This document shows positions 1 to 49,186 of a stretch of 49,186 bases of DNA, one piece after another. The DNA comes from Neoconidiobolus thromboides FSU 785 (Eukaryota > Fungi > Entomophthoromycota). Under the pieces are notes generated by a model that was not told where the DNA came from, searched no databases, and saw only the letters and a list, made by a program, of their open reading frames with translations. The DNA is taken from NCBI GenBank assembly GCA_025603075.1, contig MU626405.1, positions 1-49,186 of the forward strand, read 5' to 3'. The position numbers and the translations under genes are program-made. The first letter of the stretch is position 1. Every line of letters begins with the position of its first letter.

Positions 1-95
1 GGATGTTTTTTTGACTTCACTTTTTCCATCTTTTAAGCACTATTTGAGCGGAAAAATTGCTAGTAAAATTCTTATACAAAAATACATTCTCATAT
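1..95 (+). mobile_element. MITE copy 1 (left end truncated by window)
   Basis: Matches family consensus GGGAGTGTTTTTTTGACTTCATTATTTTTTCCATTTTTTAAGCACTATTTGAGTGGAAAATTTGTTAGTAAAATTCTTAAACACAAAAATACATCCCC; ends CATTCTC-ATAT. Confidence 0.85.
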
Positions 96-282
96 TATAC
101 AATAAAATATGAAATTTTGTACGATATTTTCATATTTAAAAACAGAGTTAGTTTGAGTATAAATAAAATAAATAAAGATTTTTTTACAGCATACTTTATC
201 AAAAAATTCAAAGGCGCTATATTTTATCATCTATAAAAATGAGTATTTGATTAGAATAAAATTAAAATGATTAATAAACTAG

Positions 283-388
283 ATATAGGAGTGTTTTTTT
301 TGACTTCATTACTTTTTCATTTTTTAAGCACTATTTGAATGGAAAATTTATTAGTAAAATTCTTGAACACAAAAATACATCCCCATAT
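283..388 (+). mobile_element. MITE copy 2
   Basis: ATAT-AGGAGTG...CATCCCC-ATAT; full consensus body. Confidence 0.9.
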
Positions 389-3264
389 TCTAAAATATGG
401 AATTTGACGAAATGAAAAATCAGAAAATAATTAAATTTTATTTTTATTTTTTACCCTATAAACAACTTAAAAGTAGATACTTTTTCATACTATCGGTGAT
501 ACTATTATCAATAGCAATAAGGAAACATCCTTTTTAAATTTAAATCTTTACTTATCATTTTAGTATCAAAGATCAATTTTAATCTTTATGCTCAATTTGC
601 CTTTTTTGTAAGAATCAAAGTTGGAATAAAGTTGAACCTTAGGCTTAAATTAACTCATATTCAATATATTTAAAATTTTGAGAGAACTCTAGACTCTCAG
701 TGCTTTAGTATTCGAGGAATTTTTATAATGCCTTTCTGTTAAGATTTTTTGAAACAAATGTATTTTTTATCTACTATAACAAATTTAGATAATCTAGGTG
801 CTATTTAGAATGAATTTGTTATATTTATGATAATATAATATGCTTTTTATTTTCAATGTTTTTATTTCAAAGCCTGAAATTTGAGTAAGCCATGAAAATA
901 GAAATCATAATAGAAATTTAAACAGTGCGCTATAAAGTCCAAAAAAAAAAATTCTTTTTAAGGGTATACTACAACACAATAATAAAAAAACAACACTTAA
1001 AGCTTCAGAACAATCCTAGTAATTTTGTAAATCGATGGAATAAAATACTGCTTTATGAATACTTATCAATCCTATTAAAAATTAATCGATAAAGTAGAAA
1101 TTTTAAAAAAAGTGATTCCTTGTTTCATGCAAAAAGTGACTTGTAAAGCACTCAAATTGAGTAAATAACTCAGATACATTCCTGTACACTAGTTTTAAAC
1201 TTTTTTGTATCAGCGTTGGAGTTCGTTAGAATCCTATTATAACGTTGATCGAATATTAAACAGTGGTTGATTATTTATTATGATATTAAACAATTGTATA
1301 AATTAACTAAAATAATTTTTTTCCCAAATATGAAATAAATTGAATTAAGTTTTGGAAAACAAAAATCAGGAAATATAGAATAAAATCGCTAAAATGTTTT
1401 AATTAAATTCTACCGAAGTCATGAATATGCTTCAAGTCATGGAATATATTTTTATTCATACATTCTTTATATGTATTATCGGGATAGGTATACTTCTATA
1501 CCTTTTCTCTGATGTGAGTCCTTCTACACTGTACGTCAATTCGACTTTTGCAATAAAAGTGAGCCAGTGAAGTTAATACCAACATGTCAATCAATAGTAG
1601 ATAGTATTTGGGAATATAAAGCAAAACAAGAATAGTATACTAATTCAATTTTATTTTATTAGAATATTCTAAGAGTATAGTAATTATATTAAAGTACATT
1701 TGATGTGTAACTTGTAAATATTTTTATCTAACGAATAAAACTTTATTTAGAAGTTGTTTTGATTTCTAACCAAATAATAATTAATAACGTTTTGCTTCAT
1801 AGTAGATTATTGATTTCATAAATTGAAGTATACTGATAAATAATAGCCTTTTTATATCATACAAAGAACGCTATACCCCTTTAATTTTATTTGACTCATA
1901 AATAAGATAGGTAAATATCGTTACTAATAAAGTAAAAGGTAATAGGAGTAACTATTAATAATATTGTTGAGTGACGTCTGAGACTAATTAAGCATTTATT
2001 AAATACACTAAGTATAAATGAGATCATATCAAAAGGAAGAGTAATAATATGAAATAACATATTAGATCATTAAGAAAATCATACTTGAAGATTTTATTTT
2101 TATCATGATAAATATCACTGTTTAATAAAGCTTCAATTTTGTAAGGTTAGTAAAATGAGGCAACATAAAATTTTATCAGGTTAAAATTTAAGAAAAATTG
2201 AACCGTCAAGTAAGTACCCCAATAAAATTAAACATCACTTGTTATAGCCAAAAATGAACCTTATAGATAAAGTTAAAGGTAGAATTTGGCTAAACGGATG
2301 ATTCAATACAAATAGACTTTTAATTAATAATGTTGCACTTATTCTGTGTACCCAGTATCATTTAAATATTCAAGGCACCCAAAAATTGGGCTTAAAAAAC
2401 ATTAAACATACTTTAATATTGGGTAAATACAAGTTTACTTCCCTTATTTTATTATTAATCAAACCCCTTGTTTTTGCCCAAAACTAGCCGTTGTCAAATT
2501 AGAAACAAAACTAATTCATTTTATCCCTTAGTAAATGAATTCATCGATGAAATAACCCTAAATTTATTTTATTCTCTTAATTATGACTTCATTAAATTCA
2601 TTTTTTTAACATTTCAAACAGATTTTGGTTAAAAATAGCTTGAAATAGGCTTATTATTCAAATTGTTGAGGTTATATTATTAAAACAAGATGAAAACTTT
2701 TGTGCAAATATTTTGTTTGATTGTAATAAAATCTAAATCTTTTTAAAATATTTTAAATAAATATTTTAATTATGATCCAATTAAACTAAATTTATTATAA
2801 TATAATGAATTAATATAATACTAATCTTATTACAAAACCTTATCTAATTATACCTTGAGAGGTGCTATTAAAATAACTTTCTTTATTTAATGCTAATTTG
2901 CATTGAACTTGGCTGCAATTTTATTATTTACTCAATAGTCATTGATTTTTATCTAACCCAATCAGTAGCCTTTATCAATAAATTATCTCATAATCTTCAT
3001 CATGATTGGACTAAAAAGGTACCTTTGCAATTTTTCCGGGTTTAAATTACTTAAAGTGATTTAAAATGGACTACCAAAAAAGGAATACCATCATTATGCT
3101 TGGGCAAATATATCATTACCATCATCTTAAAAAGTTTTTTATCTCAAAAGTTGAATTCATTAATAATTGAGCTTCGTTTTTTATCTGTTTATTTAAATCG
3201 TTTAATTTAATACTGTTTATTTTTTAATATAATATTTTGGTTTCGTTTATATCATTCAACTTTA

Positions 3265-4265
3265 ATGAGTAGAATACTTGTTAAACACGATGTTATCACT
3301 CCCACAAAGGAGATCGATCACTACTTTTCACTTCCAAAAGCATCGGGTAATTCAACGCCTTCGATAAAAAGTACTCAAGAGTGTTTAGCTCTTCGTGAGG
3401 TAGATTGTGAAACTTTTCCACCTGAAAAATACAATCACAACCCATTAAGTGAAGAAGAGTTATATGTCTATAAAGCGGAAATGGAAAGTTATTTACAACA
3501 AGGAAATATGAATTATTATAATAACAATATTGACCAAGCACTTCAGTGCTACCGTCAGGCTGTAATGCTTAACAATCAAGTTGGAAAATTCCTTCATAAA
3601 GATAGGGAAAAGTTTTTAAAATCGTGTTATCGTACTCCATCTAATAGCCATGGATTAACCCTAGCTACTAAAACACATACACCTTTGTTTGATAGAAATT
3701 ACGATGCGTACCCTCTGAAAAATCATTTTGAAATGCTAGATAGGCAAAATTCAATATTTTGGGATTGCATTGCTGCATGTTACATTATTCAAGTATGTTT
3801 AATTTATTGTTTATAAATCAATGATATTTATTTTATTTTATTTTATAGAATAAGTTTGAAGATTGTATAGATGCTTGTACTACGGCTTTGGATTTAACAC
3901 CAGGTTATAGTAAAGTACGTTTACGCAGGGCACAAGCCAATATTTCGATTGTTCTGCAGGGCGAACAAAATTTGAATCAATATGTTAACACCCCGTTGCA
4001 CCTTGATGAAGCTATTGAAGGTAAGTTTGTATTATACATTCTTTATGAAACATGAGCTTATACTCATTTAGATTTATCCTACTTAATGGTTCATGATGTT
4101 GATTATCGTAGCGATCTTGTTCGACATGAGTATATAGCTGCAAAAGAGAAATTAAAAAGTTTATTAGAAAAAAGAAATCGAGAAGATTTCACTAAAAAAA
4201 CTGAAAAATCAGTGCCCAAACTTAATTTAAAGCTTTATATACATCAAGAAAATAACAAACAATAA
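3265..4265 (+). CDS. TPR-repeat protein (3 exons, ~297 aa)
   Basis: Exons 3265-3792, 3849-4020, 4072-4265 joined by GT-AG introns give one open frame. TPR-like helices: GNMNYYNNNIDQALQCYRQAV and IAACYIIQNKFEDCIDACTTALDLTPGYSKVRLRRAQA. Confidence 0.7.
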
Positions 4266-5718
4266 TATCTTTATTGAAGTTTAACTTATAATGAGAAACT
4301 TTTAACGATAGTATGTTTTTGTATATAAGTTTTAAACCCTTTTAGTTCTTCCGCCTTAATTTTAATTTTATATTACTTCATGTATACCTTATATTATTTT
4401 TGATATTATAAATAGTATCAATATCAATCATACCGATTCCAATGAACATGATTCATTTAATTTAGTTAGTAATGCCTCGTTTAGGAACGTTTTTTTTATT
4501 AATATAATATGATTCGCAAAAGTGTGTTTGTTTTTATTCCTTAGTAGAGCTCGATCTTAACCTTTTATTTTACAATAATGGAGTTATAATAAAAATGTAT
4601 CAATTATGATTGAGTTTTATTTTTCGATTTGCCTCTTTTTCTCCTCATTTAGTTACTCTATACTTTTTTGGAGTGAATTTATCAATAATAAGCTGGTTCC
4701 TAGAGTTTATTAAGAGAATAATTTTTAATGTTTACCCGTTGCCTGAAGTTAAGTAGTACACCTCTTTACTTGTAACAGCTTCTACAGTATTTTCAAATAA
4801 ATTTAATGTTTTAATATGCATGTATACACATAATATTAATTTTGTATAGTAAATTGTAAGGTAAGTATTATTATATGGTATGAATATTATTTAATTATAA
4901 CTGTTTTACCAGGAATTATTAAATTTTTTTAAGTAAATCAGAAGATTTATATAAAAATAAAGATTTTGAAAAAGAAAATATTATTTAAAGAACTTTTATA
5001 ACATGATTTAATTTAATATTTGCAATAAATAAATAAATATGGATAGTATTCTAATATGCAAACTGTTTTTAAACAAAGACCATTAACAAAAGAGTGGTAG
5101 TAACAATGATAACAAAATTTTATTAATTTAAATAATTTTAATATTAAAAAACGCAACTCAAAACGAGTTAATTCTTTATTTTCCGTTCAAAAATGGGATA
5201 AATCAGAGCATAAATAAGTAAATAAATAACTTATTTTACGTTTTAAAGCAAGAAATTAGCTTGTTTTGATAGTCTTTAATTAACATAATAGACACCCAAA
5301 TTTAATATGGCTTAAACCAGAGGGAGGCTTAAATTCTTAAAAAATAAAGTTAGACATTAGCTAGGGATTAATTTGAATTGAGTCTTTTTCTTTAAAACTC
5401 GAAATAAGTCTAGTTTTTAAAATTAAATATATAAATTGAAGTTGATTGAGTCACAATAAAATTCTGTAACCTTTTTTTTGCAATAGTTAAGTCATCAGAT
5501 TAAAAACAAATAAATTGTGGATGGCTCTTGTTTTACATTGGACTTTTTTTAAACAATATAAAACAGAGGTTTATTTTAATACACTTTTTTTGTGAATACA
5601 TTTAAAGGGACACTCAAAAGATAAGGGATGTTACTTTAGATATGTAAAGCTATAAGATAATATAGATAAATTTATCAATTATATTAGCAATGGTTTTTAG
5701 CTTGATACAAACTAAGCT

Positions 5719-5822
5719 ATATGGGACTGTTTTTTTTGGTTTCATTATTTTTCCATTTTTTAAGCGCTATTTGACTGGAAAACTGTTGGTAAAATTATTA
5801 ATAGAAAAATCCATCGCCATAT
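5719..5822 (+). mobile_element. MITE copy 3 (head-to-tail with copy 4)
   Basis: ATAT-GGGACTG...CATCGCC-ATAT; the right ATAT is shared with copy 4. Confidence 0.9.
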
Positions 5823-5925
5823 GGAAGTGTTTTTTTTGACCTGATTATTTTTTCCATTTTTTAAGTGCTATTTGAGCGAAAAATTTATTAGTAAAACTCT
5901 TAAACACAAAAATACATCCCCATAT
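5819..5925 (+). mobile_element. MITE copy 4
   Basis: ATAT-GGAAGTG...CATCCCC-ATAT. Confidence 0.9.
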
Positions 5926-6172
5926 AGTGATTATAAGATTTATCCCAAGACTCAAAAAAACTCCTAGTCATTATTATATTTTTATATATAATAGAAATAA
6001 ATTAAATTAAAGGCTTAAAACATCTAATATTTTGATATTATGTAAAGTATAGGCATTGTCTATTATATCTGATAAAACAAATATTGCTTAAGTTATCCAA
6101 ATAATTTTTAAATTTAAATTTTATATTCTTTAATGGTAAATTATTTATCTAATTTATAGGATGATAGCAAAC

Positions 6173-6279
6173 ATATGGGAGTGTCTTTTTTGACTTCATT
6201 ATTTTTTCCATTTTTTAAGTGCTATTTAAGTGGAAATTTTGTTAGTAAGATTCTTAAATACAAAAATACACCCCCATAT
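6173..6279 (+). mobile_element. MITE copy 5
   Basis: ATAT-GGGAGTG...CACCCCC-ATAT. Confidence 0.9.
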
Positions 6280-6619
6280 GGATTTTAAAGTAGTCAATTA
6301 AACATTATGTTTCTCATTATACAGTATACTAAAAAACATATCGCAAAAAACGTTTAACTATACAAAAAATATCTATACATACTTACTACCATTTAAATCG
6401 AAAATCATAATAGTTTGGAAGAGTAGGTCAAAAGTCTGTAAAATGAAGGGGTTAAAGAGAGGCTGGAAATTTTTTTAACAATTCAACTCTGTATGTGTTC
6501 TAAATAAGCTATATACAAACATTTGTATTCATCAGATTACTCCTTCTTAAGATATGGTTGAAGGAAGTAGCTATTACTAACAAAACATTTGTTAACAATT
6601 TGACTCTTGTCCTAATAAA

Positions 6620-6718
6620 AAATGGGGATGTATTTTTTAAGAATTTATTAAAACCTTTCCACTCAAATAACGCTTGAAAAATGGAAAAAATAATGAAGCC
6701 AAAAAAACATCCCCAAAT
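6620..6718 (-). mobile_element. MITE copy 6
   Basis: Reverse orientation; AAAT-GGGGATG...CATCCCC-AAAT, a non-palindromic direct 4-bp duplication. Confidence 0.9.
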
Positions 6719-8139
6719 GTTATAATGAATTACAGTGAAGTTTTGATTATATTTCAATAACGAATATTTAATTAATATTGAATTCGAAAATATAAATCAA
6801 TAGACTATACAATAAATTTGTATGAAAAAACACAAACGCTACAATTTCTACTACGTAATAACTTTGCTATACTTCTTAGGGAAGCCCTTCTAAAAGCTGT
6901 AATGTTTTTTCTTTATATTTCAAAAAGTAATAATTTAATTGATTCAAAATTTTGTTTACATATTAACAATACTCTGTATAATAAATCCAAAAAAATCTTA
7001 CTTCCAAGCACTTTTGATTTACTTTATATAACACAAAACTATTAAATAAAGTTTCTATAAGTGAGAATTGTATTTATTTATTTTATTACGTTAGGAAGTA
7101 TAGCTAAAGCTACAAAATGCCTTGAGCATTAACAAATTTAATGTCTAATGTAAAGTATTTGCTATGTTACTATCGAATCAAAATAGTCGAATAGAAGATG
7201 GTTTTAGAAAGGCAAGGAATAATTCATTCCAGCCCTGCCTAACGTTAGTCCCACTTTCCTAAATATCAAAATAAGTTTGTATAAAACTGAATTTGAAGCA
7301 CCCAGACGTATCTTATCCAGATCTGAAGCAGGTAGTTGTAAATTTAAATATTTTTCTTCAATTGGGTAATTAATTTCTTCCTCTCTCCTACTCCTTGTAT
7401 ATCTTTCTTCACCCTAAACTTCCTTTCACCTAAATTTCATTTTACTCACTTTTACTTTCAACAATAACACAGCACCTGGGACTTTTCACCCTTTTAAGGT
7501 TTAAAATAAAGTACTTGGATATTATAGATTTAGTCTAAACGGGGGTAATTTTTTTAGTATGTCATTCATTTGTTTAAAATCTTTAATGATAGTAAATTTT
7601 ATCAATACAATTGTAGTTTTAAATAAAAATATGGTAAGTTAAAAATTTAATATCGTTTAAATTAAATCTATAATAGTAATTTTCATTAATAAACCAAAAT
7701 TAAACTTTAAATGGGAATTTTTAAAAAATGAGCTGCTTTTCAATTATTGTATATAATCTGATGCACTTAATTTTGAGTCTAATATTTTGAGCTATAGCTT
7801 GAAATCCTAGACTCTAATTTTAACTCCTAAATTTTACATAAACTTCGTCCTAACCTATTAACTAATCTTAACTAGATAATTTTTATAGTCTTTTGGTTTT
7901 TCTTAACTTTTCTAAATTTTTATTTTGTAGTAAATTGGTTTAAACATAAGAGCATAGGTTGACTTGATATCAAATTAGCTTGATTCTTCACAATGATGCG
8001 AAAGTTTAGGGGTAAAATATTGATTCTAAATTATTTAGATCAACCCATCAATTTTAAATCCTTTCTTTTTTATTTATTCAAATTTTATAAATGCCCCCAG
8101 CGGTCAAAAACAGCCATAAATAACTGTTTAAAACCTAAT

Positions 8140-10560
8140 GGGAAGCAAACATGTAAAAGGAATATGTAATAATTCAACATAGTCGGATAGTGTGATAGAA
8201 ATTTCAGATGATGAATCTGATGAAGAAAATTACGATCACATATAGTCAGGTAATATGGTAGAAATTTCTGATGAAAATCTGTAGAATAAAATCATGAGCA
8301 AATACAATCAAATATCTTTGCAAGAACTAAAAAACTTATAGCGTGTATTTAAAGATGAGCCTACAAAAGAGATTTATGGGCCAGAAACTGGAGATGATCT
8401 AACAAGGTTCATAAATGATGAATGGCGCACAACTGAAGCATGTTATTTAAAAATGCTTGATCTCTGGAATAATACTTACAGTGGATAGGATGAATATTAT
8501 TTAAACATAGCTAATGTAGATAAATTGGATCATTTAAATAGAATTAAAAAATTCAACCCAATTGTTGTTATTACCAGGAAGCAATTGTCGAAATTCAGCC
8601 CATTTATGTTTTATATTGATAGGATTATTGTATATTTAGAAATCCAACTACCAAATTATCTGAAAGGAAATTAAAAGCGCTTCTAATATTCACATTATTT
8701 AGCTTTGAGCTTATCTATAATGATGATTCTGGATGTGATACAAATGAAATTCAATACTTCGTTGCACCAACTAAAACCAATAAGGATATGGATGGTTTAA
8801 TCGATTGGAATGCAATAAATAAAGAACTAATCCGCCTAGGTGCCCTGACTTTAGTTAACATAGAGGGTTGATAGTTTATAATCTAGCATATAATCACGTA
8901 ATATACAAATTGAAGGGAACTAGGTATGGTCTTACTACAAGTTGAATAATACCTACAGGTAGTTGTATGGAAGGAAGTAAATATATGTCGTTTGATGGAT
9001 ACTATAGAATAGAGTTAAGCTGTGTAGTTATGGATTCAGATTGACATATATTAAAAGGAGAAAAAATAAATGTTGGGCTTGATTATTTAACTCAATACTC
9101 TAATCAAACAATAAGGTAAGTCGGTAATGGTGTAACTTATTTATTAGAGGAGTCCGTGTTGGTATATACATTATCTTCTACTTTATTTAACTTTACGACG
9201 TTACTGCCTTCCTTAATATCAAGATCAGATACCTTGGTTTCAATAAGGGAAGTTGAAGTCAAACTTCAATTGCCTAAAATATTTGATGAATGTCTACTTG
9301 AAGCATTAATATTACTATCAAGTAATAGATCAATGAGCTATAATAGATTTGTATTTTCTAGAGATGCTTTTTTTTAAATTTGATTCCTTTCATATACGCC
9401 TTTTTAAACTTTCTAGTTTCTTATGGTAATCAGATGAAATGTTGTTTTAAAACGCATAGTGATGGAAACTTATTTGAACTTCATGAGAATTTAATACTGT
9501 ATTTGTATTTCTTTCTCTATGATTTTTTTGAAGTAAATTGGTGCCCCTTTATTCTAGAAGTACAAAAAAATCTAATATTTCAAAGATTACATTTAGAATT
9601 GATAGTGAAATATTAGCAAATGTTATCGAGGCTATCCTGGCAGCTTCTTTACTATCCAGTGAAGAAGAATTAGGAATAAAATACACCTAGGTATCAGGCA
9701 TAATACCAATTGGTTATGGAAATCGAGGTATCATAAAAAATCATCTAATTTTCCGAGACGGTATTGAAAGGGCTGAAATGCTAGTTGATTTTGACATTGA
9801 CCATGTCCAATCTGTAATCGGTTATCAATTTTAATTTCCAATATTTTTAGTTGAAGCCTTTGATTTTAATAATGATACTCACCCATTTATTTTGTTATCA
9901 ACAACTTGAATTTTTAGGAACCTTGGCTTTATTTTGCTCTATTGTATCTTATGTTTTTTTTGATTTCCTAGATGAACAACCTGGTATCCTTACTAACATT
10001 AAAGATATATTTACATTAGAAAGTACTTTAGATTCAATAATAATATCTCTGAATCTTTATGAACTTGTTATTCTTGATCCTAATACTTTGATAAAAGGCA
10101 TTGGAGACTATATTAATATTTTCGAAAGGTTGAGGGATTGTAATAAAAGAAATGATCTTTTAAATTATTTTTATAATGACAGATCATTACAGCGTGCTAG
10201 TTCTGTATTAATAACAATTTTTGGAACTGTGCTTATTAACTCAAAATTTAATTTGGATGGAGTACAATATATATTTAATGAAGCCGTCAAGTTTGCTTAT
10301 GATCACTATTTTAAGTTAGATCATATCACTAAAAATCCAGAGATCCAACTTGATATATATATAAAAGTAAACAGATGTGCAAAGCTAAGTTATTTTTATA
10401 GACATACTATAAATACAGGAGGTATATAAACATTGATTTGTGGTATTAAGGCTCACAGCTATTTGTTTACAAGTGGAGAAGGCTATAAAATTATTAATTG
10501 AGAGGATTAACGCAGGATTAATATCACCTGAAAGGCTATAGACTTATCGCATTGAGGTTA
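8140..10560 (+). pseudogene. Decayed Dicer-like (RNase III family) gene
   Basis: Collinear fragments broken by stops and frameshifts. Platform-like: QYFVAPTK..GLIDWNAI (~8750-8820). RNase IIIa: LLEALILLSSNRSMSYNRFVFSRDAFF (~9290-9375) and DSEILANVIEAILAAS (~9600-9650). RNase IIIb: VIGYQF*FPIFLVEAF, CYQQLEFLGTLAL and SVLITIFGTVLINSKFNLD (9810-10260). dsRBD-like: HSYLFTSGEGYK (~10450-10490). Confidence 0.8.
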
Positions 10561-11136
10561 ACCTAAGGAAAAAAGTTATAGAGTAAAGTTTACAATCAAA
10601 GAAAGTTTATTAGGCATCTAATTTTTACCGTATTTGCTATCAATTTATATACTAATAATAAATTTTGTATGGCCATATTTATTGAGTAAGTTTTAAGTAA
10701 ATCACACTATCGAAGTAGTAGTACTATAGCTAAATCAAAATGTTTCGTCAAATTTTATTGTCAAAAACATCTTTGCCATTGAATTTTCCAAATCTATGAT
10801 ACTTTAAAGTTTATCCTAATATTCATTATTTTAGCATAAAAATAATTAATTTTTCAGTAGTGAATCGGTAATCAGAAGTCCTAGTTTTAGTTAATTCCAT
10901 TTTAATAGCGTTAACAATTTAATGAAAGTAAACTTTGGAGTGTCTTTTTTGCTCTAGCACTGTGCTTATTTTCTATACAATATAAAATTTTGAAAAAAGG
11001 ATAATATGCTGAAATAGAAAAAAATACTTTTATAAGTTAGTCACTAGACGCACACGCTGGAACCCTATAAAAAGCTAGGTTTTCAATTAAAAGCCTAACT
11101 GGATAGCTGTTTGGAAAAAGAATGGCTGAATAGATT

Positions 11137-11241
11137 ATATGGGGATGTATTTTTATGTTGAAGAATTTTACTAACAAATTTTCCGCTCAAATAGCCTTTA
11201 AGAAATGGAAAAAGTAATGAAACCAAAAAAAAAATACATAT
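11137..11241 (-). mobile_element. MITE copy 7 (left arm of an inverted pair)
   Basis: ATAT-GGGGATG... in reverse orientation; inner TIR shortened (AAAAATAC-ATAT). Confidence 0.9.
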
Positions 11242-11343
11242 GAGAGTGTTTTTTTAACTTCATTATTTTTTCCATTTCTTAAAGGCTATTTGAGCGGAAA
11301 ATTTGTTAGTAAAATTCTTCAACATAAAAATACATCCACATAT
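11238..11343 (+). mobile_element. MITE copy 8 (right arm of an inverted pair)
   Basis: ATAT-GAGAGTG...CATCCAC-ATAT; shares the central ATAT with copy 7. Confidence 0.9.
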
Positions 11344-11469
11344 GCTTAAAAGTTCAAAATTTATTAAAAGAGAGCTTTTTAAAAAAAATGGGAATTTCTA
11401 AATTAGTTAATTAAATTAATATTTTATTTAATAAATAAATAAATAGCATTATAATAAACTGGATACTAG

Positions 11470-14103
11470 CTAATTTAAAATTGATTGAATATCCCTAGGT
11501 AGCAAAGCTAGTGCCTTATTGACTTGATGTTGTAGTTTATCAATATAATTAACTAAAGTAACAGGTGAAGAAGTAGAGTATTTATGCTGACCATTAGGCG
11601 GTGTAATACGGCCATTTTTAATTGAGATATTAGACTCTGACTTATTTACTGAATGTTTGGTACTATTATTATTTGCTATTGCATTATCGCCTAACTTGTT
11701 AATTTCCTCCTTTAGTTTCAGTACAAAATCTATGATTTCTACTTCCTGACAAGATAATATCAATTTCTCAATGTTTAAATTACACAATTGTTCCAAATAC
11801 AATTTCCTTTCTTGCCCTTCATAAAATTGAATACGATCATGTAGCCAAGTAGCAAAGTTGCCACATCTTAAAAATTGTTTATAAATTTCTTTATTAAAAC
11901 TTAACTGTGTTTTATTGTTTATAAAGATTTGTTTGTCTTCTTCAATCAATTTTAAAAATTCCTCATTCTTAAATTTATTCATATGACCTTTCTTGCCTTT
12001 GATGATATTGATGTCACTATTATTGTATTGATTATAATTCGGTGTCAACGTGGTCATGTATCGATTCAATGGCGCTAAAAAGCGCTCCGTTAATTCTCCA
12101 AAATATCTTCTCAGTTTATTATTTAAAATAGTAGCTGAACGATCTCCTTTTAGTAGTGAAGTAATTAGTTGGTTAATAATTGTCTTATCTTTGACAATTA
12201 ATGATTTATGGCTAGTATATACCCCTTTTGGTTTATATTTGATATTTCGACTTTTATTGGCTAAAATTGTTTTATTAAAACTCAAGTCAACGCTTCTTTT
12301 GTTATTGTTAATACTATTAAACGTCAGGTTTTTAAATAAATTACTTCCTAGACAAAATAAGTTATAACATATTACTATTGTCTTGTTATTTTATTACCTA
12401 ATATACTATTTGATTTATTTCTATTATGATTGTTGCTACCATGGCTTGATGGTGATGTTGATGATAGAATAGGTGTTGATGTTGAAACTACTTGAATCCA
12501 ATGTGGCCAATGACTCAAAGCTTCCGTAAAATAAGGGTTTGTAACTCCTAAAATGGTATTTGTTGGTACACATTTTTTATTGACAAATGCTTTAAGATCT
12601 GGATCTTGTATTGTAATGTAAGGTCGATAATCTCCACAATATCGAATTGGTTTAATAAAATCTAACAACTCTGTTATTACATGAGAGCAAGTAGCTGGAT
12701 CTGAGGCCATAACTACTATTGGCTCGCCTAACAACATTAACTCCCATAGAAGCCATAAATCTGATAATTGATCCCACCAATGTAATAATAAGCCTGGAGA
12801 AGAGCCATCTGGTACTGAAGCTAATAACTGATAAAAATAAGTAAATAAAGTTTATAATATTATCAAACCATATACTATTATTATATCATACATTGTTGTT
12901 GATATTAGATTATATGATACTTACATGTATTTCATTAGAGTGGTCAACACAATTTAATAATTGGCATGTCTCTAGCAATTGTAAAGTAGGATAAGGATAA
13001 CTTGGCATTTCAATTTGTAAAACAACTCCTGCGAAGGGTACTTCTAAAGTAGTTGAGTATATTGGATTGGGCCATCTTGATAAATCTTGCATTGCTGATT
13101 CTAAAAATACTTGACTTGTTGAATCAATTTCATCCCCCAAATAATCATAATCATGATATAAAGAACCAATAATTGTTATTAAATGCGTAAATAGGCCCAC
13201 GGTACTTGACATTGGTAATGAGGTGAGTAATACAATTGATTTCTAAACGACAATAATTTGTTATCACTATACTGGTATTATTGAAATATTATATTACCTG
13301 ATAATAACCTCGGTGAACCCTGGAATCTTTTCTTTGACGAAAGTAAGCATAAGCAGTATAAAATTCTGCATCATTTTCGATTAAGTTTTTATCTTCATCT
13401 TTATCTTTTTCTGTTAATTATAATTAACTTTTTAACATAATTAATACAAAAATAGCTTACTTATTTTATTATTGCCATTTGTATTATTATTGCTTTTTCT
13501 TACCCTAAATTGATATACCATATCACCAGTATCAAATACTCTTACATCCGGAAATGCAGAAAAGGCACTAAACTTTGTTATTATTGAATACAGTTATTAA
13601 ATAATTTAGTACATTGTTTTTAACTCCTCTTTTGACAATTTATACTCAGGATATATTCTGTCAACAGCTAAAAGCCTATTAAGTAATTTATTAACTGCTA
13701 AGTAAATGAACTTACCTTGGCCATTTTCCAAATCAAACCTCACCTCACAAAAACAGTGGATCCAGTTTTGGCTGATGACATTATTCAAATTCCCAGTTTC
13801 ACCATTCGTTTTTATACTATTCTGAATTGATTTTAATATTTTTTCATTATCTAACTCAAGTTGTTTAATACTTTGAGTTGGTGAATGTGATTTAGACCCA
13901 GGCACTGAGCTGGTAATACTACTGTTTATTTTTATTTTGTCAACCAGTTTATTATTCACTTCCTTTCCTTGTTCATTACTAATATTATAGATTAAACTTT
14001 CACCCTTTAAACCTGAATAATTGGTACCAAACTCTAATACTACGTTTGGTGAGTTCGGTTCCGAGTTACTCTTTTCTAATGGGTAAGCATCTTTGTAATT
14101 CAT
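11470..14103 (-). CDS. DENND6: DENN-domain protein, DENND6/FAM116-like (multi-exon)
   Basis: MLLGEPIVVMASDP...IRYCGDYRPYITIQDPD...ILGVTNPYF..ALSHWPH is the DENND6 core. N-terminal WIHCFCEVRFDLENGQ; C-terminal LRRYFGELTERFLAPLNRY and CGNFATW. Exact exon boundaries not all resolved. Confidence 0.85.
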
Positions 14104-15045
14104 TGCTATCGTTAGCTATTTAATTTATTAGTAAAATAGTCAAACATAGATGAATTTAGTAAAATACTAAAATGAACTAAAAACTTACTAACTTGTTATT
14201 AAATTTAAATAAATAGAAAAGGGAGCTAATGAAAAGATTCAACCTTTAAATTATAACCACCAAAAGAAATACTTTATTTATTTTACTAAAAATACTTTTA
14301 ATTTTGTCTATATTAATTTTAAGTATCACCTGAAGGATTTACAAATTTATCTAAATTTCCCCTCCTTACTTATTAGCCAATAAAAGCTATCTTATTAACC
14401 AATCGGTCCTGACCTTTGATTGTTCTTGATCGTGCATGATAGCTAGTTTTACTTTATTTAGACTTAATTAATTAGCTCACTTTTATAAGCTAATTTATCT
14501 GACATATTATATACATTTATCATTTTATATAGCTTTTTTTATTATCACCAATATTTAATATAATAATACTAATTCATCTATTTTATTACACTATAGTTAA
14601 ATTCAAAATAGGAATCTGTTATTAATTATTACATGATTCATTGCATAATTTTAATAAGTTAAATTTTATTTAAGCATAGTTTTAGCTTGTGTTTTGAATG
14701 CTAATATACAATTTGCTATGGTAAATAAAATAAGTTTAAATAATAAAAGAACTTATATAAGTTAGGTAATGTTGTTATTATCAGTATCTATTGTTCATAT
14801 ATTATCTGTCAATTCAATACTATTTTAATATTAATTGTTATTTATTCCTATTAAATTCATGCTTAACATCTTGAATAGCCCACTATTTTTAAGCATTAAA
14901 AAAAACAAGGGATTAACATCAACAAATAGCTCAATCGCATCCCAATCTTTTTTATTTTATTGGTTTAACATATTCCAATTGAAGGGATAATAATAAACAC
15001 ACAGCAATATTCAACTTAACCTTTATTTATTTTCTAATTCAATTG

Positions 15046-16053
15046 ATGAGCTATTCCAGAGATGAAGTTATTGCCAAAGAAAATGAACGCATTTTAAACA
15101 TAATCAAAAGAACGGAACCTTTTAAAGCAAGTTTCGAATCAAGGTATCAATTGGAAGATGTAAGCTTAGGGGCGGGGGCGTATGCACAAGTGTTTAAAGC
15201 TTCAATCTTGAATCAAAAGAAAAATAAGGGTCAAAATGAGAAAGAGAACAGTGTAGCCGTGAAGATTGGCTTAGGGGATGGAAATAGTAAGTTAAGTCCA
15301 AGTATGATTAGGGAGATTGCTTTAAATGTGGAGTTAGGAAAAAATCCGTATACTATTGAGTTAATCGATGTATTAGAAAGTAAAGAAAAATTAAATTTAG
15401 TATTTGAATATATGTCTGAGGGGGATTTGAGCAAATATATTGAGCATAATAAGAAAAACATAAACTCTCAACAGATTCAATCAATTTTAAAAGCCATCTT
15501 ACAAAACTTGGAGTTCAATCATAAAAATAATATTTTACACCGTGATATCAAGCCACAAAATATTCTGTTTGATCAAAATTTCAATATCAAACTTGGAGAC
15601 TATGGGTTAGCAAAAAAGGTTTTTAAAGGGTTAAATATGCCCTTATCAACTGGAGTAGTTTCCTTATGGTATCGCGCGCCTGAGTTATTACTCGGCAGCA
15701 CCAACTACGACTCAAAGATCGATTTGTGGTCTGTGGGCTGTATTTTAGGTGAGCTGATCTTAGGATACCCTATGTTCCATCAGAGCAAACAAAGTAATGA
15801 GTTGATTCAGTTGGATGTCATCTATCAGGTCATGGGCACCCCTACATTTAAGTCTTGGCCCAATGTGATTCAATACCCACGTTATCTTGAGATGAAACAA
15901 TATCCATTCCATCATGGTATTAATTTGAGTAGTTTTATTCATAGCGATCCAGATATGCTTGATTTGTTAGAATCCCTTTTACATCTTGATCCTAATGGTC
16001 GTTTGACCGCTGAAGAGGCGTTGGAACATACATTTTTCAAGAGAAAGTATTAG
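15046..16053 (+). CDS. Cyclin-dependent kinase-like Ser/Thr kinase (CMGC), intronless
   Basis: GAGAYAQV loop, VAVK, PSMIRE helix, HRDIKPQN, DYG, VVSLWYRAPELLLG, DLWSVGCI. First ATG at 15046 (the track starts at an upstream TTG). Confidence 0.9.
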   Translation: MSYSRDEVIAKENERILNIIKRTEPFKASFESRYQLEDVSLGAGAYAQVFKASILNQKKNKGQNEKENSVAVKIGLGDGNSKLSPSMIREIALNVELGKNPYTIELIDVLESKEKLNLVFEYMSEGDLSKYIEHNKKNINSQQIQSILKAILQNLEFNHKNNILHRDIKPQNILFDQNFNIKLGDYGLAKKVFKGLNMPLSTGVVSLWYRAPELLLGSTNYDSKIDLWSVGCILGELILGYPMFHQSKQSNELIQLDVIYQVMGTPTFKSWPNVIQYPRYLEMKQYPFHHGINLSSFIHSDPDMLDLLESLLHLDPNGRLTAEEALEHTFFKRKY

Positions 16054-16144
16054 GGTTTTAGTGAGTGGGAGTAAGTTAGTATGTTATAATAAAAAAGACG
16101 TTGAAAAGAAATAGCAAAGCTAATTAATTTGTTTTTAATTTTTT

Positions 16145-16152
16145 AAAAAAAA
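16145..16152 (-). terminator. Pol III T-run terminator of the tRNA
   Basis: A8 on + (T8 on -) directly after the tRNA 3' end. Confidence 0.7.
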
Positions 16153-16246
16153 TGCTCCTGGCGGGGATCGAACCCGCGACCTTCGCGTGTCTTCTGTATA
16201 ATTGTTATTATAAGCACGACGCATTAAACCACTTTGCTACAGGAGC
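16153..16246 (-). tRNA. tRNA-Ile(UAU) with a ~20-nt intron
   Basis: Minus strand: GCTCCTG/CAGGAGC-A acceptor stem, AGTGG D-loop, TCGTG-CT-TAT-A-[intron 16189-16208]-A-CGCGA anticodon arm, GCGGG-TTCGATC-CCCGC T arm. Confidence 0.93.
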
Positions 16247-16428
16247 CTTTCCAGTTATGATTTTAAAAGCTAAAAAATATTTAAATAGTTAAAATTTAGC
16301 GCCAAGGTTCGAGTTCCTCTTATTTTTTTGGAACTTGATATATGACGTGACTTTTGGACAAATTAAAAGGAAGAGTATTAAATAAACTTAATTGAAAGTC
16401 AAAATTATCTTCAAACTTATTAATTTTA

Positions 16429-18590
16429 ATGGTATACACAAAAAGTAACTATCACTTCATCATCTCCTTATATTGCTAACATTTTTGTAGAAGGTTTATT
16501 TGCATGTTCACCCAGCACCCAACGTGGTGAACCAACAGTCTTAGATGTCAACCCAAAAGGTGATAAATTTTTATATACTAACGGGCGCTCAGTATACATT
16601 CGAGATCTCGAGAATCCGTCTATTTGCGATGAATACTATGAACATTTAACCACTACTACCGTAGCACGCTTCTCTAATAATGGCAATTATGTAGCTTCTG
16701 GGGATATCAGTGGTATGGTACGTATCTGGGATGTCACTCAACCAGAAAAGATTTTAAAGTTAGAAACACGTCCGTTGAGCTCTAGGATCAATGATATTTC
16801 CTGGGATTCAGAGTCGCAGCGTATCTTAGCCGTGGGTGATGGTAACCAAAGATTCGGACATGTTTTTACATATGATAGTGGCAATTCTACTGGTGAAATT
16901 ATTGGGCATTCGAAAGTGATCACTTCATGTTCAATGAGACCATCAGGTAGACCATTTAGGGCAGTGACAGCTTCCCATGATTTTACTGTAAAATTTTACC
17001 ACGGTGCTCCATACCGCTTTGTAAGCTCCATCGCAGATCATACCAATTCGGTAAATGCAGTTAAGTATTCGCCTGATGGAGAACACTTTGTATCTGTTGG
17101 GGCAGATAGGAAGGTAATTTATAACCTGTTTAAAGCATAGATAGATTAATTAAGTTTTAGGTTTTCATGTATGAGGGATTAGATGCTGAAAAGAAGGCAG
17201 AGTTTAGTCAAGGCGAAGGTGCACATACTGGATCAATTTATGGCCTTTCTTGGGCTGATGACTCTAAATCCTTTGCTACTTCGGCTGCTGACTGCACTGT
17301 TAAATTATGGGATTCCGAAACTCAACAGAACATACAGTATACTTTATTTTTACTTTTAGTATTTATTAAATTTACCTTTCATTCAGAACCATTTCAATGA
17401 CTTTAGAAGAAAATGCAGTATTGAACCAACAAGTAGGAAATTTGTGGAAGGGAAACTATTTAGTCTCGTTATCATTAAGTGGAACATTAAATTACATTGA
17501 TCCAAGAGAAGGAAAAGTAACCAAGAGAGTACATGGACATAATAAAGGGATCAACAGGATTGAAGTGCTTAAAAATCAAAATAAGGAAACAACGTTTTTT
17601 AGTGGAGATTTTGATGGCAAAATATTTAACTGGGATCTCAAAACTGGAGAAGCTAAAGAAGTCAAGGGGAACAGCCATTCCAATAAAGTGAATGGATTAG
17701 TTATAAATGATGATAAAGTATTCTCAGTTGGTATGGATGATACATTACGTAGCATTAGCTCTGATGAATTGTGTTATAAGTAAGTTGGAGTTAGTTGAAT
17801 CTTTTAACAATTACTTATTATTCTAGTGATGGAGTTATTAAAACTGAAGCTGAACCTATTGATATTATCTCATTAGGGGATTCGGATTATGCTATTCCTA
17901 CTAAAGATGATCATCTGAAATTAGTGACTTCTAACCAGATCCATTCTAGCATTAAGCTGCCATTTACACCCAGTTCCATCGCCTATTGCGCAATTAACTC
18001 ATTTATTGCTATAGGATCAGAGGTAATATAGTTCAATATAATTTATTGATGAAGATGTATTAATTAATTAATTAAGGGTAAAGGAATAAATATATACAAA
18101 TATAACAAAGAGGGTAAGAGTTTAGAATCAATTGGAAGCCCAATTGAAGATAAGCTAAACGTTTCAGTCATGAAATTCGATAAAAGTGGCAAATACTTTG
18201 CTATTGGACAAACTAATGGTAAAATAACCCTTTATGACCCTACAGCCTTACCATTTAAAGTAAGCTTTATTATTATTTATAGTACAATTTGCTTATTGTT
18301 TCTAGTTAATTACCTCCAGATGGTCTCATCATACAGCTAGGATTTATCAGCTTAGATTTAGTCCAGATTCCAAATTTGTTGCTTCATGCAGCTTGGATTC
18401 GAATATTAACATCTATTCTACGGAAGTTATTATTAAAAGGGCAAGCATTATTAATGCACATTCATCTCCGGTTACTGATGTACAGTTTATTGATTATCCA
18501 GAAAATGTGGAGAGCAAACAAAAGGTCAATATTGCCTCCGTTGGGACTGATGGTAATTTAAAACTTTGGGAAATTGAGTTACCTGCTTAA
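16429..18590 (+). CDS. AIP1: Actin-interacting protein 1 (WDR1), WD40 repeats, multi-exon
   Basis: Exon 1 16429-16444 spliced to 16491 gives MVYTKKGLFACSPSTQRG...KFLYTNGRSVYIRDL...VASGDISGMVRIWD. Then ISWDSESQRILAVGDG..FGHVFTYDSGNSTGEIIGHSK and RPFRAVTASHD; further WD repeats to the stop at 18590. Confidence 0.92.
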
Positions 18591-18864
18591 TTAAAAAATA
18601 TTTTGAAGTTTATTTTGTTGATATATTTTCATAGTCTTATGCTTAAAACTAATAATTTAAGTCAAAATTAACTTGTTAATTTATATATATATATATATTA
18701 TTTCTAGTTAACATTGCTTGTTTTTATAGTTTTATATATTTTGAAAAGCAATGAGCAATTATCAGTTTTAATAGGATTTTTCTATAATAAACATGCGCGT
18801 TTTTAGCTTTATGTGAGATATCTATTATACACAATTTTTAACAAATATAGCACTAGTATTATAT

Positions 18865-18964
18865 ATATGAGACAGATTTTTTTATTTAAGAACTTTACTA
18901 ATAATTTTTCTACTCAAATAATGTTTAAAAAATAAAGTAATGAAACTAAAAAAACATTCCATAT
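18865..18964 (-). mobile_element. MITE copy 9 (diverged)
   Basis: ATAT-GAGACAG...AAGAACTTTACTA...ACTCAAATA...CATTCC-ATAT. Confidence 0.8.
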
Positions 18965-19608
18965 ATTTACAAGATGAACTTTGATTGTTATATTTTATTC
19001 TCAAATTTTAAATATTTATATGTTTATGTTTGCTAAACACTACTTTTATTATTTTTTTGAAATAACCTAAAGTTTTTATTTTAATTATTAGTGATAAATT
19101 TAATCATTCTAAAAAGTACAAAATCTTGAAATCTCAAAGGTCAAAATCTAAAATTGTTAATTTTTAAACTCATTCCTGATACTATACAATCTAGATTTAA
19201 TTTTAAAGGCTTGTTCTTTCGTATCATTTCAATATTAAATAATAAAAATGCTAAAGTTAAATGAGATAAATAAACTAATCAAAACATTACATTACTATAA
19301 TACTCTAAGCTCACTATTCTAGTCCAATATCTCTATCTAAAATCGTGAAATTATCTCAAAATAATTGCGTCTAGTTTAAGCATACATGTCAAATGTCAAA
19401 AAGTTTGACACAAAAAGAATGGATTAGTAATAAAATTTATTGGGTAAACGTTAACAGCATTTAAATTCTATTTATTGTAAATCGGAGGCTTATATACCCG
19501 GCGTATTCCGATAATTGCCGGAAATTCAAATGATCAAAATGGACTGAAAATATATAAACAAATTGAAAGTAAAAAGAAAAGAGAAAAAAGAAAAAATATT
19601 GCAATAAA

Positions 19609-20437
19609 ATGAGTCAAACTAAACAAACTCTTAATCATATCTGGTATTTTGGTAATTAATAGCACAATAAATATAATAATCTTTTATTTATGATTTTTTT
19701 TAGCTTATGGATCCAATATGTATTCCAAAATATTAACAGATAGAAGAAAAGTGAAGCCAGTAAGGTCTTTACCGGCTGTTGCAAAAGGGTATAAATTGAC
19801 CTTTGATTTATTTGGATTTCCTTATTTTGAGCCCTCCTTTGGAAATATAATAAAAATTAATGATATCAACAATAGCAAATCAACTAATGAGAGTTCAGCC
19901 TTAATTGACAACAAGTCTACTTTTACAGATAACATTGATGTTGAAGGCGTTTTACATTTAATAACTGAAGAGGATTATTCTACCATTCGTCGTACTGAAG
20001 GAGGTAATGGTAATAAAGGATATGGCTATCAGGATATAAAGATAGAATGTACAAGTTATGAAGGCGAAACAATTGAGGCAAGTACCTTATTATGTATATC
20101 ACCTAACGCATGGCGTGGAGAGGCAAGACCATCCCACCGTTATTTAAATTTATTAATTGAAGGGGCCAAAGAGAACAACATAAGTCCAAATTACCAAACC
20201 TATTTAAACAACTTACCTTATTTTCAATTAGAAACTAATACTCAAATGATTGGTAAATATTTGATGCTAGTTATAATGTTCCCTTTTATTTTACCAATGC
20301 TCCTTATATTTACTTTATCTACTTTGACCAAATTTCAACCACCAGTTTTTGTGTCGGTTTATATGGATGGTTTAAATAAGGTGATGTGGGTGTTACACGA
20401 TAGGTTTTTAAAGCCGTGCTTTGGTACAGGAGAATAA
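19609..20437 (+). CDS. Gamma-glutamylcyclotransferase-like protein (GGCT/GliK-like) with C-terminal hydrophobic helix
   Basis: Exon 1 19609-19651 plus exon 2 from 19704 rebuilds WYFAYGSNM; also VEGVLHLIT..DYSTIRRTEGG and PSHRYLNLLIEGAKE. Confidence 0.85.
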
Positions 20438-21612
20438 GCAGTTTTATTCATAGTAAATTTAATAAACTAATTTATATTAACTTGTAGTTTTAACAAGAAA
20501 GTTATGGAAACAGATTGATTTTATCTTCAAATTTAAATTAAGATCATCATTATAACAGATTTCATATAAAATTAATATTTCAAAAAGTAAATAAATTGAA
20601 GTATGTGGCTATCATTTTCTAAGCTAAAAATTCAAAATATTAGCTAAAAATGGGTTGACTTAAATCTATGATTCAGTTTTTTGCAGTTATGAATTAAGTC
20701 AATGTTAAGGAAATGATCACTTTCTTGATTTTAGAATCAATAATGCAAATCTTTGTAACTTTAAATCTAAAGCAAGCAAAAAACAGCATCCATTTTGGCA
20801 TCGTCAAATAACAATGTCCAATGTATTAAATACAATTTATTAAATTAATAAATTGGTTTTGAAGTGAAATGGGGATTTTATTTATAAGGGAGTTAATTCA
20901 TTGAATTGAGTCATCGTGAAAATCTTGAAAGTGCGACTAAAAGCCAATATTGAAAACTAAGAGACCAAGTTGATATGTTAATTAAATTAATATAAATAAT
21001 ACATTAAAATAAAAATAGTTATATAACTTTTATTAAGTTTAAAAATAGAAATAAATTTTAAAGTAAAACCTAATTTTAATTTTTTTTCAATGTTTTTGTT
21101 ATTGTTTAACCCAATTAAATCAAATTTTGGGATATTTTATTGCAAATTTAACAGTGTTACTATTTATAAATCTAGATTTATGTATATTATAGCCACTAGT
21201 ATAATGTATTATGTAACCAGCAATGACTATAGCAAATTTATAAATAAATTGGTACTAATTCCAATGACATGCCATCTTCCAGGCGTTTAATTGGCCATGG
21301 CGTTAAATCTTGGGGTGTCTCAGTATAAAATATAGCTGAATAATTTCCAAATATAGTAATTCGATAAAGTACTGATATCATGGTTCCCACTTCTTAAAAA
21401 AATAATATGAAACTAATTGGTATGCCAAGTCGATTTAAGCATTATGATTGGACTAAGCTTGCTTATCTACCCAATTTCAAAAGAATTAAATTCTCTAAAT
21501 AATTAGAAATGTTTGGTATATCTCCGTCCTATAAATTAGATTAACTCCGTATATAAAGATAAAAATTGAAATAGTTCTTTGTTTATTCTTTCATAGTTTT
21601 TATTTTTTTAAA

Positions 21613-23679
21613 ATGTTAAAAAAAGTATTGTTTTTATTAATATTTACTTTCAATCTACTACTAGCAGATAATATAAACCTTACCAGTTCTTTAGTTCAAA
21701 AATGTGATAAAAGTAATAGTGATAATTCAAAATTAGATATTAAAGATTTCTCAATCGCCGTTGATAGTCAGACGAATACTCTGAATATCAACCTAAATAT
21801 GGATTTAAAACAAGCTTTGAGTGATGCTAAAGCAGTAATGTCTGTAAATTTATTTGGTGAGCAATTATTCACTACACCAACAATTGATCTCTGTAGTAAT
21901 GCTTTTGGTACATCAATATGTCCTATTCAACCTGGAACTGTGGCTGTACCATATAAATTAGACTTACCATCTGCGGTATCTAGCTTAGCAAACACTTTAA
22001 CAAAAATACCTGGAGCCAACTTATCAGCTAGTTTAAAAATTGTTGATTCTAATAATGTGGATATAGGTTGTGTTGCAGTCAATTTAGCCAATCCAGTTTC
22101 AGGTCAACAGCCTGCTATTTTAGGTACCATAGCTGGTATAGCAGGTTTCAGTTCCATAGTTTCAGTTGTTTCAGCTATTGGATCCGCTTCAATGCTTGCT
22201 GTTCTACCATTAGGAATGAGTTATCAAGTTAAACCCGGTCCTACACCTTCTTTTTTTGATGTCATATCAACTTTTCAATTCATGGGAACAACGGGTATGC
22301 TTAGCCTTAATTACCCCGATTTATATAAAGAATATACAACTAATTTAGGATGGACTATGGGAATGGTTAACATTCCAGCAGTACAAAGTGCAATCAATAA
22401 TTTTCGTCCAAAGGCATCTTTAAGACGTCGTGATATTGGTAATTTTTTACCAGATACAAATGCCAAAACATACTCTGAGTTAGCAGGAGTACAAAGTTAT
22501 GCTAACAAATTACGCGTTCAACCTGAGAACTATTTTTTAACTGTATTGATCATCTTCGCTTGTCTTATGGGAGCAATCACAGTATTAATTTTACTTTTAA
22601 GATTAGTATTAGAATTACTGGCTTTATACAAACCTAAAATGTTTAGGGATTTAAGAAATTATTATGCCAATTATTATATTGGTAATTTATTAAGAGTATT
22701 TTTATTAACTTATTTCTTTTTGGCAACAGCTGCTTTATTCCAACTTACTTTAAAAGATTACCTTCCAATTACGATTATTGCTGGTGTCGTTTTAGGATTG
22801 TTTTGTGTTTTATTGATGATCATTGTTACAGCTTTAATTATTAAAACTGGACCTATTAGATTATATACAGAACCTAAATTAAGTTATACTTATGGACCCT
22901 TCTATAGTGATTATCGTCAACCTTCTTATTTGTTTTTTATATTAGTTATTGTAACTTCCTTTTTAAGGGCGTGTGCAGTAGGACTTTTAGGTAATTATGT
23001 TTGGGCACAATTAGGTATATTAGTTGGTGTTGAGGTTTTATTTTTTATTGCGATCTTTGCTCTAAAGCCATACGCAGCTAAATTGGGAAACACCTTGATG
23101 ATTTTTATTGGTGTGATAAAAATCGCTAATTTAGGTTTATTATTCTTTTATGTTCAATCATTTACATTACCGGAATTAGCACGTACCATCATAGCTATTG
23201 CAATGATTGTACTTCAAGGTGTAATTATGCTAGCAATCACCCTATTAACATTATGGGGTTTAGTCTCAACCATCCGAAAATTGGTTAAAGGAGAAAAAAT
23301 TGTTGATGAACCACTTGAAAATGAATTTCAAAATACTAGTGGTTATCCACCAAGAAATGAGTTTAAGAATGTATCAGATGAAAATGTTCCTTATGCTAAA
23401 GATTTAGAAGCTGGGAATCCTCTTCAACACGGAGAAAAAAGATATGAAGGAGAGCCATTGATGATGGATTATTATCGCTCCAAATCACCCCATGGTCATG
23501 GTCATGGTCATAGTAATAGTTTGACTAATAATAGGACTATCGAAGATGAATTGGATACTAGTAAATCTCCAATTTTATCAAATTACCCAGAACATGAAGG
23601 TAACTTTGAAGAGGTAGAATTACCCCATTCTTCTTCTAAAAAGAAAGGATTAAGACAAGAGGATATTATCTTGCCATAA
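21613..23679 (+). CDS. FLC/Pkd2-type TRP-like membrane protein (ML-like TRP_N plus TRP domain), intronless
   Basis: Signal peptide; Cys-containing lipid-binding-like N-domain (IDLCS...ICPIQPG; IGCV); FFDVISTFQFMGTTGMLSLNYP..Y..Y..NLGW; YGPFYSDYR; many TM helices. Confidence 0.85.
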   Translation: MLKKVLFLLIFTFNLLLADNINLTSSLVQKCDKSNSDNSKLDIKDFSIAVDSQTNTLNINLNMDLKQALSDAKAVMSVNLFGEQLFTTPTIDLCSNAFGTSICPIQPGTVAVPYKLDLPSAVSSLANTLTKIPGANLSASLKIVDSNNVDIGCVAVNLANPVSGQQPAILGTIAGIAGFSSIVSVVSAIGSASMLAVLPLGMSYQVKPGPTPSFFDVISTFQFMGTTGMLSLNYPDLYKEYTTNLGWTMGMVNIPAVQSAINNFRPKASLRRRDIGNFLPDTNAKTYSELAGVQSYANKLRVQPENYFLTVLIIFACLMGAITVLILLLRLVLELLALYKPKMFRDLRNYYANYYIGNLLRVFLLTYFFLATAALFQLTLKDYLPITIIAGVVLGLFCVLLMIIVTALIIKTGPIRLYTEPKLSYTYGPFYSDYRQPSYLFFILVIVTSFLRACAVGLLGNYVWAQLGILVGVEVLFFIAIFALKPYAAKLGNTLMIFIGVIKIANLGLLFFYVQSFTLPELARTIIAIAMIVLQGVIMLAITLLTLWGLVSTIRKLVKGEKIVDEPLENEFQNTSGYPPRNEFKNVSDENVPYAKDLEAGNPLQHGEKRYEGEPLMMDYYRSKSPHGHGHGHSNSLTNNRTIEDELDTSKSPILSNYPEHEGNFEEVELPHSSSKKKGLRQEDIILP

Positions 23680-23880
23680 AAATTTAATAGGTTTCATCGT
23701 TTTAATTATAATAAAATTATTTGTATATGGTACTTTTTTTTACTTATTTTTTTATTTTAAATAGAACACTACTATTACTAAATTAATTTGTTTATATCAT
23801 GAACATTTTGAAAATTTAGTCCTACTTTTTTAGGTTTAAGTATTTACTCAGGTAGTTCAATTAATATAGAATAAAAAAAT

Positions 23881-23983
23881 ATACGGGTGTGTTTTTTTGA
23901 CTTCACTTTTTCCATTTTTTAAGCACTATTTGGGCGGGAAATTTAGCAGTAAAATTTTTAAACACAAAAATATATCTCTATAT
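23881..23983 (+). mobile_element. MITE copy 10
   Basis: ATAC-GGGTGTG...TATCTCT-ATAT; consensus body. Confidence 0.85.
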
Positions 23984-24392
23984 AACTTTAATAACCGACA
24001 GCAGTTTAATACTTGGTATCTTTTATTAAAAAAACATGATATCAAGCTGCAAATATTTTTATTAACAAATATAAATTATTTTAAGCTTTTTATCTCCTGC
24101 TTTTTATATAGTTTTATTTTTATGTTATTAAATAAAAAATTACTTAGGTTTTTTAACTAAATATTTTTCTTTATCTTTTGTCATCTTTGTTTTTACTCAT
24201 TACTTCTAGTTAATTTATATTTAATCAAACAAATAGTTGTTAATTAAAATTTACAGTATTACCAGTTTAAACAACATTTCATTAATAATTTTAAAAAGAT
24301 TAATTAAAGCAGAATAGCAGTATCAATGTTAATAAAAAGTATTATTAAGATAATAAAAGGCCGTCTAGGTTATATATACCTTAATAATAAGC

Positions 24393-24499
24393 ATTTGGGG
24401 GTGTTTTTTTTGGCTCCATTACTTTTTTTATCTTTTAAGCGTTATTTAAATGGAAAAACCATCACTGAAATTCTTAAACATAAAAATACATCCCCATTT
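24393..24499 (+). mobile_element. MITE copy 11
   Basis: ATTT-GGGGGTG...CATCCCC-ATTT, a non-palindromic direct 4-bp duplication. Confidence 0.88.
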
Positions 24500-24906
24500 T
24501 TTCAGAAAATCAACTTATTTGGGTCAATAATAAAAGCACAGGTACATTAAAAAGTAATTACAACAGATTTAAACTTTTAATGTAACAAAGTTTAACTCTT
24601 TAATTGCCACTTAAACCTTCTAAAAATAATATTATAAATAAATAGCATAAAATGTTATAGGCATAAATAATTTAAAAAAAAATCAAAAATCATTTAGGTT
24701 AGTTTGAAATAACATTAGTGAAATTTCAAAGTAGAAAGATTTAAAAAAGTGAACATATTAATATCAAACTAATGAAATTGTTTACATATATTATGCTGTT
24801 TTTTAAATTAGTTTTTTATTTTTTGTTTTCGAGTTCTAATTCTGTTTATGATTGATTATTAATACTCAGGCTTGTAAGTTCTTCTTAAATTGCTACTAAT
24901 ATAAAC

Positions 24907-25013
24907 ATATGGGAGCGTTTCTTTTAACTTCATTACTTTTTCCATTTTTTAAGCACTATTTAAAAGCGGAAAAAGTGTTAGTGAAATTCTTACATAAAAA
25001 TACATCTCCATAT
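24907..25013 (+). mobile_element. MITE copy 12
   Basis: ATAT-GGGAGCG...CATCTCC-ATAT. Confidence 0.9.
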
Positions 25014-26827
25014 TATTTTTTAAAAAAACTGATCAAATGAATGCAATTTAAATGTAACAAACATAAAAATACAAAAACCAAAGTAAGCTAACTCTTAATC
25101 TAAATTTATTAAATTTTCAATCTATATCGTAATAATATAAATAGATAAGTTAATAGTTTTGAAATATATTAAAACATAAGCATGGTATTTTACTCCAAAA
25201 CTAAATAGGGTATTAATTATTAGTCTAATTTTAGCTATTTTTTTAAACTGCAAAAGGGCCAATCAGTCCAAGTGATCTCTTAAATGAGAAAACTTTAAAG
25301 ACAGTAAGTAGTATTAGCAAAAGAGTAATAAGTGGTAAAAGAAAGTATTATAATAAAACCAAGTCTATTTTTACAGAAACTTATTTTAGATGTAAAATTT
25401 TAAATCACTTAAGAACACTAATGATACATTTATAATTGATAAAAAATAGCTCATTTTTTATTTCTTTATAAACATTAACTAACTAGCTTTTCATAATTGA
25501 TATTTATAGCGAATAGAGGATAAGAAAGTATAATGAAAGGAAATAGTATACAATGACAAGAAGTTGAAGTGGTTTATTAAACAGAACATATATCTTCTGA
25601 AAAAATGGACAGAGTTCTAATAGTTAAATAGCTGCAAACAAAAAAACTATAAAATACACTAAATATCTAGTATTTTGTTTTGTTTTTTATTTTTTTGCTT
25701 ACAATTGTTTGATTGTCTAAAGTTTATCTGTTTTTCCAAGGTATAAAACTAAAATACCTTGGATTTGAAATAAAACATAGCTCGATTTACAAAAAAATAA
25801 AATTATACAATATTGCTAGTAAAATTTACAACTTTGAACATTCGATTGAATTCAGTTTGATGTAGCGATAGCGATCCGATCATATAGATTTTATATCGTT
25901 AAACAAGATTACCTTAAATATTTTGTTAATTGTATGATTCTTCAATTTGTAACAAAAACAATGTAATGTAAATTTAATATTAAACAATTTAAAACATAAA
26001 ATAGCTTTTAATTATTAGGGCTATTTTTTATTTATTTATCTAACAAAAATGTGTTTATAATTCATGAAAAAATAATAACAAATATTATTTAAAATTGAAA
26101 ACACAATAATAATACAATTTTCAAAACACATAACTTGAAATAAAACATAAGAAAACAAATTAAAAATTAATTTTATTTATTTTTTTCATTGAAAAATAAT
26201 AGTCCAATTATTTCTTTAATTAGGTATTTTAAATTGTTACACTTACAAAAAATAGTGTGGTGGGTGCCACAACTTTAATAAAAATTGATGAATTTTTAAA
26301 CACTGTTACATATCTTGAGGTTGATCTATTAATATAATTAATGAATATTATAATTATAATATTTATCTATTTATTGTTAACAATAGTGAATATAAGTATT
26401 AAAGTTAACAGTGTTTTGTAAAGTAAATTTCAATAATTATTACATAGAATGTGAACATAAATATCAAGATAAGATGAATAAATTAATAGTATTATAATAA
26501 TAGTAACTGTGATGATATAAAACTATTAAATACTGCTAAATAAAATCAACATAACGAAGATCAAAAAAAACTTTAAAAATAAAAATAATGAAACAATTTT
26601 GTAAATTCAACAAAATTTTAATAAAAAAGATAAACCAAAAATTAATAAAATGCAATAAAAGATGATCTTTTTAAATCTGTAATACCTTTTATATAAAATA
26701 AAGTAGTATAAATACGATGGATTCACAACCTACTTTTACTATCAAAAAAATCTCCAACTTTAATTTAAAGCTGTGCTAAAAATTAAATCAATATATCTTT
26801 CTAAATTTTGAAACTCATAAAACAAAG

Positions 26828-27370
26828 ATGACTTTAATCACTCGAATCACTGGTTTTATTGCCTTTATGGCATTACCACAAATTTTAGGCTACGCCTCTG
26901 GCTCCCATGTACGCAAATACAGCAAAACTTATTATCCTGAATTAAAGAAACCATTTTGGGCACCTCCACCTGCCTTACTCAGGACCATTTGGCCAATTTT
27001 ATATTTATTACAAGGGATAGCAAGTTATTTAGTCTGGCGTCAAAAGATCCTTAATAATACCAATGTTAAAGTTCAAATTATTTTATATTGCATTCAACTT
27101 TTCTTTAATGTCAATTTTTGTCCCTTATTCTTTCGAGTTAAATCCCCATTATTAGCTTTATTCGATTTATTTTTAACTTTAACTTTTGCTGCTTTTGCTA
27201 CTTTAACTTATCTTCCAGTTAGTTCCACTGCCGCTTTTTTGATGCTTCCTTACCTCGGTTTTTTGGTTATTTCAGGTTACCTTTGTAAACGTGTTTGGAG
27301 ACTTAATCAAGGTCGTAATTTAGATGCGGTTATAAACCAAGCTTCTGAACGTCCAGTTACTGTTCAATAA
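26828..27370 (+). CDS. TSPO: TspO/MBR family translocator protein
   Basis: YYPELKKPFWAPP...IWPILYLLQGIASYLVW...QLFFN...PLFF...AAFLMLPYL...VWRLN; five hydrophobic segments. Confidence 0.88.
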   Translation: MTLITRITGFIAFMALPQILGYASGSHVRKYSKTYYPELKKPFWAPPPALLRTIWPILYLLQGIASYLVWRQKILNNTNVKVQIILYCIQLFFNVNFCPLFFRVKSPLLALFDLFLTLTFAAFATLTYLPVSSTAAFLMLPYLGFLVISGYLCKRVWRLNQGRNLDAVINQASERPVTVQ

Positions 27371-27677
27371 GTAAGTATGGTTGTTTAAGATTTTTATATA
27401 TATTCATAGATGGAATTAGAAAATCTTTATAAATTACTTTTTACCTTTACTTGTCTATATTTCTATATCTTTCAACTAGGAATTCTCTCTACCTTTATTT
27501 AACCCTACTGTACCTTAAAATATCTTACACTACCTTTCTCTTTTGATTTGTTTTTAAATAAATCAATATTTTACTAAGTTTTTGCTTTTTGTTTTTATCT
27601 TTTTAAAATTGTAGTCTTTATTAGTTTTATAATGTTTCAAAAAATTGCTTAATAATAAGTATAATATAACATTAAAG

Positions 27678-27784
27678 AGATAGGATATATATTTTTTACT
27701 TAAAGAATTTGTTAGCATGTTTTCCACTCAATAATGCTTAAAAAACAGAAAAAAACGATGAAGCCGAAAAAGACATCCCCATAT
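27678..27784 (-). mobile_element. MITE copy 13 (diverged)
   Basis: Reverse body AAGAATTTGTTAGC...TTCCACTCAA...GCTTAAAAA...GAAGCC...CATCCCC-ATAT. Confidence 0.8.
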
Positions 27785-28990
27785 TAATCTTATAATAAAT
27801 CATATTTGAGTTATATTGTTAATTGTTCTCTGTAATTGATTTTCAGACAAATCAGTATTTATAAGTTTTTATATATAGTTAATTGTTTTTATATTTATCA
27901 TAATACAATAATACGATATAAGGATTATTTATTCTAACTTATTTTTGCATCGTAAATAACCCACGTTTCTATTCTATTAAAATTTTTAAAATATACTTTT
28001 AAAATAAGAGTATTAAATATAAGATTATACAAGTATTTAAATTTTATATTATAAATCACTTTATCCTTCTTCGGTCTCATTATCACATGTAATATAGTTT
28101 AACTGAAGTTGACCTAATTTTTTCAAAATATTATGTTAGGCTTATAAGCACTGCTATTGTCAAGACCATTAATCAAGTTGTCTACTTTCCAAAATCTGAT
28201 GCTATAGTTAAATGAACTTTAATAGAAGTTGAATGCATCTAAAAAGTGATAAAAAGAAGGCCGATATCGATTATTAATAATTTTGATGACGTATTATATA
28301 TTGAGTACGAGTACAAGATGTAGTAAATTAATACACTTTATACTCATAAAAACTATATAAGCAGTCAAATGTTCTACATCTAGATTCTTTCTTTATTGAG
28401 ATTTCCTTTATTTATTTTCTAAAATAAAGTACGCCTTTTGACTCTCATTAGTTATGTTAATTTAGTCAACTTAGTTCAAAGTATACTATTTAGCTTACAT
28501 TTGTTTATAAAGACTTTAAAACTTCATGTTACATTGGTCAAACATTATTCTTACCTTAATACAATTTAAGTAAACTTGTAGGTCCTAAGGGTTATGGGAT
28601 TCTTAATCTCAATGGTGTATAAACTTATATATATAATAGTGTTAGTCATAGACACACAATTCAATTAAAAATTAAAATTAAACATTAAAAATTAAAATTG
28701 CCCAAGCTGCCCATTTATTCTAGAGCAAATCATTCAAATAGTCAACTATAAAAAATAAATGCGATTTTTATTGAAAATCCCATAAGGATTTATTGATTGG
28801 TTCCAAGTTAGAATAATCTAATATTCATCATATCAATTAACATCTAAGATAATCTACAAATTTAAATCCAACTTTAATTAGATACTAATCCAACAAACGA
28901 TAACTTTAACAATTCAACCTATTAATTAAAGAGGTAATATATATATAAGTAAAAAAAGAATAATAAGGATTAATAACACAAATAAGTAAG

Positions 28991-30590
28991 ATGGTTTCAA
29001 TGATAACTAGGTTAAGTACAAAGTTTGTACCTCAATTAAAGAAAAGCTTTAATACCAATGCTTTACGTTATGTATCTTTAAAATCTCATCCTAGAAAAAT
29101 TACACCTGAATTTGCTGCTTCTACTAGTTTAAGAGATTCTAACGTTGACCCAAAAAATGAAGAAACTGAATTTATCGGTAAGCCAATAAAGAAATTTAAA
29201 TTTAAATAAAATCTAACAATTAATTGTTTTATTTTTTACTATAATCAAATAATAGAGGTTCAAGAAATTGATGATACTAAACTTAAGAATTTCACTATTA
29301 ATTTTGGTCCTCAACATCCAGCTGCTCATGGTGTATTACGTTTAATTTTAGAACTTAGTGGTGAAGAGATAACAAGAGCTGATCCTCATGTTGGTTTACT
29401 TCATAGAGGCACAGAAAAATTAATTGAATATAAAAATTACTTACAAGCTTTACCATATTTTGATCGATTGGATTATGTTTCAATGATGACTAATGAACAA
29501 GCTTATTCTTTAGCTGTTGAAAAATTATTAAATATTGAAATACCAGAGCGTGCTAAGTATATTCGTACTTTATTTGCTGAAATCACACGTATATTAAATC
29601 ATTGTATGGCTGTTGGTTCTCATGCTTTAGATGTTGGTGCTACTACCCCTTTACTTTGGTTATTTGAAGAACGTGAACGTTTAATGGAATTTTATGAACG
29701 TGTATCAGGTGCTCGTATGCATGCTGCATATGTAAGACCAGGTGGTGTTTCATTAGATTTACCTTTTGGATTAATGGATGATATTTATCATTGGGCTAAA
29801 CAATTTCCATCTCGTATTGATGAAGCTGAAGAATTATTAAGTGGTAATAGAATTTGGAAAAATCGATTAATGAATGTTGGTATTGTACCTGCTTCAATGG
29901 CATTAGAATTTGGATTTTCAGGTCCAATGTTACGTGGTTCTGGTATTCCTTGGGATATTCGTAAAGAACATCCATATGATGCTTATGATAAAATGGAATT
30001 TGATATACCAGTTGGTACTAAAGGAGATTCTTATGATCGATTTTTATGTCGTATTGAAGAAATGAGACAATCTATTCGTATTATAATTCAATGTTTAAAT
30101 CAAATGCCAGATGGACCAATTAAAATTGAAGATCATAAAATTGTACCACCTGCTCGTGCTGATATGAAAGAATCAATGGAAGCTTTAATTCATCATTTCA
30201 AATTATATTCTGAAGGTTACCATGTACCTAAAGGTGAAACTTATACTGTTATTGAAGCTCCAAAAGGTGAATTTGGTGTTTATTTAGTTTCAGATGGTTC
30301 TAATAAACCTTATCGTTGTAAAATTCGTGCTCCTGGTTTCCTTCATTTAGCTGCTATGGATGATTTAGCTCGTGGTCATACTTTAGCTGATGTTGTTACT
30401 ATTGTAGGAACTTGTAAGTTTATTTATTACTATCATAATATTATTTACTAATTTCATTTTTTACTTTTTATTTTTTATTTAAATTATTATTTAATAATTT
30501 AGCTGATCTTGTGTTTGGTAAGTTTAATTTTACATAATAATTTATTATATAATTTATTAATATTTTATTTTAGGTGAAGTTGATCGTTAA
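28991..30590 (+). CDS. NDUFS2: NADH:ubiquinone oxidoreductase 49-kDa subunit
   Basis: [55 protein letters not shown]. The C-terminus GTSDLVFGEVDR* is rebuilt from tiny exons 30503-30517 and 30574-30590. Confidence 0.96.
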
Positions 30591-31158
30591 ATTTTAAAAA
30601 AAGCATTTTTTATGATTTGAAAATGAATATTATTTTCAAATATACACATTAAATATCCATTTTGATTCTTTTTAATAAATATTAAAAAAAATAAAAATGT
30701 TATTAACAATAATATATTAAAACATGATTTTATTATTAGAGTTTATTTTTTAAATAATATATTTTGTTTTGCTTTGTTTTGTTTTTGTAAATAGAATTAA
30801 TATTAAGAAATTATATATCATTATATTCTTTATTTAATATTCCAAAATAGTTTTATTAAAAATAGAAATTCTATCAACTATTGACATATCAACTAAAATT
30901 CAGTCATTTTAATTACTTTCAATAACATCAACCTTACGTTTTATATAATAATGATATCTATATTATTCTAATTTATCCTAATAATAACCTATAATAAACC
31001 CGATATAATCAAAAATCCTTATCCACATGCCCCAACTCATTATTATGATGACGAAAGTAGGCTTCAACTCTTCATTGATTGGCTACTCATTATCATCCTA
31101 TTTAAATTCGAAAAACTATTTAGATAAAAACTAATCTTATCAACAAATAAAAAACAAA

Positions 31159-32912
31159 ATGAGTAAAGTTGACAATAAAGTGTGTTTAGTTGTCATAGAT
31201 GGTTGGGGTATCTCTCCAAATTCTTCAACTGAAGGTGATGCCATTCGTAATGGAGATACTCCCATAATGGACCGTTTTGAATCAGAAGAAAAAGGATTTA
31301 CTCAGCTGTCTGCTCATGGGTTATCCGTTGGTTTACCTGATGGCTTAATGGGAAATAGTGAAGTAGGTCATTTAAACATTGGTGCAGGAAGAGTGGTTTA
31401 TCAAGACATTGTACGTATTGATCTAGCTTTAAAAAAGAAACAATTTGGTTCAACTGAAAATATCAAAAAATCGTTTCAAAAAGCTATTGAAAGTAATGGC
31501 AGATTACATTTATTAGGTTTGATTTCTGATGGTGGGGTACATTCCCATATCAATCATCTTTTTGGTTTATTAGAAGCTGCTAAAGAAGCCAAAGTTCCTG
31601 AGGTTTTTATTCATTTTTTCGGAGATGGTAGAGATACTAATCCAAAATCAGCCGGTAAATTTTTTAATGTTTAATATATTATATTCTTATTTTTTAATAT
31701 TTGATATTAGTTAAATATGCCCAACAATTACAAGAACATTTAGATCAAAATAAATATGGTAAAATTGGTACTGTAATAGGACGTTATTATGCTATGGATA
31801 GAGATAAGAGATGGGAAAGAATTGAAGTAGCTGTTAAAGCTCTTATTGAAGGAAAAGGAGAAAAAAGTGACGATTTACAAAAAACTTTAAAAGAAAGATA
31901 TGATTCTGATGAAACAGATGAATTTTTAAAACCAATTATATTAAATGAAGATAGTCTAATTAAAGAAAATGATACTTTATTATTTTTCAATTATCGTTCC
32001 GATCGTATGCGTGAAATTACTCAGATTTTTGGAGTTGATTCATCACCTGTAGATGTTAAAATCCCAAAGAATTTAGTAAGTCTTATTTATTTTTACTACA
32101 GTATATTAAATATTTATTATTGTTTACTTAGGATATTACTACTTTCACTCAATATAAAACCGATTATCCATTTAATAAAGCTTTCCCACCACAAGTAATG
32201 GATAATGTATTAGCTGATTGGTTAAGTCAACATAAAGTTAAACAAATTCATATTGCAGGTAAATAGTAATTATATATATTCACCTCCAATTCAATTAACT
32301 TAACCTCCTTTAATTAGAAACTGAGAAATACGCTCATGTGACCTTTTTCTTTAATGGGGGAGTAGAAATTCAATATGATTTAGAAGATCGTGATTTAATT
32401 AATTCCCCTAAAGTAGCTACTTATGATCTTAAACCAGAAATGAGTGCTATTGAGGTTGGTGAAAAAGTAGCTGAAAGAATTTTAGAAGATAAGCATGAAT
32501 TTGTTATGTGTAATTTTGCACCACCTGATATGGTTGGTCATACTGGTAAATATGAAGAAGCTATTAAAGGTTGTGAAGCTACTGATAAAGCCATTGGTAT
32601 TATTGAAAAAGCTTGTAAAGAAAAAGGTTATGTCCTTTTTGTTACTGCTGATCATGGTAATGCTGAAAAAATGATTTCAGAAGAAGGAGGTCCTCATACT
32701 GCTCATACTACTGCTAAGGGTAAGTTTCATTGATGTTTTTATTATTATTTTTATTAATAATAATATTTTTAGTACCTTTTGTTATGAGTAATACAGATCT
32801 TAAATTTAAGGCTGGTTCTGAAGGGGCTCTCTGTGATGTAGCCCCAACTATTTTAGCTACTATGGGATTACCTAAACCTAAAGAAATGGATGGGGAATCT
32901 TTGTTAGCTTAA
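31159..32912 (+). CDS. gpmI: 2,3-bisphosphoglycerate-independent phosphoglycerate mutase (multi-exon)
   Basis: [87 protein letters not shown]. Confidence 0.96.
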
Positions 32913-33039
32913 ATTAAAGTTACAATTTATTAACTATTTTTATACTTAATTATAATTTTTTAATATTTACATTAATAAATAATAACTATTTTTTTTGTTT
33001 ATACAATATAATAATATAACATATATTTAATTATAATAA

Positions 33040-34510
33040 CTAAATAGAAAGTGGAGGATTACGTTTTGTCCAGTCATAATAATATAGAACTACTAATAAT
33101 GGTTGACCAATGATACAAAAAGCTAACCAAAATACAACATTACCAGCAGATGTAGTAGGACCACGATACTTAACAATTAAATCCGTAATAATGATTAATG
33201 GTATTTGACCAAGCATACCCCAAAAAGCAAATCCTTGAATTGAATGTACTGAGACACCAAATAATAATTCATGAAATACGGCTGAAAAGAAAAAACTAAC
33301 AGCTACAGCAACCAATTGTGAATAGCCTGCATTGACAACAGGTACATAAACATGTCGTTTCATCCAATTATGGACGGGTTGATTCCATAAACGCCAATAT
33401 TGAGATAATGAAGAGCTATTCCACCATGGTAAATAAAAGTTACGATCCCCAAATTTTAATACCTAAATAAAGATCAATTTAAAACTTAAATTTATAATAA
33501 ATGAATTAACTTACTTCTGCCAAAGCATTAAGAAAAGAATGAAAAAAAGCGTAAAAACCAAGCAACCAAACGATTACAGAGATTGAAGATAACTTTAAAA
33601 CTCTTTCAAAAACAAAAACGGGATTTGGATTATGTACTTGATTTTCTCTAGTAATTGAATTTCTTAAAGTTGGGATAGCGTATTGAACAACCAAGAAATA
33701 CATTAATAAAGTAGATAATGTAAATTCAGCTATCCTTTTGAGTAAAAAGCCAACTCTTATCTTTTCCGTCCTTGGATAACTTGGTTGATAACATAAAGTA
33801 GGCGCCAATAAAAAATAAATAAAATTATTACTAGTTAAATTATTGGGATATTCTATTTCATAAGAATGAATCTTTTCTTTTTTTTCATAAGCGCTTCTTA
33901 AGCTACTATTAACACAAGCAAATGATATCAATTTAAGTGCTGTAATTGAAGAAAATAACATCATAATAAAACCCAAAAAGGGATGAAATAACCAAAAATA
34001 AACGGTATAAGTAGTCATTATCAATACTAAACTAATATTTAAAGTATGTAAATAACGATAAAACCTCTTTTTTTTATCATCTAATATATCCCCTTTTTCA
34101 CTTATCATTAAGCGTTCAATATAAAAACATACATAACTTGAAGCCAATATATATACTCCTAAAACAAAGGTTAATAGCCAATCCAAATCACTAATACTAC
34201 GTTGAGTTGGTAACCTAATTAAAACTCCATATTTCAAAAAGTTTTCCACTATTAAACGTACATTGGTAGCTAATAATAATAACACTATGATAATAAACAA
34301 GATTAGTCACATTATAGATTTAAGTCTAGCATTCAACTTACTAGCCAAAGTAAAAAAACCACGATAATTTTGAGGTGGAGCTTCTTTTGCTAAAATAGAA
34401 TACGAATTATTGACATGTACGGGGAGAGCATGCTTATAAGGAAAAACTTTGACATCTAATTGATATTTTATTTTCTCTTTTTCAGTCCTTTCTGTTTCTT
34501 TAGTGCCCAT
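33040..34510 (-). CDS. DGAT1: MBOAT diacylglycerol O-acyltransferase 1 (DGAT1/ACAT family), multi-exon
   Basis: NYRGFF, LATNVRLIVENFLKYG, ALKLISF, YPNNLT, YFLLAPTLCYQPSYPRT, ERVLKLS, FHSFLNALAE, FGDRNFYLPWWNSS, WMKRHVY, FSAVFHE. Confidence 0.9.
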
Positions 34511-35166
34511 CTCTTTTTCTTTAGTTATTTTTCAAAAATTGTTTACTTTAAAAACAAATCTTAATTTTGTGATATTTATAGTTAAATTTTTTTAGCATGT
34601 GAAAATCAATGCTTAGCCAGTTGAATCAGAGTTGATAACAAATGCATAATAAATAGTTGAGTTAAGGTTTATCGGATGGCGTATACCAGTAAATTAAAAG
34701 TTAATTATTATATATAATAAACATAATTTGATTGTTTATTTTACTTAAATAAATCATGGAAGTAATAGTTTTAAAGGCTCTTTTAATGCCCTTAAATCTC
34801 CTCCTCTTTATTAAATAATACGCTTATCTAATACTACACCCTTTAAACTCCATTATAATTAACCTTTTTTTTACTGTAATTTATTGTTATTAATTTTACT
34901 CTTTAATTTGTTTTAAAGATAAAAGAATTGTAATATTCATAATATTTTAAATAATATTTTAAATTTAACTTTCGAATGTTTTTTATTCTTAAGAATTTAT
35001 GAAGATTTTAATAATTTTGCTAAATTAGTCAAACTAAAAACATAATTTAAATACTTATTTGTTATTTTATTAATAAAAATAGAAATAGCTTTTGATTACA
35101 ACATAATTGACTTTTGATATTATACAAAACTTATTTCGATAATAAACATTGTTACACTTCCTCAAA

Positions 35167-35271
35167 ATATAGGGATGTATTTTTTTGTTCAAGAATTTTA
35201 CTAACGATTCTTCCACTCAAATAGCATTTAAAAATGGAAAAATAATGAAGTCAAAAAAAATATCCCCGTAT
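35167..35271 (-). mobile_element. MITE copy 14
   Basis: ATAT-AGGGATG...TATCCCC-GTAT. Confidence 0.88.
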
Positions 35272-35768
35272 AAAGTTAACGTAATTCAGTGGAAACAAAT
35301 ATTAGAAGATCTCTGAGACCATTTCAATCCATCTTAACAAATCAAATTTCTCTTTGATATATAAATCAACTATATCATTATAATAAATATATTTTAAATT
35401 CAATATAGTTTATTTGAGTACTTTGAGTTCACCTTATTGCATTTGAATTACTGTTTATAACATCTTGATAGCTCTAACACTCAATTTCAAGCTTTCTATT
35501 ATTTAATGATGCTTTTAATTCAACAATAACTGAGTGTTTTGGGATTAAAAATGTTTTTGAGTTCATTTAGGAGTACTTGAAGTAATTATTCTCTTCCTTG
35601 ACAACAGGTAATTTAGTTATTTTTATACATGATTACCCAGTAATATATATTTTATTGTTATGTACTTTTTTTTGTTGAGTATGTATGATAGTATATTGTT
35701 AACAAAAACAAATTAAAATACTAAAATATTTTTTTATTAACATTGGGCTTTATTTTAAAGAATATAGC

Positions 35769-35868
35769 ATATGGGGGTACTTTTTGGTTTCATCACTTTT
35801 CCCTTTAAGTACTGTTGAGCAGAAAAAATGCTAGCAAGTTTCTTGAACAAAAAAAGACATTCCCATAC
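35769..35868 (+). mobile_element. MITE copy 15 (diverged, internal deletions)
   Basis: ATAT-GGGGGTA...CATTCCC-ATAC. Confidence 0.8.
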
Positions 35869-36261
35869 ACTCTTCATTAACATTTAGTGCAATAACAGTT
35901 GGAATGTTTGAATCTTATTTACAATCAATGTTGATACTTTTACAGATTTCTTTTATAAATCAACCAGTTCAATCCATTCTTATATTTTAAAGGCATTAGG
36001 TAAATCTCCGATATTGTCGTCAATATTGTTATAAGCAGCTCCTTTTACTATGGGAATATCATAATAATTTGTATGTAATGTAAATACAATGAGTAGAATG
36101 GCTTAGGGTTATTAATACTCTGTTAGAAAAACACCTATCTTTTATATGTTTCACCAATTGCTGTTAGACCTGATATGATGAGACTCACTTAGTTTGCCCA
36201 AAATGGTCACTACCTTAACTTGACCTTTAGTTTTCTCAACTGTAATACCAGTACTTTCATC

Positions 36262-36365
36262 ATGTGAGGGTATTTTTTTAGCTTCATCACTTTTTCTATT
36301 AAGTGCTATTTGAGTGAAAAATTTGTTAGTAAAATTCTTAAACACAAAAATACACTCCCCCATAT
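36262..36365 (+). mobile_element. MITE copy 16
   Basis: ATGT-GAGGGTA...AAGTGCTATTTGAGTG...CACTCCCCC-ATAT. Confidence 0.85.
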
Positions 36366-36507
36366 ACTAGAAATTTACTACTAAATAAATAGTTTTATAA
36401 ATGTTAAGCTTTGTAGTTTAAACCTTCATTTGTTATTATATATAATACCACTATATAGTTAGGCTCTAAAATCAATTATTTTGTATAGCAATTGTTTTTA
36501 TTATAAG

Positions 36508-36972
36508 TCAAGCTCTTTCATCAACTCTCATCTTTTTAAAAGTACTTAATAATTTGTCGATATCCGTTAAATTGTTAAGGGTAGCTACTTCTACTACATA
36601 AGTGTTATAAGCTTCTGTATCTAATTCAAATATGGTAGAATATTCTCGAGCCATTAATATTCCATTAGGATAAAGCTTTTCTTGCATAAATTCCTCTAGT
36701 TGATGGCTAGATCTCGAAAGTTCAGATTTATCCAATATAAACATAATAACTAATACTTTAGCTTTATCTTTAATTGTCTTAATTAAAATAGCAGTTCCTA
36801 CACTATCATAATCGTTGATAGGAATTCCAGATTTAATAAAGTAACCATTAAATGGATCTAATCCACTAAATCTTAAAAGAGCAAAGGCTAATCCAGTGAT
36901 CTCACGTTCCCATTTGGCTTCAAGTGCTATATTAGCTGTTGTTAAAAATATCTCTTTTTCCAGTTCATTCAT
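36508..36972 (-). CDS. Hypothetical protein, array paralogue A (only uninterrupted copy)
   Basis: 154-aa ORF; the frame extends upstream to SSFEGYKR at ~37020; homologous to six neighbouring decayed copies. Confidence 0.55.
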   Translation of the reverse strand: MNELEKEIFLTTANIALEAKWEREITGLAFALLRFSGLDPFNGYFIKSGIPINDYDSVGTAILIKTIKDKAKVLVIMFILDKSELSRSSHQLEEFMQEKLYPNGILMAREYSTIFELDTEAYNTYVVEVATLNNLTDIDKLLSTFKKMRVDERA

Positions 36973-37366
36973 GTTTTTTATTTGTTTTCTTATTACTCTT
37001 TTATAACCTTCAAAAGATGACTTGTATCCTTAGCTAATACTTTATTGACTAAGGAAGTCAATCTAAAACAGCATCCAATAAGGTAAATGATGAATTTTAA
37101 AGAAACGCATAATAATTGGCAAATAATTAAGTAATAGATGTTAACTTAGTTTTTATTATTTTGGATTATAATAAATATATAGTGTAAGGCTTTTTATCAT
37201 GTAATTTTTTACTCGCATTTTGATGAAAGGATAATATACTAAGAGGCTATTATTATTTAGATTTTTATCCTTATCAAGTTTAAATTAAAGCTTAAGTATA
37301 CCCAATTTATTTTAGAATCAGGTTCCAGTAGCAATATCCTTATGTAGCAGCATCCTCTATTGCAAA

Positions 37367-37920
37367 TCAAGCGCTTTAATCAATTCTCATCTTTTTAGAA
37401 ACGTTCAGAAATTCATTGATATGAGTTAAATTATATTATAGATGGCTTCTTATACTACCTGAGCGTCTATATTTAATAAAATATAATGGAGGAGCTTGGA
37501 TTCATTAATACTCTATAAAAAAATCAGTATTTTGTATATACTTGGCTAAATGCTCTTCAGATTTTGTAAAATTTGATTTGTCCCAATTACATTCAATTGC
37601 TAATACTTTGGTCCTATCTGTAGGTTTCTGGACCATAGTATTAGCATATATATTACTATTATAGTCAATATAAATGTTTTTAATACGAAAGCAATCATCA
37701 TTATCTAATCCAATGAATTTCAAAAGAGCAGTCACTAATTCAATGGCATTATCATCCAATCTAGCATAAGGCGCAGTGTTTGTCGTTGTTGTTAATCTTT
37801 CCTTTTGAATTTCATCTATATTTTGATTTTGAGTTTGTATATTATTCTTTTTATAGTTGTCAAAAGATGAAACTTATATCCTTAGTTAATAATCAACTAG
37901 TTAAAAATATACACTAACCT
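37367..37920 (-). pseudogene. Array paralogue B (frameshifted)
   Basis: SSFDNYKK...AIELVTALLKFIGLD...KVLAIECNWDKS..., then VLMNPSSS and NNLTHINEFLNVSKKMRID*SA* in shifted frames. Confidence 0.75.
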
Positions 37921-38261
37921 ACTTAATACGCATTAAATACAGTATAGAAAAGACACATATAATTAGTAAACATTACATAATAATTGCTCTTAGTTTTTGT
38001 TAGCTTTGGATTATGATAATAATATGAATTACTGTTAAGACTCTTTTTATTGTAGAAACTGTTTATTATTCTTTAATTGTAATTCCATTTATATTATTAT
38101 AAAAAAATTTAAGTAGTAAAAATATATTAGAAATTCTTAGTTAAGTAAATAATTTTATTAACATTAGGCATTATAAGTCAAATTCTATTTATAGTTATAT
38201 ATATTATCATCTAAATGAAAAACCCTGGTGTAAATATTTTTATATAGCAGGTTTATTTATA

Positions 38262-38835
38262 TCAATCAGCTTCGTTGATTCCTATGGCTTTAAGAATATT
38301 TAATAAATTGTTAGGATCATCAATATTTTTATGGAGGGTCCCTTCTACTATAGGAACACCACTGGCAACTTCAAAGGATTTAAAAACGATAGAGGAGCTT
38401 GGAGACATCAATACTCCATATGGAAAATATTCACCTTGTATAAATCCAGCCAGGTGTCAAGGTCCTGTAAATTGAGACTTTTTATCTGATTTACATTCAA
38501 TAACTAATATTTTAATACTATATTTGTTTGATTCGACCGTAATATTGATGCTTCTATCATCATTATTGCCGATAAGAATTACATATTTAATGAAGTAAAC
38601 ATTAAATGTATCTAATCCGTTAAAGCTCAAAAGAACAAATGCTAATCTAATAACATTGGTTTTCTGTTTGTTTCAAGCCCCTTATTGGCTACTATTAAAA
38701 ACGTTTCTTTCTGTGATTGATTGATCTTTTATTTTATTTTAGAAGTATACTTATATTGCTCTTTTTATAGCTTTCAAAGGATAGCTTATATCAATAGCTA
38801 ATACTTAATTAAGCCAGTAAGTTAATCTAAGGCAA
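38262..38835 (-). pseudogene. Array paralogue C
   Basis: QKETFLIVAN / IRLAFVLLSFNGLDTFNVYFIK...KILVIECKSDK...*HLAGFIQGEYFPYGVLMSPSSS...NNLLNILKAIGINEAD*. Confidence 0.75.
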
Positions 38836-39011
38836 TAAACAGCAAAAGCACCGTTAGGCGCTATAAAAACATATTACAACTGTACCATCATCAAATGGTT
38901 ATTATCAAGTTAGCCGGTCATTACTCATAGATGTTAAAAACCATTGGAATGGTTATAGTAAGTATTTACATTGTACGGACTATAATTACCTTGTGGTTAT
39001 CAAAAGTTTAA

Positions 39012-39117
39012 ATATGGGGATGTATTTTTGTGTTTAAGAATTTTACTAACAATCTTTTCACTCAAATAATGCTTAAAAGATGGAAAAAGTAATTAGGCCA
39101 AAAAAACATCCCCATAT
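39012..39117 (-). mobile_element. MITE copy 17 (inside the paralogue array)
   Basis: ATAT-GGGGATG...CATCCCC-ATAT. Confidence 0.9.
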
Positions 39118-39256
39118 ACTGAAAATTTAATATTAAATAAATAGCTTTACTAATATGAAGTTTATAATTTAAATCTGTTTATAAATGTGTATGATATTAT
39201 TTCAAATTTAAGTTCCAGTAGCAGCATTTTTATATAACAGTTTTCTTTATTATAGG

Positions 39257-39760
39257 TCAACCGGTTCTATCAGTTCCCATGCTTTTAAGAGCATTCAATA
39301 AAACATCAAAATCTGTTACATTGTTACATGTAACATTTTCTACAATAGAGACGTTGGGGAAATCAACATTCAAAGTAGACATAGTAGGAGAATTCGGAGT
39401 CATTAATATTCCCTTATGATAAAGCTTACTTTGCATATAACCCACCGGTTGTTGTTTGAATCCTATGATTTAATACTCACCTAATTTACACATAATAATC
39501 AACGCTTTATCTTCATCTTTAATTATTTTGGGTACAATATCAGACCCATCATTATTCCCATTATTGAGCTTTAGACATAGTTGTGTAACCATTATGATAA
39601 CATAGTCCACTAAATTCTAAAAAACAAAATGTCAATACAATAGTATCACCATTTGATCTAGTACTAAACGCTTTATTTATTATAGTCATCAAAATCTCCA
39701 TCTGTGAATCGTTTATCCTTTATTTTATATTAGACTTTGTTTTTTATTTTGTTTGTAGGA
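39257..39760 (-). pseudogene. Array paralogue D
   Basis: QMEILMTIINKA...LTFCFLEFSGL / GSDIVPKIIKDEDKALIIMCKLGEY*...GYMQSKLYHKGILMT...NNVTDFDVLLNALKSM. Confidence 0.75.
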
Positions 39761-40700
39761 GAGTAAAAATTAAAAACAAACCTTACTCAATAGTCAATTG
39801 CTTAAAAAGAAATACTTATCGTAATCAACTGCTATTTTTATATCTGCCAAGCTAAACCATAAATAATACAAAAAACTCAACATAATGAAATAAAGTCAAT
39901 ACATGACAAAAAGATCTAATCAAATACCTGTTACTTGGTCTATTTCACATTAATTATTATATTTTTCTGACAAATTTAGCTAAAAATATGATGGTTAATA
40001 TGAAACAGACCAAGTATTACTTTAATAAAATGGTAACTATATTTTATGGCATACTTAATTATAGCACCATATAACATAACTAATTCTGATGGTACACATT
40101 AAGATAACCCCTTAGGTCTATGGGAAACTGAAATAATCGTAGCATAAATAACCACTAAAAGATATAAAGAGTGTTTCTATACGATAGCCTTTTGAATATA
40201 TTATTAAAATAGTAATCGAATTGTTATTATAGTAGCTACCTTTTTTATATAATTCGATCTATCTTAATATGTAAGGATCTACTTTCTGTATCTGAACCCG
40301 CTAGTTACATCCTGAAAGCTTTTAGATATTCTCTTAAGCCTCCCACCCACTATGATGTGGTTCCAATTTACCTAATAATTCGGTGTTCTTGGAATTGAAT
40401 ATTGGTTTTGACTTCACTGAAAGATATGAAAAAGAGATACATTTTTCATTGAAAATAAACATTTTAGTATTTTATTTATTCATAATTACTAAACAACATG
40501 GTTTTTATTGGTGTATACTTTTTTGTTTGATATACAAGATAGTTCCTTCGCTTTAATAAAACAAAAAGTAATCAAGAATAAAAAACATATAACACTCTGG
40601 CTGTTTTTTTGAATAACAAATTACTTTAGTGCTATTTCCAGTACAAAGTTTTGTATGTGTTCATTATCAATACTTTTGTATGATCTTTCATTACTGTAAA

Positions 40701-41275
40701 TCAAACAGATTGATCGATTCTCATGTTTTTTGAGAGATTATATAATGTATCAATACAGCTCATATTATGATAAGTAGCTCCTTATATTATAACAACATCT
40801 TGGGCCTCTATATATAGCTTGAGTATTTTGGAATGCCTTCGAGTCATCAATATTCTGTCGAAAGAAAATTTACTTTAGATATATCTTATAATTTGTTGCT
40901 TAAGACTAGTAAGATGAGATTCATCTAGTTCACATAAAATAACCGCAGCTTTAGCCTGAGTTTAATTCTCTCGACCATAATACCAATATTATTATGATTG
41001 TTACTATTGGCCTTACTTTTAGATTTACAAGTATAAGTATTAGAAGGAACTAATCCACTAAAATTTAAAGAAGTATATACTAAGCTACTGACTTCCTTTT
41101 CCATCTAGTATAGAGTACTTTGTTAGATATCATTATTATTATCTCTATATGAACGGTTCATGTTTATTTTACGTTAACGTTTATTTTATTGCTCTATTTA
41201 TACCTTTTAAAAGATGGCTTGTATCCTCAGTTGCTAAACTGATTAAAAAGTTAAGTCAATCTAAAACAGTACGCA
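40701..41275 (-). pseudogene. Array paralogue E
   Basis: EKEVSSLVYTSLNFSGLVPSNTYTCKS / AKAAVILCELDESHL...YI*SKIF / RILMTRRHSKILKL...GATYHNMS / KNMRIDQSV*. Confidence 0.7.
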
Positions 41276-41604
41276 GAAAAACTAATATTAAATACTGTAA
41301 AAAATATAGTGGGGTTTATAAACTATTATACAATTGTTATCCAATATGTATTCTATTACTCTCAAATTATAATCGTGATATGAACTAACTTTTTAATTCT
41401 TTATATTATATCAATTTTTATCGAATCTTAATTTCAATTATATTTATATTATTTTCTGTCAAGTATTTTAAATATTAATCACTTTTTCAACGTTATACTT
41501 TAAACTTTGAAATTTTATTATAAATTTAAATAGAGGTTATTTGAGAATTAAATTTCAATATCAATCTATTTACTCTATCATTATCTAATATAAATTAAAC
41601 AGTT

Positions 41605-42150
41605 TTATTGGTTTTCATACCTCTTTGAAAGCATTAGATAATTCATCCATGTGGAAAATAATACTGTAAGAGATTCCTTCTACTATAAGGGCATCTTAAT
41701 ATTTTTACTTAATATAAACAAATTGGCAAACTTTGGATCCATAAATGCACCATTAAGGAAAAATTATACTTGATATTAGGTTAATAGTTGTTAAAACTTT
41801 AATTAAATTTGCCTAGCTTATGCACAAGAAATAATACTTTGACTTCATTCTTAATTACTTTAATCGTAATGCAGTCTACTTTGTTATTTTTAAATAAATG
41901 TGGTCTTTATCTGCAACTAAGTAGCTGCTCATCTAATCCAATCTAATTCAGTATAATACAACAAAAGTCCCACCAATTCATTGATATCGCTTTCACATCC
42001 ACCATCATTTGCATGTCTAATCATAATAAATAACTTTTTTCTTCATAGCTGGCTTATTTTCTATATTCAAAGTTACTTCACTACTTTTTCATAATTTATA
42101 AAAACAGTAAGACAAATCTTTAGCTATCGACTAATTGATTAATCCACCAA
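41605..42150 (-). pseudogene. Array paralogue F (most decayed)
   Basis: CESDINELVGLLLYYTELD / VDCITIKVIKNEVKVLFLVHKLGK / FLNGAFMDPKFANLFIL / IVEGISY..HMDELSNAFKEV*. Confidence 0.6.
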
Positions 42151-42788
42151 GAGCATATGCCGTATGTATACGCAAAAAAATTTGACTTTAAGCAATTGTA
42201 CAGAGTTTAAACTTTTAATACAAAATTTCAAAATTTAGAGCCTGGGAAGTTGTATAAACTAACTATTAAAGCAAAAAAATTGATGGCAGGAAAATTGATA
42301 CTTTTTGATTTTGATTTATGATAGTTGACAAGTTATAAAAAAAAGTTGGTATAAAACAATACGCAGTAAAAGCAAAAGAGAAAGTTCACGTAACTAATCA
42401 AATCAGTCAATTACTCTAGAGCAAAAACCTTAAGAATTTATTTTTTTTTGTTTACTTTTGAGTGATACTGTATAAAGTACTGTACAAAACACCACTAGTA
42501 TATTTTAATTTTAAGTTATCTGCTAAGTTTTGTTTTTATTGTATAAAATAACGCTATATATTTAGTAACAATTAAGTTATTAGAAAAGCGCTTGAGTTTG
42601 AGACATTTAAAGTGATAGGATAATTAAGCACAAAAGTAATTAAATGATTACTTTTTAATTGTTTAAAAAAATATTACATATCTCACTATTATTTACCATA
42701 ACAATTAAAAACCTTAAAGTTTGTTTAAAAATAAGTATCAATCGTTTTATATGGCAATAGAACTTTACTATAAATCAATTATTAATTT

Positions 42789-43290
42789 TCATACCTTTAA
42801 AAAACTTAATAGATTATCAACACCAACTATATTATTACAAGTGGCCCTTTCTATTATAGCAGTACTATGAGCATTTTTACTTAATGTGAACATAGTAAGG
42901 AAGCTTGGAGTTATCAATATTCTATTAAGATAAAGCTCTATTTATATATATATCCTGTTAGCAGTTGTTTAGATCTTACATGCTTAGGTTCATCTAGTTT
43001 GCATAAAATAATGATATTTTAACTCTATCTTCAATTGTATTAACCATGAATCCAGTACATCCTGTATTTTTATCATCAATATGAACTCCACTTTTAGTAA
43101 GATGACAATTGGGAGATTTAATCTACTAAATTCAAAAAGAACAAATGTCAACTTAATGATTTTGCTTTCTAATCTAACATCAAGTGCAATTCGATCATCT
43201 TTTACTTATTCCTAAACTTATTTTATTCTTATTTGTAGGAAGATCAAAGATTAAACAGCCTTTGTTCAAACTCAGTTGATTAAAAGAGAG
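42789..43290 (-). pseudogene. Array paralogue G
   Basis: IALDVRLESKIIKLTFVLFEFSRL / CHLTKSGVHIDD...FMVNTIEDRVK / IILCKLDEP / NRILITPSFLTMFTL...IERATCN..GVDNLLSFLKV*. Confidence 0.7.
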
Positions 43291-43574
43291 TCACCATGAT
43301 CAATTGTATTTTTATATATGTCAAGTTGTTATAAATGATACAATAAATTCGTTAGGAATATTTTTTAGTTTCATCCATTTGTCTTTTTATGCAATGAAAA
43401 AAATAGCAATTTATCAATATTTAAAAATAAGATGTACCTATATTATTAATAAACTAATAAATAATATAGATAGTAAACGTTTATCGTTATTTATTCTATT
43501 AAGAATTAAGATATATTTATTTTCAACTACAATGCGATTAATTTATAATATGGTATGACTTAAGCTAGTTCAAC

Positions 43575-46500
43575 TTATTTTGGTGATAAATATTGATCCA
43601 TTTCCTTAGGATTATGTGGAGTTAAACCAACACCAACGGAGGTAGCCACTAAAGAGGGCAGCATAGCAGCTGTAAGGAAAGGATTTTGATTGGCTTGTTT
43701 ATTTTCAAACTTGTCTTTACTAGCAGTAGGTATGGCTTGATTCATATTTTCAACATTGTAAATGTTTTTATGCCCAGGTGTCAGAGAATCAAATAAATTC
43801 ACTGGAATCAAACGTAATACAAATCCAATAGGAATAGAAAACAAACCAATAGCAATGGAAGCACCCCATTGAACTCCATTCAATGGCCTTGTATCAAAAG
43901 CAGCACCACCAAACTGTACAATAATTACCTGTAATACAATGATGCCTATAAAAATACTATTGAAAATCCAATTCTTATGAATACCACGGAAGATGTTTAA
44001 ATCGTTACCAACAATACGCGAGTTTAATAAATTAAAGATTTGTAAAAATACGAATGCGTTAAATACTACTGTTTCCAAAACTTCTTTTTCAACATCATCG
44101 TCATCTTTTTGAGGTGTGAAGAAACTGGTACCACCATATAATACAGCAAAGATAATAGCTACTTGGAAAAGGGCTTGACCAAGGATCATCTTCCACATAT
44201 GAACATTAACTAAGGAGGCCTTTTGAGAATCTGGTGGACGATTTAGAACTTCAGGTGTAGGTGGATCAGTAGCTAAAGCAAGAGCAGCTAAAGTATCCAT
44301 AATCAAATTAACCCACAATAGCTGTACAGCTTTTAAGACTGAATCTTCATTACTATCAACAGCAGCACTAACAAAAGCAACAATGACAGCGGTTACGTTG
44401 ACAGTAAGTTGGAATTGTAAAAACTTTTTAATAGCATCATTTACTGTACGACCCCACATAATAGCTTTAACAATTGAAGAGAAGTTATCATCCATTAAAA
44501 TAATTGAAGAAGCTTCTTTAGCTACTTCTGTACCTGCAATACCCATAGAAAACCCAACGTTGGCTGCCTTAAGAGCAGGTGCATCATTAGTACCATCACC
44601 AGTTACAGCCACCACTTCACCCATTTCTTTGAGCTTCTTAACCAATTTCATCTTATCTTCTGGTGATGAACGGGCTAAAACTCTAAGTCTTGGAATTACA
44701 AATTCCATTTGATGGGATGAAAGTTTACGAAACTCAGGTCCTTCCATGATCACTGAGCCTTCACTATAAATACCACATTTTCTAGCAATTGATTTAGCTG
44801 TTAATACGTTATCACCAGTTACCATACGCACAGTAACACCTGCTTTTCTACATGCTTCTACAGCTTCTGGTACTCCATCACGTAATGGATCTTCAATACC
44901 TACTACTCCTAAAAAGGAGAATTCTTCTGCTGTGTATTTGTTTTCCCAAAATTGATGGCGATCGTCTCCATTAAGATTTAACAATCTACTGCTTTCATCT
45001 GAAGTAAGTTGATAATCTTTATAAGCAATACCGATAGTACGTAAAGTTTCATCAGCATATTCTGAAATACGATGTTGAATAGAATTATTGATATCATTAT
45101 CAATAGGATGATGTATGAAGGGTTGTTCTCCATCATTTGATCCTTTTCTGAAATCTACCATTGTCGTACATTTACTCAATACAATTTCAGAAGCTCCCTT
45201 GATATACAATCTATAAGATGATTTATCATTTGGTAATTTAACTAAAGTAGCCATACTTTTACGTTCGCTACTGAATGGCCATAATTCTTCCACTGGATAT
45301 CTTTGACGTAATTCATTAAAGGGTGTAGAAATAGAATCACACCATTCGAGTAATGCTACCTCCGTTTTTGAACCAACTAAGGTGACTGTTCCTTTGTCAT
45401 CTGTACTTTCGAATGCTGAAGAGTTAATAGCAATACCTTCCGATAATAAATCTAACACTTCTTTTGGAATAGCATTTGGAAACTCATCTGGTTTAAGTGG
45501 GGGGATTGAACAATTCACCTTGGTTAAATTTTGAGGATCCCTCAAAAATTGCACTGTACTACCAAACGTACCTGCTACAACTGTCATACGATTTTGGGTA
45601 AGTGTTCCTGTTTTATCAGAACATACCGTTGTGGCACTTCCCATAGTTTCACAGGCAGATAATAAACGAACCAAATTGTTATCTTTTAACATCCTAACCA
45701 TTGCGAATGCCAAAGATAAAGTTACAGCCAATGGAAGACCTTCTGGGACTGCCACTACTACTACAGTAATGGTAGTGATAATAATACTAACAATTTTTTG
45801 TACAATGACAGCAGCCTGTTTATCGTCATCAGTCAAACTACCCCAGGCAGCAAAATAACGAATCAAGAGCACAACCAACATTAATAAAGCAGCTGCACCA
45901 CCCAATTTAGAGATACGTTCAGCAAGAATACCTAATTTTTTCTGTAGAGGGGTTTCTTCGTTATCAGTTCTAAGATTCATCATGATAGTTCCGTGGAAAC
46001 TACTTTCACCCACAGCTACAACCAAACATTTACCTACACCTTCTAAAACTTTTGAACCAGAGATTAAAAAGGGATCTGATTTACCAGATACTGGACTAGA
46101 GTTTTGAATGGCTTTTAGATTTGGTAAAGCAGATAAAATTTCTGGTGATTCTGAAGTTTGAGGTTGTACACTTCTCCCCGATATTTCTTCATAAGTATGT
46201 TTTTTAATTGCATCCGATTCACCAGTGGCACTACTTTCATCGCAAGTAATATTATGGCCTGATAATAATATACCATCAGCTGCTAAAATTTCTCCAGGCT
46301 CTAATTGCATCACATCCCCTACCAATAAACCATAAACTGAAACTAAGCTCACTTTACCATCCCTAATAACTTTAACACTACGATCTTCTTTTTTAGAGTT
46401 TAATTTTTGAAATTGTTTTTCTTTACGATAATCATTTAAACTACTCACTAATATAACAATTAATACTGCTACTATAATGGCCACACCTTCAATCCAATGG

Positions 46501-46949
46501 GGCTTATCTGCATCCTTTGCACTCTTTTTACTGCCATGTGAGCCACTACCACTTACATCTTGATAGATACCAATAGCTAAAGAGACCAAAGCAGCAATGG
46601 ATAAAATAATCATCACTTTATCTTGTAATGCCTCCCAACATAGCTTTAAAAAGGATTTGGTTTTAACTGGAGGTAACCTATTGATACCAAAGTGTTTAGC
46701 ACGCGCCACATTAATATCAGAAGAGTCCAGTTTTTGTAATGCTGTACTATCGCTTAGACTTGGACTAACATCTCTCAACCCAGTTTCTACATTCGCATGT
46801 AAGCCTTCTACTAGCCCGGGCGTACCTCCCAATTCGCCCAATAAATTGATATTTTTAGGATCAAATAAAGCTTTCAACTCTCCGGGTGAGTATTTGAAGT
46901 GACTACTTTTTTCATTAATGGTGGATAAATTAACTTCTTCTTTACCCAT
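43575..46949 (-). CDS. PMC1: P2B-type (PMCA/PMC1-like) Ca2+-transporting P-type ATPase, intronless
   Basis: DESSATGES, VVAVPEGLPLAVT, CSDKTGTLT, KGASE, MVTGDN, ARSSPEDK, TGDGTNDAPAL, QLLWVNLIMDTLAALAL. Confidence 0.95.
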   Translation of the reverse strand: MGKEEVNLSTINEKSSHFKYSPGELKALFDPKNINLLGELGGTPGLVEGLHANVETGLRDVSPSLSDSTALQKLDSSDINVARAKHFGINRLPPVKTKSFLKLCWEALQDKVMIILSIAALVSLAIGIYQDVSGSGSHGSKKSAKDADKPHWIEGVAIIVAVLIVILVSSLNDYRKEKQFQKLNSKKEDRSVKVIRDGKVSLVSVYGLLVGDVMQLEPGEILAADGILLSGHNITCDESSATGESDAIKKHTYEEISGRSVQPQTSESPEILSALPNLKAIQNSSPVSGKSDPFLISGSKVLEGVGKCLVVAVGESSFHGTIMMNLRTDNEETPLQKKLGILAERISKLGGAAALLMLVVLLIRYFAAWGSLTDDDKQAAVIVQKIVSIIITTITVVVVAVPEGLPLAVTLSLAFAMVRMLKDNNLVRLLSACETMGSATTVCSDKTGTLTQNRMTVVAGTFGSTVQFLRDPQNLTKVNCSIPPLKPDEFPNAIPKEVLDLLSEGIAINSSAFESTDDKGTVTLVGSKTEVALLEWCDSISTPFNELRQRYPVEELWPFSSERKSMATLVKLPNDKSSYRLYIKGASEIVLSKCTTMVDFRKGSNDGEQPFIHHPIDNDINNSIQHRISEYADETLRTIGIAYKDYQLTSDESSRLLNLNGDDRHQFWENKYTAEEFSFLGVVGIEDPLRDGVPEAVEACRKAGVTVRMVTGDNVLTAKSIARKCGIYSEGSVIMEGPEFRKLSSHQMEFVIPRLRVLARSSPEDKMKLVKKLKEMGEVVAVTGDGTNDAPALKAANVGFSMGIAGTEVAKEASSIILMDDNFSSIVKAIMWGRTVNDAIKKFLQFQLTVNVTAVIVAFVSAAVDSNEDSVLKAVQLLWVNLIMDTLAALALATDPPTPEVLNRPPDSQKASLVNVHMWKMILGQALFQVAIIFAVLYGGTSFFTPQKDDDDVEKEVLETVVFNAFVFLQIFNLLNSRIVGNDLNIFRGIHKNWIFNSIFIGIIVLQVIIVQFGGAAFDTRPLNGVQWGASIAIGLFSIPIGFVLRLIPVNLFDSLTPGHKNIYNVENMNQAIPTASKDKFENKQANQNPFLTAAMLPSLVATSVGVGLTPHNPKEMDQYLSPK

Positions 46950-48441
46950 TATTATTATGTATTATACTTTTTATTAATGTATGTTTTTTATTGAATATGT
47001 AAGATAAAATTTTTGTTTTAAACAGAATAAAAAATAGTTAAGAACAAAAGAAATTAAATTGAATAGTTTTTATTTTTATATTAATTTTATAGTTTATAGT
47101 TTATATAGTTTGTAGGAAAATTTAGCTTAATCTTCAGTTATTAACTAATTGATTAAAAATTTAGAGGAATTATAAAATAGTTGATGTAAACTGACTTAGT
47201 TAAAAATGATTGAATATCTAATTCTCCGCCTATAAAATTTTTAGATTCACTATTTTCTTTTCTTTTGATTCGAAGTGTTTGTCTATCTTAATATCCAGTT
47301 TTCGAAACTCAATTAAAACTTTCTAAATAGAACTAATTTAGATAAAGAGAAGCTTTGTAATTCCTTCCTCATTTTTTTGTTTAAGAAAGAATTGAAATCC
47401 ATAAGCTAATAAATTCACTTATAAGTGTAATCTTACAATGCTTAAAGTTACTATTAGAAAACGTCTCATACTCTACAATCTTTCCAATTTTCAAAAAATA
47501 TACCCATTAAAGTTATTCTTTAAAAGAAAGGTTTGCCCTTTCTAATTAGAATACTGAATGCTTCTTCCAAATCCTTTAAAATTATTAAAAAAAAGCCTCT
47601 TTCTACCAATTTTTAAAAACACTTTAAGCCAAACATGATTGATTGATTTGATTTTCAATTACTAGTTAAAATATCATTTTGAGTTATATTAAAAAACGAT
47701 CAGATTTTTTAAAGAAAATGGCAATTGTCATTATTTTTAAACTAAAACTTGATCAAAAAAAGATCTAATTATGACAGAAATCAATTGATGGGTTTGTATC
47801 TATAAAATTTTTTCTAAACTATAATCGTAAAAATTTTAGCAAAAGGTTTGATTTTACTGAGGTTAATGATATTTAACCTTTGGGGTTATTTAGTTTAGAA
47901 TAAAGCTAATTCTTGATTGCGAAAAAATATGTGAGTACAATAGAATCCACTATAAGCTTTCTATTATTTTTTCTACTTAGAAATAACAAATTGACAAAAT
48001 TGATATTGTTTTGATATTCTGGCCTATTATAACATTATTGATTATGTATATTTAGATTAACAACTCAAAAATGCGCAAAATTCGAATTTATAAATAAGAA
48101 TATTCTTAACCACTTGAGTACCATAGATGAATAATACTCACCAAATTTTTATGTAGCAAAATTAAATTATGATGAACATTGTATACATATGATTTTAATC
48201 AAAATAAAATTATGACGACATTGCTCACACAACCTAAATCAAATTAACTCTTTGGATGTTAAACCTTAAAAACCTAACTTAATTAGCATAAATTGATTAA
48301 AATTATGATCCAATTGAACAGAATTTTTCTGCAACGCTTGGTGCTCAAAGGCTTAAATTCTTATCTCAAAAAGCTTATTTTTGTGCCTAAGATAGGCTAG
48401 CTACTCTGTTAATATAAAATTCGGTGCTTTTTATAATTAGT

Positions 48442-48546
48442 AATCGGGGATGTATTTTTGTGTTTAAGAATTTTATTAACTTTTCCACTCAAATAGCGCT
48501 TAAAAGGTGGAAAAAAGTAATGAAATCAAAAAAACCATCCCTAATT
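48442..48546 (-). mobile_element. MITE copy 18
   Basis: AATC-GGGGATG...CATCCCT-AATT (probably an AATT duplication with one change). Confidence 0.88.
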
Positions 48547-49088
48547 GTTGATAGAAATGTGAGTTAAAAAGTTAATAAAGTGCGCATCTTTTATTACTCA
48601 ATATTGTTTTTTGAAGAATCTAAGCAGTCTATACAAAAGCATTAACTTCTTTATCACTTATCAATTAAAATGAATGTAATATTTCATTTAAAAAATATGG
48701 TCGTTTGTACTTAAGCTATGTAATCAAAATTCTTATTTTTTTGAAAAATGTTATTACTATAATGTCAGCATACAAATAGGAAGTAAAAATTAATATACTA
48801 GCTTTAGCCTAATTATAGAACATGCTTAATTGTTTATGTATAATAAAAAATCAAGACCTTTAAACGTTTATTTATTATAGCAAAACTAGAGATGAGAAGA
48901 TTATAACATCCTTATTTTAAATCTTATATGATAATCAAATCTCAAGTATTTCCATTGTTATGAGAATGGGTAAAGTAAAATCAAATATAGGAGTTAAAAA
49001 ACGACTCTATAATTTAACTTTATTAAACATTGAAAGCGTAATGGTTGTTAATATTGAAGCAAAAGATATTAAAAAACATTCTATAAAC

Positions 49089-49186
49089 ATGTGGGAGTGT
49101 TTTTTTGTGTTTAAGAATTTTACCAACAATCTTTTCACTCAAATAGCACTTAAAAATGGAAAAAATAATGAAGTCAAAAAAAACAC
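49089..49186 (-). mobile_element. MITE copy 19 (truncated by window end)
   Basis: ATGT-GGGAGTG...GAAGTCAAAAAAAACAC. Confidence 0.88.

Follow-up and report, generated by a model that had tools for sequence, protein, structure and literature searches.

The protein described here comes closest in structure to the nuclease domains at the N-termini of BpuSI (3s1s), DrdV (7lo5) and EcoR124I HsdR (2w00). All have, in the same order, two N-terminal helices, three strands, one helix and more strands (VIA-align Z scores of 8.4-10.8 over 119-140 residues), and in most relatives of our protein D...ExK runs from where strand 2 begins to where strand 3 ends, with a Q-x-x-x-(Y/F)-M helix coming next, as in domains of the BpuSI_N/HSDR_N type. 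The family differs from these type IIG and type I enzymes in consisting of stand-alone proteins of about 150 aa, without methyltransferase, helicase or specificity module, and in being eukaryotic or virus-linked. Non-catalytic paralogues with a PD-(D/E)xK fold are known as well, such as ERCC1 beside XPF, Eme1 beside Mus81, and Sen15/Sen54 in the tRNA splicing endonuclease. Tandem gene amplification, in turn, is known in large DNA viruses. Endogenous NCLDV-like elements have been reported across fungal phyla, with Conidiobolus coronatus and Zancudomyces culisetae listed in a figure legend of that report (PMC7017919).

In Neoconidiobolus thromboides FSU 785 we analysed a window of 49,186 nucleotides (contig MU626405.1, positions 1 to 49,186), in which a first-pass annotation had noticed seven same-strand copies of a protein of about 170 aa, six of them decayed. 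Searches of the window with tblastn and with profiles confirm the array at those places and add one truncated copy (Z) that had been missed, giving eight copies, all on the minus strand, at 35986-43190. The single intact copy (A) encodes 154 aa, and seven copies, not six, are decayed. The linear motif string described for the copies is present in them, and tblastn from copy A is significant for copies B, C, D, E and G. The features of the locus are as follows.

35986-36267, minus strand: copy Z, 5'-truncated and decayed, covering profile positions ~54-145, with 2 frame changes, starting right at a MITE
36255-36365, no strand assigned: MITE of ~107 nt with the terminal inverted repeat ATATGGGGATGT, between the 3' flank of copy A and the truncated copy Z
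36508-36972 including the stop, minus strand: copy A, the sole intact ORF, 154 aa, with a predicted PD-(D/E)xK fold
36998-37005, minus strand: TATAAAAG box, 26-33 nt upstream of the copy A ATG
37201-37260, plus strand: GT..AG intron (GTAATT...TACTAAG...TTTAG) in a spliced RNA that runs antisense to copies A and B
37379-37816, minus strand: copy B, pseudogene (tblastn match 37379-37819, E 2e-10), at least 2 frame changes, ATA for ATG, catalytic columns N/E/N
38271-38722, minus strand: copy C, pseudogene (tblastn match 38271-38725, E 3e-17), 1 frame change and 1 TGA, ATC for ATG, catalytic columns N/E/K
39012-39122, no strand assigned: MITE in the 3' flank of copy D, in the orientation opposite to that of the MITE at 36255-36365
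39269-39713, minus strand: copy D, pseudogene (tblastn match 39269-39716, E 6e-17), 1 frame change and 1 TAA, ATA for ATG, catalytic columns D/M/K
39718-40239, minus strand: upstream exon and introns (39718-39781 and 40189-40239) of an RNA running through copy D
40710-41151, minus strand: copy E, pseudogene (tblastn match 40710-41145, E 3e-14), 2 frame changes and 2 TAA, catalytic columns G/L/E
41621-42036, minus strand: copy F, the most decayed, visible as no more than four weak pieces, collinear and spread over three frames
42795-43190, minus strand: copy G, pseudogene (tblastn E 1e-8), 3 frame changes and several stops, catalytic columns G/L/K

Copy Z was recovered as three collinear pieces (E 6e-6 to 2e-3, with the profile as it stood before copy Z was included), while the evidence for copy F is very weak, its four pieces having E values of 0.03-0.6 with a profile made without it. 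With copy A as tblastn query, nothing comparable was found in the window outside the array; a ninth copy, a badly decayed relic, lies on another contig (C51:76708-77061). Each tandem unit is about 0.9 kb long and comprises the gene, its own TATA promoter and a 3' flank. DNA identity between units is 65-75% and the likeness extends into the flanks on either side, the TATAAAAG box falling in an upstream block conserved across units A, B, C and E. Ordinary host genes (a PMC-type Ca-ATPase and DGAT1/gpmI) flank the array. For identity counts and the tree only, pieces of the copies were placed on the profile columns, and no repaired, consensus or ancestral sequence was used. The resulting within-array tree is star-like and yields no order of duplications, and the branch of copy A is not the shortest.

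Seven of the eight copies are broken by frameshifts, stops, lost start codons or, beside the MITE, truncation. An ATG near the start is found only in copies A, G and E, and an ATG together with an open frame only in copy A. RNA-derived contigs of the same strain (run X1) show no difference and no gap relative to the window, and those of another strain (runs X2, X3 and X5, with about 0.7% SNPs) have no indel within any copy. Because the lesions are identical in RNA-derived contigs of two strains they are not assembly errors. The broken copies are not restored by splicing, as homology continues straight across the stops; the sole joint within copy C cuts out the ExK strand and leaves the stop in place.

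Both strands of the locus give rise to spliced RNA, most of it non-coding. A spliced minus-strand RNA includes copy D as its 3' part, and its intron at 40189-40239 is supported in all four RNA runs. RNA contigs, which could derive from either strand, cover copy A, as does the spliced antisense RNA; one X5 contig (36494-36991) corresponds to the copy A coding sequence give or take 20 nt. A search of Rfam with 35.5-43.6 kb gave no match.

The protein had been called unknown, a description that its predicted structure no longer allows. As modelled, the copy A protein is of the PD-(D/E)xK restriction-endonuclease fold. An AlphaFold2 model built on paralogue fragments only (alignment A1) was unusable (pLDDT 47), and the model used instead, on alignment A3, has a pLDDT of 85.6 and a pTM of 0.84. 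The ESM Atlas contains the exact copy A sequence (pTM 0.87), with HsdR_N-type proteins as structural neighbours at TM 0.66-0.79. VIA-align matches of the copy A model are mostly PD-(D/E)xK nucleases, led by BpuSI (Z 10.8), DrdV (10.1), 9y1l (9.3) and EcoR124I HsdR (8.4). The alpha-beta-beta-beta-alpha-beta core of the superfamily is present in the copy A model by AlphaFold2, VIA-align and the Atlas alike. Foldseek against the PDB returned no match at E <= 0.001, with restriction-endonuclease entries at probability 0.99, and profiles made from A1 and A3 found nothing meaningful among PDB sequences.

At the level of sequence the likeness to known domains is faint. Copy A has no Pfam match, and the matches of other family members stay below membership strength, the most widely shared being PDDEXK_9, HSDR_N_2, HSDR_N, PDDEXK_15 and Cas4. 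Among 11 members PDDEXK_9 was matched by four (best E 1.9e-4), HSDR_N_2 by four (2.3e-3) and HSDR_N by three; no Pfam cut-off was reached by any member, and weak matches to the nuclease-domain models of the restriction enzymes occurred in 3-4 of the 11. PF13588 found nothing in the N. thromboides genome. The family is a member of the PD-(D/E)xK superfamily, to which copy A belongs only as a degenerate member. The first-pass annotation had allowed that the copies might prove to match a well-known family: this holds for the fold and the clan, which are well known, and not for the family itself, which is very small and undescribed.

Copy A has A61, M77 and I79 where the catalytic D, E and K are expected. 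No copy of the array has all three residues, nor does any copy in the N. thromboides genome retain them. Most relatives (P0002, P0004, P0006, P0007 and P0008) have kept D...ExK, and since most members retain this Mg-binding motif the ancestor of the family was presumably a nuclease. That a single E-to-V change preceded most of the duplications would be no more than a guess from parsimony. We infer that copy A itself has no activity as a nuclease or a toxin. It resembles ERCC1, Eme1 and Sen15 in keeping a nuclease fold after loss of the catalytic residues, and SEN15 is among the VIA-align fold matches to its model (Z 5.5). Proteins of that kind, however, partner an active paralogue, and an intact one was looked for in this genome and not found. 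Restriction-modification partner genes were likewise not found in 35.5-44.5 kb, where the neighbouring units are copies of the same gene.

Among 1.84 billion representatives phmmer found eight relatives. The named ones, at E 3.6e-12 to 5e-4, come from Smittium angustum (PVZ98131, PVZ98727 and PWA01965), Smittium simulii (PVU93579, carrying the UniRef name 'Restriction endonuclease type IV Mrr domain-containing protein') and Furculomyces boomerangus (PVU89821). A word-indexed protein search with copy A returned only copy A, and with the alignment only known members. No member of the family turned up outside zoopagomycete fungi, unassigned metagenome sequences and compact virus-like DNA elements. 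The small Harpellales proteins are like copy A in sequence family, length and motifs; they differ in sharing only 21-30% identity with it and, for most of the set, in keeping ExK. The one locus examined, that of S. simulii, has an isolated intact gene amid housekeeping genes and no array, unlike N. thromboides.

We consider it likely that the locus is an old, decaying tandem array of a PD-(D/E)xK-fold gene, in which seven of eight copies are dead and copy A is either non-catalytic or the last to decay. The gene would have been amplified in tandem in this fungus, most likely by unequal crossing-over, with the flanks of each unit duplicated together with it, and the amplification would have been followed by decay of seven of the eight copies into pseudogenes. 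The diverged tandem units and the seven disabled copies bear out the earlier suggestion of an old expansion with subsequent loss of most copies, that is, birth-and-death evolution. Copy A may then be a protein that binds nucleic acids or acts as an adaptor without catalysis, or simply the last of the copies to decay.

Whether copy A is itself still a gene may be doubted. We give somewhat less than even weight to the idea that none of the eight copies still works, copy A being a pseudogene that has so far escaped a stop or frameshift, and its RNA being noise or antisense or read-through transcription. The loss of D, E and K from copy A would agree with this, as would the want of an intact active partner in the genome, the antisense spliced RNA over the copy, and a non-synonymous change (T136M) that is one of only two SNPs separating the strains there. 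Values of dN/dS are 0.6-0.8 for pairs that include copy A and 0.3-1.4 (mostly 0.4-0.8) for pairs of pseudogenes, and pairwise identity is equal across the three codon positions; copy A pairs thus resemble pseudogene pairs, although with divergence near saturation neither measure can separate copy A from the pseudogenes. Each sibling, however, carries at least three disabling lesions, and by an estimate from the lesion counts the chance of none in copy A is roughly 2-5% at a Poisson mean of 3-4. It is also copy A alone that joins an ATG to an open frame, its fold is predicted confidently, and against the nearest outgroup, though only against that one, it shows roughly half as many unique changes as each sibling. 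The X5 contig that delimits its coding sequence points the same way, as does P0003 of S. angustum, an intact ORF despite G/C/K in the catalytic columns, by which a catalytically dead yet open member recurs in a second species. Much less probable, in our view very improbable, is the fast-evolving effector, toxin or immunity family with turnover by an arms race that the first-pass annotation had proposed. Tandem arrays with many dead copies are typical of such families and nuclease folds are common as toxin domains, but the catalytic triad is complete in no copy, no immunity-like gene is adjacent, and the divergence between copies looks neutral rather than positively selected. Copy A residues 3-17 form helix 1 of the modelled fold, aligned to relatives and to BpuSI, so that the N-terminus is probably not a signal peptide; with neither signal peptide nor partner gene the proposal is unsupported. 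The named relatives, moreover, are isolated single genes of Harpellales, commensals of the insect gut, in housekeeping surroundings.

The array, read as a decaying family of fungal genes, may also have had a viral beginning. The family is possibly virus-linked and the array possibly virus-derived, and a rival account that overlaps with our preferred one and adds an origin to it would make the copies an endogenous viral gene family, brought into zoopagomycete genomes by a compact colonising element of giant-virus-like kind, either NCLDV-like or linear-plasmid-like, and later amplified and decayed. We regard this as less likely than not. The metagenome contigs L014-L016, dense and intron-free, carry three adjacent intact paralogues (135, 163 and 151 aa) beside PolB or protein-primed PolB, an Rpb2-like RNA polymerase, a SNF2-type helicase and small kinases, and the viral paralogues reach copies A and C directly by tblastn (E 3e-12 and 4e-8). 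Among named sequences, the PolB of these contigs has its nearest relatives in Kickxella, Coemansia and Linderina assemblies (48-53% identity), and the N. thromboides genome holds decayed relics of such elements: an Rpb2-like match at C17:109757-112093 (35-37% identity over ~800 aa, with 4 stops), and matches at C85:35.8-48.5 kb to the RNA polymerase, the helicase, a 605-aa protein and the PolB of the same element type. The report of NCLDV-like elements in many fungi also favours such an origin, and the three-gene cluster and the relics recall those elements. The array differs from them, however, in lacking viral neighbours, and its viral origin is no more than possible: host genes flank it, the window has no viral hallmark gene, and the family itself is the only L014-type gene with a match there. 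No family copy adjoins the C17 and C85 relics, nor does one occur in the 10 kb on either side of the PolB genes of Coemansia and Kickxella, and a search of IMG/VR with P0012 found no relative. In a weakly supported tree viral and fungal sequences are interleaved, leaving the direction of transfer ambiguous. Very unlikely, finally, is the more elaborate notion of a host-captured remnant of a multi-copy nuclease family from a compact, capsid-poor, giant-virus-like element with zoopagomycete fungi as its present or past hosts, a remnant now of use to the fungus: copy A would serve as a decoy subunit poisoning the related nuclease of the virus, or sense and antisense transcripts of the dead copies would feed RNA interference directed at such elements.

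What had been an unknown protein thus becomes a new and very small family with a restriction-endonuclease fold, and the locus ceases to be a candidate for a virulence or toxin system in an insect pathogen. The family offers a marker gene with which to follow exchange between these fungi and their poorly known DNA viruses, and the array a natural series of one nuclease across stages of decay. If copy A is under selection, it would be a compact case of a nuclease fold reused non-catalytically.

The tandem array on the Neoconidiobolus thromboides FSU 785 contig is best read as an array in decay whose genes belong to a small, new PD-(D/E)xK (restriction-endonuclease) family, probably linked to virus-like elements. 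The same-strand positions proposed in the first-pass annotation hold: copy A, the only open copy, matched copies B, C, D, E and G in a tblastn search of the whole window, the rest of which gave chance-level matches only, and a profile made from the significant matches recovered copy F as four weak but collinear pieces. To the seven copies then counted has to be added an overlooked eighth, Z, found with the profile before its own inclusion as three collinear pieces (E 6e-6 to 2e-3). Further copies are absent from the whole 24.6 Mb assembly (G000), save a solitary, heavily decayed relic at C51:76708-77061 (L006:1714-1848), one piece of which reaches E 9e-6 with the profile. DNA identity between units is 65-75%, and because similarity continues into both the 5' and 3' flanks, the repeated unit comprises gene, promoter and 3' flank. 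Units A, B, C and E share a conserved upstream block, which in copy A contains a TATAAAAG box 26-33 nt before the ATG.

Array copies (all minus strand), with E value against copy A, lesions and residues at the catalytic D/E/K columns.
A, 36508-36972: open frame, 154 aa; A / M / I
B, 2e-10: at least 2 frame changes, ATA in ATG position; N / E / N
C, 3e-17: 1 frame change, 1 TGA stop, ATC in ATG position; N / E / K
D, 6e-17: 1 frame change, 1 TAA stop, ATA in ATG position; D / M / K
E, 3e-14: 2 frame changes, 2 TAA stops; G / L / E
F, profile: 3 frame changes; C / V / K
G, 1e-8: 3 frame changes and stops; G / L / K
Z, 35986-36267, profile: 2 frame changes, first ~53 codons gone; G / L / K

Every copy except A thus carries at least three disabling lesions. 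Introns do not explain the stops, because homology passes straight through them, and sequencing or assembly errors, which the first-pass annotation had asked to be checked, are ruled out by contigs from public runs. Those of X1 (same strain) agree with the assembly at every base and without gaps across Z and D and in parts of copies B, C, E and F; those of X2, X3 and X5 (a second strain or label, ~0.7% SNPs) cover B, C and D fully and E mostly, with no indel within any copy. Copy Z is truncated exactly at a MITE of ~107 nt, with terminal inverted repeats ATATGGGGATGT...ACATCCCCATAT, which occurs three times here:
39012-39122: MITE
36255-36365: MITE, opposite orientation
35768-35864: MITE
Copies A and D each have it at an equivalent position in the 3' flank, but the two are oppositely oriented. 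A genome search gave 2937 first-look candidates, of which the 40 scored were 85-95% identical, and in the run contigs the element shows up as very high peaks of depth and numerous loose ends.

Copy A has no Pfam match, and only eight relatives turned up when 1.84 billion representatives were searched exhaustively with phmmer. P0002, P0004, P0005 and P0007 are unnamed or 'hypothetical' proteins from metagenomes or run assemblies; the named relatives come from Smittium angustum, Smittium simulii and Furculomyces boomerangus, and P0008/P0012 form a further cluster. The PD-(D/E)xK fold of the modelled protein is nevertheless well supported, because several lines of evidence agree on it. An ESM Atlas entry identical to copy A letter for letter has a confident model (pTM 0.87) whose structural neighbours are HsdR_N-type proteins (TM 0.66-0.79), and an AF2 model on an alignment of full-length relatives (A3) reaches pLDDT 85.6 and pTM 0.84. 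Among 48,161 PDB representatives, VIA-align ranked the BpuSI nuclease domain first (Z 10.8, 140 residues), with DrdV (10.1), the putative restriction-endonuclease protein 9y1l (9.3), TT1808 (8.5) and EcoR124I HsdR (8.4) also matched, and PD-(D/E)xK nucleases dominate the remaining list. Independent Pfam matches of family members, all sub-threshold, are most commonly to PDDEXK_9, HSDR_N_2, HSDR_N, PDDEXK_15 and Cas4. The family is new and small, with no curated model for it.

Most relatives keep a classic D...ExK motif ('DIMVEV ... VLVIECK'), and none of the array copies retains all three residues. The sole open copy, A, has lost all of them and, judged from its sequence, cannot be a conventional nuclease. 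Open yet catalytically dead members recur in another species, since P0003/P0010 of Smittium angustum are intact with G/C/K at these columns. P0004 (L009:9850-10354, JGI sample 3300042649) is damaged by a TAG stop at the position of a Trp in P0002, so the called 117-aa gene begins downstream; decay of the family extends to other organisms as well.

Whether selection maintains copy A has to be weighed from evidence pointing both ways. Its complete lack of lesions, against at least three per sibling, would arise by chance in about 2-5% of cases (our estimate, Poisson mean 3-4), and both its ATG and TATA box are retained. With the closest outgroup, P0002, it has 13 unique changes versus 26-29 per sibling (p 0.01-0.08), but the difference is gone with more distant outgroups, and the tree is a star in which the copy A branch is not the shortest. 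The confident fold prediction argues for maintenance, whereas identity is ~0.6 at each of the three codon positions without difference, dN/dS is 0.6-0.8 in pairs with A versus 0.3-1.4 (mostly 0.4-0.8) in pseudogene pairs, and of the two between-strain SNPs, Y122Y is synonymous and T136M non-synonymous.

The array locus is transcribed on both strands, since contigs of the runs, taken as RNA by guess, show clean short joints with canonical ends:
40189-40239, minus: 51 nt, GT..AG, in all four runs from two studies
39718-39781, minus: 64 nt, in run contigs
38464-38517: minor joint within copy C, in run contigs
37201-37260, plus: intron, GTAATT...TACTAAG...TTTAG, spliced in X3 and unspliced in X2
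The plus-strand spliced RNA (36479-37971) is antisense to copies A and B, and its branch site (TACTAAG) is yeast-like. The minus-strand spliced RNA begins in the D-E spacer and has copy D as its 3' part. This spacer (39161-40440, minus), the 'extra insert' of the first-pass annotation, forms the 5' part of the RNA finishing in pseudogene D, has no ORF longer than 42 aa and includes a near-perfect 85-nt palindrome (39932-40016). An X5 contig (36494-36991) matches the copy A coding sequence within 20 nt at either end; because contigs cannot give strand, sense expression of copy A remains only putative.

The P0008/P0012 cluster sits on 17-22 kb metagenome contigs with dense, intron-free genes. 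One contig encodes a family B DNA polymerase and its sister a protein-primed PolB; other genes encode an Rpb2-like subunit of RNA polymerase, a helicase of SNF2 type and small APH-type kinases. P0012 is one of three adjacent intact paralogues, because both flanking genes (135 and 151 aa) match the family's own profile, and in tblastn the family proteins from these contigs directly match copy A (E 3e-12) and copy C (E 4e-8). Among named sequences the contig PolB is nearest to ones in Kickxella, Coemansia and Linderina assemblies (48-53% identity), followed by Mortierellaceae and a pithovirus (~31%). L014 and L015 (JGI sample 3300025909) share a right arm of kinase, three family paralogues, a 605-aa protein, RNA polymerase and helicase, and their left arms differ in replicase, classical versus protein-primed PolB, which suggests modular exchange of the polymerase.

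The N. thromboides genome has itself been colonised by such elements. C17:109757-112093 resembles the Rpb2-like protein (35-37% identity over ~800 aa, four stops), and C85:35.8-48.5 kb matches the RNA polymerase, helicase, 605-aa protein and PolB; C85:35.8-48.5 kb and C17:109.7-112.9 kb are decayed relics of compact virus-like elements akin to L014/L015. Endogenous NCLDV-like elements are reported from many fungal phyla in a paper with a figure legend that includes Conidiobolus coronatus and Zancudomyces culisetae (PMC7017919). The family is thus common to such elements and zoopagomycete chromosomes, and transfer may have gone either way. Within the window the array has no linked viral gene, its neighbours being host genes. 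The C17 and C85 relics have no family copy beside them, and none lies within 10 kb of the PolB genes of Coemansia and Kickxella.

The first-pass annotation saw here an old expansion of an effector, toxin or immunity family. That the expansion is old and that most copies then died stands; the functional assignment is not supported, there being no signal peptide, partner gene or active copy, and the relative examined, from a commensal fungus, being an isolated gene amid housekeeping genes. The lone survivor, copy A, would be at most a non-catalytic protein. The original observation is borne out and extended.
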